64,000 nt of DNA from Nitrosopumilaceae archaeon (GTDB taxonomy: Archaea > Thermoproteota > Nitrososphaeria > Nitrososphaerales > Nitrosopumilaceae), in the NCBI GenBank assembly GCA_965214835.1, contig CBDCCK010000002.1, positions 1,056,001 to 1,120,000 of the forward strand. The letters run 5' to 3'. Position numbers and translations under genes: made by a program. The notes under the pieces were generated by a model. It ran no database searches and had not been told where the DNA came from. It worked only from the letters and a program-made list of their open reading frames with translations. Of the stretch, positions 1 to 64,000 are shown one piece after another (positions within the stretch are counted from its first letter, which is position 1; each line of letters begins with the position of its first letter).

Positions 1-322
1 TTGACGAAAGACTTTGGCGATCCGAAGACACAGAGTTCAACATGAGGCTGATCATAGTGTACAAGTACAGGTTTCATCACATTCCAAAGATCATATACGG
101 ATACAGGAGGCACGATGGGCAAGCAATGTTTGATGCAGAGAAGAGTAAGACGGACAGGGACAGGATCATCCTGTCGGTCGTGTCCAATCTTAGCGGCGAC
201 GATCAGAGACGGTACTACGATACGTTGAAAAACAACACCCGGAGAAAGGCAGTATGGATCAGTGATCTGGACCCCGTATTTTCGAACCACTTTTTGGGCG
301 TTTTTGCGTAGCTCTGGCATCA

Positions 323-1159
323 TCATTTGCCTGCCTCCCTTTGGTGCCGTACGACGAACTCCATCGGAGTGAGATATCCAAGTGAGGAGTGTATTCTGTC
401 ATGGTTATAGTCCCTAAATGCCTCCCTTATGACGTCTGAGGCGTCCTGGAAGGAGTCAAATTCATGGGGCCACAGGTATTCCCTCTTGATGCTTCCGTGA
501 AACGACTCTATGTGGCCGTTTTGTTCTGGCGTCCTGTATGCTATGAGCTCGTGTCTTATTCCCAGCTGTTTCAGGGACTCCCTGAACATGCGCGACGTAT
601 ACTGAGAACCGTTGTCTGTCCGCAGGGTCAGCATGCTGCAGTCCGGATCTGCTGCCGATACCGCATCGAGTACGGCCTGAACCGCATTCTCCTTTTGCGC
701 CGTGGTATCAAAGGAGTATGCAAGCCACCTGCGCGAAAAGGCATCAAGTACGTTGAAACAGTAGCACCAGCCGTCCCCGCCGCAGTCCACGTATGTGATG
801 TCTGCCTGCCACAGCCGGTTGGGGGCATCTGGCCTTGTAAGCTTGCGCGAGGCCCGTATTATGTCGTTTTTGGTCTTTTTGGGCTCGATCCAGCCTATCT
901 GGCGGTAGATTCGCTGTATCTTTTTGCGGTTTACGCGCACGCCAGTCTCGCGCAATATCTGGTTTGCCATCCTCCGGGTTCCGTACGTCGGCCTTTTCTT
1001 GCCTATGGTACGTATGATTGAGACCGTCCCGGGGTCGGCTTTTCTGGCTCGTCTGTCGGCGTCCTTCCTGGCGTAATACCAGGTGCCCTTTGAGACGCCG
1101 CAGTATTCCAGGGCTGTATTGAGGCTCATCTTCTGGTGGCAGATCTGTACGGCATTCAT
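323..1159 (-). CDS. IS3 transposase OrfB (rve/DDE)
   Basis: WQADITY, TDNGSQY and NGHIESFH motifs; YGTRR in the HTH_21 region. Confidence 0.93.
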   Translation of the reverse strand: MNAVQICHQKMSLNTALEYCGVSKGTWYYARKDADRRARKADPGTVSIIRTIGKKRPTYGTRRMANQILRETGVRVNRKKIQRIYRQIGWIEPKKTKNDIIRASRKLTRPDAPNRLWQADITYVDCGGDGWCYCFNVLDAFSRRWLAYSFDTTAQKENAVQAVLDAVSAADPDCSMLTLRTDNGSQYTSRMFRESLKQLGIRHELIAYRTPEQNGHIESFHGSIKREYLWPHEFDSFQDASDVIREAFRDYNHDRIHSSLGYLTPMEFVVRHQREAGK

Positions 1160-1443
1160 CCTTTGCTCAGCTCCATTGTTTTTTTTAAAGCGTCACAGGC
1201 CACTGCATACTCGCCTATGATGCGTTTGAGATTCTGGTTCTCCTTTTGCAGGGCAGCCGCTGCCTTGTCATTCCGGCCCAGGATGGATGCCTTGCCGCCC
1301 TCGACGAACCTGTCCATCCACCTGCCAAACGTGGTGGGCGCGATGTTGTGCTTGCGGCACAGCTCGGCAGTGCTGATGCTGGTCTTGATGGACTCCATCA
1401 CTATGTCTGTTTTTTCGGCCAATGTGAACTTTTGTTTTTTCAT
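1156..1443 (-). CDS. IS3 transposase OrfA (HTH)
   Basis: HTH plus leucine zipper (LQKENQNLKRII); ATGA overlap with orfB; A-run near the 3' end. Confidence 0.9.
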   Translation of the reverse strand: MKKQKFTLAEKTDIVMESIKTSISTAELCRKHNIAPTTFGRWMDRFVEGGKASILGRNDKAAAALQKENQNLKRIIGEYAVACDALKKTMELSKG

Positions 1444-1726
1444 GCCCCGTATGCCCTCCTGTCACATACAAATTCTACGCATTTGGGTGGTTCGAATTTT
1501 ATGGGGTCCTCACCATCAGAGTATACAGGCATATGTACCATGTCTTGTATTCATTTACACATGACACGCACAAAAACATACTGGCAAGGATCGCGGCAAA
1601 GACGCTTAGATCACTTTCAAGAAATTCGTTAGTGTCTGGCGCCACAAGGATGTTAGAGTATCGTATAAGAACCGTCAAAATCAAGCCTAGACTCAAATAA
1701 GGAACCTATCCCAAAACTCTCCAATA

Positions 1727-2870
1727 CGTAGTATTCACGTCAGCCATTTGTTCATCTCTACCACCTTTATCTCGCCCCTGCGCAGCATGACACGCAAGGG
1801 TTTCTGCATCCCGCCGACGGTCTTGTAAAGGCAGCTTGCAGTCGACTTTTTCAGCCCGCGCCACTACCCCTCCGAATTATTCAGCTCCGGCGTGTACGGC
1901 GGCAGGTACCGTATCGCCACATTCCCGTTCCATCCGGCCATCTTTCTCTTGAGTTCTGTAGACTTGTGGTACGATGCATTGTCCACGAACAGCGGCACCT
2001 TGCCGTACTTGCGGCGCAGCACCTTGAGAAACTTGAAGAACGTGTCCGTGTTGGCCTTTTTCTAAAAGCGGCAGTCAAAGCCGTTCTTTGAGGAGCCCCT
2101 ATGGCATAGAACCTCTTGGTCGACAGGTTGGACGGCGCAAAGACCGGGCCTTCCCACGGGATACCAGCTGTTCTTGACGTTTCATCCCAAGATGAACGAG
2201 GCCTCGCCCCCTATCATTACCGTGTACCCCCTCTTTGAATGGTACCTTACGTACCACCTAGCTTTTTTTTTGAACTCCCCTTTCTCGGATTCTGAGGCTG
2301 ATTTTGGGTGTTTTGGGCGGGGGCCTCCTGCATGAAAAGCCCAGGCATGTGCAGTATCTTGTATACGCTGGAGACGGCATAATCTACCTTGTATTTCTTT
2401 TTGATGTGCACTGCAAGCAGCGGTGCGGCCCACACCTCCGACCCTAATCCACAGCTTCGCGGGCCCGCAATCAGGTCGGCGTGCACCTGCTTGAGCTGTC
2501 CTGCATCCAGCCACATCTTGGTGCCGGGCCTCTTGATGTCGTACCTGCCCTGTATGCCAAGCTGCATGGCCCGTATCAGCCAGTCGCGTATCGTAGAGTA
2601 CCCCCGGCCAAGCTGCCAGGCTATCTGGCGTATCGAGTCACCTTTTTTGTGCCGTATGTAGGCCATCAGCCTAGCTGCGGCCTTGGAGTCGGTCTCATTT
2701 TTGTACCTCTCAAGGAGGGACGGGGCCGAGACGTTGGGAAGAAACTTGCCCCTGATTGGAATCATTGAGTCGTCTGGTTTCATGCGTATTGTTTCACTGT
2801 GTCGCATCTAGATCCATTGGTGAAAATTTCTTGTCCTTTTTGTGATTGGTTACTACGCATAGTTACTACG
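1727..2870 (-). mobile_element. IS630-family element, degenerate
   Basis: HTH ORF 2247-2807; GTTCAAAAAAAAAG slippery site; DDE fragments (VDNASYHK, LPPYTPELN) broken by frameshifts and a TAG; short IRs CGTAGTA/TACTACG flanked by TA. Confidence 0.85.
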
Positions 2871-2906
2871 TATTTAAAGGGGGTACATTTCCGTCTACTA
2901 CCAGAC

Positions 2907-3014
2907 CAGCTAAGTGAAAAGTACCCTGAAATCGAGCAAAAACAAAAACCTGGCAGGTACAACGCCTCAATAGCAAGGCAGAACAACAAATCTAATTTAC
3001 ATTTCACTTAGCTG
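2907..3014. mobile_element. MITE with ISH3-type ends, 108 bp
   Basis: IR CAGCTAAGTGAAA...TTTCACTTAGCTG; 5-bp TSD CAGAC (2902-2906, 3015-3019); same end recurs at 35330-35347. Confidence 0.85.
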
Positions 3015-3044
3015 CAGACGAGGAAAGGTTATTACATTTGCCCC

Positions 3045-4166
3045 TTGACTCAAACACTATTGAAGGCGTGCTTCTTTGGCTCCTATCTAAGATCCACCAA
3101 CGGCATTCCGTGCAACAACACCGGAGACCTGCTAAAGGCAATCTGCGAGTCGCAGGGCTTTGAAACCGTGGAATGCCACGAGGACTGCCATTCCTACGGC
3201 TCGGCAGTCGTGGCGTACGTCCGGCTGTTCCTGAGGCACAGGAGGATCAGCTACGACGTGATGGTAATCCCGTGGCGGGGAATAGTCACGCTCCCGCTTG
3301 CTAGGCTGATCTGCAAAAAGCCGATAGTGTACTTTCCCACGCTGCTGCTCCACTACACGCTGGTGGCCGTCCGCAGGACAGTACCCAGAAACTCGCTGAG
3401 GGCAAGGCTTGTCCGCCTTGCGGAAAAGACCGCCTGCAGGTGGGCGGATCTGGTTGTAACGGAGAGCACCCATCAGATCGACTATTTTGTCAGGGAGTAC
3501 GGCCTGCCGAGGGAAAAGTTCCGCCAGCTCTGGCCTGCCGCATACGAGCCGCTCTTCAGGCCCCTGCCGTTCAAGGAGAGGACCGGCCAGTTCGTCGTGC
3601 TGTACTTTGGAACCTTCATTCCCACGTCGGGCGTCAGAACCATAGTGAGGGCGGCAGGGCAGCTGTGCGGTGAAAAGGACATAACGTTTGTCTTTTGCGG
3701 CACCGGCCAGGACGAGCCGGAGATCAGGCGGTATGCGGAGAAAAACCGCTTGTCCAACGTCAGGTTCATGGGACTCTTAAAGTCATCACCGCTGCTAGAG
3801 TGCATACGGAACAGCGACGTGTGCCTCGGATTGTTCCAGTCAAACAGCAAGATGGAGGGATCCATGTCCAACAAGATCAACCAGGCCCTGTCGTCGGCCA
3901 AGCCCCTGATCACACTGAGCACGTCTGCGACGCGCGAGGCAGGTCTGGTCGACGGGGAGAACTGCATGCTGGTGCACTCTGACTCGCCCGAGGAGCTGGC
4001 CCGGTGCATACTGCGGCTGAGGGACGATGACGGCCTCCGCAGACGCGTGGCCATGCAGGGACGGCGGCACTATCTCGACAAACTGTCAATTGATCGGTCG
4101 GGCGGGCAGCTGGGTCTGTACATGAGCGGCATGTGCGGTACTGAGTTGGGGGGGGGGCAAGCCTGA
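3045..4166 (+). CDS. GT4-family glycosyltransferase
   Basis: VLYFGTF, SDVCLG and SNKINQALSSAKPLIT GT-B motifs. Confidence 0.85.
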   Translation: MTQTLLKACFFGSYLRSTNGIPCNNTGDLLKAICESQGFETVECHEDCHSYGSAVVAYVRLFLRHRRISYDVMVIPWRGIVTLPLARLICKKPIVYFPTLLLHYTLVAVRRTVPRNSLRARLVRLAEKTACRWADLVVTESTHQIDYFVREYGLPREKFRQLWPAAYEPLFRPLPFKERTGQFVVLYFGTFIPTSGVRTIVRAAGQLCGEKDITFVFCGTGQDEPEIRRYAEKNRLSNVRFMGLLKSSPLLECIRNSDVCLGLFQSNSKMEGSMSNKINQALSSAKPLITLSTSATREAGLVDGENCMLVHSDSPEELARCILRLRDDDGLRRRVAMQGRRHYLDKLSIDRSGGQLGLYMSGMCGTELGGGQA

Positions 4167-4347
4167 ACCCGGAATGCGGGGCTGGCCTGCACAAGTGACG
4201 CATGCAGGCAGCATCGGGGGCCCATCGGCGTTCCGGAATCCCAACTGCGTTCTTTCTGTTTACCTCAGGCTGATCCGCCGCCTTGGCTAGTGGGGCGTCT
4301 TTATCATCTGTTCGATCCCCCACGGCACCGGGCCGTGACGGGCAGGC

Positions 4348-5490
4348 TCAGCCCTCTCGCGGTCTGATCCTTGTGGTTCTCAGGCGATCCGTCAGTGAGC
4401 CCACCAGACGACACACGGGCCTGCTTTCAAGCAGGGCCCCGAGCATCCCGGCTGCAAGCCGCGCCGCCGTACCCTCGTGGGTGCCGTACACGAACGAACT
4501 CAGGACGTGATCTGCGCGACGGCACGCAGATATGACAACGAACCTGCGTCCGACCATCCTCCTGGCCTCGGCGTATCTCCTCCTGTCCGGCCCGCTCAGC
4601 CGGTCTACGGTCAGCTCCAGGACCCTGCGCCTCATGACGCTCCTCTCCCTCGGGCCCATCTTGCTCTGCCCGTTGTGCTACCGGTGCCCGTATATGATGA
4701 CCGGAACGTGGTGGAACCTGTACCCGTGGTTTACGGTCAGCCGCATGCCAAACTCGATGTCCTCGCCTCTGTCAAGGCCCTCGTCAAATCCCCCGACGTC
4801 CTCCAGAATCGATCTGTGAATGATGGAGATGCACACTTGTGCAAAGTACATGCTGAACATCAGGGCGCCCTGCTCCAGCGCGTCCATGGAGTTGTCCATA
4901 TAGTACGACTGCGTCCTGCCGTTTGGCCTCCCGTCGGATCCCAACAACTGCAGGTCAAAAAACGGTATTATCTTGGTAGTCGAGGAGGAGCCGAGCTCCT
5001 CGGCGGCCCCGACAAGCCTCTCTACGGCATCAGGATACATTATGTCGTCGGCGGCCACTTCTGCAAGCCACTCCCCGGTCATGTGGGAGATTCCCGCATT
5101 GTAGGCTGCCGCACGGCCCGCGTGCTTGATGTTGACTATTGTGATCCTGTCAGAGTACCGCTCCAGTATCTCGGCCGACCCGTCGGTGGAGCCGTCGTTT
5201 ACGGCTATGACCTCGGTGTTGCCGTACGTCTGTACCAGCGCCGACTCTATGGACTGCGCCAGGTACCTTTCCCCGTTGTACACCCTGATTAGCAGCGACA
5301 CCCTGCCGCTGTTGTATGTCCGAGCCGGTAAGAGCTTACCCTGGGCGACATTGCTGGCCGTATCTTGATCACCATGCCCCCCACGCCGCATCTTTGGGGG
5401 GGGGGGTAAACTCTTACCCTGAGCTGCACCACTGCCTTTTAACCCCTCCTCTGGTTCTGCGTTTGACAATGCTGTAACTCCGCCCCGCAT
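4348..5490 (-). pseudogene. GT2-family glycosyltransferase with in-frame TAG (4678-4680) and an N-terminal MITE
   Basis: VSLLIRVYNGERYL, VNDGSTD and GGFDE...ED motifs; frame continues past the stop as GHR*HNGQSKMGP, matching the paralog YRRHDGQ. True start uncertain. Confidence 0.8.
5328..5417. mobile_element. IS66-derived MITE, family A (90 bp)
   Basis: GTAAGAGCTTACCC...GGGTAAACTCTTAC ends match the IS66 at 59252-60874. Confidence 0.85.
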
Positions 5491-5639
5491 GATAGATATC
5501 TGTTTCGTGGAGGGTTCGGGATGCCGCGGCGACCGTAATTTTGGCCCGACCTCCTTCCGGGCCCCAGCATCCTTGCCACCTTTTCAAAATATCCCCTGAT
5601 CTGCGCCTTGTAGTATGAACATAAAATAATCGATCATAA

Positions 5640-6000
5640 TTTTGACACATCGTGCCTATTTTTACAAAGTGCTCGATTTTCAATTGTGCGTAGTATGATC
5701 CCGTGTTGGAACGCCTGTATCGACACGACATAGTCAAGCTGGCTCTCCGGATAGCAAGTCTACACAGCATAGCCTCCCTGCTAGATCCGGCCTCCGCCCG
5801 GACAGCTGTCTTATCGCCATGGGTGACGAGTCGATCCCGAGAATCTCCAGTCGAGTCTGCAAGAGGGATGAAGTTCCTCCCACTGCCGCATCCGGCATGC
5901 AGTCCGTCCCCGCTAGCAGCATCGGCCGCACCGGCAAGCATGCCTCCTATTTTATCGGTAAAATCCACGCTCGGGGCGTCCGAGTATCTCCCGTTTGTGT
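5640..6000 (-). pseudogene. Class I SAM-dependent methyltransferase remnant
   Basis: LHAGCGSGRNFIPL in one frame and ILGIDSSPMAIRQL in another; boundaries approximate. Confidence 0.6.
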
Positions 6001-6132
6001 GTTCGGCACGCCGCTGCAGCATGCAGGCGCGAATTTTGTTGCAAGAGAGTTTGAACATGAAAGTCGAGGAGATCCAACCGATTACGAACCAGTCTTAGAA
6101 ATATTTAACTTTGCCAAAAACCACACTTCCTT

Positions 6133-6666
6133 ATGGCAGGCCTGTCCCTTACAAGTCCCAGCTTTGATCACGGGGCAGAGATCCCAAAAAGGTTCGGCTA
6201 CAAGCATGGCAACTCCAGCCCGCCGCTATCTGTCCAGGGCATCCCCGAAGACTGCAAGTCCCTTGCACTGATAATGGACGATCCCGATGCCGTGGGTGCC
6301 GTTGGAAGGGTCTGGGTTCACTGGGTGGTATGGAACATCCCACCCCCAAGCACAAGCCCCAACTTTGCCGAGTCAGTGGTACCGGAAGAAAACATCATGC
6401 CACCAGAAATACGTTGTTTCCCCCAGAGCTCCTACTTTGCCGAGTCAGTGGTACCCTCGGGCTCTAGGGAGGGAAAAACCGACTTTGGCCAAATAGGCTA
6501 CGGCGGCCCGGCGCCTCCTGACAAGCGCCATACGTACGTCTTCAAACTATACGCCCTAGATACAAAGCTTGATCTGGAGCGGGGCTCATCCAAGAAGCAG
6601 CTAGAGGAGGCAATGCGGGCCCACATAATTGCAGAGGCAAGGCTGGAGGGAACCTTTGCCCCATGA
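6133..6666 (+). CDS. YbhB/YbcL PEBP-family protein
   Basis: DDPDA, WVHWVVWNI and YGGPAPP..HTYVFKLYALD motifs. Confidence 0.93.
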   Translation: MAGLSLTSPSFDHGAEIPKRFGYKHGNSSPPLSVQGIPEDCKSLALIMDDPDAVGAVGRVWVHWVVWNIPPPSTSPNFAESVVPEENIMPPEIRCFPQSSYFAESVVPSGSREGKTDFGQIGYGGPAPPDKRHTYVFKLYALDTKLDLERGSSKKQLEEAMRAHIIAEARLEGTFAP

Positions 6667-6840
6667 CACATCTTGCAGCCTTCCCAGGCGTATCTGAATC
6701 ATGGCAGCGATAGGCGGCACCGTGCGGATCTACAGGCAACCCAATCTGAATTGTGTCAGACCTAGAGCCGTTTTGCGGGGAACCTAGAGGGGGCCGTTTT
6801 GTTCAAAAGAGTAATAAACAATCTTTCCATCCCTTAATAA

Positions 6841-8964
6841 TTGGAAAACAGCGCGGAAAACGGTACAGCCAAAAAAGAGAGATTTCAATTTTCCCTGCGC
6901 CATGCAGCCATCATAGGAATTCTGGTGCTTGCGTTCTCGGCATCCTTTCTTATCCGCTCACAGGCCTTGGATTTTGGATTCGAGCTAAACGAGTTTGATC
7001 CCTTCTTCAACTACAGGGCCACAAACTACCTTGTAGAAAACGGCCTTGCAGAATATCTTGACTGGCATGATGAGATGAGCTGGCATCCTAACGGGCGTAA
7101 CATTTCTGCGACCTCCCAAAGCATGCTGCATTATACGGCGGCCACGACCTACCAGATCTTTGGCATGGGCTCTAGCCTTTACGACTTTACGATTATCTTC
7201 CCTGTCGTCTTTGGCTCCCTGACATGCATTGTGATCTTTGCCCTTGTTCGCGTTATCGGCGGTACAAACGCCGGACTAGTCGCGGCCCTGCTTTTTTCCA
7301 TCTCCGTCCCAATCGTCATACGCGGGTTAGTCGGCTGGTTCAAGTCAGAGCCGCTGGGGCTGTTCTTCGGACTGCTGGGAGCCTACCTGCTCCTGAGCGG
7401 GATCAAGACGCAAAACCGCAATGAAGGCGCCTTGAGACTTGCAGGAGCAGGCCTGTTCATGGCATTCGGACTGGCCTCGTGGGGCGGAATCCAGTTCTTT
7501 TTGATGCCGCTGGGCGTGTTCTTTCTGGCACTGCCGTTCCTTCGTGACGATCACAGATTTCAGACCTGGTCAATCCCCATATTTACCACAGTCTTGATGA
7601 TGACGTCCCTGCTGTTTGAAAGACCCGGACTCAGCTTTGTCACCGGAATCAGTGGGTTTACAATTGTCGGCCCGACCGTATTTCTGGTTGCCTGCAACGT
7701 CATACAGTCCAAAAGCCCCGTTGGTAAAAAGTTCCGCAACGGGATCCTGCTCCTTGCAGGAGTACTGGCTGCAGGAATATCGATCATAGCCCTGAGCTTT
7801 TCTACCAGTCTGCTGAACATACCAAGCTATAGATACCTCAACGCAGTCAATCCGTTCCTTACCACGACAAACCCGCTGACAGATTCTGTATCAGAGCATG
7901 CAACGACTACCCTGGAGCAGTCGTTTTTCTTTTTGTCGATAATGATGGTCTTTGCCGGAATCGGAGCATGGCTGATATTCCATGACAAAAAACTCAGCTC
8001 TAGGCAGCATCGCGACGTGATGGCGTTTGCGCTGATTATTGGCATTACCGGGGTCTATGTCAGCTCCTCGTTTATCAGGCTGGAGGTGTTTGCCTCGATT
8101 TCCGTAATAATCCTAAGCTCGATAGGAATCTCAAGGCTCATAGAAAACATCTCCGCTAGGGAGCCTGGCATAGGACTTCCGTTCAAGTCCGCACTGATCG
8201 GCGGAATAGTCATCCTGTTTGTCTCCCCGTTGGTCATTCCTGCCGAGGGGAACTGGATCGATTCGGTCAAAATCCCGCCGACCATACTCAACGGAGGAAC
8301 CGCCCTCCCATATGTTGCGCCTGACTGGCCCTCCACACTGTCATGGATTAGTGCCAACACCCCCCAGGACTCCATCATAGCTGCGTGGTGGGATTATGGA
8401 TACTGGATAACTGCCATTGGGGAGCGCACGTCCCTTGTTGACAATGCCACAATGGATACCGAGGCGATTCAAAACGTTGCAAGAATGCTGCTTGCAAATC
8501 CCGACGACTCTTGGAGGATGCTGCAAGAGATGAACGCCGACTATGTTGTCACCTTTGTCATGTCTCAGGCGGTACCCTCTGGCGGCGATATCACATTGTA
8601 CCGACTGGGAGGAGGCGGAGACGAGAGCAAAAAGTACTGGTTTGTAAGAATAGCCGAAGAGCCCCTGGAAAAATATATGCATGCCGACGGAGTTACCGGA
8701 AATGACTATTTCTGGAACGAGACCATGCTAGGCCAAATGTTCCCATATGTGCCAATAATCTACATTGATCCGGTAGCTGGTGCCCAGTCTGAGTCCTACG
8801 TTGCCGGTTATACCCCGCTTTATGTGAAGAGCGTCAAGCTGCCCTCTGATGGCGATGGCCCTCTGCGACTGGCATATGCATCCCCGACATTTAACGACGG
8901 CTCTCAAGTCTCCTTTGGCGTTTTCGTTTATGAGGTAAACGACGACTATGTCCTGAAGGACTAG
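6841..8964 (+). CDS. aglB: Oligosaccharyltransferase AglB (STT3 family)
   Basis: EFDPFFNYR, SVSEH and WWDYG motifs; multi-pass membrane N-terminus. Confidence 0.93.
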   Translation: MENSAENGTAKKERFQFSLRHAAIIGILVLAFSASFLIRSQALDFGFELNEFDPFFNYRATNYLVENGLAEYLDWHDEMSWHPNGRNISATSQSMLHYTAATTYQIFGMGSSLYDFTIIFPVVFGSLTCIVIFALVRVIGGTNAGLVAALLFSISVPIVIRGLVGWFKSEPLGLFFGLLGAYLLLSGIKTQNRNEGALRLAGAGLFMAFGLASWGGIQFFLMPLGVFFLALPFLRDDHRFQTWSIPIFTTVLMMTSLLFERPGLSFVTGISGFTIVGPTVFLVACNVIQSKSPVGKKFRNGILLLAGVLAAGISIIALSFSTSLLNIPSYRYLNAVNPFLTTTNPLTDSVSEHATTTLEQSFFFLSIMMVFAGIGAWLIFHDKKLSSRQHRDVMAFALIIGITGVYVSSSFIRLEVFASISVIILSSIGISRLIENISAREPGIGLPFKSALIGGIVILFVSPLVIPAEGNWIDSVKIPPTILNGGTALPYVAPDWPSTLSWISANTPQDSIIAAWWDYGYWITAIGERTSLVDNATMDTEAIQNVARMLLANPDDSWRMLQEMNADYVVTFVMSQAVPSGGDITLYRLGGGGDESKKYWFVRIAEEPLEKYMHADGVTGNDYFWNETMLGQMFPYVPIIYIDPVAGAQSESYVAGYTPLYVKSVKLPSDGDGPLRLAYASPTFNDGSQVSFGVFVYEVNDDYVLKD

Positions 8965-9122
8965 ATGTCCTGGTATCTCTCGGCCAGCCTATACCTCATG
9001 TACTTGTCATCGGGGGAAAATTTTGCGGGGTGCACGGATAGCGTATCCCCCCGACACTTGGGACACAAGGCCTTCATCGTATACGCCCTGCACCTAGAGC
9101 ACCTTCTTATCTGGTAACGCAT
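8961..9122 (-). CDS. nop10: Nop10 H/ACA RNP protein (53 aa, not in ORF track)
   Basis: MRYQIRRCSRCRAYTMKALCPKC..HPAKFSPDDKYMRYR; directly downstream of aIF2-alpha, the usual archaeal arrangement. Confidence 0.92.
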   Translation of the reverse strand: MRYQIRRCSRCRAYTMKALCPKCRGDTLSVHPAKFSPDDKYMRYRLAERYQDI

Positions 9123-9124
9123 CG

Positions 9125-9925
9125 TCATCCAACCCTTGTCTTCTTCGAGTCCTCTCTTTCGAACTTGAACGTACCCTTTTTCTTCTCTATGGACTGGTGA
9201 ATCTCTGCAATTACGGGCTTGATGGCCCTTTCTGCCGCCTTAAAGTCCGGGGCAGTAATCCCCAGTCGATATTTTGGCGCACCCAGGTAGGTAACCTCGA
9301 TTTTTACCCCCTCGTGCCCACTGATTGCGTCCTGCAGCGCCTTTTTGATAACCTCCACCCCGTCTGATCTAGAGCTTGTAACCTCCATTATTCCCCTAAT
9401 CTCGACTGAGGGAAGCTTGATCTTCGAGCATACCTCCTGCATGGCAGCCAGTGTCTTTTCTGGAATTTTGAGCGACTTGACTGCTATTACGCCCCTTGTC
9501 GCTACCTCCATGAACGCATCAAAGAGGGAGTCATATTTTGAAAACAGCAGATCCTCGATCTCCTCGCGCTCCCTGTCTGACAGCTTTGTCTTCTCAACTA
9601 TGCTGTTCATCAGCGTGTTTCCCTTCTCCTCCCGCTTGACCTCGAGAAGCTTTTTCTTTCTCTGGTCTGCGGAGACCTGCTTTAGTGACAAATCAATGTC
9701 GTTTCTACCCGGATTTACCTTTTTTACCAAAAGCACCTTTTTCTCCCCACGCTTTACGAACTTGCCGACGGACCTTATCCATCCTGGCGCAATCTCCGAT
9801 ATGTGCAGGAACCCCTGCATGTCGTCGTATTCGTCTAGCGTGACATATGCCCCGTGATCCATAATCTTTGAAATTGTGGCAACGACGATCTCCCCCCGCT
9901 CGGGCAGCTCTAAATCAGATGACAT
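9125..9925 (-). CDS. eif2a: Translation initiation factor aIF2 alpha subunit
   Basis: S1 domain (LPERGEIVV..GFLHISE), IDLSLK, YLGAPKYR. Confidence 0.95.
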   Translation of the reverse strand: MSSDLELPERGEIVVATISKIMDHGAYVTLDEYDDMQGFLHISEIAPGWIRSVGKFVKRGEKKVLLVKKVNPGRNDIDLSLKQVSADQRKKKLLEVKREEKGNTLMNSIVEKTKLSDREREEIEDLLFSKYDSLFDAFMEVATRGVIAVKSLKIPEKTLAAMQEVCSKIKLPSVEIRGIMEVTSSRSDGVEVIKKALQDAISGHEGVKIEVTYLGAPKYRLGITAPDFKAAERAIKPVIAEIHQSIEKKKGTFKFEREDSKKTRVG

Positions 9926-9973
9926 AGTGCTCAAGTCAAGTCATATGTAAATTAATGTTGCTTGCTAGAAACC

Positions 9974-10066
9974 GCGTGAGGCCACCTTCCCCTAAACAGC
10001 TTGGCACAAATTTACGTCTAAATTGTGGCTTTCATGCCTGACCAGCAAGGGGACGCGACCTCACAC
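9974..10066. mobile_element. MITE family B
   Basis: Homologous to 42156-42247; flanks TAGAAACC / TAGAAATC (7/8 TSD). Confidence 0.75.
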
Positions 10067-10174
10067 TAGAAATCAATTCCCCGCTTGGCCTTGATCCCTG
10101 CTGCTGGTCGCATACACGTATCCTGTCGCCGTCGATTGCTAGAAATCAATTCCCCGCTTGGCCTTGATCCCTGC
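10066..10174. repeat. 36-bp direct repeat of the cobO 3' end
   Basis: CTAGAAATCAATTCCCCGCTTGGCCTTGATCCCTGC at 10066-10101 and 10139-10174. Confidence 0.9.
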
Positions 10175-10672
10175 CCTGTATGGGTGCTTGATCTCCCTCA
10201 TCTCTGTAACCAGGTCTGCCAAACCGATAACCTCCGGCCTTGCATGGTTGCCCGTAAGCACCAGGTCCAGCCTTTCGGGCTTTGACTTGACCAGTCCAAC
10301 CACCTCGTCCAGGCTGACCAGGCCCAAGTTTACTGCATAGTTGATCTCATCAAGTATGACCAGGTCATACCTGCCTGATGAAATCTTCTCCCTGCAAATC
10401 TTCATTGCCTCCCTTGCAACCTCCTCGTGATCCGCCCTTGGACTCTTATCGTCCACTATTCCAACAAACCCCTTCCCTACGGCTGTCATCTCAAACTCCG
10501 GCTCCAGCCTCTTTGACGAGTCCATTTCACCGTAATGCCATGAGCCCTTGATGAATTGAATCATGCAGATCTTCCTGCTGTATCCTACGGCCCTCAGGGC
10601 CATGCCCAGGGCCGCAGTCGTCTTTCCCTTTCCGTTCCCCGTATAGACAATTACCAGGCCGTCTTCTCCCAT
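10139..10672 (-). CDS. cobO: Cob(I)yrinic acid a,c-diamide adenosyltransferase
   Basis: YTGNGKGKTTAALG, QFIKG, ILDEI, KHPY..G. Confidence 0.95.
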   Translation of the reverse strand: MGEDGLVIVYTGNGKGKTTAALGMALRAVGYSRKICMIQFIKGSWHYGEMDSSKRLEPEFEMTAVGKGFVGIVDDKSPRADHEEVAREAMKICREKISSGRYDLVILDEINYAVNLGLVSLDEVVGLVKSKPERLDLVLTGNHARPEVIGLADLVTEMREIKHPYRAGIKAKRGIDF

Positions 10673-10746
10673 GGCGTCTGTGAGGCCATACTCGGTAAAA
10701 AGATAACCAACAGACTATAATTGAGCAAGAACCCCACTCCCCAACA

Positions 10747-12102
10747 TTGAAGATACCCCGGGTTGTTTTGGCCGGCGCAGCAAGCGGCGTGGGCAAAACA
10801 TCGATCACCTGCGCGATCATCTACGGCCTACAAAAGCTTGGATACGGCGTACAGCCCTTCAAGGTCGGCCCTGACTATATAGATCCCAGCTATCTCTCAT
10901 CAGTATCTGGCCGGCCCGCCCGCAATCTTGATGTCTGGCTGATGGGGGCCAGACGGCTGCTTGAGGAGTTCACCCGCAACTCAAGGTCTGACATATCCAT
11001 CATCGAGGGCGTGATGGGCTATTATGACGGGTCTTCGGGGAAAAACAACCACTCCAGCACCCACCACGTGGCGGCCATCACCAAGTCAAGCACGGTTCTG
11101 GTACTGGATGCCGGCAAGGCGGCCAGATCCGTTGCCGCCACCGCGCTCGGATTTACAAGGTTTCATAGGAGTTCAAGGATTGCCGGGATCATACTCAACA
11201 GGGTGGGCAGCAAAAGGCATGAGATCCTGTGCAGGGAGGCACTGCAGGGACTGGGAATTCCGGTCATCGGAGTCATCCCCAAAAATCCGGAGTTTTTTCT
11301 GGAATCCAGGCACCTGGGGCTAGTCCCCGCCTGGGAGGAAAAAAGCCTGCAGGGGAGGATTCTGAGAGTGGCAAAGTCGATGTCTGACCTTTTAGACCTT
11401 GATCAAGTCTTGAGAGTGGCAAACAGCTCGCCACCGCTGCCCAGGCCTCAAAAAACCAAGTCAAAAAAGCCCACAGTCACAATCACGGTCGCCCTGGATA
11501 ACTCCTTCAATTTTTACTATCCTGCAAACCTCGAGTCCCTGCAACGGCAAGGCGCGCAGGTCAAATTTTTCAGCCCGGTTCATGACAAAAGGGTGCCAGA
11601 GTGCGACGGCATATACATTGGCGGCGGGTTCCCCGAGGTGTTATCGCCGTCGCTTTCAAAGAACACTGCAATGAGGAAGACAATCAGGAAACTAGCCGGC
11701 GATGGGATCCCAATCTATGCAGAGTGCGGCGGACTGATGTATCTTACCAACTCGATCCATGACGGCAAAAGGCAGTACCCGATGGTCGGATTCCTGGATG
11801 CTGATACAAAGATGACCAAGAAAATGAGACTGGGCTATACAAGGGCAGCCGTTACGTCCAGGTGCATCCTGTCTGACTCAAAAAAGCAGTTCCAGGGCCA
11901 CGAGTTTCACTATTCGGAGCTGTATGACGTCTCAAAGGATCTAAGGTTTGCCTATGATCTGGAGGTTGGGCATGGAATATCGGAGAAAAGGGACGGGATC
12001 ATCCAGGGCAATACGCTTGCATCCTACTGCCACCTGTTCTTGGACGCAAAGAACTTTGCCGGCACGCTTGTCTCAAACTGCAAAAACCATTCAAGGCGAT
12101 AG
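10747..12102 (+). CDS. cbiA: Cobyrinate a,c-diamide synthase
   Basis: SGVGKT, FKVGPDYIDP, ESRHLGL, YAECGG, GHEFHYS. Confidence 0.95.
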   Translation: MKIPRVVLAGAASGVGKTSITCAIIYGLQKLGYGVQPFKVGPDYIDPSYLSSVSGRPARNLDVWLMGARRLLEEFTRNSRSDISIIEGVMGYYDGSSGKNNHSSTHHVAAITKSSTVLVLDAGKAARSVAATALGFTRFHRSSRIAGIILNRVGSKRHEILCREALQGLGIPVIGVIPKNPEFFLESRHLGLVPAWEEKSLQGRILRVAKSMSDLLDLDQVLRVANSSPPLPRPQKTKSKKPTVTITVALDNSFNFYYPANLESLQRQGAQVKFFSPVHDKRVPECDGIYIGGGFPEVLSPSLSKNTAMRKTIRKLAGDGIPIYAECGGLMYLTNSIHDGKRQYPMVGFLDADTKMTKKMRLGYTRAAVTSRCILSDSKKQFQGHEFHYSELYDVSKDLRFAYDLEVGHGISEKRDGIIQGNTLASYCHLFLDAKNFAGTLVSNCKNHSRR

Positions 12103-12104
12103 GC

Positions 12105-12725
12105 CTAGGCTAGCCTGTAGAGCGCGTTGATTACCGCAGCTGCTACCGCGCTTCCCCCCTTTCTGCCCCTGTTGGAGATGTATTCGGCCCCCGAAGATAC
12201 CAGCTGCTCCTTTGACTCTGCTGCATTGATGAATCCGACCGGTATGCCTATTACCAGTGCAGGCCTAGCGGTCCCCTCCCTTATCATCTCCAGGACCTCC
12301 AGCAGTGCCGTCGGCGCATTCCCCACTGCGACTATCCCCCCCTCGATCTGTCCGGCAGACATTCGCATGCATACCTGGGAGCGTGTCCTTCCCTCCCGTT
12401 CTGCCCTCTCCATCACGTCTGCATCGGAGATTCTGCAGACAAGCTCGTTTTCATAGTTTTTTGGGTTCTGCTTGTTCATCCCGCCGATGACTCCATTTAC
12501 ATCCACCACTATGCTGCATCCGTCCTTTAGCGCATTGATTCCGTCCTGAATGGCATTTTTGGAGAACAGCATCGTGTTTTTACCCGCAAAGTCAAAGTCC
12601 GCAGTCGTATGGATGACCCTCCTTACTACCGGCCACTCTAGCTCGTCAAAATCATGCGGGCCCATCTCATCCTCGATTACCTGCATGCTTGCATCCTCGA
12701 TGGACTGTCCCCTCCTAGTCTGCAT
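12105..12725 (-). CDS. cbiC: Precorrin-8X methylmutase
   Basis: RVIHTTAD, GNAPTAL, PVGF..A.ESK, GRKGGS. Confidence 0.95.
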   Translation of the reverse strand: MQTRRGQSIEDASMQVIEDEMGPHDFDELEWPVVRRVIHTTADFDFAGKNTMLFSKNAIQDGINALKDGCSIVVDVNGVIGGMNKQNPKNYENELVCRISDADVMERAEREGRTRSQVCMRMSAGQIEGGIVAVGNAPTALLEVLEMIREGTARPALVIGIPVGFINAAESKEQLVSSGAEYISNRGRKGGSAVAAAVINALYRLA

Positions 12726-13467
12726 CCTCCACCTCCCTTGCACGCTCCAGTATGAGATCAACCATCTTTTCGTCGGCTCCCAGATGTCTTGTTATGCAGA
12801 CGTTTTCCAGATTCGACTCTTCGAGTGCCGGATTCAGATCCTCGTAAATGTCAGTCTTTACGTGCGCTCCCTCGTGCAAGAAATAAAAGACTATTGCCAA
12901 TGCCCCTGGGTTGTTTTTTTGGCAGGCCCTGACTCCGGCTGGAATGTCCGGCTGCTCTATCTCAAGGAAGCAGTGTCCCGCGTTCCTGTACCTGTCCCTC
13001 AGCCCGTCTACTACGTACTTTAGGGACATTTGTGCATTGGGATCCTTGCTTCCGTGGCCGATTACTAGCACGTCAACCTCGTCTTTTCCCAGTGCAATCC
13101 GCTTCTCCGCTAGTGCCGAGCCAATCCTGCTGTCGACCAAGTCAATCAGGGTTTGATGCATGCTCATCGGCTTGGTCACGACAAACTTCACACCGGTCTC
13201 CTTTTGATACTTCATCACGTCTGTCACTGCAATCTTGACCTTCTTTCCCGGATACAGAAAATACGGGACGATTGTCAGACTCTCAATATCCCTTGCCAGC
13301 GCCCCCCGGATTCCGTCCTCAATAAACGGAGGAACCACCTCTAGAAAACAAAAGTCTGCAAACTCATAGTTCCCCCTCTCCCTTACCTTTTCTGAGATTA
13401 TCTCCAGCTCCTCGGATGCCTCCCTCTCCCTGCTTCCCCTGTCGATAATCAACAGTCCCCTCCTCAT
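12715..13467 (-). CDS. cbiX: Sirohydrochlorin cobaltochelatase (two-domain CbiX)
   Basis: Duplicated chelatase domains (RGS/GHGS, FLE, GAHV..DI). Confidence 0.88.
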   Translation of the reverse strand: MRRGLLIIDRGSREREASEELEIISEKVRERGNYEFADFCFLEVVPPFIEDGIRGALARDIESLTIVPYFLYPGKKVKIAVTDVMKYQKETGVKFVVTKPMSMHQTLIDLVDSRIGSALAEKRIALGKDEVDVLVIGHGSKDPNAQMSLKYVVDGLRDRYRNAGHCFLEIEQPDIPAGVRACQKNNPGALAIVFYFLHEGAHVKTDIYEDLNPALEESNLENVCITRHLGADEKMVDLILERAREVEDAD

Positions 13468-14525
13468 TCCGTCCTCCTTGCCACGGCAATGGTCAAGTCA
13501 GGAGGGAATTTCTGCTTTTCGACTACCAGCTTGCCCTTTGAGACTAGGAGGGCAGCTGCCTCCGATACGCTGGCAGTCCCCTCAAACGCCTTTACGGTAT
13601 CTGACGGGTTTGGGGCGCTTACGGCGGCCAGCTCCTCCCCTCCCACGTACTGAACCGGAACATTCATCTCGTCCCCTATCTGGACTAGTCCCTCAACATC
13701 CTGCGGCTTTTTTATCGAGGCCAGTCCGCTGATGGACTCCGGACTCAGCTTGTGCCTCTCAAAGGTCTTCCGTATTCCCTCCCTGATGGTATCACTGGAT
13801 GTGTCCCTGTGCAGCCCGATGCCTACCACCAGCGACCTTGGCCTGTATACTACCGACTTTGACGCCATGTCCGGATCTATTACTTTGTCGGTGATTATCA
13901 GGCATGCCTTGGAGTCTGACCTTCTCATCTCCTCCATGCTGTCAAAAACCGTGACGTTTCCTGGCAGCTCTCCCTTCCACCAGCCTTTCTCCCCCGCGTT
14001 TTGATAGACCCCGATCTTTTCATTGTTTACCATGTGTGCACTAGTTGCAGTTACCGTAGAGTCGTCCTCGATCCTCCATCCAAACTCTTTTCCGACTAGA
14101 TCGACTGCAATGGTCTTGTTTACATCTGCAGCCGTCGTAATGACGGGCGTGGAGTTCAGCCTGCCTGCAATCTCCTCTGCCAGCCTGTTTGCCCCGCCTA
14201 GATGTCCGGACAGGACACTAATGACAAAGTTGGCCCTGTCGTCTATTACAATTACGGCGGGATCCGTTTTCTTATCCTTCAGATGCGGCGAGACCAGCCT
14301 GATTACCGCTCCCAGTGAAAACAGGCATACGAGCGCCTCGCTGGATCTGAACAGCTCCCCGATTTTTTCTGCGGATGATTCTGAAAACCAGTCTATTCCC
14401 GGCTCCCGGGTCTTGAATTTTTCAGGGACATGCAGCTCCCAGTCCTGAAACGCGCCCTTGATTCTCCTGCCGATCTCAACCCCATTTTTTGTGATCGCCA
14501 CAATGGCTATTCTTTCCACAGTCAT
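13464..14525 (-). CDS. cbiG: Cobalt-precorrin-5A hydrolase
   Basis: DKKTDPAV, LSGHLGGAN, VITTA, SVSEAAAL. Confidence 0.93.
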   Translation of the reverse strand: MTVERIAIVAITKNGVEIGRRIKGAFQDWELHVPEKFKTREPGIDWFSESSAEKIGELFRSSEALVCLFSLGAVIRLVSPHLKDKKTDPAVIVIDDRANFVISVLSGHLGGANRLAEEIAGRLNSTPVITTAADVNKTIAVDLVGKEFGWRIEDDSTVTATSAHMVNNEKIGVYQNAGEKGWWKGELPGNVTVFDSMEEMRRSDSKACLIITDKVIDPDMASKSVVYRPRSLVVGIGLHRDTSSDTIREGIRKTFERHKLSPESISGLASIKKPQDVEGLVQIGDEMNVPVQYVGGEELAAVSAPNPSDTVKAFEGTASVSEAAALLVSKGKLVVEKQKFPPDLTIAVARRTE

Positions 14526-14552
14526 ACACACCAGTTTTTTAATAAAATATCT

Positions 14553-15623
14553 TTACTTTTGTGCCAGGACTGCCCCGTCAAAATCAAACAGTATCACCCG
14601 GATTGAAACCCTCCCCTCGGAGAGACTCTGCATGTGCCTGTAGACATTGTCGCATATTAGCTGGAAAAACCCGTCAATATTGTTCTCCTTTACTATCTCA
14701 GAGACGTGTCTGGCAGTATTGGCCTCTAGGATCTGCTTGGATACGCTCTTGCTTGCGCCGCACCGCGTGGACAAGTCCGACAGGAACCCCATGTCCACCT
14801 TGGATCCCTTTACGTGGGTCTGTTTTACTCCCGCTGCCATCTTTGCCAGCTTTCCAATGAATCCCACCACATAGGCCTGCTCCATCCCCTTTTTTGCACA
14901 CTGCTGAATCGTATATCCTGCAAAGTCGCCCATCTGTACAAAGCAGTGCTCGCTTTTATCCATGATTTTTCTTGAAAACTCCTCGCTGCGGCCGCCCGTG
15001 GTCAGCACGACAGTCCTGTCTCCTGCGGCAATGGCAACGTCAAGATTCTGGCGTATGGATGCAGCATAGGATGCCGTGGAGAACGGAACGACTATCCCGC
15101 TTGTGCCAAGAATCGAGATTCCGCCCACAATTCCCAGCCTTGGATTGTCGGTTTTTGGCGCCAGCTCCCTCCCCCTGGGCACAGAAATAACCACCCTGAT
15201 CCCGCTCCTTTCTAAGATATCGCCGCCGATCTCGTTGAGATTTTCAACAATCATTTTTTTTGGAACCGGGTTGATTGCCGCCTTGTTGATTTCCAGCCCC
15301 AGGCCCGGCTTTGTCACCGTGCCGACTCCCACGCCCCCATCTATCTCAATCCGGCCCCGGTTTTCTGTCAGCTCCAGATTCACGACGATCTCGGCGCCGT
15401 GTGTGACGTCCGGATCGTCCCCCCCGTCCTTTATTACCGAGCAGAGCGCATGTGACTCTCCAAACTCGCACCTCTCAATTTTGATGCTGATGCAGTCCCC
15501 CCTGGGAATCTTGATGTCTGCAGACCTGATGCTCTTTTGATCCCTTATTGCAAGCAGTGCGGCCTTTGAGGCTGCAGTGGCGCAGGAGCCTGTCGTAAAA
15601 CCGGTACGCAGCTTTGAGTCCAC
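14553..15623 (-). CDS. cbiD: Cobalt-precorrin-5B C1-methyltransferase
   Basis: LRTGFTTGSCATAA, KDGGDDPDVTHG, GGISILGTSG. Confidence 0.96.
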   Translation of the reverse strand: MDSKLRTGFTTGSCATAASKAALLAIRDQKSIRSADIKIPRGDCISIKIERCEFGESHALCSVIKDGGDDPDVTHGAEIVVNLELTENRGRIEIDGGVGVGTVTKPGLGLEINKAAINPVPKKMIVENLNEIGGDILERSGIRVVISVPRGRELAPKTDNPRLGIVGGISILGTSGIVVPFSTASYAASIRQNLDVAIAAGDRTVVLTTGGRSEEFSRKIMDKSEHCFVQMGDFAGYTIQQCAKKGMEQAYVVGFIGKLAKMAAGVKQTHVKGSKVDMGFLSDLSTRCGASKSVSKQILEANTARHVSEIVKENNIDGFFQLICDNVYRHMQSLSEGRVSIRVILFDFDGAVLAQK

Positions 15624-15664
15624 AAGCTGGGTATCCCGGCTGGGATTTTATCTCTTGCCACGCA

Positions 15665-15769
15665 GTACGAGACCATCCCCACCTGACCATCCATGCTAAA
15701 AAAAACCAGGCACGAACTGCATGCAGCTGTGATTTTCACGCCTGGCCAGCAGGAGGCGTGGCCTCGTAC
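15665..15769. mobile_element. MITE family B
   Basis: GTACGAG...CTCGTAC ends; internal CAGGCACGAA..TGTGATTTTC as in 42156-42247; no clean TSD. Confidence 0.72.
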
Positions 15770-15809
15770 ACGGCGTACCCTTAAAATCATAGCAGCCGCA
15801 CCTGCAGAC

Positions 15810-16655
15810 ATGCCTGACGGCCCCTCCATTGCCATTACCGGCGCCGGCGGCTTTGTCGCAACAAATCTCAGGAGGAGCCTGGGGGACTTTCAACTCTTGA
15901 GCTTTTCTAGGAGCGCACTCAGGCCGTTAAAAAACGAAAAACCCATACGTACTGACTATTCCTCCAGTGAACTGCTGGCCTCACAGCTCAAGTCCAGCGA
16001 TGTCCTGGTTCACCTGATCGGCATTGGTGAGAGCAGCAGCAGTTCTGGATTCGTTGATGTGAACATAAACCTCACATCCATGGTTGTCCGTGCTGCAAAA
16101 TCGGCCAAAGTCAAGCAGATTGTTTTTCTTAGCGGGCTGGGCGTGTCTCCAAACAATTCTGTAGATTATTTTGTCTCAAAGTTCCATGCGGAAAAAATCA
16201 TCCGCGAGTCCGGGATTGCCTATACCATCTTCCGCCCCTCCTTTATCATTGGCGAAAATGATCATCTGACGCAGCTGCTGAACCGACAGATCAGGACGGG
16301 AACCATATGCGTCCCTGACGACGGAAAATACGTCTTGGAGCCCATATCCATCCATGATGTAGTTGCCATCATCCGAGATTCGTTTATGAACGAGAAGTTC
16401 CTTGGAAAAACCATGGATCTTGTAGGGCCCACGGCCATGACCCTCATGGGTTTTGTCAAGCTGTTCTGTAAAAACAGGCGCGTAAGGATCTCCCCGGCCT
16501 CCATGGAGGACTGCATGCGGGATGCACTCACCAGTCAAAGGCCCATGTACAGCATAGATGATCTCATTCTTCTCTCCGGGAACTATTTTGGTAATTTTGA
16601 GAATCTGCGAGAGGCATACGGCAGGCCCATAAAATCAGTAGAAGACTTTCTATAG
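15810..16655 (+). CDS. NAD-dependent epimerase/atypical SDR (NDUFA9-like)
   Basis: [17 protein letters not shown] motifs; the longer ORF start runs through the MITE. Confidence 0.85.
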
Positions 16656-17816
16656 CCCGGATTGCTGCCTCAGCGTGGTGGCCATGTCGGTGGATTCCCA
16701 CCTGAATTCGGGCTCCTCCCTGCCAAAGTGTCCGTATGCTGCAGTCCTTCTATAGATTGGCCTCTTAAGGTCCAGCTGGGAGATGATTCCGGACGGCCTC
16801 AAGTCAAAGTTATCCCTTACGACTTGCTCAATTCTTTCCTCGGGAACCTTGTTTGTTCCAAATGCGTTGATCATCAGGGATACCGGCTCGGCAACGCCGA
16901 TTGCATATGCGACCTGAACCTCACACCTGTCTGCAAGTCCCGCGGCGACTATGTTCTTTGCGACATACCTGCACATGTAGGATGCGGATCTGTCGACCTT
17001 GGATGGATCCTTTCCTGAAAACGCCCCTCCGCCGTGCCTGCCAAATCCGCCATAGGTATCCACAATAATCTTCCTTCCCGTCACCCCCGCATCCCCGTGG
17101 GGACCGCCTATCTCAAACTTTCCCGTAGGGTTTACGTGGATCTTGATATCGTCATTCCACCACCTGCCACAAACCGGCCTGACTATTTTTTCAACTAGCT
17201 CCCTTGAGATCTCATCATTGGAAACATCTGGGGCGTGCTGCGTTGATATCACTATTGTCTCGATTCTTACCGGCCTGTCATCCTCATAGCGAACGGAGAC
17301 CTGTGATTTTCCATCCGGCCTGAGCCATGCAATGTCCTTTGACTTTCTCAGCTCTGCCAGCCTGGCAGTCAGCCTGTGTGAAAGCAAAATCGGCAGCGGC
17401 ATGAGCTCCTTTGTTTCATTGGTGGCATATCCGAACATCAGGCCCTGATCCCCCGCTCCCTGTTCCCTGTCCTCCGTTGCAGTCACTCCCAGGCTGATAT
17501 CCGGGCTCTGAGAATGCAGCCTCAGCTCGACGGTACATGACTTGTCATCGAACCTCAGCCCGGGGTCGTCGTATCCGATGTCCCTGATCACGCTCCTGAC
17601 TAGCTCCTCCTGGGCGGCTTTGTCAAACTGCGCCTTTGACGTCACCTCGCCTGCAACAGCTACAAAGTCCGTTGAGGTCATCGTTTCCACGGCGACCCTG
17701 GAGTCAGGATCCTGCCTCAGCAGCTCATCTAGTATCGCATCTGATATCTGATCACATACCTTGTCGGGATGTCCCTCGGTAACTGACTCTGACGTAAACA
17801 GAAATGTCCTGGACAT
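16650..17816 (-). CDS. metK: S-adenosylmethionine synthetase (bacterial type)
   Basis: [26 protein letters not shown]. Confidence 0.97.
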
Positions 17817-17829
17817 AAAATCACATGAA

Positions 17830-18072
17830 CTACAGCTCGTTTTCTAGCTTGATGAAAAGTACGTTGTTTCCTCTCACTATGACCCGCCCATAGTTTGCAA
17901 CTACCCTGCTCCCCTGGAGCTCCTCGGCATCAGTCATGATTAGGTTCATGTAAGAGTCCACATTGTCCATTTTTCCCTTGTATTCGACCTCGTTCTTCAA
18001 TCGGACAGTCACCGGTTTTTTTGTGCTTTTTTGCAGCGTTGTCAGTGGCCTTTTTGGACTTGTCTGTGACAT
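17830..18072 (-). CDS. Sm/Lsm-family RNA-binding protein
   Basis: Sm1 ([14 protein letters not shown]) and Sm2 (IVRGNNV) motifs. Confidence 0.92.
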
Positions 18073-18158
18073 CTGTTAATCACTTGTGTGCTTTGCTTGC
18101 ATTCCAGAATAAAAGCCTTGCCTATTTTCATGCCTAGGGGATACTCCTTTAATTTTCC

Positions 18159-18848
18159 ATGGTGGTTATCTTTAACATGGTTATCAGCAAAATACCCCCG
18201 GTTGACAATTTTTTCAAAAACGGAATTCCGGACGGGATTTTGATCGATATATTTGGCGCAAACGGCACTGGAAAGTCCCAGTTTGTCCTGCAGGCTGCGG
18301 TTCACACAGCTTCGGACGGCAAGCCTGTTCTGTTTCATGATACTACCGGCGCATTTAGGCCAGAAAGAATGCTTGAGATCATCAGAGCCCACAACCTGGA
18401 TCCGGCCATCCTAGACAGCATTACCGTCTCCCGCATAACCAACGTTTCAGAACAGACCAGCTCACTGTCAAAGATCAGACCGGAGTCCTTCTCATGCTTG
18501 ATCATAGATAACATATCTGATTTGTTTTCATTTGAATACTCTGATGAAGGGCGGTTCATTGAGCGAAACAAGCGCCTTCTGAGGTACATGAAGAGCCTTT
18601 CCACATTTTCCATAACCCGCAACACAACGGTCCTTTTTACCAACGTGGTGAGAAATTCCAATGACAGGCAGGTTGAAAATTTTGAAAGAACCATTGATTT
18701 ATTCACCCATGTAAAAATAAGACTTGAAAGGCAGGGAGGCAAGCACAGATGCACGTGCTTTTCTGCATTTGAGCAGAAAATCTTCGATTTTGAAATAAAC
18801 GCCTCCGGAATCTCTGTTCTCAGGCAAAACCATTCCGGAACCGATTGA
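18159..18848 (+). CDS. RadA paralog (RadB/aRadC-like RecA-fold ATPase)
   Basis: GANGTGKS, FRPER, LIIDN; no N-terminal HhH domain. Confidence 0.8.
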   Translation: MVVIFNMVISKIPPVDNFFKNGIPDGILIDIFGANGTGKSQFVLQAAVHTASDGKPVLFHDTTGAFRPERMLEIIRAHNLDPAILDSITVSRITNVSEQTSSLSKIRPESFSCLIIDNISDLFSFEYSDEGRFIERNKRLLRYMKSLSTFSITRNTTVLFTNVVRNSNDRQVENFERTIDLFTHVKIRLERQGGKHRCTCFSAFEQKIFDFEINASGISVLRQNHSGTD

Positions 18849-18917
18849 ACATGGAGAGTGCTTGGCCCCTATCAGTTATTACCGTGATGCCGCCTGCTAT
18901 ATGTCTGGTGATGGCAT

Positions 18918-21668
18918 GTGGAAGAATCCAGACCAAGTCAAACACGCAGCCCCGGGATTGGGGATGTTCAAGAAAAGTTCTCCACTCTGGGATTTGACAG
19001 GCTGACCGAGATCCAGCAAAAGGCCATCCCCCTGATTCTGAACAGGAAGCACTCACTTTTGATTGCCCCTACCGGATCCGGAAAGACAGAGTCCTCCGTA
19101 ATCCCAATCTTTTCCCTGCTGCGGCAATCCAAAAAGCCCGGCAGGATCAAGGCGCTGTACATTACTCCCCTGCGCGCCCTGAACCGCGACGTCTTTAGAA
19201 GGATCACCAGGTACGCCCACAATGAAAACCTGACAATTGAAATCCGGCACGGCGATACGTCTCAAAAAATCAGGCGCAAGATCTCAGACAGTCCTCCCGA
19301 CGTCTTGATCACCACCCCTGAGACCCTCGTCATCCTCCTCACCCAGAAAAAATACCTTGACGCCCTCTCAGAAATCGAATGGGTGATTGTAGACGAGGTC
19401 CACGAGCTACTGCCAAGTGAGCGTGGGACGCAGCTGGCGCTTAGCCTGGAACGATTGCAGCGGAATTCTCAGATCCAATTCACGCGGATCGGACTGTCTG
19501 CAACAGTCGGCAATCCAAGCGATGCTGCACAATTCATTGCAGGAACAGGCCGAAGCTTTGCAATTGCCAAGGACACCTCGGTCAGAAAATACGACGTTGA
19601 CGTGCAGTACGTGGACGGCACGGTAACCGATGTTGCAGACTCTATCATAGATTATGTTGCAAGCCAAGGACTTGATTCCCCCGTCCTGCTATTTACAAAC
19701 ACGCGGGGGGAGGCAGAGTTTCTGGCATCAGTCCTCAAGGAGAAGTCCAGCATAGGCATTGAGCTGCACCACGGCTCGCTGTCAAAGGAGGTGCGTGAGG
19801 AGACCGAGGAGTCTCTCAGGAGTGGGAGTCCGGGCATAGTCGTGTGTACCTCCTCCCTTGAGCTGGGCCTAGATATCGGCTCCGTTGAGCTGGTAATCCA
19901 CTACGGCTCCCCTAGGCAGGTATCCAAACTAATTCAGAGAATAGGCAGAAGCAGGCACAACCGAAGATCATCTGCAAAGGGACTCATCATTACAAACAAT
20001 GCCGATGATGAGCTTGAGGCAAAGGCCATTCTTCGGAGGATCCAAGAGGGCACAATCGAGGAGCAAAAGATTCATTCTGGCTCACTTGACGTTCTGGCCC
20101 ATCATATGGTGGGACTCACGCTGCAGCTTGGGGAGGTCTCCGTCGAGAGGGGCTATGAGATTGCGTCGCAGTCGTTCCCGTTTAGGGATCTGCCCCTGGA
20201 GGAGTTCATCTCTGTTCTGGATCTGCTGGATTCCAGCTATCTGATCTTCTTTGATCGCAAAACAATGAGCTTTTGGAAGAAGGGCAGGACCTTTAGGTAC
20301 TACTTTGAGAACCTTTCGACCATCCCGGACATTCTAAAGTTCAGGGTCTTTGACGCGATAGGAAAAAAAACCATCGGCACCCTTGATCAGAGGTTTGTCG
20401 GAGACTATGGCGATCCTGGAAACGTCTTCGTACTCAAGGGATCCCACTGGAGAATTATCAGCGTGGACGAAAGATCCCTGATAGTAAACGTGGAGCCTGT
20501 TCGCGGCGCAGGCGTCACCGTCCCCTACTGGGAGGGCGAGAGCATACCCGTTGACTTTTCAACTGCACGCAAGGTTGGCCTGTTTCGGGCAAAGGCATCT
20601 GCGGGGGAGCTAGATGTCGCAAGCAGGGTAATCTCCGAGCTAGGGCTTCGGCCCGTTCCCGACGAGACGACGATAGTGATCGAGTCCGTCCGGACCGATG
20701 GAAGCATAGTCCTGCATTCATGCCTTGGCACTAGGATCAACTCCACGCTGGCCACCCTGCTGTCCTCGATGCTTTCTGCAGTCCTGGGCTACCAGGTGGA
20801 TGGCCGCTCTGACGCCTACAGAATCGCACTCACCTCCCGGGGACGGATCTCTGAAAAGATTCTGGGCGAGGTTCTGCATGACCAATACAACCTTGATGAG
20901 GTAGTCTCGGCGTCATTGTCTGGCACGCATAATGTGAACTGGAGAACCTGGTGCGTTGCCAAAAAGTTCGGGATCGTCAGCCGCGATTCTGTCTATGAGC
21001 GAAAGTCCGCGCGGTTTCTTTATGAGCGATATGTGAACACCCCGCTGGTCAAGGAGTCCCTCCGCGAGCTGTTTCATGACAAGTACGATCTGGACGGCAC
21101 GGGCAAGATACTAGAACAGATCAGATGCAACCAAATCAAGACGGTCTGGAATGATCTGGACGGCTTTTCAAAGCTGGCAGAGCCAATACTGGATCATACC
21201 GCAAAATATTACTCAAACCCGTCCACCGTCGATAAGGGAATCATGGACATGGTCAAGGCAAGGCTGCTGAAAACAAAGCATCGCTTGGTCTGTGTCCGGT
21301 GTGGGAGGTGGGAGCGCTCTGTCGAGACCGATGAGGTCAACTCGATCCTAGCCTGCCCCCGGTGCAAGGCGCGTCAAATCACTGCCACGTACTATTCTGA
21401 CTATGACCTACCTGGGATTGTGCGAAAAAAGCACGACGGCAAAAAACTGACTCCTGACGAGGAGCACAAGTTTGCGAGGGCATGGAAGGTCTCCTCCCTG
21501 ATTGAGAATTTTGGCAAGACTGCACTGATTGTACTTTCCGGTTACGGGGTGGGGGCTGACACTGCTGCCAGGATACTGCGCAACATGGTAGACGACGAGG
21601 TACTGTACAAGCAGATCTACGAGTCCGAAAGGCAGTATGTGATGACCAGGGGATTTTGGGATTCCTAG
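18918..21668 (+). CDS. Lhr-family SF2 helicase with C-terminal Zn finger
   Basis: APTGSGKT, TPLRALNRD, DEVH, SSLELGLDIG, QRIGRS.H. Confidence 0.92.
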   Translation: MEESRPSQTRSPGIGDVQEKFSTLGFDRLTEIQQKAIPLILNRKHSLLIAPTGSGKTESSVIPIFSLLRQSKKPGRIKALYITPLRALNRDVFRRITRYAHNENLTIEIRHGDTSQKIRRKISDSPPDVLITTPETLVILLTQKKYLDALSEIEWVIVDEVHELLPSERGTQLALSLERLQRNSQIQFTRIGLSATVGNPSDAAQFIAGTGRSFAIAKDTSVRKYDVDVQYVDGTVTDVADSIIDYVASQGLDSPVLLFTNTRGEAEFLASVLKEKSSIGIELHHGSLSKEVREETEESLRSGSPGIVVCTSSLELGLDIGSVELVIHYGSPRQVSKLIQRIGRSRHNRRSSAKGLIITNNADDELEAKAILRRIQEGTIEEQKIHSGSLDVLAHHMVGLTLQLGEVSVERGYEIASQSFPFRDLPLEEFISVLDLLDSSYLIFFDRKTMSFWKKGRTFRYYFENLSTIPDILKFRVFDAIGKKTIGTLDQRFVGDYGDPGNVFVLKGSHWRIISVDERSLIVNVEPVRGAGVTVPYWEGESIPVDFSTARKVGLFRAKASAGELDVASRVISELGLRPVPDETTIVIESVRTDGSIVLHSCLGTRINSTLATLLSSMLSAVLGYQVDGRSDAYRIALTSRGRISEKILGEVLHDQYNLDEVVSASLSGTHNVNWRTWCVAKKFGIVSRDSVYERKSARFLYERYVNTPLVKESLRELFHDKYDLDGTGKILEQIRCNQIKTVWNDLDGFSKLAEPILDHTAKYYSNPSTVDKGIMDMVKARLLKTKHRLVCVRCGRWERSVETDEVNSILACPRCKARQITATYYSDYDLPGIVRKKHDGKKLTPDEEHKFARAWKVSSLIENFGKTALIVLSGYGVGADTAARILRNMVDDEVLYKQIYESERQYVMTRGFWDS

Positions 21669-23062
21669 CTTTTAGGCGTGATTTTTGAAAAACCGCTGAG
21701 GGTGAGATCAATCCTTCCCTCCATCCCCGACTTTGCATTCAGTCCTGTGATTGATACGACCTCCCCGATACTGCACTTGTCCACGAGCCTTGCCTGGTTT
21801 CTCCAGCCCTTGACCCATATCTGGCCACTGTCGTCCTCGACTAGCATTTCAGACAGGCTGACCGTCTCCCCGCTCCTGGTCTGAATGTCCCTGCGATCGG
21901 TCTTCTTGAGGATGACTGACTCTACGCACACGTTTCTTCCAACGGACACGTCTGAAATCTTGGTCCGCAGCGACTCGATTGTTGGAATGCCCGCATCCTC
22001 GTCCATCTTTCTCACAAAGGAGTCATTGTCCAGCCAGATCGAGTCTCCGTAGGCCTTTGACGGCATGCACTCTATGATGTCCCCCTCGCTGAACATCGAC
22101 GAGTTTTCAGACGAGTCCACAACATTGATGAAGCTCCCGTCCCTGTCGACCCCTAGAACCATATAGTCCCCCGACTCGCCTTTGGAGCTTGAGATTATCC
22201 TTGCCACTACTGGCCCCGGTTCCTTCTGATCATCGATCATGATTATTGTGGCGTCATTCCCGTGAATCTCTAGCCCCTGCGATCCCTGCTTTGCTCTTAC
22301 CCCGAATAATTTTACATTGGCCTTTGAGGAAATGATTTTGGGAATTGATGCCTCGTCCTTTCCCCACAGGACGACCCTGATTGAGCTGCCGTCGCTGCCC
22401 CTTAGTGACAGTTTCAGGGCCGTTCCCGGCCGGCCCCTCGAGTTTGTAAACTTCATTGGGGAGATCATTCCGTCCAGGGCCCCGGAGACGACGGCGTCGA
22501 CATCCCCCTCTTTTATGTCGCTTGAGTTCTTTGTTATAGAGTCAATCGTCGGAATATTGCTGTCGCTTTCGGTTGGCTCTACGGTGGAGCCTGATCCTAT
22601 GTTGATTGTCGGGGCCCCGTTCAGGTCGGATTTTACGTATGCCTTGATAATCTTTATCAGATCCCCGGGCTTGAGGCCCTCTATTCCCGGAAGATTTGCC
22701 TTTTCGTCCCACAGCTTTACGCTTGCCGTAGAGTCGCCGTCATATACCGTCATTGTCCTCAAAAGGAACGGAGAGCCGTCCTTTCTCGAATACTGCTTGG
22801 GCTCTGACAGGTTCAAAACCCTAGTCTCCAGCGACACCTCCTTTGCGCCTGCATAGAGATCCTTCAAGCCAATCTCCATCTTTGACGGCTCGCTCAGTGT
22901 AATTCCCAGGTCGGAGGCTATCAGAAATACCGCCCCCTGATCCGTCAGGTAGCCTGCGCCGATCTTGTCCTTCTTTTCCTGAATCATCCCCTGGATTTTT
23001 TCTCTAGTGAGATCGGGTCTTTGCTCCATTAGTTTTGACTGCAGCTCTTCTAGTGTAGACAA
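21665..23062 (-). CDS. rpa: Replication protein A (multi-OB-fold ssDNA-binding protein)
   Basis: N-terminal GYLTDQGAVFLIA cap and repeated OB folds. Confidence 0.82.
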   Translation of the reverse strand: MSTLEELQSKLMEQRPDLTREKIQGMIQEKKDKIGAGYLTDQGAVFLIASDLGITLSEPSKMEIGLKDLYAGAKEVSLETRVLNLSEPKQYSRKDGSPFLLRTMTVYDGDSTASVKLWDEKANLPGIEGLKPGDLIKIIKAYVKSDLNGAPTINIGSGSTVEPTESDSNIPTIDSITKNSSDIKEGDVDAVVSGALDGMISPMKFTNSRGRPGTALKLSLRGSDGSSIRVVLWGKDEASIPKIISSKANVKLFGVRAKQGSQGLEIHGNDATIIMIDDQKEPGPVVARIISSSKGESGDYMVLGVDRDGSFINVVDSSENSSMFSEGDIIECMPSKAYGDSIWLDNDSFVRKMDEDAGIPTIESLRTKISDVSVGRNVCVESVILKKTDRRDIQTRSGETVSLSEMLVEDDSGQIWVKGWRNQARLVDKCSIGEVVSITGLNAKSGMEGRIDLTLSGFSKITPKS

Positions 23063-23134
23063 CTAGTTTGCATAATATTACTGCATTAATAAAAATTTCA
23101 TTAGCTACATTAGTGGCCTGACTTGATCCCAGAC

Positions 23135-24070
23135 ATGCTGTGCATACGCGCCAAGTCGGTTTCAAAATCGTATGGCAACACGCTTGCCGTGGATGGCCTG
23201 GATCTGTCGGTTGAATCAGGACAGGTCTTTGGTTTTTTGGGGCCAAATGGCGCAGGCAAGTCCACTACCATCAAGCTGCTTACGACCCTGATCCGGCCCT
23301 CGTCGGGCTCGTTATATATACTTGGAACAGATGCGATCAAAAACCCCCTTCAGGCAAGATCGAGAATCGGCGTTGTACTGCAGCAGCCAAGCTACGAGCC
23401 AACCCTCTCGGTCGAAAAATCCCTCGACAAATACGGAATGATGTGGAACGTCCCCGCATCTGTCAGAAAAAAGCGGGTCGAGCGGCTCCTTTCTGACTTT
23501 GAGCTTGCACGAATCAGGAAAAAGAGAAACGAGGATCTCTCAATTGGCCAGCGCAGACGCGTCCAGGTGGCGCGTGAGTTCATGCATGACATGGACCTGC
23601 TCTTTCTCGACGAGCCCACCGTAGGACTCGATCCTTCCACCAGGAGAAGGCTGCTTGATTTTCTAAAAGACAGGGTAAAGTCGGGCCTGACCGTCTTTTA
23701 CACCACGCATGTGCTGACTGAGGCAGAGTATCTATGTGACAACATTGCAATAATCAATGAGGGAAGGCTGCTTACCATTGACACCCCAGAATCACTCAAG
23801 CGAGCCTATGGCCGTGAAAAAACCATCAAAATCAGAATCTCCAAGCCCCCCTCAGACATCGAGGGGATTAACAGGATTCCAAACTGCATATTTGATAAAA
23901 GACTCGGCCTGATCACAATCAACTCTGACATTTCCGAAAAAATCCTCTCAGACGTGCTTGGCATGCTGAGCAGGCAGCGGGTCGAAGTGGAGGATCTCTC
24001 CGTGGTTCCAACGAGCCTTGAGGAAATATTCCTAAGAATGGTGAATGGCAAGGATGCATCCGATAGTTAG
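23135..24070 (+). CDS. ABC transporter ATP-binding protein (DrrA-like)
   Basis: GPNGAGKS, LSIGQ, LDEPT. Confidence 0.93.
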   Translation: MLCIRAKSVSKSYGNTLAVDGLDLSVESGQVFGFLGPNGAGKSTTIKLLTTLIRPSSGSLYILGTDAIKNPLQARSRIGVVLQQPSYEPTLSVEKSLDKYGMMWNVPASVRKKRVERLLSDFELARIRKKRNEDLSIGQRRRVQVAREFMHDMDLLFLDEPTVGLDPSTRRRLLDFLKDRVKSGLTVFYTTHVLTEAEYLCDNIAIINEGRLLTIDTPESLKRAYGREKTIKIRISKPPSDIEGINRIPNCIFDKRLGLITINSDISEKILSDVLGMLSRQRVEVEDLSVVPTSLEEIFLRMVNGKDASDS

Positions 24071-24815
24071 GCTGGTAAACCGAAACCTTACCATTTCACT
24101 GCATCCGGGATTCTTAATCTGGCAGGTCATATTCCCGCTAATCTACATCTTTGTCGCAGGATTTGCCTATGCGTCCCTGATCGGCGACATCCCCCTTGGA
24201 GGCAAGAGCCTCAACTATCCCGCATTTTTGGCTACTGGGATGATTGGGTTCAATATCATGAACAGCACGCTGGTATCCGGGATTATCATCTGGAATGATC
24301 GCAGGCATGGGATGTTCGAGCAGATCATGGCCGGACCATTCACTCGAACGCACTATATAATCAGTAATATCTGCACAATCGGAATCGTCGGTCTTGTGAG
24401 TGCCGCGCTAATAGCGCTGGTTGGATTCCCGGTTTTTGCCGACTCGATGGATTTTGAGGCCTATACCATTCCACTGGTAATCTTTGCCTCAGTCGTCGGC
24501 TCCATACTGTTTGGCTCCACGGCCTCAATAATCTCAACCCGCTTAAAGTCCAGCGAGGGGTTCAATGTGACAATCAACACCGTCTTTTTGTTCTTTGCGT
24601 TTGTCAGTGCAGCATTTTATCCCGCATCCGGCGCCCCTGAACCCCTGGCGACTGCCTTCTACCTGAACCCCCTGACCTATCTGGTCGACGTTATCCGGGC
24701 AGGCATGTTTGGGGCGATTACCGAGTTTGTAGTGATGGAGATGGCCGTGCTGATAGCGCTTGCGCTGGGACTGTTTTTGCTTGCCACCAGACTCCTGACC
24801 CGCCTGGATTTTTGA
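24054..24815 (+). CDS. ABC-2 type permease
   Basis: About six TM segments, NPLTY motif, coupled to the ATPase gene. Confidence 0.9.
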   Translation: MHPIVRLVNRNLTISLHPGFLIWQVIFPLIYIFVAGFAYASLIGDIPLGGKSLNYPAFLATGMIGFNIMNSTLVSGIIIWNDRRHGMFEQIMAGPFTRTHYIISNICTIGIVGLVSAALIALVGFPVFADSMDFEAYTIPLVIFASVVGSILFGSTASIISTRLKSSEGFNVTINTVFLFFAFVSAAFYPASGAPEPLATAFYLNPLTYLVDVIRAGMFGAITEFVVMEMAVLIALALGLFLLATRLLTRLDF

Positions 24816-24823
24816 GAGTCAGG

Positions 24824-24896
24824 TAGCCCGGCCCAGATTCGAACTGGGGTCAAGGGCTCCAAAGGCCCCTATGCTTGACCTCTACACTACCGGGCT
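24824..24896 (-). tRNA. tRNA-Gln (TTG)
   Basis: AGCCCGG acceptor stem, GGGGC-CTTTGGA-GCCCT anticodon arm, TTCGAAT T-loop. Confidence 0.95.
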
Positions 24897-25006
24897 AACG
24901 GTATGGTGGGTCTTTTCTCCCTTAATGATATTTTCGTATGAGTAGCCTGCTGCACAGCCGTGCCTGAGCGCGTAAAAACGGCCTGATCCTCTGTGCCTAA
25001 AACCAG

Positions 25007-25848
25007 GGTTATGCATCCATGGTAAAACGCCCGCCAGTAACATGGCGACGTTCCTTTCGTCTTCTGATCCGTGCCTAGTCGGCCGGGCCGTGCTTTATAG
25101 CTAACGCTAGCAATACGCACGAGCCAGTCCTGTCGCACCTGCCAGGGTGCGGGCGGATCATTGGGTGGGTGGGTGGGGGATGGAAGGTGGCAATCCTATG
25201 CCGTTCCCGCCAGTTCTGTCACCCTCTTGATCTTCTTGTCGTACAGGGCAGCATTGCGCGATGAATACGCAGTCTTTGTCGTCAGCATGTGCCAGATTAT
25301 CCTGAGCATCTTGTTTGCAACATGCGTTATCGCTATGACGTGGTTGTTGCCGTTCCTTTTGCGGACCCTCTCGTAGAACTCCCTCATCCTGTCGTCGTGC
25401 TGTACGGCGACGTTGGCTATCTGGATCATCAGCCAGTTGATCCTGCGGTTTGCATCCTTTTTCATGTGGCCGTGGTACTCGCGTTCCCCCGACTGGTACA
25501 CCCGGGGACACATGCCGGCCCAGGACACAAGCTGGTTCGGCGATGGAAACCTGGTTATGTCGCCGATCTCTGCTATCAGCAGCATTGCTGCAAAGGTGTC
25601 TATTCCCGTCATGCTCAACAGCAGCTTGGCATCCTCGTTCGATCCTGCCTGTCTTCCTATGTCCTCCCCTGCTTGGTCTATCTCCTCTGTGACGTGTACA
25701 ATCCTCCTAGTGCAGCTTGCCAGTATCCTGTCATCGTTTGGCATGTTCAGCCTGGTATCGGAGATCTTCCGTATGGCCTTCTTGGAGTACATCGTGGATG
25801 CATCTATGGCTATATCGTACTTGTCAAGCCAAGCTGTGCAGCCCGTTT
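25007..25848 (-). mobile_element. IS110-family element, 5'-truncated copy
   Basis: Near-identical to 42869-43705; QSG motif and AEIGDITRF; cut by the ISH3 left end. Confidence 0.9.
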
Positions 25849-27264
25849 CAGTAGTTCCTCGATGTACTTTTGCAGGCACGATAATTACGCAATTTGCCGA
25901 GATTTTTTGACCATCATACTATAGATCAGGCGGTGTGCCAACCATCATCATGTCAGTAACACAAAACGACGTGTTTGCACACCAGTTTGACATAACATCG
26001 AGACAGTTTAAAACATTGCGACGGCGGTTTCCCAAGCTCGGGCTGGCCGTCTCAAAGAGTCGCAACGCAGTGTATGACCACATCGACGCACTGCGCGTTC
26101 TATATTTCATGTCTGAGAGGAGGATGTTTGCAGAATCTGCCGTGACGCACCTTCGCAGGCGGGCCTCAAAATGCAGCAGGCAGCAGCATGACGACGGGGC
26201 TGCCTCCAAGGGCGGCGCGTATAGTTGCCGTACGCCTAGTCCGGACTGGATCCTAAAGGCGATCCGGGGCGTCAGCCTGGATGATGCGCAAAAGTGGTGC
26301 AGCTCCATGCTGCAGCATACGGTAAGGTGCGCCCGCAGGTCAGGCATGCTGCACAACACGGACGTCGTGGCAGTGGACGTTACCGACGTGGAATACTATG
26401 GCAAGGGCCTGGAGGATATCGCCAGAAAGTCAAAGCCCAAGAACGGCACGTCGACGTTTCTCTCGCACATTACCATGCACGGAATAGGATCAGATGACGG
26501 GTCTGACCTCGTGCTTTCCTCGCTGCAGCTTCCAAAAGAGGCAAAACTGGCCGATTTCGTGCCTAAAATGATCCGCAAGGCGTCCAGATCAGGGATGAGG
26601 ATCAAGACGTTCCTGTATGACCGCGGGTTCTTTAACGTGGACTGCATGAGGGCTGCAGAAACAAGCACGGGCAGCTACATCATGCCTGCCGTCAAGAACA
26701 GGAGGATAGTGGCGGCAATAGAGGAGCATGACCGCGGAGAACGCGGTGCGGTATCAAAATATACAATGACCAACAAGGACGGCAAGAGCGCCACATTCAG
26801 GCTAGTCATTGTGGAAAAGGACGAGGTAGAAAAGGACGGCACGGCAGCAGCAAAGAAGGACAAGGCAGAAGAGACCATAGCCGACAGGTATCTGGTCTTT
26901 GCCACCAACATGTCTGCTAAAAGTGCAGAGGCAGTCATTGAGCAGATACCGGAGGAGTACCGCAGTCGGTGGGGAATCGAGACCGGGTTCAGGGTGATCA
27001 AGGGGATAATGGGCAAGACGTGCAGCAATTCCCCGGTCGTCAGGCTGCTGCTGTTCTATATGTCTGTCATACTGTACAACCTGTGGAGGACTGCCGTGTT
27101 CATAGACGTGGAATCCAAGTGGGACGGATTTGCAGGAGGGAAGGGGTTTACCATGATGCTGTTTGTCGCGTGCATTGTCGATGCGGCCGACTCGTTTGTA
27201 AACGATCGCGGAAAGTAGCGGAGGTGCCGTGTCGGGTCTGCAAAAGTACATCTAGGAAGTACTG
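25849..27264 (+). mobile_element. ISH3/IS4-family element (transposase 25935-27218)
   Basis: 27-bp IRs CAGTAGTTCCTCGATGTACTTTTGCAG; DRGFF and YRSRWGIETGFR motifs; no TSD. Confidence 0.9.
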
Positions 27265-27422
27265 AAGTACAGAAACAGGCTCAGAAAGTACGATCTGGCC
27301 AACAGTATCGTGTGCGGGCTGGTCAACCTGAGGATACTGGAACGGATAGCCGCTGTGGCCTGAAAAACACGGCAGAAAACAACTGCAACCTGCCACTCGT
27401 AATTTAATTACGGATTGCTTCT
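27265..27422 (+). mobile_element. 3' terminal fragment of the IS5-family element at 54069-55151
   Basis: Matches 54994-55151 including the right IR. Confidence 0.9.
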
Positions 27423-27455
27423 CAGGAAAAGGGGACGTGGCCCTGTACATGTCTT

Positions 27456-28484
27456 TTATTTCAAGAGCTCCATCGTCTTGACTAGTACCGGGTATGGATC
27501 CTTCATCTGCCTTGTCAACTCTCTTGATTTTCTCAAATAGGCTCCTTTGTCGTCCATTAGGATTTTGTTTGCAAGCCTTGCAATCTTCACTGGATTCTCC
27601 TCCCTGCTGACGACCTTCTTTTTTATCAGATACTCCTCCACCAAATTCGGCACCGCGTTGTACGATATGGTCGGTACTCCCAAGAGGGCCGACTCTGCAG
27701 TCATGGTTCCCCCGGAGCCTACAAACAGGTCGGAGTTCATCAGCAAAGCCTTTCCATCGTATGATTTTACAAGAACCTTTATCCTGTCTCCGAACCGCCT
27801 TTTGATTTTCTTGATCTGCTCCGAGTATCTTCCCAATACTACAATCTCGGCGTCTGTGTTTTTAGACATGCTCTCGATGATCGAGTACGAGGGGCTTTTT
27901 TTGGAGATGTATGCCGCCTCCTCTTCCTCCATTCTGACCAGTACTGTCTTTTTATTCCCGGCAAACGGATTTTTTTGTTTTTTGGGGACAGAACGCCTTG
28001 CAGTTACAAACGCATCGATCGCGTTATATCTTACAATGTTTTTCTCCCGTATGCCAAACTGTACAAACTCTGACTTTGGTATTATCGACGGAATAAGCAG
28101 CTTTTGTACCAGCGGGGTGCAAAGCTTCATTGCTGCCGTTGCGTGCGGCGAGTCTGTAAATCCTATGTGCTTTATGCCCATCCCGTATGAGATCCTTGCC
28201 GCCTCCGGAGAGCAGAAGCTGATGGTAAGGTCTGGCCTTTCCTTCTCAACGAGCAGCTGAAGGCCCTTCATTCTCTGTATGCTGGCTCTTAACTTTGCCC
28301 CCGTGTCCTTTCCGCCGTGCTTGCCTACGAGCCTTAGCTTAAACTGCCTCATTTTTGCCAAGCTTGACAGTTCCCTGTATCTTCTAGCTGTACATACAAC
28401 GGCACGCCTCTTTTGCAGCTTTTCAGCCATCGGTTCAAAAAACAACAACTGCTTGGGGGTTAGAATATCTATCCAAATTTTCAA
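27456..28484 (-). CDS. DUF354-family protein (GT-B-like)
   Basis: MKIWIDILTPKQ, GKHGG, GGTMTAESALLG. Confidence 0.88.
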   Translation of the reverse strand: MKIWIDILTPKQLLFFEPMAEKLQKRRAVVCTARRYRELSSLAKMRQFKLRLVGKHGGKDTGAKLRASIQRMKGLQLLVEKERPDLTISFCSPEAARISYGMGIKHIGFTDSPHATAAMKLCTPLVQKLLIPSIIPKSEFVQFGIREKNIVRYNAIDAFVTARRSVPKKQKNPFAGNKKTVLVRMEEEEAAYISKKSPSYSIIESMSKNTDAEIVVLGRYSEQIKKIKRRFGDRIKVLVKSYDGKALLMNSDLFVGSGGTMTAESALLGVPTISYNAVPNLVEEYLIKKKVVSREENPVKIARLANKILMDDKGAYLRKSRELTRQMKDPYPVLVKTMELLK

Positions 28485-28547
28485 CTAAAACCTGCTTGAA
28501 AACCAAGTTCAATAAGTTTTTCTTACTCCCCTTTCCAACTATCTGCT

Positions 28548-29681
28548 ATGAGGAGCAAAGTGGCAGTCTACGGGCTCAGCACCGAGGGTTATTCCCTGGC
28601 ATGCCAAATGGCCATAAAGGGAGCCGACGTGTCCTTGATTGACGAGTCCACCCCCTCTGCAATCTCGATAAATGCCGAGGTCGCCAGAACATACCCCAAC
28701 ATACCTGCCTTCAAAGAAGACGAACCGCTGCTTCCACTAGAGCCCATTGATGTCGCGATTTCAAAGGTCCAGTACCTGTTTTTTACCCCACGGATACGAA
28801 AGATCGGCCAGGATACAAAAACCGAGGTTCATTCAAAGTTTAAAAACGCCTCCCAATCAATGAAGAAAAACAGCTCCGTTGTATACAACATACCTACTGG
28901 CTTTGGCGAGAACAATGAAAACATCTCCCTGCTGGAGCACGTTACCGGATTCGAGGTCGGAAAATCAATCAACTACTTTTACTATCCCATCTCAGCAATA
29001 AACTCCCCAAAAATCATTGGCTCCTTTGATGGAAAACCCGACGCCAGGCTGTCTGAACTGCTGACTGTCGGAAAAAAGAAGAAGAAATTCGCCAACCTGC
29101 CCGCCTCGGAGCATTTCCACGCCATTGACGTGCTAACGCAGTTTTCTAGCATGTGCAGCATTCTTGAAGTGTGCAAGTTTGCCCAAGATGAGGTTGCCAA
29201 AGAGGATCTGGTACTAGACGAGTTTACCAACATCTTTCTTGATGACATGATAAACGGAATGTACGATTTAAAATCACTGGGCTCGTCATTTGAGGGCGCA
29301 AACACTCTGACGTATCTGATTAATGGCAGTATGAGAGGAATTGACAGCTATGTTAAAAGACTGATCGACGAGATTCGCGGGATCCTTAAGAAACACGATC
29401 TCAAAGCCAGCAGAACAAAAATTGCCTTATCATGGACGCTAGATCAGTATGAAATGCGTGGAGACAAAATCGAGATGCTACAGGCGCTGACTACCAAGCT
29501 GCGTGATTACATTACCGATGTGGAGGCATACGAAGATCCGACGCTGGATCTTTTCCATAATGACAAAGCCATGGTTGTGGTCTCCTGCTCAAAAAAGGAC
29601 TATGAAGACATGTCTAAAAGCAGCAAACACAACGAACTAATCATCGTCAAAGCAAATCCGCTGTGCGAGACCATGCAATAA
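28548..29681 (+). CDS. Hypothetical protein with degenerate nucleotide-sugar dehydrogenase-like N-terminus
   Basis: KVAVYGLSTEGY..A..MA..G.DV..ID Rossmann-like start; long ORF in operon position. Confidence 0.6.
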   Translation: MRSKVAVYGLSTEGYSLACQMAIKGADVSLIDESTPSAISINAEVARTYPNIPAFKEDEPLLPLEPIDVAISKVQYLFFTPRIRKIGQDTKTEVHSKFKNASQSMKKNSSVVYNIPTGFGENNENISLLEHVTGFEVGKSINYFYYPISAINSPKIIGSFDGKPDARLSELLTVGKKKKKFANLPASEHFHAIDVLTQFSSMCSILEVCKFAQDEVAKEDLVLDEFTNIFLDDMINGMYDLKSLGSSFEGANTLTYLINGSMRGIDSYVKRLIDEIRGILKKHDLKASRTKIALSWTLDQYEMRGDKIEMLQALTTKLRDYITDVEAYEDPTLDLFHNDKAMVVVSCSKKDYEDMSKSSKHNELIIVKANPLCETMQ

Positions 29682-29714
29682 GAATAAATTTAGAAAATCC
29701 ATCAAAACCTTACG

Positions 29715-30263
29715 TTGACTGAAGAAACTGAGGACGTGGAATCAAGAGTCCCCGTAGAGCTTGCCGATGAGAAGCCTGATGGCCAATTTTCAGATCTCTC
29801 AAAGGAGGAGCTGCTTGACTTGACTTCTCAGCAAAATGCAAGGCTGCAAGACTATGAGGAAAAGCTAAAGCGCTCTCTGGCTGATTTTGCCAACCTGCAG
29901 AAAAAAACCGCCGCTGACATTGAAAACGGCACGAACAATCAGGTCGACAAATGCTTCCTGGATTTTTTACAGATTTATGATGATTTTATCCGCGCAAAGG
30001 ACGCATATGCGTCCGCTAATGTTGATACGGCCGGGCTAGAGTCAATCCTCAGAAACATGGACTCGTTTTTGACGAAATACCATGTCACGGCAATCGACGC
30101 ACTGGGGGAGATTTTTGATCCTCACCTTCATGAGGCAATTTCCCTCGTTTCCGATTCGGAATTAGATGATAATACCATAACGAAGGTAATCAGGAAAGGA
30201 TATATTTCTCATAATAGAGTTATAAGACCAGCGTTAGTCGAAATATCAAAAAAGGATGGGTAA
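29715..30263 (+). CDS. grpE: Nucleotide exchange factor GrpE
   Basis: ADFANL, FDPHLHEA, KGY..VIRPALV. Confidence 0.95.
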   Translation: MTEETEDVESRVPVELADEKPDGQFSDLSKEELLDLTSQQNARLQDYEEKLKRSLADFANLQKKTAADIENGTNNQVDKCFLDFLQIYDDFIRAKDAYASANVDTAGLESILRNMDSFLTKYHVTAIDALGEIFDPHLHEAISLVSDSELDDNTITKVIRKGYISHNRVIRPALVEISKKDG

Positions 30264-30269
30264 TGAAAC

Positions 30270-32150
30270 ATGGCAAAAGTTATAGGTATTGATCTGGGCA
30301 CGAGCAACTCTGCGGCAGCAGTCATGATGGGCGGAAAGCCGACTATCATCCCTGCAGCAGAGGGCGCCACGGTCGGCGGAAAGGCATTTCCCTCCGTGGT
30401 TGCATTTTCCAAGGAGGGTGATCTTCTAGTCGGGGAGCCTGCCCGGAGACAGGCCGTCACGAATCCTGAAAATACGATCGTCGCAGCCAAAAGGAAGATG
30501 GGAAGCGATTTCTTGTTTAAAATTCAAGGCAAGGACTACAAGCCACAGCAGATATCTGCATTTATCCTGCAAAAGATCAAAAAGGACGCCGAGGCCTTCA
30601 CCGGCGACAAAGTGGAAAAGGCCGTAATCACGGTTCCCGCATATTTTGATGACAACCAGAGACAGGCAACCAAGGATGCCGGCACCATTGCCGGCCTTGA
30701 TGTTGTCAGAATAATCAACGAGCCGACGGCCGCTTCACTGGCCTTTGGACTAGACAAGACAAAGCAGGACATGAAAATCCTTGTTTTTGACTTCGGCGGC
30801 GGCACGCTGGATGTCACCATAATGGAGATGGGCGGGGGTGTCTTTGAGGTAATGAGCACCTCAGGCGACACCCAGCTGGGGGGAACCGACATGGACAAGG
30901 CGCTAATCGACTATGTTGTTGATGAGTTCAAAAAGAAGGAGGGAACCGACCTCTCCCAGGATTCGACTGCCATGACAAGGGTCAGGGAGGCAGCTGAAAA
31001 GGCAAAGATTGAGCTGTCCACCGTCATGGAGACTGACATCAATCTGCCCTTTGTCGCCCATGATCCGTCAAGCGGCCCGAAAAACCTTGAGCTAAGATTG
31101 TCAAGGGCAAAGCTGGAGGACTTGATCAAGCCCGTCGTTGACCGCTGCAAGTCCTCGATCGACAAAGCCCTGGAGGATGCAAAACTGACTCCCTCTGATA
31201 TCACTAAGACCGTTCTTGTCGGAGGGCCGACGAGGATCCCACTGGTGAAAAAATTCGTAAGCGATGCGCTCGGAAGGGAGGCAGAGTCCGGCGTGGATCC
31301 CATGGAGGCCGTGGCCATGGGAGCTGCCATTCAGGCCGGAATCATTGCCGGCGATGTTGAGAGCGACATCGTCCTTTTGGACGTGACCCCGCTGACGCTG
31401 GGAATAGAGACGCTTGGAGGAGTGCGCGAGCCGCTAATTGAGAGGAACACGACAATACCCACCTCCAAAAGCAAGACATTCACCACTGCCGCCGACAACC
31501 AGACGGCCGTAACCATCCACGTAGTTCAGGGCGAGCGGCCGATGGCAACTGACAACGTCTCGCTGGGCAGCTTTAACCTGACTGACATCCCGCCTGCCCC
31601 ACGCGGCGTTCCCCAGATTGAGGTAAAGTTTGACATTGACGCCAATGGCATAATCAATGTCACGGCAAAGGATCTTGGTACGCAAAAGGAGGCAAAGATT
31701 ACCATCGAATCCAACTCCAAGCTGTCCCCTGACGAGATTGAAAAGCTAAAGGAGGATGCCGAAAAGTTTGCCGACGAGGACAAAAAGAAGAAAGAGTCCA
31801 TCGAGCTCAAGAACGAGGCCGAAAGCTACCTGTATACAACCGAGAAGCTAATCAGCCATGACCTAAAGGACAAGATCTCCCAGGAGCAGGGCATCAAGAT
31901 TTCTGATGCGATAAAGGAGGTCAGAGAGGTCTTGGACAAGGGTGCAGACGAGCTCAAGCCAAAGCTAGAGTCACTAAAGGCACTGGTAAACGAGGTTACG
32001 ACTGAACTGTACAAAAACATGACGCCTCCCCCCGGAGCAGAACAGGGTTCCGGTGAGCAGGCCGGCCAACAGGCCAATCAGCAGGCCGGCCAGGAGGGCG
32101 CTCAGCAGTCAGAATCCCAGTCTGATGATTCTACCAACAAAGCAAATTAA
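30270..32150 (+). CDS. dnaK: Chaperone DnaK
   Basis: [21 protein letters not shown]. Confidence 0.98.
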
Positions 32151-32175
32151 GGATAGCCCCCGCCTTTAAGCAGAA

Positions 32176-33261
32176 ATGAGCTCCAAACGCGATTACTACG
32201 AGGTCTTGGGGGTTGACAAGTCCGCATCTGTGGGCAACATCAAGGCGCAGTACAGGAAGCTGGCGCTAAAGTTTCACCCGGACAGAAACAAGTCCAAGGA
32301 GGCAGCTGAGCACTTTAAGGAGATCTCCGAGGCCTATGCCGTCCTGTCCGACCAGCAAAAGCGCCAGACCTATGATCAGTATGGACACCAGGGCATAGAC
32401 GGTCAGTACAGCCAGCAGGATATCTTCCGGGGCGCGAACTTTAACTTTAACGACCTGTTCGGAGGTTCAGGCGGGGGATTTGACTCTATTTTTGAAAACC
32501 TGTTTGGCGGGGAGAGGGGGTTTGGCGGCTATGGCAGGCAGCGCGGTTCTGACCTGCTTTATGAGACCCAGATCACCCTAGAGGAGGTCCTGCACGGAAA
32601 AAAACTGGAAATCGACATGAAAAAGGAGATTCCGTGCGAGACCTGCAGCGGCAAAGGCTGCAAGCCTGGAACCTCCAAGACCAGATGCACGTCATGCAAC
32701 GGGCAGGGACAGGTCAGGCAACAGCGCAGAATGGGGTTTGCATCATTTGTTACGGTTGTACCGTGCAACTCGTGCCGCGGGCAGGGGATGATGATCACTG
32801 ATCCCTGCGCCTCCTGCAAGGGAAGGGGCAAGACCAGGGGAAACAAGCACCTTGGCTTTGAAATTCCCCCCGGCACCCAGACCGGTGACTACACCATTCC
32901 CGGCGAGGGCGAGTATGTGCCTGATGGCGTGAGCGGGGATCTTGTGGTCAGGGTCAGGGTGCTGCCTCATTCGAAGTTCAGGCATGACGGTGTTGACCTG
33001 TTCTATGATCAGGACATAACAATCGTTGATGCTGCACTGGGGATAGAGGCGCTTGTCCCCACACTGGACGGAAGCGAGAAGATCAGGGTCGAGGAGGGAA
33101 CCCAGCCCAACTCCATCAGGAAGCTAAAAGGCAAGGGGCTGCCCTATCCGAATTCCGGCAGAAGGGGGGATCTTTTTGTCAGATTTGTCGTGCATGTGCC
33201 TGAAAAACTAGGCAAGGATCAAAAGAAGATTTTACGGGAATTTGAGCAGACACTTGGCTGA
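32176..33261 (+). CDS. dnaJ: Chaperone DnaJ
   Basis: HPD motif, G/F region, four CxxCxGxG repeats. Confidence 0.97.
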
Positions 33262-33267
33262 TTTTCC

Positions 33268-33813
33268 ATGAAGATTGCCCTTGATGTTGATGGCGTGCTA
33301 GCAGACGTCATACTCTCCTGGATCAAGCAGAGCAACCGGCACCGCGACCGGCTGACCAAGGAGCAGATCACCAGCTGGGATTTTTGGAGGAGCCACAACA
33401 TCAACAGGTATGATTTTTACAAGGAGCTGTCAGACTGCTGGAAAAGCTGGAAGACCGTTCCGCCAACGGAAAAAAGCCTGTCAAGGAGCACAAAAAGGCT
33501 GTCGGAGTTTGGCCAGGTTGATATTGTCACTGCCCGGGAAAAGTCTACCGATGAGTTTGTCAGACAGTGGCTGAGTCTTCACGACATCTCATACGACAGC
33601 TATGTCTCCGTTGTAGACGGCACACTCAAGGCCGGTCTTGACTATGACGTATTCATCGATGACTCGCCACTCAACGCAACTGCGCTCGCTGAAAAAAACA
33701 GGACTGTGCTGCTATATGAGCAGCCCTGGAATGCGGATTTTCACAACCCAAAGTCGGTTCGTATCTCCTCATTAAGCGACGCCATAGAAAGGATCAGCCG
33801 GATTTCTTCATGA
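33268..33813 (+). CDS. 5'(3')-deoxyribonucleotidase-like HAD hydrolase
   Basis: DVDGVLAD, IVTAR, FIDD, PWN. Confidence 0.85.
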   Translation: MKIALDVDGVLADVILSWIKQSNRHRDRLTKEQITSWDFWRSHNINRYDFYKELSDCWKSWKTVPPTEKSLSRSTKRLSEFGQVDIVTAREKSTDEFVRQWLSLHDISYDSYVSVVDGTLKAGLDYDVFIDDSPLNATALAEKNRTVLLYEQPWNADFHNPKSVRISSLSDAIERISRISS

Positions 33814-33961
33814 GTCGTATCTCCACCTGGTGTCCCTCTCTTACGTGCCCTGCATGGCTTGATTTTAGGAACTCCCCGATCTTATCCTCGGTATAAAACC
33901 TCCTGTTATAGCGCCCAATCACCTTTTTGCAGTTTCTGCAGTAAATCTCGCTGTATTCCAA
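33794..33961 (-). CDS. Small putative Zn-binding protein (55 aa, TTG start, not in ORF track)
   Basis: MEYSEIYCRNCKKVIGRYN...HAGHVREGHQVEIR (CxxC plus His). Confidence 0.7.
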   Translation of the reverse strand: MEYSEIYCRNCKKVIGRYNRRFYTEDKIGEFLKSSHAGHVREGHQVEIRLMKKSG

Positions 33962-34321
33962 CAAGGCCGGCTATGCTGATGGTGTATTTGTACTGATCAA
34001 TAGAGAAACCGTAAGGCCTACTCTCATCGCAGAAGATAGGCAAGCTTGAGGCCCGGATTGACGACGTGTTCAGGGAGAGCCAGGAGCTCAAGACCCCTAG
34101 CTGGGCAGGGTTAACCGTAAACCCAAGATGACAAAAAGGGCAAGCATACCACTGACCCTCAAGGAATGGGACGCGCCGGATGCGGCTGCACACAAGGCCA
34201 AGATGCAAGTCCGCCCTGCTGCGCTCGGTTCTGGCAGGCTCCAAGGTGATTCCGGCGTTAGCCGCTAACGGTTACCGCCCGATCCTTACTTTTTTATAGG
34301 AATATCTCCAATAGATTATAA

Positions 34322-34416
34322 CGTTGGCGACGGGAATTGAACCCGCATGAACGGCCCGGCTAGGGGCCACTCGCCGAGGCTTCAGCTCGGTGGGCTTGCC
34401 AATGCCCAACACCAAC
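34322..34416 (-). tRNA. Atypical tRNA-like gene: GAA anticodon, long variable arm, G73
   Basis: GTTGGTG/CGCCAAC acceptor; GGGC/GCCC D-stem; CCGAG-CTGAAGC-CTCGG anticodon arm; 9-bp variable stem; GCGGG-TTCAATT-CCCGT T-arm. Confidence 0.8.
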
Positions 34417-34433
34417 GTTATTTTCTGCCTTGG

Positions 34434-34441
34434 TATATTTA
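34434..34441 (-). promoter_or_regulatory. Putative TATA box for the tRNA-like gene
   Basis: TAAATATA on the minus strand about 18-25 nt upstream of the predicted mature 5' end. Confidence 0.45.
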
Positions 34442-34451
34442 GATTAAAAAA

Positions 34452-34664
34452 TTAGGATTTCCTGACAGGCTTGATGATATGAATCCGGCACGCCTTTAGC
34501 GGATCACTGTCATCGGTTCTCTGCACCATGAGCAGCTTTGGCGTCTCAAAATCCTCGGTACACTTGGGGCAGGCGTACGTCAGAACCCGGAACTCGTTTG
34601 GATTCTTAGCGTGCTCAGCTGCGGATAATACACCAGCTGGGAGCCGCAGTTGATGCAGAAGCAC
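34452..34664 (-). CDS. Small hypothetical protein with CxxC
   Basis: YACPKC; start uncertain. Confidence 0.35.
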   Translation of the reverse strand: MLLHQLRLPAGVLSAAEHAKNPNEFRVLTYACPKCTEDFETPKLLMVQRTDDSDPLKACRIHIIKPVRKS

Positions 34665-34859
34665 TTGACTGTGGCCATCAGGCCTCCTCCACGAACTTGC
34701 ACTTGCAGACGGTACACGTTATGATCTGGCCGGGCTCGACCCGGGCTGTCTGCTCAATTACAGCAAGGCGTGACTATCAATCGTCTTATTATAGCAGCGA
34801 GCAGAAGTCTTTGAGTCAAAACAGGGTTCATTCGAAAAGTACAATGATCACGTAACCGG

Positions 34860-35347
34860 TGCAGTGGGCATGGCAAAAGAAACGGACGGCCTACGGGATC
34901 CTCCCCGTTCCGGATGCAGGCGAGGCGCACGGAAAAAGGATTGCCGCCATAATGAACCTATCCATTGAACGCAACAGTACCGACGTCATGACGGTGCGTG
35001 ATGGCACAAGGGATGCCACCGGGACAGAATACAACACAGGACATGTCCAAGGACTGATGCGCCGGCACGGCCTGTCGCACCGCAGGGTGCAAAATGTACA
35101 TGTCAGCCATGCCGCCCCAACCCGGCGGGATGGTGTACAGAAGGATCAGCGAGCTGCGGCATGCCATGTCTGAGTATTACAGGACGGCGTTGTTTGCCCG
35201 CCTTTACATGTACAAGTACATTTGCAGATCGCCGGTCAAAGCCCTCAATTACTTGTGACCGTTGTCATATTCAAGGAGGATTTGACGGATTATCTCAGGG
35301 AGCCCAAACCCCCCGATGTCAGGTTCGGGGTACTTTTCACTTAGCTG
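34860..35347 (+). mobile_element. Degraded IS remnants (IS630-like HTH fragment followed by an ISH3-type right end)
   Basis: YNTGHVQGLMRRHGLS resembles the IS630 winged HTH; GTACTTTTCACTTAGCTG end matches the MITE at 2907. Confidence 0.55.
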
Positions 35348-35388
35348 ATCACACAAGAAACTTATTCTAGAGCCTTGATCTGAAGGGT

Positions 35389-35473
35389 GCGGGAGTCGCC
35401 AAGCCTGGTCAAAGGCGTAAGGTTCAGGTCCTTATCTCCTAGGGGTTCGTGGGTTCGAATCCCACCTCCCGCA
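35389..35473 (+). tRNA. tRNA-Leu (CAG)
   Basis: GCGGGAG/CTCCCGC acceptor, TAAGG-TTCAGGT-CCTTA arm, long variable arm, A73. Confidence 0.95.
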
Positions 35474-35591
35474 CTATAATCAAGATCCCCCGCCTGAGCT
35501 AGTCGGCACGTGGAAGGGCAGAGTCTTCAACCTTGTTGCTGGGCGTGAGCCTGACGGTTGTGCCAGCGCCGCAAGGCTGGACTTGCAGATC

Positions 35592-35712
35592 GTAGTAGGA
35601 CGGCCCTGGGCAGAATTGAAGTCACGACCCCTAGGGCCGGACAGGCATGAAAATCACGACTGCAGGCAAATGTGCGCCTGATTGCTGCCTCGGCAGGGGC
35701 CAATCCTGTTAC
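35592..35712. mobile_element. MITE related to the IS66 at 56179-57766
   Basis: GGCAGGGGCCAATCCTGTTAC end and CAGGCATGAAAATCAC motif; flanks TGCAGATC/GGTAGATC. Confidence 0.75.
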
Positions 35713-35783
35713 GGTAGATCCCGCCCCTGCCGCTTCTCCGTTTTTATAAACAACTTTAAAAACTATATCCCCCCACACTTTGC

Positions 35784-36035
35784 ATGGGATTTATCGGTGG
35801 CAGGGGAACATCACGAAGGCCTGTCAAAGAACTAAAAAAAACTCCAGTTTCTGGCGACGCATACAAAGAGTATCAAAAGAAGATCAAGGAGGCAGCCAAG
35901 GACACCTATATTTCCGTTGGTCGCGGTACCAAGAAAATCAAGTTCGGTGATCTAAAGGAGGGCTCGGGAACGTCTTCTGCAAAGGGAAGATATGTCTCAA
36001 TGGGCCGCGGAACCGGAAGAAGAAAAGTAGAATAA
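35784..36035 (+). CDS. Small basic hypothetical protein
   Basis: Lys/Arg-rich ORF with repeated Y(I/V)S(V/M)GRGT; TATA-like element upstream. Confidence 0.7.
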   Translation: MGFIGGRGTSRRPVKELKKTPVSGDAYKEYQKKIKEAAKDTYISVGRGTKKIKFGDLKEGSGTSSAKGRYVSMGRGTGRRKVE

Positions 36036-36058
36036 ATTTCCGCCTTTCCTAATTTTTA

Positions 36059-37954
36059 TTATGACAACTTTTGTATTTTTTCCTGCAGTTTTCTGCTGAT
36101 CTTCTCTCCGGAGGTCTTGCCCCTGAGAGTCTTCATTGCGATTCCCATCAGGGGTCCCAGGGCTCGCTCCCCCTGCTTTTCAACAATTGACCTGTTCTCA
36201 TCTATGATCTGCTCTAGTGTGGAGTCTAGTTTTTCATCCGACAGGGACATATCGGAGGCCTCCCGTATGACCTGATCTGAGTCCCTGCCTGACATTATCC
36301 CCTCCAAAATCATCTCAACTGACTCTTTTGAAATCTTTTCACCATCAAGCAGTTCAAAAACCCGGATCATGGCCTTCCCTGACAGCCTTGTTTTGTCTAA
36401 TCCGCTGCGCTCCAAATTTGTAACCGTGGAGCACAGAGTGGATGCCACAAAGTTTGGCGAGCTTTTTGACGCCCCGCATATTTTTTCAAATATCCCCATA
36501 TACTCAGAATCAAAGATTTGCTCGGTCAGCTGGGCGTTTAGCTGATACCTATCTTGGATCTCTTTTATTGTTTGATCCCAAGATTTTGGAATGTTTCTAC
36601 GAGCATTCAAAAGATCCTGCTCAGAAATTATGACCGGCGGAATGTCGGTCTCTGGGTACATTCTAGCTGCACCCGGCCTTGGCCTTAGGAACTTTGTTTC
36701 CCCTGCCGGCGTTGCCAGTCTGGTATCTGCCGGAATTGCATGCTCCCTGATATGCTCAACTCTTTGTATGATCTGATCAATGATTGTGTGCATCCTCTCT
36801 GCTGGGGCAGCAAGAATCAAAAACGCGTCGTTTTCCGAAGCCTTTGTATTTTTTCTTATGTCTTCTACGTCTGCCTCCTCTACTCCGTAGTTTGGCAGCT
36901 CATCTGAATGAAACACCCCGCCTATTCCAAAAAATCTCACCATCTCTGCAACCTCCCTTCCCAGCCTGATTCCCTCATGAGGCATAAACCCGAACACGCC
37001 CCCTAAATTTTTAAAGACAATCCCAAAAATCCTGTGTCTCTTCCTGATTGCGTCCTGTACAATCCTTGATCTGCAGCTCCCCATTGCGCCTGTGATTTCA
37101 ATGCGATCCTCGCTGCTGTGGAGCCAGCCCCTGCCCCGGATCTCCTCTGAGATTTTCAATAGTCCGTGCTGCCGCCTTGCCTCATACTCGACGACCTTTT
37201 CCAGCTGATCTAGCTGCTGCACCCCCTTTACCTCTATGACCGCCCCGCCCATTATTGAAACGTTGATGTCCTGGCGAATCGAGCCCAGGCCTCTTTTGAC
37301 CCTCCTCGTGCTTCTTAGAATCCTGCCTAGTGCAAGTGCAATGTCCTTGATCTGCCCGGGTTCTGCCTCAAATGGCTCGGTGGCGATCTCTACTAGCGGA
37401 ACGCCGAGCCTTTCTAGTCCATATTTCCTCGCCGAGCCCTCGTCCCCGAGAATCTTTGCGGCATCCTCCTCTAGACAAATGGACTGGATTCCGATTTTTT
37501 TATCGCCTACCTCGTAATGGCCCCCCTGGGATACCAGCATGGTCCTTTGAAATCCTGTCGTATTGGAGCCGTCAATAACCGTTTTTCTCATTGGGAAGAT
37601 CTCCCTGAATATTCTTGATCCTAGTGCAGACGCTATGATCAGAGCCGTCTCCTTTGCATCTGCATCCAGCTCGTGTGGCGGCTCCTCGTCCTGCTCTACC
37701 AGGCAGCTGCTTTGGGGGTTTGCAAAGTACAGGATTGTCTTTGATTTCGCGCTCTCAAACAATGCGGCGGGATCAAGCTCCCCCAGCTCGCTTTTTGAGG
37801 CGCGCAGCCTTCTTTGAAACTTTATAGAGTACTCGTCTGACTCTATGGGCTGGCAGTTGCAAAATAACTTCTTGTTGGTGGCCAGCTGCTGGTGTATCTC
37901 AAGTCCGACCTTGACGCCAGCGTCTTTTATTGAGAATTTTTCCATGATGCCCAT
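36059..37954 (-). CDS. gatE: Glu-tRNA(Gln) amidotransferase subunit E
   Basis: GLEIHQQL, DGSNTTGFQRT, RMYPETD. Confidence 0.96.
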   Translation of the reverse strand: MGIMEKFSIKDAGVKVGLEIHQQLATNKKLFCNCQPIESDEYSIKFQRRLRASKSELGELDPAALFESAKSKTILYFANPQSSCLVEQDEEPPHELDADAKETALIIASALGSRIFREIFPMRKTVIDGSNTTGFQRTMLVSQGGHYEVGDKKIGIQSICLEEDAAKILGDEGSARKYGLERLGVPLVEIATEPFEAEPGQIKDIALALGRILRSTRRVKRGLGSIRQDINVSIMGGAVIEVKGVQQLDQLEKVVEYEARRQHGLLKISEEIRGRGWLHSSEDRIEITGAMGSCRSRIVQDAIRKRHRIFGIVFKNLGGVFGFMPHEGIRLGREVAEMVRFFGIGGVFHSDELPNYGVEEADVEDIRKNTKASENDAFLILAAPAERMHTIIDQIIQRVEHIREHAIPADTRLATPAGETKFLRPRPGAARMYPETDIPPVIISEQDLLNARRNIPKSWDQTIKEIQDRYQLNAQLTEQIFDSEYMGIFEKICGASKSSPNFVASTLCSTVTNLERSGLDKTRLSGKAMIRVFELLDGEKISKESVEMILEGIMSGRDSDQVIREASDMSLSDEKLDSTLEQIIDENRSIVEKQGERALGPLMGIAMKTLRGKTSGEKISRKLQEKIQKLS

Positions 37955-37955
37955 C

Positions 37956-39248
37956 CTATTCTGAAAATTCCGATGCTACCTTGTCTAGCATGATGCCCCT
38001 GATCCCGTCCCGGTCTTCTGAAACGCCTGCTGCCCACATTGCCTTGACTAGGGCAGTCTCTGGAATCATGTCCTCCAGCGGGACTATTCCCAAGCTGAGC
38101 AGGTCCCTGCCACTCTCATATACCGTCATCCTTACCCTTCCGTCAATGCACTGTGAGGTCATTCCCATGAAGATTCCCCTCTCCCCCATCCTCTTGATCA
38201 CGGGATACGTCCTTTTACCTATGTGCCCTAGCCCCGTTCCCTCGAAGATTACTGCCTTGTAACCTGACTCGGCAATCCCCTCCAAGATATCCGGGCTGAG
38301 TCCCGGGTAATATTTTACGAGCGCCACCCTTTCATCAAGTTTTATCCTTGGCCTGAACTCATTGCTGGCGAAGAATCGGCCCTTCAGGTTTCCATGCAGG
38401 GCCTCGTTTACGATCAAAAATGCGGGATCGTCCCCAATCGTTTGAAATGCCCCCCTCTTGCTTGTGTGGTTCTTTCTCACTCGTGTACCTATGTGGCATG
38501 CCACAGTATCGTCATTCCCATCCTGGTGCATCACGACATACACCCCGTTTGTCTTGCAGCCTGTCAGAAATCTTGCAGCTGCAATCAGGTTCAGTGCCGC
38601 ATCTGATGATGCCCTATCCGAGGATCTCTGTGATCCCACCAGGGCAATCGGAATCGGAAACCCTGCTAGTGCAAACGAAAGAAACGACGAGGTATAGTGC
38701 ATCGTGTCCGTCCCGTGTGCAATTATAACCCCCGCATATTTTTCCGGATCAGCGGTATCTTGGATGGCCTTTGCAATTTTCAGCCAGTGCTCTGGAACTA
38801 TGTTCTCTGAGTACTCTGAGAATAGTACCCCTGCATCAATGTTTGCTATTTTTGATAATTCCGGAATTGAATCATTTAGTTCCTGTGCCGTCAGTGTAGG
38901 GGTTACCGCACCCGTCCTGTAGTCTATCTTGCTTGCAATGGTGCCTCCTGTGGATAGCAGAAGGATGTCTGGCAGTTCCGGATTGCCCTTTGATTCCGGA
39001 TTGCCCTTTGATTTGCTCCTGCCTGTCGTAATTTTTTGAATATCGCTTATCTTCTCCAGCTCTATTCCTACGTTGTACCCGCTTTTCAGCTTGATAACTA
39101 TGTGCCTGTCGTCTGCATGCTCGTACCTTGGCATGATTATTCCCGCATATGTCAAGCCTGCAGAAATTTTTACGGAATCCCCCACCACGATCTGCCGTTT
39201 TTTGAGAAACTCAAGGGACTCTCCTGCATAGCCTCCAAATCCTGACAT
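37956..39248 (-). CDS. gatD: Glu-tRNA(Gln) amidotransferase subunit D
   Basis: TGGTIAS, HGTDT, SQRSSDR. Confidence 0.96.
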   Translation of the reverse strand: MSGFGGYAGESLEFLKKRQIVVGDSVKISAGLTYAGIIMPRYEHADDRHIVIKLKSGYNVGIELEKISDIQKITTGRSKSKGNPESKGNPELPDILLLSTGGTIASKIDYRTGAVTPTLTAQELNDSIPELSKIANIDAGVLFSEYSENIVPEHWLKIAKAIQDTADPEKYAGVIIAHGTDTMHYTSSFLSFALAGFPIPIALVGSQRSSDRASSDAALNLIAAARFLTGCKTNGVYVVMHQDGNDDTVACHIGTRVRKNHTSKRGAFQTIGDDPAFLIVNEALHGNLKGRFFASNEFRPRIKLDERVALVKYYPGLSPDILEGIAESGYKAVIFEGTGLGHIGKRTYPVIKRMGERGIFMGMTSQCIDGRVRMTVYESGRDLLSLGIVPLEDMIPETALVKAMWAAGVSEDRDGIRGIMLDKVASEFSE

Positions 39249-39351
39249 TCTGTGGTTTACTGCAGCCTATTTTATAAAAACTACCTGTGGCATCTCACGT
39301 GGGCATCCCCGGCAAGGGCCCTCTCTTTTGGCAGGCAGGTTATTTTTTCAT

Positions 39352-40597
39352 CAGTAGTTCCGATTGTGACCCCGGCCTGCCCTAGCCCGGATCGGGGGGC
39401 TTTTTGTTCCATGGTCTCATACACCATCTTATAATCCGGGCAAGCAGTACCTTGAGCTTGATCTTCTTTTTTTTGCACCATGATCTTGCGATCATCCAGA
39501 TGTTAGACATTCCAAGCGACAGGTAGAACAGTATGAGTCTTATGGCATCGTTCCGACTGCAGGTGCGCGGCATGGCCCTCTTGACGTCCCGGTATCCGGT
39601 CTCTATTCCCCACCTCTTGCGGTACTCCTCGGGAAGCTCAAACAAATCCTCCGGCGTGCAGTTGGTCATGTTGGTGACAAAGGCGATGTGGAACTTTTTC
39701 TTGTTTTTATCCTCCCTTTCCAGTATTATCAGGTTGCATCTTATCTTGCTGCTGCCAGAGGATATGGTATACTTGCTGACTGCATCCCTGTGCCCGTCTA
39801 TGTGCTCCTGTATGGCCCTCTCAACTCCCTTGGTGCATACTGCAGGAGTCATGAACCGCAATCCTGCATTATTTATCGTGTTGAGTACGTCAACTGAGTA
39901 AAACTCCTTGTCCATCAGGACCATCTGCGGCCTGATGTGCATTCTCTTGATGGTTTGCAGCAATTTACGCACGAATTCGGGGTTAAACGCGTCCCTGGTC
40001 ACCGGAAGGCACGCAAGGTGCGTCTGGTGCTTTTGTCCTACTGTTCTTGCAGTGATGTATGCCTCAGCCGTGCGGGTGCCCGGCCCCCTGTACTTTATCT
40101 TGTGGGTCATGTCCGGATTGTGGTCGTACCGCGGGATCTTGGTCTTGTCGATGGCTATGATCGGGGATTTTCCAATCAGGCCACCCTTGATGGAGTCTGT
40201 GACGGTCCTGCGCAGGATCTTGTCGGCCCTCTTGTGCATCGTCTCATAGTCCACCTGGCCCAGCTTGCCAAGCAGCCAGTCGGCGCCGGGGCTGCGGCCT
40301 GCAGAGTCCCGGAGTATCTCTGCGGCCTGTTCTGCGCACATGCGCTCCTTGGACATCGTTGCCAGAAGCGCAGCTGCATCCGTTTCATCGTATATTGCGT
40401 TGTGTCTGTCAGAGAACTTCATGCCTACTGCCGAGACGGCGTTCTGGAACATCTTGCGCTCCCTGTGTCCGTACGGCTTTTGAGCGGCCCTGGCACTTTT
40501 TGTCATGCAGGAATTGCTAAAAGTTCCCCCTATAGATCCAAGTGATCATAAAAATCTGTCAATTTGCCTTATTTTCAGGCCACAATCGGAACTACTG
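39352..40597 (-). mobile_element. ISH3/IS4-family element (transposase 39382-40506)
   Basis: IR CAGTAGTTCCGATTGTG; 5-bp TSD TTCAT; DKEFY and YRKRWGIETGY motifs. Confidence 0.93.
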
Positions 40598-41465
40598 TTC
40601 ATAACCTCTGGTATTTTTTTTAAAACCACCGTTGAAACGTCTTTGAAGGGAGGGGGAGCCTGTGGCAGCACGGACCTCAAATCCCCAACCCACCTTTTCT
40701 CCATTCCTAGAACACCCTCTCTAAACCTGTCAAGGCTAAATTCATGGCCATACAGACTGGTTTTGGTTTGTACTAATTCGGGATCTAGGCATACCTGCTT
40801 TCCAAGCAAGTAGTTCAAGTCGTATAGATGCCTGGGAGCTCCAGAGTAGATCACGGCCCGAACCTTCTCTGCCATTATTTCCTCTTTTGACATTGAAGGA
40901 ATGCTAAAGGCGGGGAGCTCGTCGTAATTATGTAAAACAGTTAGGTTTGCCGGCCTGACTTGCACACTCTCGCGTAAGCTTAGATCGATTCGTACGTTGT
41001 TAGGCCAGCTGTTGAACCCCCTGTATTTGACAACAAGCCTCCTGCTGTCTCCCACTGTGGTTTCAATCCTGATTCCTGTAACCGAAAAATCCAACTCGTT
41101 TTTGCCATCAAGTAGTGCTTTTACATCCTCTGAAACGTCCTCAGAGCAGGTAAAATCCACGTCTTCTGAAAATCTAAAATCACTAAAGTAGGTTTTTTTT
41201 ATTGCAGTGCCCCCTTGGACACCATTTTATCCAGTTTTGACAGCCGTGCAATAAGAGAAAGAATGTAACAGCTCGGGCTTTGGAAGTGACTTGCGATTTT
41301 AGGCACGAATTACATCTGCGGAGGCCTCTGGTGGTAAAATTCACGCCTGAACTTCCAGAGCTCGACCTGTTACGAAAGAATGCTTATTACTGCATAGTCC
41401 TTTTCCATCGTCCCGATTTGAATATTTTCCTGCCCTGCCAGCCTCCTCATTTTCTCATCATCCAC
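40598..41465 (-). pseudogene. AbiEii/AbiGii nucleotidyltransferase toxin, disrupted
   Basis: EKDY, GGTAIKK.Y, RFSEDVDF, AEKVRA, RHLYD motifs; MITE insertion, a frameshift and ISH3 at the 3' end. Confidence 0.85.
41265..41373. mobile_element. IS66-type MITE family C (109 bp)
   Basis: GTAACAGCTCGGGC..GGAAGT IRs; perfect 8-bp TSD GAAAGAAT. Confidence 0.92.
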
Positions 41466-42135
41466 TAGTAATCCCCCCACCCCAAAAGCTGGGTTCTTGT
41501 CACGTTGACTATCAACCCGTATTCCTTGGAATATTCAATTTTCTTTTTATCAGATCTCGGATCAAGGTAATGGTATGGATATCCCCTCAAGTTTTCCTTG
41601 ACTGACTTTGAAATGCCACCTTCTAATTCCAAGATATCTAGCAGGTATCCTGGCCTCCGTAGCACCACACTGATTTTTACCTTTTTTGGTAACAGCTCGG
41701 GCTCTGGAAGTTGTTCCTGATTTCAGGCACGAATCTGCCCAAGAGGGATCTTCAAGGTGGCAAAACTCACACCTGAACTTCCAGAGCCCGAGCTGTTACC
41801 TTTTTTGCCATTTCTAGGAGCTTTTGCCAGTCTAGCTCACCTCTTACATTCCATATTGCCTTGGCAACCTCTGGAATTCCACCGCAGTATTCTGGATGCA
41901 TTAGTCCATCCACTATCGTTTTTTCCTTGCTAGATATGCTGAATTTTGTCCTATTGGACTCCTCCTCGGTGAACCCAAAGAATTTTTTCCTTGATAGCGT
42001 TACAAACTCGTATCTCTGATTTCCAAACCCTATGACTCGCCTCTTTTTTCTTTTCGGCGTTGCCACAAAAACCGTATGTAGAATCTGCTCGGTCATTCCC
42101 CAGAAACTCATCGCGGTCCAAAATCCGACATAATA
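41465..42135 (-). pseudogene. AbiEi-type antitoxin, disrupted and 5'-truncated
   Basis: SFWGMTEQI, KFFGF, EKTIVDGL..PEYCGG, RRPGYLL; stop overlaps the toxin start (TAGTG). Confidence 0.82.
41689..41799. mobile_element. IS66-type MITE family C (111 bp)
   Basis: 24-bp IR GTAACAGCTCGGGCTCTGGAAGTT; perfect 8-bp TSD CTTTTTTG. Confidence 0.93.
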
Positions 42136-42155
42136 GACTTTATGCGTAATTAGAC

Positions 42156-42247
42156 GTATGTGGTCACGTCCCCTTGTTAGCTAGGCACGAAAATCACAAT
42201 CATGCATCTAATTCGTGCCTGACTGATGGGGGTAGGTGGCCTCGTAC
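42156..42247. mobile_element. MITE family B (92 bp)
   Basis: GTA...TAC ends; perfect 8-bp TSD AATTAGAC. Confidence 0.9.
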
Positions 42248-42312
42248 AATTAGACTGTTGAACACATGATAAAAACGCCCCCGCCGTAGCCAGGGTGATG
42301 GATCAACCCCTC

Positions 42313-43705
42313 GTTATGCATGTGCTTCGCGCACTACCTGTTGAATGGGGATATCCGAGCTGCTGTTCCTGTGCTACGCGCACTGATGGATGAATGCAGC
42401 TTCTGATCTGTCAAACCATATCCAAAAGGAGGTGAAAGAAAAGGATTGAGAAGCATAGGAATAGACATTGGAAAGAGAAAATGCGGTGTGCGTCATCGAC
42501 GCCAAGGGACACGTGCTAGAGGAGGGCTCGTATAACAACACGTACAAGGAGGCATCAAAGCTTGCTGCACGACTGAAAAAAGAGTACAAAAAGTGCTAGG
42601 CCGCGTGCGAGTCAACGGGCAACATGTGGCTAAAGACGTTCAGGGCGTTTGAGGATCAGCATATCCCCATACTGCTTGCAAACACCCTCAAGATGAAGAT
42701 AGTATCAGAGACCAGCGCAAAGACCGACCCGATAGACGCAAGGAAGATAGCCGACACGCTCAGGGCCGGAATGATACCACGATGCTACGTGGCATCAGCA
42801 GAGCTGAGGGATGTCAGGGAGCTGATGAGGTACAGGATACGGATGGTACAGGAGAGGACCGCAGTCATAAACGGGCTGCACAGCTTGGCTTGACAAGTAC
42901 GACATAGCCATAGATGCATCCACGATGTACTCCAAGAAGGCCATACGGAAGATCTCCGATACCAGGCTGAACATGCCAAACGATGACAGGATACTGGCAA
43001 GCTGCACTAGGAGGATTGCATCAGTTACAGAGGAGATAGACCAAGCAGGGGAGGACATAGGAAGACAGGCAGGATCGAACGAGGATGCCAAGCTGCTGTT
43101 GAGCATGACGGGAATAGACACCTTTGCAGCAATGCTGCTGATAGCAGAGATCGGTGACATAACCAGGTTTCCATCGCCGAACCAGCTTGTGTCCTGGGCC
43201 GGCATGTGTCCCCGGGTGTACCAGTCGGGGGAACGCGAGTACCACGGCCACATGAAAAAGGATGCAAACCGCAGGATCAACTGGCTGATGATCCAGATAG
43301 CCAACGTCGCCGTACAGCACGACGACAGGATGAGGGAGTTCTACGAGAGGGTCCGCAAAAGGAACGGCAACAACCACGTCATAGCGATAACGCATGTTGC
43401 AAACAAGATGCTCAGGATAATCTGGCACATGCTGACGACAAAGACTGCGTATTCATCGCGCAATGCTGTCCTGTACGACAAGAAGATCAAGAGGGTGACA
43501 GAACTGGCGGGAACGGCATAGGATTACCACCTTCCATCCCCCACCCACCCAATGATCCGCCCGCACCTCGGCAGGTGCGACAGGACTGGCTCGTGCGTAT
43601 TGCTAGCGTTAGCTATAAAGCACGGCCCGGCCGACTAGGCACGGATCAGAAGACGAAAGGAACGTCGCCATGTTACTGGCGGGCGTTTTACCATGGATGC
43701 ATAAC
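42313..43705 (+). mobile_element. IS110-family element, full length, transposase pseudogenised
   Basis: MRSIGIDIGK (TTG at 42446), CESTG, KTDPIDA, QSG; frameshifts near 42485 and 42888, TAG at 42597; GTTATGCAT/ATGCATAAC ends with TC on both flanks. Confidence 0.9.
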
Positions 43706-44451
43706 TCCGACTAGAGCCCAGCCAATTCTTCCGGATCACTACCGGCGCTCGGTTCCTACACGGCAGCCACCGCCTCTGCGATCCACTTGTTGTACAGCCA
43801 TATCCTCAACTTTACCTCCTGTACTATATTGGACCACTTGAGGGCCTTTACGTCCTCGCCGAACATGCGCTTTATGGCCGATATCACGATCTCGACGATC
43901 CATCTGATGCCAAAGCCGACCGTGCTCTTCGGGTACCGCAGGTTCTCCTGCCCCTCCTCCTTTGATAGGCTGCCCACCTGCTCCTCGGGACCGCCCCCGA
44001 GCTGCCATCGCACCAGCCGGCCCCACTTGTCGCCGGTGCCCCTGCCCTTTGCATTGCAGCTTGTCAAGAGCCGTATGAGTGGCCTTATGCCTCGCTTGTG
44101 GCACTCGGCTACGTTCTTCCTTGAACCGTATCCGCCGTCTGCAAGCATAATCTTGCCCGGCATGTCCTGGTTCTCGCCGGTGCCGAGCCGCGCCAGCGGC
44201 GATGTCCCGTCTGCAAGCATGTTGGGGATCTTGACTGCGTCCGCGCTGTCGGTGCAGTTTTTCTCCTCTTCCTTGATGTTCCTGGACGCCTCATCAAGCA
44301 ATTCGTAAGAGTTTGCCCCTTGTGCGATACTGCCGGCCGGGGTCTTGATCACCATATTCTTCACACCGCATCCCGGGGCGAGCCAGTTCGTCGTGTATGT
44401 CATCGGCGCCTAGATCGGCCAAGCTCGATGACACGCTTGCAGCGGTGGCCC

Positions 44452-44532
44452 GTAAGGATTTGCCCCCTCCAGAAGATATGACATGGTGATCAAGGCCTTG
44501 GTCTGCAGTGTAGTATAGGGGCAAACTCTTAC
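44452..44532. mobile_element. IS66-derived MITE family A
   Basis: GTAAGGATTTGCCCC...GGGGCAAACTCTTAC; internal GGTGATCAAG. Confidence 0.8.
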
Positions 44533-44621
44533 GAATCCTCCCACGTTGGCGAGGTCATGGTATCTGGGGTCGGGCGTCTGCCCGTTTTGCCGCCTGTAGA
44601 TTTTTGCGTATATTATAAAGG

Positions 44622-46808
44622 CTACCTGTAGTAAGAGGCGACGAGTTTTTCCCCTATCTTGAGATCCTTTTGCTCTCTGACCTTCTTTACGGCCTCTTCA
44701 AAGTTCTTCATTTTTACCTCTGCACCCTTGGTGGTCTTTTCGATTTCCTTGATCTCTGGATGGCTATCGAGGAACTCGTGGATGACCAGTGACACGGCCG
44801 TGTTTGCAATTGCCGCAACGTCCGCACCGCTCAGTCCGTCCGTCATTTCTGCCAGCTTGTCAAAGTCCACATGTTCTTCCTTGCTTGGATCAGTGACTGC
44901 TGGAATCTCCTTTGCATTGATCTCCAGTATCCTCTTCCTGCTTTCCTTGTCTGGCAGCGGAATCTGGATGATCTTATCAAACCTGCCCGGGCGCAAGAGT
45001 GCTGGATCAATCATGTCTGCCCTGTTTGTCGCTGCAAGGACTACGACCCCGTGCATGTTTTCCATCCCGTCCAGCTCCGTCAGTAGCTGGCTTACGACCC
45101 TCTCAGTAACGGCCGTCTCGCCGCCTGCTCCCCTGACTGGCGCAATCGAGTCTATCTCGTCAAAGAATACGACACATGGAGCAGACTGTCTTGCGCGTTT
45201 GAAAATTTCCCTGATTCCCCGCTCTGACTCTCCTACCCACTTTGAGAGCAGTTCAGGGCCTCTTACGGACACAAAGTTTGCCTCGCTTTGCGTGGCCACG
45301 GCCTTTGCCAGCAGGGTCTTGCCTGTCCCGCTTGTCCCGTGCAAAAGGATTCCACGCGGCATCTTGTGTCCCAGCTTGTCGTACAGTCCCGGATACTTCA
45401 TGGGCCACTCGACTGCCTCCTGGAGCTCCTTTTTTACGTCCTCTAATCCGCCGACATCCTCCCACTTTACGTCCGGATTCTCGATGAACACCTCCCTCAT
45501 TCCGGATGGCGTTACCTCGATTATGGCCTTTTGAAAGTCGTCTGAGTTTACAATCAGCTTGTCCAAGGTTTCGGGTGGTATCTTCTCATCCTCGAGGTTT
45601 AGCTCCGGCAGCAGCCTTCTCAGGCATTTCATGGCCGCCTCCTTGCACAGGTACTCCAAATCCGCGCCTACGTATCCGTGGCTGATTGCCGCCACCTTGT
45701 CCATGTTCACCTCGTCTGACAGCGGCATGTTTCTTGTATGGATTGCAAGAATGTCCTTGCGGCCCTTTTTGTCCGGAACCTTGATCTCAATCTCCCTGTC
45801 AAACCTGCCCGGACGCCTTAGTGCGGGATCAATTGCATTTGGCCTGTTTGTCGCCGAGATCACCACGACCTTGCCCCTTGCCTCCAGACCGTCCATCAAG
45901 GATAGCATCTGTGATACGACCCTTCTTTCCACCTCGCCGGTAACCTCCTCCCTTTTTGGCGCAATGGAATCTATCTCGTCTACGAAAATAATCGAAGGCG
46001 CCTTTTCCCTTGCCTCCTTGAAAATCTCCCTCAGTCTTGCCTCGCTCTCTCCGTAGAACTTTGACATGATTTCGGGACCTGATATGCTAATAAAGTGGGC
46101 ATTGCTTTCGTTTGCAACGGCCTTTGCCAGCAGGGTCTTGCCGGTTCCGGGCGGGCCGTACAACAGAACCCCCTTTGGTGCCTCGATTCCAAGCTTTTCA
46201 AATATCTCCGGATGGCGCAGTGGCAGCTCAATCATCTCCCTTACCTTTTTAATTTCATCTGTCAGCCCCCCGATGTCCTCATAGGTGACCTGTGGGACGC
46301 CCCTTAGCGTCTCGCCTTTTTCTGCAATATGGAATACCGTCTTTTGGGTGACTAGGACTGCGTCAGCTGCAGGCGTCACGCCAATGACCTGGAAGGTCAG
46401 CCTTCCGCCAAAGTACGGCACCATGACATTGTCCCCCTTGATCAGGGGAACGCTTTCTAGTGCGTCAGCAAGGTATCTCTCATCTATCGGCGGGATCGCC
46501 TCTAGTGGAGCAACCACTATTTTTTCAGCAGCGACTGCCTTTATTTTTCTAACCGAAATTGTATCCCCTATTGCTATGCCTGAGTTGTTTCTACCTAGTC
46601 CGTCAATCCTAATGATTCCCTTGCCCTCATCTGACGGATATAGCGGAAGGCATTTTGCAACGGTTCTCCTCTTTCCCTTGATCTCAATAACATCGCCTGT
46701 GGAGGCATTTAGGGTATCCATGGAGTCATAATCAATTCTTGCGACCCCCCTGCCTACATCCCTGGTGTATGCCTCTAGGACCTTGAGGGAGAGGGCGTTT
46801 TGACTCAT
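44622..46808 (-). CDS. cdc48: CDC48/VCP AAA+ ATPase
   Basis: Two AAA modules ([22 protein letters not shown]). Confidence 0.97.
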
Positions 46809-46855
46809 ACAAAAATGGTCTTTGGCTAATTTTTATATCTTTGGCGCTTCCAAAC

Positions 46856-46944
46856 GCAAGAGTTTGACCCCTCCAAAAGATACCGGGTGGGGGGCATTGG
46901 TGATCAAGGCCCTGACAGGCACTCGCCTGGGGGCAAGCTCTTTC
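46856..46944. mobile_element. IS66-derived MITE family A (degenerate ends)
   Basis: GCAAGAGTTTGACCCC..GGTGATCAAGG..GGGCAAGCTCTT aligns with the reverse complement of 5328-5417. Confidence 0.75.
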
Positions 46945-47130
46945 CAGCTGAGCAAAATGTGCTGAAAAACCGGGCAAAAACCGAATCTGGGCAAGAAGCA
47001 GGCGCCTCAAGTCATGCCAGTGACAAGTCAAAAGCAGCAATTCCGGCCACGCCTCACTTGCCGCCTCAGGATCGCTTGCGCGCTGCCAACCATAAGCTTA
47101 AAATCGGAAGGATTGTGACCGTCGATCTAC

Positions 47131-47862
47131 ATGGGAAAGAGACCGCTGGTTAGAAGACGCGGCCGTGGAGGCATGCAGTTTAGGGTATCTGCGACCGGCA
47201 AGGTGGCAGATGCCAAGTATCCAAGCTATCCACTCTCCGAGCAGCATGAGGGAAAAATAGTCGATCTTGTACATGAGCGAGGCCGTGACGCCCCCCTCGC
47301 AAAGGTCAGGTTTGAGGACGGCTCAATCTCGTTTGTTCCTGCCGTCATTGGAACAAAGGTAGGCACTGTCATGCAGTTTGGCCTAAAATCAAAAATCGAG
47401 GACGGAAACGTGATTAGCGTCCAAAACATTCCAGATGGCACGGTCGTCTGCAACGTAGAGCGGCATTTCTGCGATGGCGGCGCAATTGTCAAGTCTGCAG
47501 GAACAAGCGCAACTGTCTTCTCACATGGGGAGGACGGGGTGACTGTAAAGCTGCCTTCTGGCAAGTTCATCACACTGAATCCCAAAAACCGCGCAATGAT
47601 CGGCTCCCTGTCCGGCGGCGGCGCGTCTGAGAGGCCGCTGATGAGCGCGGGTGGAAAATGGAGGAAATTCCGCGCACGGGGCAGAAAGTACCCAATAGTC
47701 AGAGGCGTCGCACAGGCAGCCTACGTTCACCCGCATGGCGGTGGACGGCACCAGCACGTCGGCCAGAGCTCAACCGTATCCAGGGACACTCCTCCGGGCG
47801 CCAAGGTGGGAAGTATTGCTGCAAGAAAGACCGGAAGGGCCAGAATCAAAGATAGAAGGTAG
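47131..47862 (+). CDS. rpl2: 50S ribosomal protein uL2
   Basis: RRRGRG, VRGVA..HPHGGG. Confidence 0.96.
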   Translation: MGKRPLVRRRGRGGMQFRVSATGKVADAKYPSYPLSEQHEGKIVDLVHERGRDAPLAKVRFEDGSISFVPAVIGTKVGTVMQFGLKSKIEDGNVISVQNIPDGTVVCNVERHFCDGGAIVKSAGTSATVFSHGEDGVTVKLPSGKFITLNPKNRAMIGSLSGGGASERPLMSAGGKWRKFRARGRKYPIVRGVAQAAYVHPHGGGRHQHVGQSSTVSRDTPPGAKVGSIAARKTGRARIKDRR

Positions 47863-47905
47863 CCCAGCCTAAAATTGATTAATAGCTTTTCAAGAATTCC
47901 TTTGG

Positions 47906-48181
47906 ATGGCACAGCGAATACACCTGTTTGTAACCGGCAAGGTGCAGGGGGTTTTCTTCAGACAGGCGTTAAAAGTTATGGCAAGGAGAAACAATGTCCT
48001 CGGATGGGTCAAGAATCTCAAAGACGGCCGCGTTGAGGCCATTTTGGAGGGCGAGGATCTTAATGTCAGCAAGGTAGTCGAGTGGGCGCACGCGGGTCCG
48101 GCAAATGCCAGGGTGGAGGACGTCGAGATTAGAAATGAGGACTATGCTGGCGAGTTCACAAAGTTTGACGTGCTGTACTAG
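47906..48181 (+). CDS. acyP: Acylphosphatase
   Basis: GKVQGVFFR, GWVKN..DGRVE. Confidence 0.95.
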   Translation: MAQRIHLFVTGKVQGVFFRQALKVMARRNNVLGWVKNLKDGRVEAILEGEDLNVSKVVEWAHAGPANARVEDVEIRNEDYAGEFTKFDVLY

Positions 48182-48510
48182 CGTATGGTCTCTAGCGCCT
48201 CCTTTATCACCGGCTTTATCCTTTCAAAATCCTCCTGCGATGAGACCTTGGCCATGCCGAGCGGATCCTTGCGGCCTTTCTGAATCTTAATCACAACCAG
48301 ATCCCCCTCGGGCGCAACGTCTGCAAACCATCTAAGCGTGATCGACTTGCAAAATACAATCCTGTGCATTCTTACATCCTCCACCACGTTGTCTGCCAGT
48401 CCCAGGCAGTAATCCCTGATCAAATCGTACAGCGGCTGTATTTTTTCTGGGACTTGTTTTTTAAAGTCATCATAGCTTCTCCTGCTTCCAAACGAGACCA
48501 GTCCTGTCAT
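48178..48510 (-). CDS. Hypothetical protein
   Basis: 110-aa ORF filling the gap between acyP and the SRP RNA; TATA-like element upstream. Confidence 0.7.
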   Translation of the reverse strand: MTGLVSFGSRRSYDDFKKQVPEKIQPLYDLIRDYCLGLADNVVEDVRMHRIVFCKSITLRWFADVAPEGDLVVIKIQKGRKDPLGMAKVSSQEDFERIKPVIKEALETIR

Positions 48511-48554
48511 AAGACAGTTCTTTGAAATTAGTATATAGTAGTAGCCCTACTGGT

Positions 48555-48850
48555 TCCGATCCAGACCGGTGACCCCATTTCAGGGCGTACAAGATCCGCC
48601 ACGTTGACGAAGAAGCGTGGATGCCCCACCTTAGGATTGCTCCCTCCCGGACCTCGTCCCTTTCGATGGCTCAGTCTTGAAAGTTATCCCTTCGGATAAT
48701 TCCAGTCTTGCAACCACCCGCTTCGGCGTGATTTCATTTCCGCACGCCAAGCGGGAATCACCCTTCTAGAGATTTACCCAGTAGTTACTGATCTCTGCAT
48801 ATAGCCGGTTTCAGAACAGGGCACGGCTGGCGCCCCGATCCTACCTACTA
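48555..48850 (-). ncRNA. ffs: Archaeal SRP (7S) RNA
   Basis: Alu-like GGGGCGCCAGCCGTGCCCTGTTCTGAAACCGGC and helix-8-like ACGAGGTCCGGGAGGGAGCAA; ends approximate. Confidence 0.8.
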
Positions 48851-48883
48851 CCAGAAACCCTACAACGTATTGTTATATTTGCA

Positions 48884-49798
48884 TTAGGCCTGTTTTCCCT
48901 TAAATTTGGACACGGTACTGCATACCGAGCAGATTTTTCCCGTACACTGTGCCCCACAGCTCCGGCATCTTGTTTTTGCCTTGGAATCTGCCTCCCTGAC
49001 AATCCCTGAAATCTTTACAACCGAGTTGTACAGGTTGTTTTTAATTCCCACATGCTGTCCCTCCAGCGAGTTTAGGAACTGGCGAATCTCTGTCCTGATT
49101 CCCTCGCCCATGTGCGGACATGGCTCTGTCTGGAAGGGTATTTGGTTTGCAAATGCATAAAAGACAATCTCGGACTCGTAGATTTCTGAAAACGGCTTGA
49201 TTTTTCTCAAGACGGGATTTTCTGCATCCGGACTCATCCGGCCGATCTTACTGACGTCCCCCGACAGCATGTTGATGAGATATGTCTGCAGGTTGTCATC
49301 CAGATTGTGTGCCGTAGCTATTACGTTTGCCCCGATTTCCATTGCCGCATGATCCATTGCGCGCCGTCTCAGCGTGCCGCAAATCGAGCATGACGAGGTT
49401 TTTTCACCCCCCCTTTGTCCCAGTGCCTCCTCCAGTGTCAGCTCAAACAGTCCCTTGTATGAAAAAACACCGTGCTTGACCCCGAGCTTCCCACAGTATT
49501 CCCCTGCAATTTCCAGCGCCTCATTGCGATATCCGGGTATGCCCTCATCTATTGTGACTGCGTGGATTCTAAAATTGTGTGATTTTGACATCTGATCTAG
49601 AATATGCAGCAGTGCAAGCGAGTCCTTGCCGCCTGAAACGGCGACGGCTACCAGATCACCGCCCCTTATCATCCTGTGCTTTGAAATTGTTTTTGCAGTC
49701 TTTCTCATAATTGAGTCTGTAAAGCACCCGGAGCACAGGCTTTCCCCGGAATACCTCCTTGTATATGCTGCTACTTTTTCACATCTGCCGCATTGCAC
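48884..49798 (-). CDS. TtuA/Ncs6-like tRNA thiolation protein (TIGR00269 type)
   Basis: SGGKDS PP-loop, CSICG..RR, AHNLDD, terminal Zn fingers. Confidence 0.9.
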   Translation of the reverse strand: MQCGRCEKVAAYTRRYSGESLCSGCFTDSIMRKTAKTISKHRMIRGGDLVAVAVSGGKDSLALLHILDQMSKSHNFRIHAVTIDEGIPGYRNEALEIAGEYCGKLGVKHGVFSYKGLFELTLEEALGQRGGEKTSSCSICGTLRRRAMDHAAMEIGANVIATAHNLDDNLQTYLINMLSGDVSKIGRMSPDAENPVLRKIKPFSEIYESEIVFYAFANQIPFQTEPCPHMGEGIRTEIRQFLNSLEGQHVGIKNNLYNSVVKISGIVREADSKAKTRCRSCGAQCTGKICSVCSTVSKFKGKQA

Positions 49799-49837
49799 AA
49801 AAATCGATTCTCGCCTGTCCTTATGACTTTTTAGATG

Positions 49838-51034
49838 CTATATCGTAAACCAGCCTGACTTGATGTATGTCAGCGCAATATTGAGGCCAAATACGGCAAA
49901 CGTAAAGGCGTAGATGGACCACATGATTCTGTTGACCCCGGCCTCAGAGATCTTGTCGACTATGATGCTGTGGATAAACTTACCCCCGTCAAGAATTGGC
50001 AGGGGCAGCATGTTGATTATTCCTATGAAAAATGAAATCAGCCAGAGCCACAGCAGGTACATGGACACGTGCGGATCCCACTGTATAAAGTCATAGATTG
50101 GAGTATGGGATGTGTTGTCTCTGATAATCCCCATTCTTCCTATCTCCGGATCGTCAGGAGACGGCATTATCTCAACTGGAAACGTTATTTCCTGTCCACT
50201 GCGCAGCACCGAAACGTCTGCAGTCTGTCCGGGCAGCAGCTCTATCTCCTGGAGATCCACCCACGTATTTACTCTTGCCTCATTTATCTGCGTAATGACA
50301 TCCCCGACTGCCATTCCGGCCTTTTCAGCTCCAAACCCGCTCGTTATTTCCAGAACCTTTACCCCTTCAGGCGCTACGTAAAATGCATCCACAACCTGCT
50401 CGGGCAGCACCAGTGCAAACACCGGGTTTGTAAGCAGCAGCGCCCCAAGGGCCAGTGCAAAAATAACATTTGCCGTTGCGCCTGCCCCTATCACCCTAAG
50501 CTTTGAAATCTTTTTTGCCTTTTCAAATTCCTCCTCGTCAGGCTCTACAAATCCCGCAAAAATTGCGATAAAGACTGCAAAGCCCCCTGATTTTACCCTG
50601 ATCTTTTCTAGCGTGGCTACTATTCCGTGCGCTCCCTCGTGCACGACTAGCACGATGGGCAGCGACAGCAAAAACGCCGCAATGGCAGATCCCGAGGTCA
50701 GCGTTATTCCCGGAATAAGGACTGTCAGCTCGGCAGCCTCTGATGGGATAAAAACAAACTTGAAGATATTGTCCAGCAAGAACCAGAACGCAAAGCCCAT
50801 CATCATAAAGCCCGCAACTACGCTTACGTCGGCAAAGACGCGAATTCCCCTGCGCGTCCTGCCTAGCATGCCGGAGAGAACCGATTGGACCTGGTAGTTC
50901 TTGTAGACAAGGCTGTATGCCTTTAGCTCAAACCCCCGTTTTTCCAGCCTCAGTCCCTTGGCCACTGCCAAAACGGCGACCCAGCCAATCAGGACGTAGA
51001 TGATTGCATTTTGTGAAAGAAAATCAAGCTCCAA
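49838..51034 (-). CDS. Site-2 protease (M50) with PDZ domain
   Basis: HEGAH, AFVEP-like GFVEPD, NMLPLPILDGG. Confidence 0.92.
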   Translation of the reverse strand: MELDFLSQNAIIYVLIGWVAVLAVAKGLRLEKRGFELKAYSLVYKNYQVQSVLSGMLGRTRRGIRVFADVSVVAGFMMMGFAFWFLLDNIFKFVFIPSEAAELTVLIPGITLTSGSAIAAFLLSLPIVLVVHEGAHGIVATLEKIRVKSGGFAVFIAIFAGFVEPDEEEFEKAKKISKLRVIGAGATANVIFALALGALLLTNPVFALVLPEQVVDAFYVAPEGVKVLEITSGFGAEKAGMAVGDVITQINEARVNTWVDLQEIELLPGQTADVSVLRSGQEITFPVEIMPSPDDPEIGRMGIIRDNTSHTPIYDFIQWDPHVSMYLLWLWLISFFIGIINMLPLPILDGGKFIHSIIVDKISEAGVNRIMWSIYAFTFAVFGLNIALTYIKSGWFTI

Positions 51035-51074
51035 TTATTGCTACTTTTTTTAATTACGCCATTTATCACTTACT

Positions 51075-51386
51075 ATGAAGCCGGCAGTTGTAATCTCCAC
51101 ATTTCCCAGCAAGCGCTCCCTGACCAAGATTGCCAACCAGCTGGTCAGAGACAAAATCGTCGCATGTGTGAACTTTTTCCCGATCTCCTCAGTATATTCT
51201 TGGAGGGGCAAAATCGAAAACGAAGGCGAGTACCTAGGAATCTTCAAGACCGCACAAAAAAACAAGGATCTCCTCAAAAAGACGCTGGCAGAACTCCATC
51301 CTTATGACGTGCCTGAAATCGCAGAGATAGACGTCTCCTCCGTCAATCCGTCATACATGAGGTGGGTTCTTGGCTCCACCATCTAG
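51075..51386 (+). CDS. cutA: Divalent-cation tolerance protein CutA
   Basis: ACVN, SVYSW.G, HPYDVPEI. Confidence 0.93.
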   Translation: MKPAVVISTFPSKRSLTKIANQLVRDKIVACVNFFPISSVYSWRGKIENEGEYLGIFKTAQKNKDLLKKTLAELHPYDVPEIAEIDVSSVNPSYMRWVLGSTI

Positions 51387-52441
51387 CTTTCCACCGCAAA
51401 TCTCAATGTTGAGACCATTCCGCCAAGTCCGGCCACCCTGAGACCAAGATCCGTTGACGAGTCTACGCTGAAAATCTGCGTACCTTTTGACTCTGCATCG
51501 TTTAGGAACTCTATGATCCTCCCCTCATCCTCGTCTTCTAGTACCCTGTCCGAAAACACCAGCGACTCGATGGCGCCATACCGATTTGCGTTATTGGCCT
51601 CCTCGAACCCCATGGTAAATTTCCTGCTTTGCCTGCCTGCCATCGACATCACGCTGTCAATGATATCCGCAATCCGTGCGATCTTGCTGCCTGCCATTAT
51701 CTCCTTCATGGCCTCTGATTTTGTAAACGTATGGATGCCGTCCTCCCCGCCCGAATCTATTCCCTCGACTATCTGAATGCCTGGCTTTTTTGCACTTGAT
51801 GATTTTTCGGCATAGTTTGCAAACCTCCTTTTGGTCTCCCCCGGACCAAAGACTACCATCCTGTCACCCTCTTTTATGACGGATGCTACTGCCCTGTCTA
51901 CCTCCTGAAAGAATTTCTCCGTGTTAAAGCTAGTCTTGTACTGCTTTCCAGCCAAGCCCGAATAGATGTTTGGCATGACCTCCAAATGGGTTCCATCCAG
52001 TCTTGCTATCCCACAGTCTGCCCTGTCGATTGCGACTAGAACAAACCCCGTCCTGTCGTTTTCTGTATCGACCAGCTTTTTTTCTACGCCGCCCCACTTT
52101 TTCTTAAAGATTGTAAATGCATCCCCTGCCTTGATTAGCATGGAGTGGTGCGAGCCGTGCGGAACTGCCTCATTGCTTGACTCCAGTATCGTTCCTGCAA
52201 CTCTTAGCCTGTCTACGGCGCTGTCTAACGATATCTTTTCGACTCGCAATGAGATTCTGACCCTGACTCTCTCACCCCTGTCTGGCCTCGAGTATTCCCT
52301 GTCCTGCTTGATTACCCGCGTAGTGTCCCCGGTCATCCTGTCGCCCACCTTGATCACGCGGCGAAGACTTAGCAGGTCATCTGCATCCTGGACAATCACG
52401 GAAATCGTATTGTCGTCGACAACCCTGCCAATCATAGCCAT
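51383..52441 (-). CDS. pelA: Pelota/aDom34 ribosome rescue factor
   Basis: DDLLSL..GD, RLRVAG, GSHH, GPG, LGGMVSTLRF. Confidence 0.92.
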   Translation of the reverse strand: MAMIGRVVDDNTISVIVQDADDLLSLRRVIKVGDRMTGDTTRVIKQDREYSRPDRGERVRVRISLRVEKISLDSAVDRLRVAGTILESSNEAVPHGSHHSMLIKAGDAFTIFKKKWGGVEKKLVDTENDRTGFVLVAIDRADCGIARLDGTHLEVMPNIYSGLAGKQYKTSFNTEKFFQEVDRAVASVIKEGDRMVVFGPGETKRRFANYAEKSSSAKKPGIQIVEGIDSGGEDGIHTFTKSEAMKEIMAGSKIARIADIIDSVMSMAGRQSRKFTMGFEEANNANRYGAIESLVFSDRVLEDEDEGRIIEFLNDAESKGTQIFSVDSSTDLGLRVAGLGGMVSTLRFAVES

Positions 52442-52471
52442 TTAACCATGCGATAGTAAAAAAGAAAATAC

Positions 52472-52882
52472 CTACCTGCTATCTTTGGAATCGCCCTGAC
52501 TCTTCTTTTTGACATAGTTTTCTACCCAGTCCAAGGTAATCACCCCCGCCTCGGCCAGGTTGACCAGAGAGTTTGAGGATGCGTTTCCCGTCACCTTTCC
52601 ACTATGCCTCCTAATCTGCCTCCACTTGAGCAAGGTGTTTCCACTCTTTGACGTATAAATTATGCCCAGCACGTCTCTTGCATTGACAAATGTAATCTCA
52701 CGAATCTTTTTCAGGGTGACCTTGTCGGCTGCCTCCACATAGATTGAGCCCAGGCCCTCCTCTCTTTCTGCAAACACCTCAAAGTCATCCAGATAGCTTT
52801 TTGGGGCAAACGAGCTGCACGTGCTTGCAATAACGAAGCGCCTGAAGCTTTCAAGGGATGCCGATGCGTCTATCGCTACCAT
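52472..52882 (-). CDS. Hypothetical protein
   Basis: Clean 136-aa ORF upstream of pelota. Confidence 0.7.
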   Translation of the reverse strand: MVAIDASASLESFRRFVIASTCSSFAPKSYLDDFEVFAEREEGLGSIYVEAADKVTLKKIREITFVNARDVLGIIYTSKSGNTLLKWRQIRRHSGKVTGNASSNSLVNLAEAGVITLDWVENYVKKKSQGDSKDSR

Positions 52883-53051
52883 AGATATGCACACCGGCTT
52901 GCCATTTATCAAGCTTCTTGAAAGACTCAATTAGTATGGTGTCTGAAAACGGCTTGCGGGCGGTGATGAACGTATCCCAATGATTGATGAATTGGATCTT
53001 GAGTTCTGAGCCTGCCGTAATTTTTAAGAAGCAACATCCCAAACCACAACC

Positions 53052-53471
53052 ATGAAGTCACTGACAGAATACCTGACATTTAACACAAAAACCCGCGTCG
53101 CGTTTGTCAATATTACGCCTGACGTGAGGGAGCTTGTGCATAAAAGCGGCATCAAGGAAGGACTGTGCCTGGTAAATGCAATGCACATCACTGCCAGCGT
53201 GTTCATAAACGACAACGAACCCGGGTTGCACCATGACTACGAAAAGTGGCTGGAGGAGCTGGCCCCGCATGAGCCAACCGGGGACTATAGGCATAATGAT
53301 ACCGGTGAGGATAACGCCGATGCACATCTGAAAAGGCAGGTCATGGGACGAGAGGTTGTAGTCTCTGTAACAAACGGAGAGCTGGACTTTGGTCCCTGGG
53401 AGGCGATATTTTATGGCGAGTTTGACGGAAGGCGGAGTAAGAGAGTGTTGGTTAAGATTATCGGCCAGTGA
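53052..53471 (+). CDS. YjbQ/UPF0047 family protein
   Basis: [25 protein letters not shown]. Confidence 0.93.
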
Positions 53472-53636
53472 CTATCCAAAGTCTGCATCCCGCTTTTGAC
53501 TCTGACCCTCGTTTGCACGTGCTGCTGCGCGAAACTCGTCGTCGTGGTTCTGTGGGCCGTGTCCACATCTTACACATTCTATCCTGAACCCATCATCGTT
53601 TTTTTCATACGCCTCGCATCCACAAAAGCACACCAT
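53472..53636 (-). CDS. Small Cys/His protein (54 aa, not in ORF track)
   Basis: MVCFCGC...CVRCGH..H putative Zn site. Confidence 0.6.
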   Translation of the reverse strand: MVCFCGCEAYEKNDDGFRIECVRCGHGPQNHDDEFRAAARANEGQSQKRDADFG

Positions 53637-53689
53637 GATGACTCCGATGTTTTAATGTGATATAATCCATTCCGTAGCATCCAGTTTAG

Positions 53690-55265
53690 ATAATCACCCA
53701 CAGCTTGTAGGCCCTGATCCCGCCTTCGCAGCGTGGCGCGTATGGATTTCTGCATCTCGTCTACGGCCTCGTACAGCCAGTTTGCAGTTGCCTTTTTGAA
53801 CCCGCGCCACTGTTCCCCTGCTATTCAGCTGCGGCATGTACGGCGGCAGGTACTTTAGCGCCGCGCCACTGTTCCACTCTGCCATCCTTTTATTGACCAA
53901 TTCGGCCTTGTGATACGAGGCGTTGTCGACAAACAGCACCACCTTGCCGTACTTGCATCGAAACACCTTGAGAAACTTGATGAACGTGTACTTGACCTTG
54001 TCGTAAAAGCGACAGTCAAGGCAGTTTGCCGACAGGGCCACAATCGAGTAAAGCCTTCTAGTCGACAGAGAAGCGATTCTTAATTAGCAGATTTTGACCC
54101 ACTTGGGCACTAATCTATGCCTGACGGATCAAAATACCTGTAAAACCATGTACAAGTCATGTGTTTGATCGATAGACTGACAAAAAACCCACGGACGTTC
54201 CGGATGTTTGCAGGAATGACCGAGGCAGAGTTTGACCAGCTGTGTACCGAGGTGCAAAAGAAATTTCCAGATACCGAGAAGAAGAGGCTCTCAAGGCCCG
54301 ACCGTGTGCGGGATATAGGCGCAGGCAGGCCCTTTGCCCTGGATCTGAGGAACCGCGTACTGCTGGTCTTGTTCTACTACAGGACGTACGTCTCCCAGGA
54401 CGTGGCTGGCGCCATGTTCGGTATAGGACAGGCGTCGGTCTCGCGCTCCATAAGCCTGACTGAGCCCCTGCTAAAACAATGCCTGCCGATCCCCGAGAAG
54501 ATTTACAAGGACTCCAAGAGGATCTCCTCAGTCGAGGAGCTGGCCGAGATCTTCCCGGGGATGGTGTGCCTGACTGACGCCTCCGAGCAGCCCACAAACA
54601 GGCCCAAGAGAAAGGACATGGAAGAGTCGCACTATTCGGGCAAGGCAGGCACGCACACGGCCAAGGTCCAGTATACGGTCAACATACACGGTGCCATAGT
54701 GCACAAGACCCCGCACTCGCCGGGGCGCGTAAACGACGTCAAGATATACCAGATGAAGCACCCCACGTTCTGGAGCGGTGAGGAGGACGGCGAGGAGCTG
54801 CGGCACTATATGGATCGCGGATACCAGGGTGCGCAGCACATCGATGCAGGGACGAAGGTTATACTTCCAATCAAGAAGAGTCCTGGCGGCAAGCTGACCG
54901 ACGATGAAAGAGTACAACAGAACACACTCAAAGATACGGGTGTACGTGGAGAATGGCATACGCAGGGTCAAGACATTCAAGATAATGAGCTACAAGTACA
55001 GAAACAGGCTCAGAAAGTACGATCTGGCCAACAGTATCGTGTGCGGGCTGGTCAACCTGAGGATACTGGAACGGATAGCCGCTGTGGCCTGAAAAACACG
55101 GCAGAAAACAACTGCAACCTGCCACTCGTAATTTAATTACGGATTGCTTCTCAGGCTGGCGAGTGGGGACAGGCTCCCCTACAAGGGTACCAGCTGTTCT
55201 TGACGCTCCATCCCGGGATGAACGAGGCCTCGTCTTCCATCATTATCGTGCACCCCTTCGAATAG
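53690..55265 (-). mobile_element. IS630-family remnant interrupted by IS5
   Basis: FVDNASYHK and LPPYMPQLN; homology to 1750-2240 continues on both sides of 54069-55151. Confidence 0.8.
54069..55151 (+). mobile_element. IS5-family element (ISL2/IS1381-like), frameshifted near 54905
   Basis: AGAAGC...GCTTCT IRs with CAG duplicated; DASE, YSGK, DRGYQG; C-terminus (RVYVENGIRRVK) in another frame. Confidence 0.88.
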
Positions 55266-55267
55266 TA

Positions 55268-55343
55268 GACTTTGCGTAATCGACCTGAATGAGGCAAATT
55301 TGTTCGTAATAATCCCAGATCTGAACCGATTACGCATAAGGTC
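55268..55343. mobile_element. MITE family D (76 bp; ends like 42136)
   Basis: GAC(C)TTATGCGTAATCG IRs; 26 nt identical to 63237-63262. Confidence 0.8.
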
Positions 55344-55569
55344 TGTTATGGAATAAAACACAGCCGGAAGAAAAGTGTCAAGATGTGATTGTTCTCGGAT
55401 GTGTTCCACAAACTGTCGTGATTGCAGGATGTGATTATATAGTGGAAAACACAAGTTCGTAAAATCCCGGGCTTGGCTCCGAGGCACCCCATGGCGTCTT
55501 GATCTTGACGAGCTTTTGCTTCACACTGCGCGTTGATAAACCCTAAAATAATCTTTTTTTGATGATATA

Positions 55570-55785
55570 ATGATGAAGACGGCAAGTACGGAATATATTG
55601 ACAACATGCCTGCAGAGGATCGTAAAAAATATGCAGGCCATTGGATAGTGATCGTCGATGATAAGGTGGTGTGCCATGCCGAAAAACAGAGGGACACATG
55701 GGATATAATTGACAAGTATGATAATGCCGGAGACATGCCGCTGGTACAGTACGTGTATGAAGAGGATCTTCCACTTTTACTGTGA
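55570..55785 (+). CDS. DUF5678-like small protein
   Basis: KYAGHWIVIVDDKVV matches my recollection of the family signature. Confidence 0.65.
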   Translation: MMKTASTEYIDNMPAEDRKKYAGHWIVIVDDKVVCHAEKQRDTWDIIDKYDNAGDMPLVQYVYEEDLPLLL

Positions 55786-55792
55786 GTAACAC

Positions 55793-55974
55793 ATGCCTGT
55801 GTTCAAATATCTTCCACGGCAGATAGATGATGTAACATCATTTGCACCGATGTTGGATGTCGTAGTTTCCCATAGAATCCCGGTACAGACAAGGGCGTAT
55901 GTTGATTCCGGTTCCAGTACCACATACATGCCAAGAGGCACAGCTAGGCGTATCGGCGTTTTGGGTGGCATCGA
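55793..55974 (+). pseudogene. Retropepsin-like aspartyl protease, truncated by a MITE
   Basis: P..V....AYVDSGSS motif; cut at 55975. Confidence 0.65.
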
Positions 55975-56100
55975 GGTTGTCGCCTAATTCATCAAAATTC
56001 CTAAAAACCATGGGGTGTCGTCTGGATTAGGCGTGCAAAGGGAATGGAAATTCAGAAAAGTGTGCAGATTGAGTCAGGCAGGGGGAATTAGGCGACAACC
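55975..56100. mobile_element. MITE family E (126 bp)
   Basis: IR GGTTGTCGCCTAATTC / GAATTAGGCGACAACC; no TSD. Confidence 0.8.
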
Positions 56101-57975
56101 TCGGTCATACCCAACAAGGCACCTTCGCGCGGTCTCCTTCATAATCTCCTGCAGCCACGAGTAGGGAATCTTTTGCATGTAATAGGTTAGCCCCTGCCTA
56201 GAGTTAAAGTCACACCCACCGTCTTTTCAGGCATGAAAATCACAACCGCAGGCAGATTAGTGCAGGATTGCTAGGGGCAGACGACCACGTACCCGGGGTT
56301 TCTGACCAGCGCGTCCCTGATCATGTCCGTAACGTTGCACCCCCGGAGGCGCCATGTCTCGATGCACGTCAATATGTTACCGAACATCTTCTGTCCGTCT
56401 TTTGTCCGCAGTCCGAACCGTATCTTGCGCGCGATCACGCCGGGCCTCAGCGTGCGCTCTGCTAGGTTGTTGGTGGGATCCATCCCAGGACGCGTCGTAA
56501 ACGTGTAGAGAAACTCCGAGGCGTTGTCAATCTTTGTGGCACAGCTGTCACATCCTTCCTTCCTGTATGTGGCGGCAATCTCGCGTGTTTCTGCCACCCG
56601 ACTGTCGTGCTACCTGGCAGCCTCCTCCGGCGGCCCCGGCCCCTTGGCGCAATGCATCTGCCACTTGAGGCGCTCGCCTGCGGCGCGAACCTCCGGGGAG
56701 TCCGTTTTCTCGCTTTGGGCATCTGCCTCCCGGATTATGTGGGCCCAGCACCGCTGCCTGTTCCTGCCAAAGAACTTATCGTATCCGGGGTATCCGTCAG
56801 TCACCCCGACTCTGGGCACGTATGAAAAGTGCTCATCCAGTACGGATGCCCTCCTGCTGTCAGTTGCCACCATGTGCGCACCGACTGCCCTGCCGTCCTT
56901 GACTCCCACTGCCACCCACATGTAGCCGCTCTTGCCGTCGTATGGCATCCCCGTCTCGTCCATGTGGACGTGGTCGCATCCTGCAATGTCTTTTTTGATG
57001 TCCTCCACGCACGGATCAAGCTTCTTTGCAACGGCCTTGAGGCAGTTCTGTATCATCGCCTTGCTTACATCAATTTCAAAGATCTCCTTTACGATGCGCC
57101 TGATCGAGTCGACGGATGCCGGCATGGTGTACAGGGTGCCGATATAGGAGGCAATGTTGGGTCCAAACTCGGTGCCCGGAACGACCAGCCCGCCCCCGTT
57201 TGTCGTGGTGATGGCGCCGCACTTGCGGCACTTGCGGCGGGTAAAGTAGTGCTGTGTCGTGACCGGCTCTGGGATCTCTGGAATGTCAGTAGCCATCCTG
57301 GTTCCGGCGGGAACCGGATCTGTCAGGTCGCGCCCGTTGCACGCGCCGCACATGTCAGGCACGTGCGTTTTGTACCGGGTCGGTGTTCTCCTGTGTGATA
57401 TGCCCTCGTGTCCGGGCCTGCGGCCCGGCCTTGCCGGTACCCTTCCAGAGGCCCCTGCCGCGGCTGCTGCCTTTTTCTGCCTGGTCGGAATCGAGTTCTG
57501 CGAGGAGGGGCTGTGCGGGTTCTCATAGTATTTGATGCGCTGTTCAAGCTGCTTGATTCTTGCGGCATCCTCGGCATGTTGCATGGCAGATGCTGCCCTC
57601 TCTATGTCAAGCTCCCCCTGCGTCTTCTGAAGCTCCGCTTTGACGCAGGCAAGCTCCTTGGACAATGCCTTGAATTCCGAGGCTGTAGACATGTGTTTCC
57701 CGGGTAATGATAGTTTATAGATCAGGTGGTCATAAAAAATCAACTAGGCAGGGGCTATCCTGTTACTTTTGCATGAACTTGCCGATGGTGCTGTGGTCCG
57801 GCACCGGCTCGTCCCATGGCAGCTTTAGGCACTCTGCGAGGCCCTGCATGTCGCGGTACGTCAGGTTCATGTACACCATTAGGATGCACAGGCAGGCAAG
57901 CTTGCCCCTGCTGTGGATCGTGGGCCGTCCCGGTTCCGGCTTGACCGGGACAGGACACGGGTTCTCCATGATCAA
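56101..57975 (-). pseudogene. N-terminal fragment of an IS5/IS4-like transposase, split by IS66
   Basis: GRP..TYR..VPDHSTI; rejoins across the IS66 as FMQKIPYSWLQEI. Confidence 0.7.
56179..57766 (-). mobile_element. IS66-family element (tnpC only; in-frame TAG at 56610)
   Basis: IR GTAA(T/C)AGG.TAGCCCCTGCCTAG; 8-bp TSD TTTTGCAT; HMDET, QRCWAH, TNNLAER. Confidence 0.93.
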
Positions 57976-58032
57976 AGAAACTATATGGGATGGGAGAAAC
58001 CCAGATCTTGGGTGTGGGCAGCATGATACTGG

Positions 58033-58284
58033 GGTTGTCGCCTAATTCCACTTGTTTGACCCAATCTGCACGTTTTTCTGAATTTCCGCCCTTTTGCACG
58101 CCTGATCATATGGCATCTCAACGGCTTTCATGAATTCCAATGAATTATGCAACAACCCCCATGATACTACGTCCGGTACTCCTTGCGCCTCTTGTGTTTG
58201 CTCATTAGAGAGTCTGCACCCGATCCGATCAATAGGTGTGGGGATTGAGAGAATCAGGCCAAATTGTCTAATTAGGCAACAACC
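58033..58284. mobile_element. MITE/deletion derivative family E (252 bp)
   Basis: GGTTGTCGCCTAATT...AATTAGGCAACAACC. Confidence 0.75.
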
Positions 58285-58340
58285 CCCCCTGCCACGTGTA
58301 AAATAGCGAGGACAGCCTGGTGGAGGTGAGCCTTGCACGG

Positions 58341-58601
58341 TTATTTTTTGTAGGCTTGTGAGCGGTGTTTTACTTTGGCCACATGCAGAACCGATTTGTG
58401 TCCTACCATGTCAACGACCACACGATACTGGCCAATGCGGAGTTTATAAAATGGCGAGCCTCTCATTCTTTCAAGCAATCCGTAAGGGTTTGATGCAACT
58501 TCATCCATCAACAAGATCACCCTCTTTGCGATGCCTGCATCAATACGATCTAGATCCTTTTGTGCCTTGGCAGAGTAGACAACCCTCCAAATAACTGCCA
58601 A
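58341..58601 (-). CDS. RelE/ParE-family toxin
   Basis: WRVVYS..A.KDL, YKLRIGQYRVV, HRSQAY. Confidence 0.88.
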   Translation of the reverse strand: MAVIWRVVYSAKAQKDLDRIDAGIAKRVILLMDEVASNPYGLLERMRGSPFYKLRIGQYRVVVDMVGHKSVLHVAKVKHRSQAYKK

Positions 58602-58602
58602 A

Positions 58603-58863
58603 TTACAGCCCGTATTTTTCCTTCATTTGTTCTTGAGTCTTGTAGTTTCCTTGCTCAATCTCTGCAATGGATGCCTTTATTTCGGCAAGCTCCTCTTCTG
58701 TGAGTAGTTCCTCATCCTCCTCCCTGTTGAGAACAGAATTGTTTTGCTCAGTGAGCCCGTCAAGTTGAAGTTGGGGCATGAGTTTTTGACCTATTAGGAT
58801 CCCACTATGAAAAATCGAATTGGCGATTTCATAGAAGGGATCTTGGAGTACGGTGCCTGACAT
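58603..58863 (-). CDS. Putative antitoxin
   Basis: Acidic C-terminus LTEEELAEI...G.Y.T.E.MKEKYGL immediately upstream of relE. Confidence 0.7.
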   Translation of the reverse strand: MSGTVLQDPFYEIANSIFHSGILIGQKLMPQLQLDGLTEQNNSVLNREEDEELLTEEELAEIKASIAEIEQGNYKTQEQMKEKYGL

Positions 58864-58865
58864 GT

Positions 58866-59207
58866 TTAGATTCCTTCCAACATGCTATCGAATTTTTCTA
58901 TTGCAGTCTTGAGATGTTTGTTAAAGTCAGCTAATTGATCTGCGTTATAATTCATAAATTGGGACAGGCCTTCTTTCATGCTAGCAATATCTATGGCAAC
59001 ACCCATTAGTAATGCTAGTTTTTCTGGAGGCAAAGTGGCAAGTATTTTAATAGAATCTGTTTTTGATAGTTCGAAATTTTTGATTTCGTTGAGAGGCAAA
59101 CCATGTTTTTCAGTAGTAGCATTAAGATTTTCAACCAGACTAGAAAAGTCATTTAGTACGTCCCGTAGCATTTTTAATCTCGTGACAATCTGGGATTTAT
59201 CTGACAT
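58866..59207 (-). CDS. Hypothetical helical protein (AT-rich)
   Basis: 113-aa ORF 2 nt upstream of the antitoxin. Confidence 0.65.
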   Translation of the reverse strand: MSDKSQIVTRLKMLRDVLNDFSSLVENLNATTEKHGLPLNEIKNFELSKTDSIKILATLPPEKLALLMGVAIDIASMKEGLSQFMNYNADQLADFNKHLKTAIEKFDSMLEGI

Positions 59208-59251
59208 GCAACTCGTAGCATGAGCCTGCTAATATTTCTATTGTACTATGT

Positions 59252-60874
59252 GTATGAGTTTACCCCTCAGGCGACGCTGCCAGTCAGGGTCTTGACGAGC
59301 ATTTCCCTCACGCCGCACCCCCGGGCGCGCCAGTTCATCGCGCACGTCATCAATACGGTGAACATCTCCATGCCTTCCATGGTACGGAGTCCCTGGAATA
59401 CCTTGCGCGCAATTACGGACGGCCTCAGCATGCGCTCGGCCAGGTTGTTGGTGGGCTCCATGCCAGGATGCAATGTGAACGTGTACAAGTATTCCGAGGC
59501 GTTCCCAAGCTTTGTGGCAAAGCTCTCGCATCCGGCCTCCATGCCGAATGCCTCGGCCAGCCCGCGCGTTTCTGCCACCAGCATGTCGTGCCGGGCGGCG
59601 CCCTCCTCCGGCGGCCCCAGCCCCTTGGCATGGATGAACTTTTTCTTAAGGGCCACATACAGCGCGTGGGCCTGCCTAGAAGCCTTGCAGGCCTCCCTGG
59701 CCTCCCGGAGTATGTGGGCCCAGCACCACTGCCTGGTCTTGAATGCGGCGTATACGCCGTACCCGTCGACTGTGACCGGTTTGTCATAATACGGAAAGTT
59801 CATGTCAACTACGGCCCTGCCTCTACTGGGTGCGGCCAGCGTGTGGACGCCGGTTGTGGTGCCGTCCTTGTTCCTGCCTACTATTACCCATATGCGGGCC
59901 GTCCTGCCGTTGTATGGCATGGCAGTCTCGTCAATATGCAGATAATCAGAATCCTTGATGGCCTGCTTGATGCCCTCTACGCTGGGCTTTATTGCATTGG
60001 CACCGGCCCTCAGGCACTGCAGCACGCCTGCCTCTGAGACGTCCATGCCCAGGATTTCTGAGCACAGTGTGGCCGTGGCCTGTATGGAGGCAGGTGCCAC
60101 GCGTATTGCGGCCATCATCCCCGTGATGTTTGGTCCAAACTCGGTTCCCGGCACGTTCCATGACCTGTCGTCTTCGATGCACATGTTGCCGCAGTCGGCG
60201 CATTTGCGCCTGTATGCGGTGTGCTGTGTCGTGACCGGCTCGGGCCTCCTGGGGGTATCGGTCACAAGCTTGGAGAAGATCTTTTTCGGCTTCTTCATGT
60301 TGGTGCTGCCGCACTTGCCGCACTTTTTGGGGCAGTGCTTTACAAATTCGGTCGGCATTCTCTTGTGTGATATCCCCTCGTGTCCCTGCCTGCGGCCCGG
60401 CTTTGCCTTTGCAGATGCCGGTACGTTGCCTGATGCCTTTGCAGCAGCAGTCTTTTTCTGCTTGGTCGGAATCGAGTTCTGCGAGGATGGGGTGTGCGGG
60501 TTTTCGTAATATTTGATGTGCTGTCTGAGCTGCTGGTTTTCTGCTTTCAGTTCGGCAGTCTGCGCCTCAGATGCTGCTACCCCCTCTGGTCCCTTTTGCC
60601 TGTACCAGCTGATCTGTGATGCCTGCATCACGATTGTCACCGAGGACTCGGCCATCTGTTCGACAAGCATGGTTATCGTCTGATCCTTGTCTGCGATGAT
60701 CCTGTCCTTCCTGCCTAATTCGGCTATGGTGCGGGCCAACTCGTCGCGTAGTATCTTGGTCTCTGAATCAGGCAATGAATACAGGTGTGATCTGGATGCA
60801 TATGGATCCAGATGGTGATCAAAAATTGGCCTTGTGCTCAATCTAAATTATACGGATGAGGGGTAAACTCTTAC
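59252..60874 (-). mobile_element. IS66-family element, intact single ORF (59267-60841)
   Basis: IR GTA(T/A)GAGTTTACCCCTCA; direct repeat GTACTATGT on both flanks; HIDET, QWCWAH, TNNLAER. Confidence 0.93.
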
Positions 60875-60887
60875 GTACTATGTAGCC

Positions 60888-60979
60888 GTAAGAGTTTTAC
60901 CCCCTAGGCGACACTGCGGGCCGGAGCCTTCATGATCACGCCTGCCACGCCGTATCTCAGGGGAGGGGTAAACTCTTAC
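60888..60979. mobile_element. IS66-derived MITE family A (92 bp)
   Basis: GTAAGAGTTTTACCCC...GGGGTAAACTCTTAC. Confidence 0.88.
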
Positions 60980-61030
60980 GTTCCTGACCTAGAATGCGTT
61001 TTAATACCCAAACCCCGCTTTAGATACTGT

Positions 61031-61576
61031 ATGGATTTCTCAGATGAGCAGATCAAGGACATGCTGGAGCTCAAGGAAAAAACGCTGCAAAAGATTGAAA
61101 AATACCAGAAAGAAATCCATTCCCTAGAAAAGCAGCTTGTGATTCTAGACTCCATTGTCAAGCAGTCAAGCTTTACCAAGGCGTCATCGCTTCCAAAATC
61201 CGAACCCGTCCAGGCAGAGCAGCCAAAGGAGGACTTGATTCCAATCACGCGTGGGGGCCGGGGGGACGTGATTGCCAATGCCTACGTCACGCCCGAGCAG
61301 GTGTCCATCATACTAGACGAATCCCTGGATATCGACGAGAACACCCCCCCATTCAAGTCATTCTTCCTGGACAGGATAATTGGCGAGATGAAAAGAAAGG
61401 ACAGCACCGACGGTACAATTCCAAGCGATGAGGCAATTGACTTTGTTGTAAACAAGAACGGCTCGAGCATCAGGGAGATCATCGTCAGAAACTACCGCCA
61501 AAAGGAGAGGGTGAACGAGATCATCAATACTGCCGGCTGGTCTCTTAGTAGGATGCTAGAAAACACAAACAGGTGA
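61031..61576 (+). CDS. Hypothetical protein with N-terminal coiled coil
   Basis: ORF directly upstream of guaA; the ORF-track start lies inside the MITE. Confidence 0.8.
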   Translation: MDFSDEQIKDMLELKEKTLQKIEKYQKEIHSLEKQLVILDSIVKQSSFTKASSLPKSEPVQAEQPKEDLIPITRGGRGDVIANAYVTPEQVSIILDESLDIDENTPPFKSFFLDRIIGEMKRKDSTDGTIPSDEAIDFVVNKNGSSIREIIVRNYRQKERVNEIINTAGWSLSRMLENTNR

Positions 61577-61580
61577 TGCC

Positions 61581-63104
61581 ATGGACAGGATAGTCGTACT
61601 GGACTTTGGCTCGCAGTACAGCCACCTAATCTGCAGGCGGATAAGGGAGTTCTCGGTTTATGCAGAACTGGTTCCGTATGATATCTCGCATGACGAGCTA
61701 AAGGCAATGAATCCAAAGGGGGTGATTTTCTCCGGGGGCCCGTCAAGCGTTTATAGCGAGGAGGCCCCGGTTCCTGAAAGCAGGATTTTTGACATGGGCC
61801 TGCCCCTGCTCGGGATTTGCTACGGACACCAGCTCATAGTAGACAACTACGGGGGAAGGGTAAAGCGGGCAAACAGGGAGTACGGCTCATCGCTTTTGAG
61901 AGTTGATGACGACTCTGATCTTCTGAGGGGGGTGGGGGAGTCGGTCAGGGCATGGATGAGTCACGGGGATGAGGCAGAACAGATACCGCAGGGCTTTGAG
62001 GTCATAGGACACACTGAGAGTGCAAAGGCGGCAGCCATCGCAAGCCGCCCAAGGTCAGTTTTCGGCATACAGTTTCATCCCGAGGTGGTCCACACAGAGC
62101 GGGGGGGCGAGATTCTGCGAAATTTTGTCCTCAATATCTGCAAGGCAAGGCAGGACTGGACCATGGAGGCCTTTGTAGACAGTGCGGTCGAGAGGATTTC
62201 AAAGATTGAGGGAAACGTGCTGTGCGGGGTCAGCGGGGGCATTGATTCTACGGTTGCGGCGCTGATCATTCACAGGGCGGTGGGGGACAGGCTCAAGTGC
62301 GTATTCGTAGACAACGGCCTGCTACGCCTAGACGAGGAGAGAGAGGTCAAGGAGATGTTCAGGGACAACTTTAGGGTAAATTTTACGCCCATCGATGCAA
62401 GGGAGCGTTTTCTCTCAAGGCTCAAGGGAGTCACGGATCCCGAAAAGAAGAGAAGGATCGTAGGTGAGGAGTTTGTCCGGATTTTTTCAGATTTTGCAGA
62501 AAAGAACGGTCCGTTCAGATGGCTGGCACAGGGTACGCTTTACCCAGACGTAATCGAGAGCGGGGTCTCAAAGGGGCCGGCCGATGTCATAAAATCACAC
62601 CACAATGTAGGCGGACTGCCGGACTGGTTGAACCTAGAGGTGCTAGAGCCGCTAAGGGAGCTGTACAAAGACGAGGTCAGGCAGATTGCAGGAATTTTAG
62701 GGGTCCCCGACAGGCTTCTCATGAGGCATCCCTTCCCAGGTCCCGGCCTCTCAGTCAGGATAATCGGCGAGGTTACGCCGGACAAGCTGGGCATTTGTAA
62801 GGCTGCAAGCAGGATTGTCGAGGACGAGTTGGCGAAGGAAGGCGTCTATGAGAAGGTTTGGCAGGCATATGCTGCGGTGGGAGACGACAAGGCGGTGGGA
62901 GTGGTTGGGGATGAGAGGCGCCACGGCAATGTTGTCATGGTAAGAGTCGTTGACTCCGTCGATGCAATGACTGCAGACTGGACCAGGCTATCCCACGGGA
63001 CGCTAGAGAGGATCAGTAACAGGATTACAAACGAAATCGACGGGGTAACATGGGTGTCATATGTCATCTCAAGCAAGCCGCCTGCAACCATTGAACCCCA
63101 GTAG
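61581..63104 (+). CDS. guaA: GMP synthase (glutamine-hydrolysing)
   Basis: DFGSQY, GICYG, QFHPEV, SGGIDS, KPPATIE. Confidence 0.97.
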   Translation: MDRIVVLDFGSQYSHLICRRIREFSVYAELVPYDISHDELKAMNPKGVIFSGGPSSVYSEEAPVPESRIFDMGLPLLGICYGHQLIVDNYGGRVKRANREYGSSLLRVDDDSDLLRGVGESVRAWMSHGDEAEQIPQGFEVIGHTESAKAAAIASRPRSVFGIQFHPEVVHTERGGEILRNFVLNICKARQDWTMEAFVDSAVERISKIEGNVLCGVSGGIDSTVAALIIHRAVGDRLKCVFVDNGLLRLDEEREVKEMFRDNFRVNFTPIDARERFLSRLKGVTDPEKKRRIVGEEFVRIFSDFAEKNGPFRWLAQGTLYPDVIESGVSKGPADVIKSHHNVGGLPDWLNLEVLEPLRELYKDEVRQIAGILGVPDRLLMRHPFPGPGLSVRIIGEVTPDKLGICKAASRIVEDELAKEGVYEKVWQAYAAVGDDKAVGVVGDERRHGNVVMVRVVDSVDAMTADWTRLSHGTLERISNRITNEIDGVTWVSYVISSKPPATIEPQ

Positions 63105-63236
63105 AAGTTGAGTCCCAGAACGGAGATCAGGCATTGTGAGGGGTGCGGAAGCGCAGTGTCCACGGCTACTAGTTGATCACAGAAAGGGCGATTTTTTTCA
63201 ACCAGAGGATCTAAGATCTGCCAATCCTGTACAAGA

Positions 63237-63312
63237 GACCTTATGCGTAATCGGTTCAGATCAAAAAAATCAGGCAGTTTTTACATCATTTTTGGCAAAT
63301 ATGCATAAGGTC
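63237..63312. mobile_element. MITE family D (76 bp)
   Basis: GACCTTATGC...GCATAAGGTC. Confidence 0.8.
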
Positions 63313-63502
63313 TAAGGCATGTGGAGTGCAATAGTACGTGCAGTTGAAAATCGAACATTTTTTATTGAAATATGCACGAGATGTCAAAACTGTGATACTT
63401 TTTTTGGTGTGCGCACTATAGTTCAAAATGCCAATAAAATGCAAGTTATCTGTGAAGTCACTTGAAAAATTCGTACGGCTTCTGATTTCGGATCACCTCT
63501 CA

Positions 63503-63519
63503 GAGGGGCAAACTCTTAC
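63503..63519. repeat. Orphan IS66 (family A) terminal IR
   Basis: GAGGGGCAAACTCTTAC. Confidence 0.75.
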
Positions 63520-63585
63520 GTCAGGAACTGGCAAGTTATCGGGTGCTGCTTTCTAGTGGAAAGTGTCGGGTGCTTGCTGTGTAGC

Positions 63586-64000
63586 CTAATCTAATCGCCT
63601 TGAATAATGGTAAAGTTTGCCCAAATCATCATAATCTATACGGAATTTGGTTCCGTGGTTTCGCAGGCCCCGCCCATTATTTGTCCTCGCATCAAAATCT
63701 ATCGCCACAATTCCATTGGCTATGGCATTAATGAACGTCTTGGACTGTGGTTCTCTGTATATGTACGCCGTATCGTATCTTACCATCCCATTTTTCCTGA
63801 TCCCCTTCACCACAATCAGCCGCCGGAACTTGGATATGAAGGCGTTAATCAGGTCGTCATGTGTCCAGTACGGCCATGTCATATCACTTACGCCGTCGTT
63901 GCGTACGGTAATCCTGTCAGCCTCATTTGCAACATAGAATCCCCTGTCGGATCTGCCACGTATGGTATGTCTGAAACTAATCCTGTCTTTTACATCCTGC
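63586..64000 (-). CDS. MvaI/BcnI-family restriction endonuclease, C-terminal part
   Basis: G...IDFDART....LRNHGTKFRI; runs off the window edge. Confidence 0.75.
   Translation of the reverse strand, partial: QDVKDRISFRHTIRGRSDRGFYVANEADRITVRNDGVSDMTWPYWTHDDLINAFISKFRRLIVVKGIRKNGMVRYDTAYIYREPQSKTFINAIANGIVAIDFDARTNNGRGLRNHGTKFRIDYDDLGKLYHYSRRLD

Follow-up and report, generated by a model that had tools for sequence, protein, structure and literature searches.

What is a gene with a Phe anticodon doing on a tRNA body that has a long variable arm and G73? The locus lies in a window of 64,000 nucleotides (the whole stretch of DNA analysed, to which all coordinates refer), and the first-pass annotation had described it as tRNA-shaped, with a class II body, G73, and an anticodon for Phe. 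This description was borne out by the following features.

34322..34416, minus strand: supernumerary class II tRNA gene, positions 1-73; 95 nt, anticodon GAA, G73, CCA not encoded (ARAGORN, Rfam, family model R1, MFE fold)
34381..34383, minus strand: anticodon G34 A35 A36 in the loop CUGAAGC (sequence reading, ARAGORN)
34349..34372, minus strand: variable arm, a 9-bp stem (two G.U) with a 6-nt loop (ARAGORN and MFE fold)

ARAGORN called a 97-nt tRNA-Phe(gaa) at 34321-34417 on the minus strand, and the Rfam tRNA family (RF00005) matched 34322-34416 on the same strand at 45.7 bits, above its gathering score of 29 (E value 1.5e-6 over the 64-kb window). The stems of this GAA copy are a 7-bp acceptor (one U.G), a 4-bp D stem with an 8-nt loop, a 5-bp anticodon stem, and a 5-bp T stem (one G.U), in agreement with the ARAGORN drawing, and its variable region is 27 nt long including the 9-bp stem. 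U8, A14, G18G19, U33, a purine at position 37, a GTTC-purine-A T loop, and C61 are all present in the cloverleaf. The MFE fold of the minus strand is a five-arm cloverleaf (-45.3 kcal/mol, z -2.98, with 1 of 200 shuffles equally good), while fold prediction gave no cloverleaf from the plus strand. Contigs carrying the GAA copy were found in two coded studies: X1 record 4 and X5 record 19 had 0 differing letters across the anticodon, and X3 record 9 had 1, at 34425, outside the tRNA. One of these runs may be the source of the assembly itself. The odd Phe-anticodon tRNA is confirmed as a real tRNA-shaped gene, and its paralogues and their covariation, described below, exclude a chance product.

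The gene is not a second copy of the usual tRNA-Phe, which has a variable loop of 4-5 nt and A73. A separate canonical tRNA-Phe, with A73 and CCA, was found in the source genome, the check that the first-pass annotation had proposed, and each of five other family-bearing genomes examined has one (94-100% identity). Readings of the GAA copy as a Sec tRNA, a Pyl tRNA, or a tmRNA were rejected because its structure is unfit for them (ARAGORN, Rfam). It does share G73 and a long variable arm with tRNA-Sec. Archaeal tRNA-Sec, however, has 13 bp (9/4) and a D stem of 6-7 bp, as part of PMC7609411 also gives, whereas the GAA copy is 7/5 (12 bp) with a 4-bp D stem and an anticodon other than UCA. The reading that we favour, while giving it somewhat less than an even chance, is that of a selected, promoter-bearing extra class II tRNA that would be charged by seryl-tRNA synthetase (SerRS) and would cause missense decoding at a low level or under certain conditions (Phe to Ser in this case). 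The gene would then be transcribed, processed, and CCA-tailed as a tRNA.

The GAA copy had been taken for a one-off Phe hybrid; it is rather one member of a multi-copy family of extra class II tRNAs in some Nitrosopumilaceae (ammonia-oxidising archaea), with anticodons mostly for Leu (NAG) and Ile (GAU). Family model R1 identified six copies in the source genome at 65-117 bits (112.6 bits for the GAA copy), with the anticodons GAA, GAU (three copies), and CAG (two copies). The same body and TATA-like upstream block are found in all six paralogues. The model also identified one copy in G002, two in G167, four in G088, and seven in G105, the last two genomes belonging to another genus. Further class II G73 tRNAs have GAA in G049, G090, and G124 and GAU in G061, G122, and G160. 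The anticodon switches within the family, among GAU, CAG, UAG, GAA, AAG, and GAG: the loops of the source-genome paralogues read CUGAUGC, CUGAUAC, and UUCAGAC, and GAA is one base from the GAU of the closest paralogues. Because positions 34 and 36 vary freely, the codons read would be CUN (Leu), AUY (Ile), or UUY (Phe), depending on the copy. The surrounding positions are nearly constant in the 21 aligned copies (A35 and a purine at 37 in all, U33 in 20), as is G73 (20). A pattern scan of genome contigs returned three stretches, of which L017 and L018 are true copies. The other, L019 from a Burkholderiales MAG, yielded no ARAGORN tRNA and was taken as chance; a single metagenome match to a degenerate family pattern (L057) likewise yielded none and looks like chance. 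Pattern scans of viral contigs gave 0 matches, a count that does not prove absence.

Comparison with congeners placed the GAA copy within a stretch of additional DNA.

33964..35354, no strand: ~1.4 kb of extra DNA; congeners G001 and G004 have none of it between their NT5C-like gene and tRNA-Leu(CAG)
35389..35473, plus strand: ordinary tRNA-Leu(CAG) with A73, the neighbour and syntenic anchor (ARAGORN, Rfam, synteny)
34885..35264, no strand: two terminal fragments of a repeat that has >20 further copies in this genome (repeat comparison)

The extra stretch contains the tRNA-like gene, repeats, and short ORFs without Pfam matches. The repeat ends are ~460 bp apart in paired copies and adjacent here, so this is an internally deleted, MITE-like copy. 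In line with the recent acquisition proposed in the first-pass annotation, the synteny indicates that the GAA copy arrived at its present site recently, in repeat-rich DNA.

The fold of the family is evidently under selection, judging from the pattern of substitutions. In the alignment of 21 copies, pairing holds in 98.2% of 602 stem cells (38-52% with partners slid) and 23 of 30 pairs have changed on both sides, including all 9 variable-arm pairs; these counts are favoured by the alignment used (A4), which was fitted to the model's structure. None of 500 shuffles matched the observed pairing and covariation values. Covarying homologues, on which the first-pass annotation had let its case depend, therefore exist, and compensatory changes were seen within and between genera and in L025/L027, a syntenic pair from another genus. 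Among five close copies, the differences per site were 0-0.11 in stems, 0.18-0.33 in flanks, and 0.39 in the anticodon loop. The arms of the two genera show no relation in sequence, yet the aligned copies of both keep a continuous helix of 8-9 bp.

These comparisons bear on two alternatives. The family could be a functionless tRNA-derived repeat, spread by insertion sequences and drifting, in which GAA is a neutral mutation. Two of the six source-genome copies are indeed damaged (copy A by a mismatch and loss of the D stem, copy C by a D-arm deletion and an IS66 cut), so the family decays too, a point that also counts against the favoured Ser reading; the repeat-rich setting and the absence of the locus from congeners would suit such a repeat as well. 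We nevertheless consider it very unlikely, given stems that are 3-10 times less variable than flanks, the compensatory changes, an upstream block that is kept, and U33, A35, R37, and G73 held while positions 34 and 36 vary. Alternatively, the arm could be a non-canonical intron that the archaeal splicing endonuclease cuts from an ordinary tRNA-Phe. Non-canonical tRNA introns are numerous in Thaumarchaeota, according to part of PMC8450103. This possibility is scarcely credible here: as the first-pass annotation had also judged, no bulge-helix-bulge candidate brackets the arm of the GAA copy (our own script), and the 9-bp helix is unbroken. Within the arm of the other-genus copy, the sole candidate amounts to a shift in register, from which no variable loop of 4-5 nt would result. 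The gene also has G73 rather than A73, coexists with a canonical tRNA-Phe, and has siblings with Ile and Leu anticodons.

The flanks of the gene were compared among copies and gave four further features.

34432..34451, minus strand: AT-rich TATA-like block, a putative promoter, kept among paralogues (alignments)
34417..34421, minus strand: 5' leader ATAAC, pairable with the trailer at 34318-34322; only in the GAA copy
34281..34321, minus strand: 3' flank, conserved, with an A-run/TATA-like motif at its end (alignments of copies)
34446..34460, minus strand: upstream T-rich motif that repeats the 3' flank motif imperfectly in inverted orientation (comparison of aligned flank sequences)

The TATA-like box reported upstream at first pass is present, and a comparison of upstream regions showed the spacing of the family's block to be like that upstream of canonical tRNA genes. 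In the GAA copy, the block lies 4-5 nt nearer the tRNA than in copies A, D, and E. This shift counts against the Ser reading, as does the 5-bp leader/trailer helix, which could hinder end processing. The helix itself, ATAAC/GTTAT, had been described as an extension of the acceptor; it exists in the GAA copy but is a trait of that copy and not of the family, since neither the paralogues nor the other genus retain it.

On its opposite strand, the 3' flank offers a T-run and a TATA-like box directed back into the gene, and the other genus has an analogous TTATAAAA motif 25-35 nt downstream of its copies. Inverted T-rich flanks with a far-side, inward-facing TATA-like box thus surround the family unit in both genera. 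At the orthologous site in congener G002, both flank motifs surround a different cargo, an ORF of ~125 aa, and a motif pair like the GAA-copy flanks at C2:1750267/1750418 encloses no tRNA. Neither clean MITE boundaries nor a target-site duplication was found at the GAA locus or in the comparison of G088 with G105, where the filled site differs from the empty one by ~1.15 kb of extra, mostly unique DNA without duplication. No second anticodon-arm copy was present within 3 kb in the flanks of the five copies checked. We picture the family unit as ~150-220 bp with its own TATA-like block, which would travel into repeat-rich or intergenic DNA.

Several neighbours of the copies belong to mobile or defence-type DNA. 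IS66 transposases adjoin copies C, D, and F, and copy A has near it an rve integrase, an HsdS-like fragment, and the PADLOC candidate PDC-M33A (E 1e-72). A membrane protein of ~135 aa without a Pfam or PADLOC match is encoded upstream of copies D, E, and L017. Together with the MITE-like repeats by the GAA copy and the inverted flanks, these neighbours are compatible with a non-ribosomal tRNA mimic, which could be a decoy or sponge for nucleases or modifying enzymes aimed at the anticodon loop, or might have a regulatory or maintenance role in the small mobile unit and the surrounding defence or mobile DNA. The anticodon loop is the fastest-varying part, with U33, A35, and R37 fixed, as would be expected for a protein partner that reads the loop. 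However, neighbour clustering found no nuclease or toxin recurring as a partner beside the copies, only transposases, the ~135-aa membrane protein (three loci), and HsdS-like fragments; the other-genus copies adjoin housekeeping genes, and conservation of the elbow and acceptor is equally expected of a working tRNA. The decoy and non-ribosomal-donor ideas of the first-pass annotation found no direct support, and we regard a mimic as unlikely. Two "ORFs" of 345 and 372 aa beside two G105 copies, rich in Arg, Ala, Gly, and Pro, seem to be spurious. Genes for ThrRS and AlaRS adjoin family copies in G088, which we treated as coincidence.

The preferred reading, a serine-charged missense tRNA, turns on identity marks. 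The determinants for SerRS are G73 and the long arm (PMC7609411 and PMC9976931, each in part). SerRS reads these and not the anticodon, so the genome's one SerRS would be expected to load serine onto the GAA copy. Each of five genomes has a single match to Seryl_tRNA_N, the SerRS N-terminal arm domain, so that no second SerRS was seen by this domain in the five, leaving room for another extra class II enzyme. Matches to tRNA-synt_2b, counted without individual assignment, number 6, 4, 5, and 5 in the four genomes with the family and 4 in the one without it, G005. The GAA copy carries the archaeal tRNA-Ser mark G73, and two unpaired bases lie 3' of its long arm, as in the tRNA-Ser of the source genome; the 9-bp length of the arm is atypical, and whether its orientation is Ser-like is unreadable from sequence. 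By model score, the nearest canonical tRNA is tRNA-Ser(GCU) at 39.4 bits, with tRNA-Leu at 30-35. The long arm is common to canonical archaeal tRNA-Ser as well as tRNA-Leu, yet that of the GAA copy is about twice as long as theirs, and the 8-nt D loop and the lack of a Ser or Leu anticodon set the copy further apart. Also against serine charging, G30:C40, the weaker archaeal SerRS determinant (part of PMC9976931), is absent: the pair is A30:U40 in the GAA copy and U30:A40 in the other genus, whereas the two canonical tRNA-Ser parsed from the source genome, tRNA-Ser(GCU) and tRNA-Ser(UGA), have G:C. If loaded with serine, the GAA copy would misread Phe codons and produce low-level or conditional Phe to Ser substitution.

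The anticodons themselves point in another direction. A35 was present in all 27 loops examined, so only hydrophobic NUN codons are covered. The Ser-recoding idea would not have predicted this invariance, for which Leu-like or anticodon-directed charging, or recognition by some anticodon-binding protein, is a better fit than serylation blind to the anticodon. Nor does position 37 follow position 36 in the way seen in canonical tRNAs, a further point against the Ser reading. Charging with a hydrophobic residue, either by LeuRS through the long arm or by the anticodon-matched PheRS, IleRS (GAU), or LeuRS (NAG), would entail little or no miscoding, and the family would add a spare or mobile means of decoding NUN codons. 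Every anticodon is indeed one for Leu, Ile, or Phe, as a filter against radical substitutions would leave if the amino acid carried is hydrophobic, and Leu NAG anticodons make up 14 of the 27. The GAA-copy loop differs from that of canonical tRNA-Phe at one position, and the related copy L049 has A73 and CCA. In addition, nev-tRNAs are class II and Leu-charged despite Gly or Ile anticodons (PMC3333845, in part). We still find hydrophobic charging rather unlikely. The archaeal tRNA-Leu set combines the long arm with A73, which the three canonical tRNA-Leu that were read and tRNA-Phe all have, unlike the family with its G73. Nine of the 14 NAG loops have A37 where three canonical tRNA-Leu(NAG) have G37, and canonical tRNA-Leu have a D arm different from the family's 4-bp stem and 8-nt loop. 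The LeuRS of Haloferax reportedly also needs A73, a result said to be that of Soma et al. in 1999. In E. coli, A73 is the strong Leu determinant (part of PMC9976931).

By analogy, the family may be an archaeal counterpart of the bacterial and nematode mis-reading tRNAs. The comparison with allo-tRNAs made at first pass is apt. Those tRNAs have 8/4 or 9/3 acceptor/T arrangements, occur in Clostridia, Proteobacteria, and Acidobacteria, and in some cases make E. coli insert Ser at Leu codons (Mukai et al., 2017, PMC5389517; PMC7609411; both in part). As far as the parts of these papers extend, both groups are extra tRNAs with Ser marks (long arm, G73) and varied non-Ser anticodons on one scaffold, often lie near mobile DNA (transposon or toxin-antitoxin DNA for allo-tRNAs), and include some degenerate copies. 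Unlike allo-tRNAs, the family described here is archaeal and 7/5, with an arm of 8-9 bp and only NAN anticodons. The nev-tRNAs are eukaryotic, described in nematodes, derived from tRNA-Leu, and charged with Leu (Hamashima et al., 2012, PMC3333845, in part). They resemble the family in being class II with anticodons for neither Leu nor Ser (including Ile), lineage-specific, multi-copy, and present beside normal tRNAs (parts of PMC3333845 and PMC4033280), but the archaeal family carries G73, and its score is slightly closer to tRNA-Ser. A full-text search of main articles found no archaeal body/anticodon-mismatched tRNAs, and the table in the 2014 review PMC4033280 holds no archaeal example. A broader and somewhat unlikely reading is that this promoter-bearing, spreading, Ser-marked family with NAN anticodons might comprise deliberate, conditional Leu/Ile/Phe-to-Ser missense tRNAs or anticodon-loop decoys aimed at tRNA-targeting enzymes, with A35 kept because it is read by a specific partner, and would be the first archaeal counterpart of allo- and nev-tRNAs.

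Natural tRNAs with mismatched body and anticodon are raw material for genetic-code change and regulated mistranslation. The present family is a compact case, with six copies in one genome and four and seven in two genomes of another genus, and with anticodons that move only among hydrophobic NUN codons. In genome annotation, its genes will be labelled tRNA-Phe, tRNA-Ile, or tRNA-Leu and will inflate tRNA counts.

The GAA copy, described in the first-pass annotation as a Phe-anticodon tRNA on a long-arm, G73 body, was confirmed as such by ARAGORN, the Rfam tRNA model, its fold, and contigs of two studies. ARAGORN called three tRNA genes in the 64-kb window, one being tRNA-Phe(gaa) (97 nt, 34321-34417, minus strand), and positions 34322-34416 of that strand scored 45.7 bits against the Rfam tRNA model (gathering score 29). 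The minimum-free-energy fold of the minus strand is the same cloverleaf (-45.3 kcal/mol, z -2.98); folding the plus strand yields no cloverleaf. We recovered the copy in contigs of two studies, one run of which may be the assembly's own source; two contigs were exact and one had a single differing letter, outside the tRNA.

Structure of the GAA copy (window 34322-34416, minus strand), from the sequence and the ARAGORN drawing
Acceptor stem: 7 bp
D stem: 4 bp; 8-nt loop with GG
Anticodon stem: 5 bp; loop CUGAAGC
Variable arm: stem of 9 bp, loop of 6 nt
T stem: 5 bp; standard T loop
3' end: discriminator G; CCA not encoded

This gene is not the genome's own tRNA-Phe. ARAGORN called four GAA tRNAs across the whole source genome (3.22 Mb, GC 52.6%), and the separate canonical tRNA-Phe that the annotation had proposed to look for lies at C2:2398337-2398413 with A73 and CCA; its sequence is 94-100% identical in all five other family-bearing genomes. 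The 7/5 acceptor/T branch and 4-bp D stem led us to reject tRNA-Sec, and an allo-tRNA in the strict sense was rejected because those are described as 8/4 or 9/3 in the parts of the literature consulted (PMC5389517, PMC7609411). As the first reading had suspected, no BHB motif brackets the arm, which forms one continuous helix in each of the two genera, so the probability that an ordinary tRNA arises by splicing out the arm as an intron is negligible.

The GAA gene is one member of a repeated family. Five loci of the source genome, this one included, have a near base-for-base common body, and a sixth copy is more diverged.

Family copies in the source genome (A-F; contig C2)
C2:182875, GAU
C2:1090321, GAA (the copy under study)
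C2:1824008, GAU; part of the D arm deleted (copy C)
C2:1826707, GAU
C2:2887467, CAG
C2:914323, CAG; more diverged, with compensating changes in acceptor and T stems

The block common to these copies runs from ~55-80 bp upstream to ~45 bp downstream of the tRNA. Its upstream part holds an AT-rich TATA-like motif at a spacing resembling that before the genome's canonical tRNA genes, and an A-run/TATA-like motif ends it downstream. In both genera, a TATA-like box ~25-35 nt downstream faces back into the gene, which hints at antisense transcription or a recombination-related inverted repeat.

A covariance model built on six copies was searched against 151 genomes, a partial sample of the Nitrosopumilaceae, and matches of at least 56 bits were found in only five of them.

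Matches of at least 56 bits
G000, source genome: 6
G002, congener: 1
G061: 1
G088, large genome of another genus: 4
G105, large genome of the same other genus: 7

A further genome, that of family locus L017 (G167), holds two copies. At E <= 1e-5, some match occurred in 30 of the 151 genomes. The 11 weaker loci that we inspected comprised six ordinary tRNA-Ser(GCU), two ordinary tRNA-Leu(UAG), and three class II tRNAs with an odd anticodon, namely GAU and GAA (each with G73) and AAG (with A73). Further odd-anticodon class II genes were GAA genes in G049 and G090 and two GAU genes in G160. The genes of G049 and G090 lie in synteny, and paired substitutions in the D and anticodon stems distinguish them. 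A 151-genome sample of the order added a single match (47 bits), which resembles bacterial-type tRNA-Leu. Bacterial-looking tRNA-Leu genes were seen in two archaeal MAGs (L026 of G155, L086 of G225), possibly on contaminating contigs. Scans of viral contigs gave no match to the family, and a metagenome scan gave one, judged to be chance.

Copies of the other genus keep the architecture, with an 8-bp arm, and differ in acceptor, anticodon-stem, and variable-arm sequences. We tested covariation in 21 copies aligned to the covariance model, a structure-fitted alignment that favors pairing: 98.2% of 602 stem cells were paired, against 38-52% with the 3' partners slid. The compensatory changes that the annotation had suggested seeking among homologs were found, with 23 of 30 pairs changed on both sides, all nine arm pairs among them; compensations are visible directly in the raw sequences. 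None of 500 shuffles reached the observed values, a significance that is overstated by the kinship of the copies.

Differences per site among five close copies
Stems: 0-0.11
Proximal upstream flank: 0.18
Downstream flank: 0.20
Distal upstream flank: 0.33
Arm loop: 0.25
Anticodon loop: 0.39

Since the stems differ at 0-0.11, the flanks at 0.18-0.33, and the anticodon loop at 0.39 per site, the tRNA fold is conserved and the anticodon loop evolves no more slowly than DNA free of constraint. That these genes are functionless sequence is improbable.

Anticodons in the 21 copies were GAU (6), CAG (5), UAG (4), GAA (2), AAG (2), and GAG (2), all reading NUN codons (Leu, Ile, Phe). Four bases were seen at position 34 and three at position 36. 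Fixed positions were U33 (20/21), A35 (21/21), a purine at 37 (21/21), and G73 (20/21), and A35 held in 27/27 once six more loops from further loci were added. A single base separates the GAA anticodon from the GAU that copies A and C carry in an otherwise identical loop; by sequence, the gene is therefore one step away from other members of a family reading Leu, Ile, and Phe codons. The Phe anticodon on a long-arm, G73 body thus stands, but not as a lone hybrid.

Selection on the tRNA fold is demonstrated for the family, as are a loop of the decoding type, a block resembling a promoter, and mobility or turnover; its genes are presumably transcribed and matured as tRNA. We tentatively favor a Ser-charged missense tRNA, at somewhat under an even chance. 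G73 and the long arm are SerRS determinants, and SerRS ignores the anticodon, according to the sections consulted of PMC7609411 and PMC9976931. The copies have both features, each of five genomes encodes one SerRS with an arm-binding N-terminal domain, and tRNA-Ser(GCU) is the canonical tRNA that comes closest in model score. This suggests that SerRS would read the copies regardless of anticodon, and a serylated GAA copy would cause Phe-to-Ser misreading. Against serylation stand the absence of the weaker determinant G30:C40, the invariance of A35, and a position 37 that departs from canonical rules. The invariant A35 suggests instead that the cargo is hydrophobic (either Leu, or Phe/Ile/Leu as the anticodon directs) or that a protein reads the loop. 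Such hydrophobic or cognate charging appears unlikely; a non-translational mimic or decoy, which the protein partner would fit, is a plausible minority reading.

The nearest known systems, in the portions of their descriptions consulted, are bacterial allo-tRNAs (8/4 or 9/3, unlike the 7/5 archaeal family) and nematode nev-tRNAs (PMC3333845), which the table of a 2014 review (PMC4033280), as far as consulted, gives from nematodes only. The main texts searched for archaeal examples held no published archaeal family of this kind. This one is of interest as archaeal, multi-copy, clearly selected, and easy to test.

In congeners G001 and G004, tRNA-Leu(CAG) follows an NT5C-like gene within ~40-190 bp; ~1.4 kb is inserted there in the source genome.

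Setting of the GAA copy (window coordinates)
30270-33813 and 36059-39248: housekeeping flanks (Hsp70, DnaJ, and NT5C-like nucleotidase on one side, GatE and GatD on the other)
33964-35354: insert carrying the tRNA-like gene, short ORFs that matched nothing in Pfam, and a repeat copy
34885-35264: that repeat, internally deleted; >20 copies in the source genome, dozens in G002 and G167

At the orthologous site of G002 (L080, G002:C61, ~1030-1420), the T-rich inverted flanks recur and enclose a ~125-aa ORF on the opposite strand where the source genome has the 146-bp promoter-plus-tRNA, suggesting a cassette-like replacement. IS66 transposases adjoin copies C, D, and F, and an rve integrase, an HsdS-like fragment, and a PADLOC candidate protein lie near copy A. 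In the other genus, copies sit between housekeeping genes and their presence varies between congeners. No clean target duplication was found at the G002 site or in the G088/G105 comparison.

The PADLOC candidate beside copy A, a 584-aa protein encoded at L001:4595-6349(-), matches PDC-M33A (E 1e-72), and L001:7231-7725(+), beside the same copy, encodes a 164-aa fragment similar to a Type I specificity subunit. Three copies, from two species, each have immediately upstream a gene for a conserved ~116-140-aa protein (L002:9080-9502(+), L003:7273-7623(-), L017:920-1324(-)) with an N-terminal hydrophobic helix; neither Pfam nor PADLOC gave a match to it. In G088, two tandem copies (L093, G088:C1, 2286-2555) lie just upstream of, and divergent from, a ThrRS gene, and another (L056) ~730 bp upstream of an AlaRS gene, which may be coincidence.

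Other tRNA-like genes occur in the source genome.

Second family (72 nt, A73, 60-62 bits on Rfam tRNA)
C2:66616-66687(-), AAG
C2:2234423-2234494(+), GAA
C2:2756709-2756780(+), AAG
C2:3019690-3019761(+), GAG

Third set (Ser-like class II, long arm)
C2:148333-148419(-), CCU
C2:381278-381363(-), UAU
C2:702318-702406(+), 6-nt loop
C2:2806142-2806226(+), GAA

In the second family the fifth anticodon-stem pair is weak, and ~35-75 nt upstream of each gene lies a partial copy of the D and anticodon arms, whose aligned anticodon triplet equals the gene's own at all four loci. The third set has G73 in the three genes with an unambiguous acceptor end and T-run terminators after two or three genes. An archaeal SRP RNA was also found at window 48539-48850(-), its 113.2 bits modestly over the 96.5-bit threshold.
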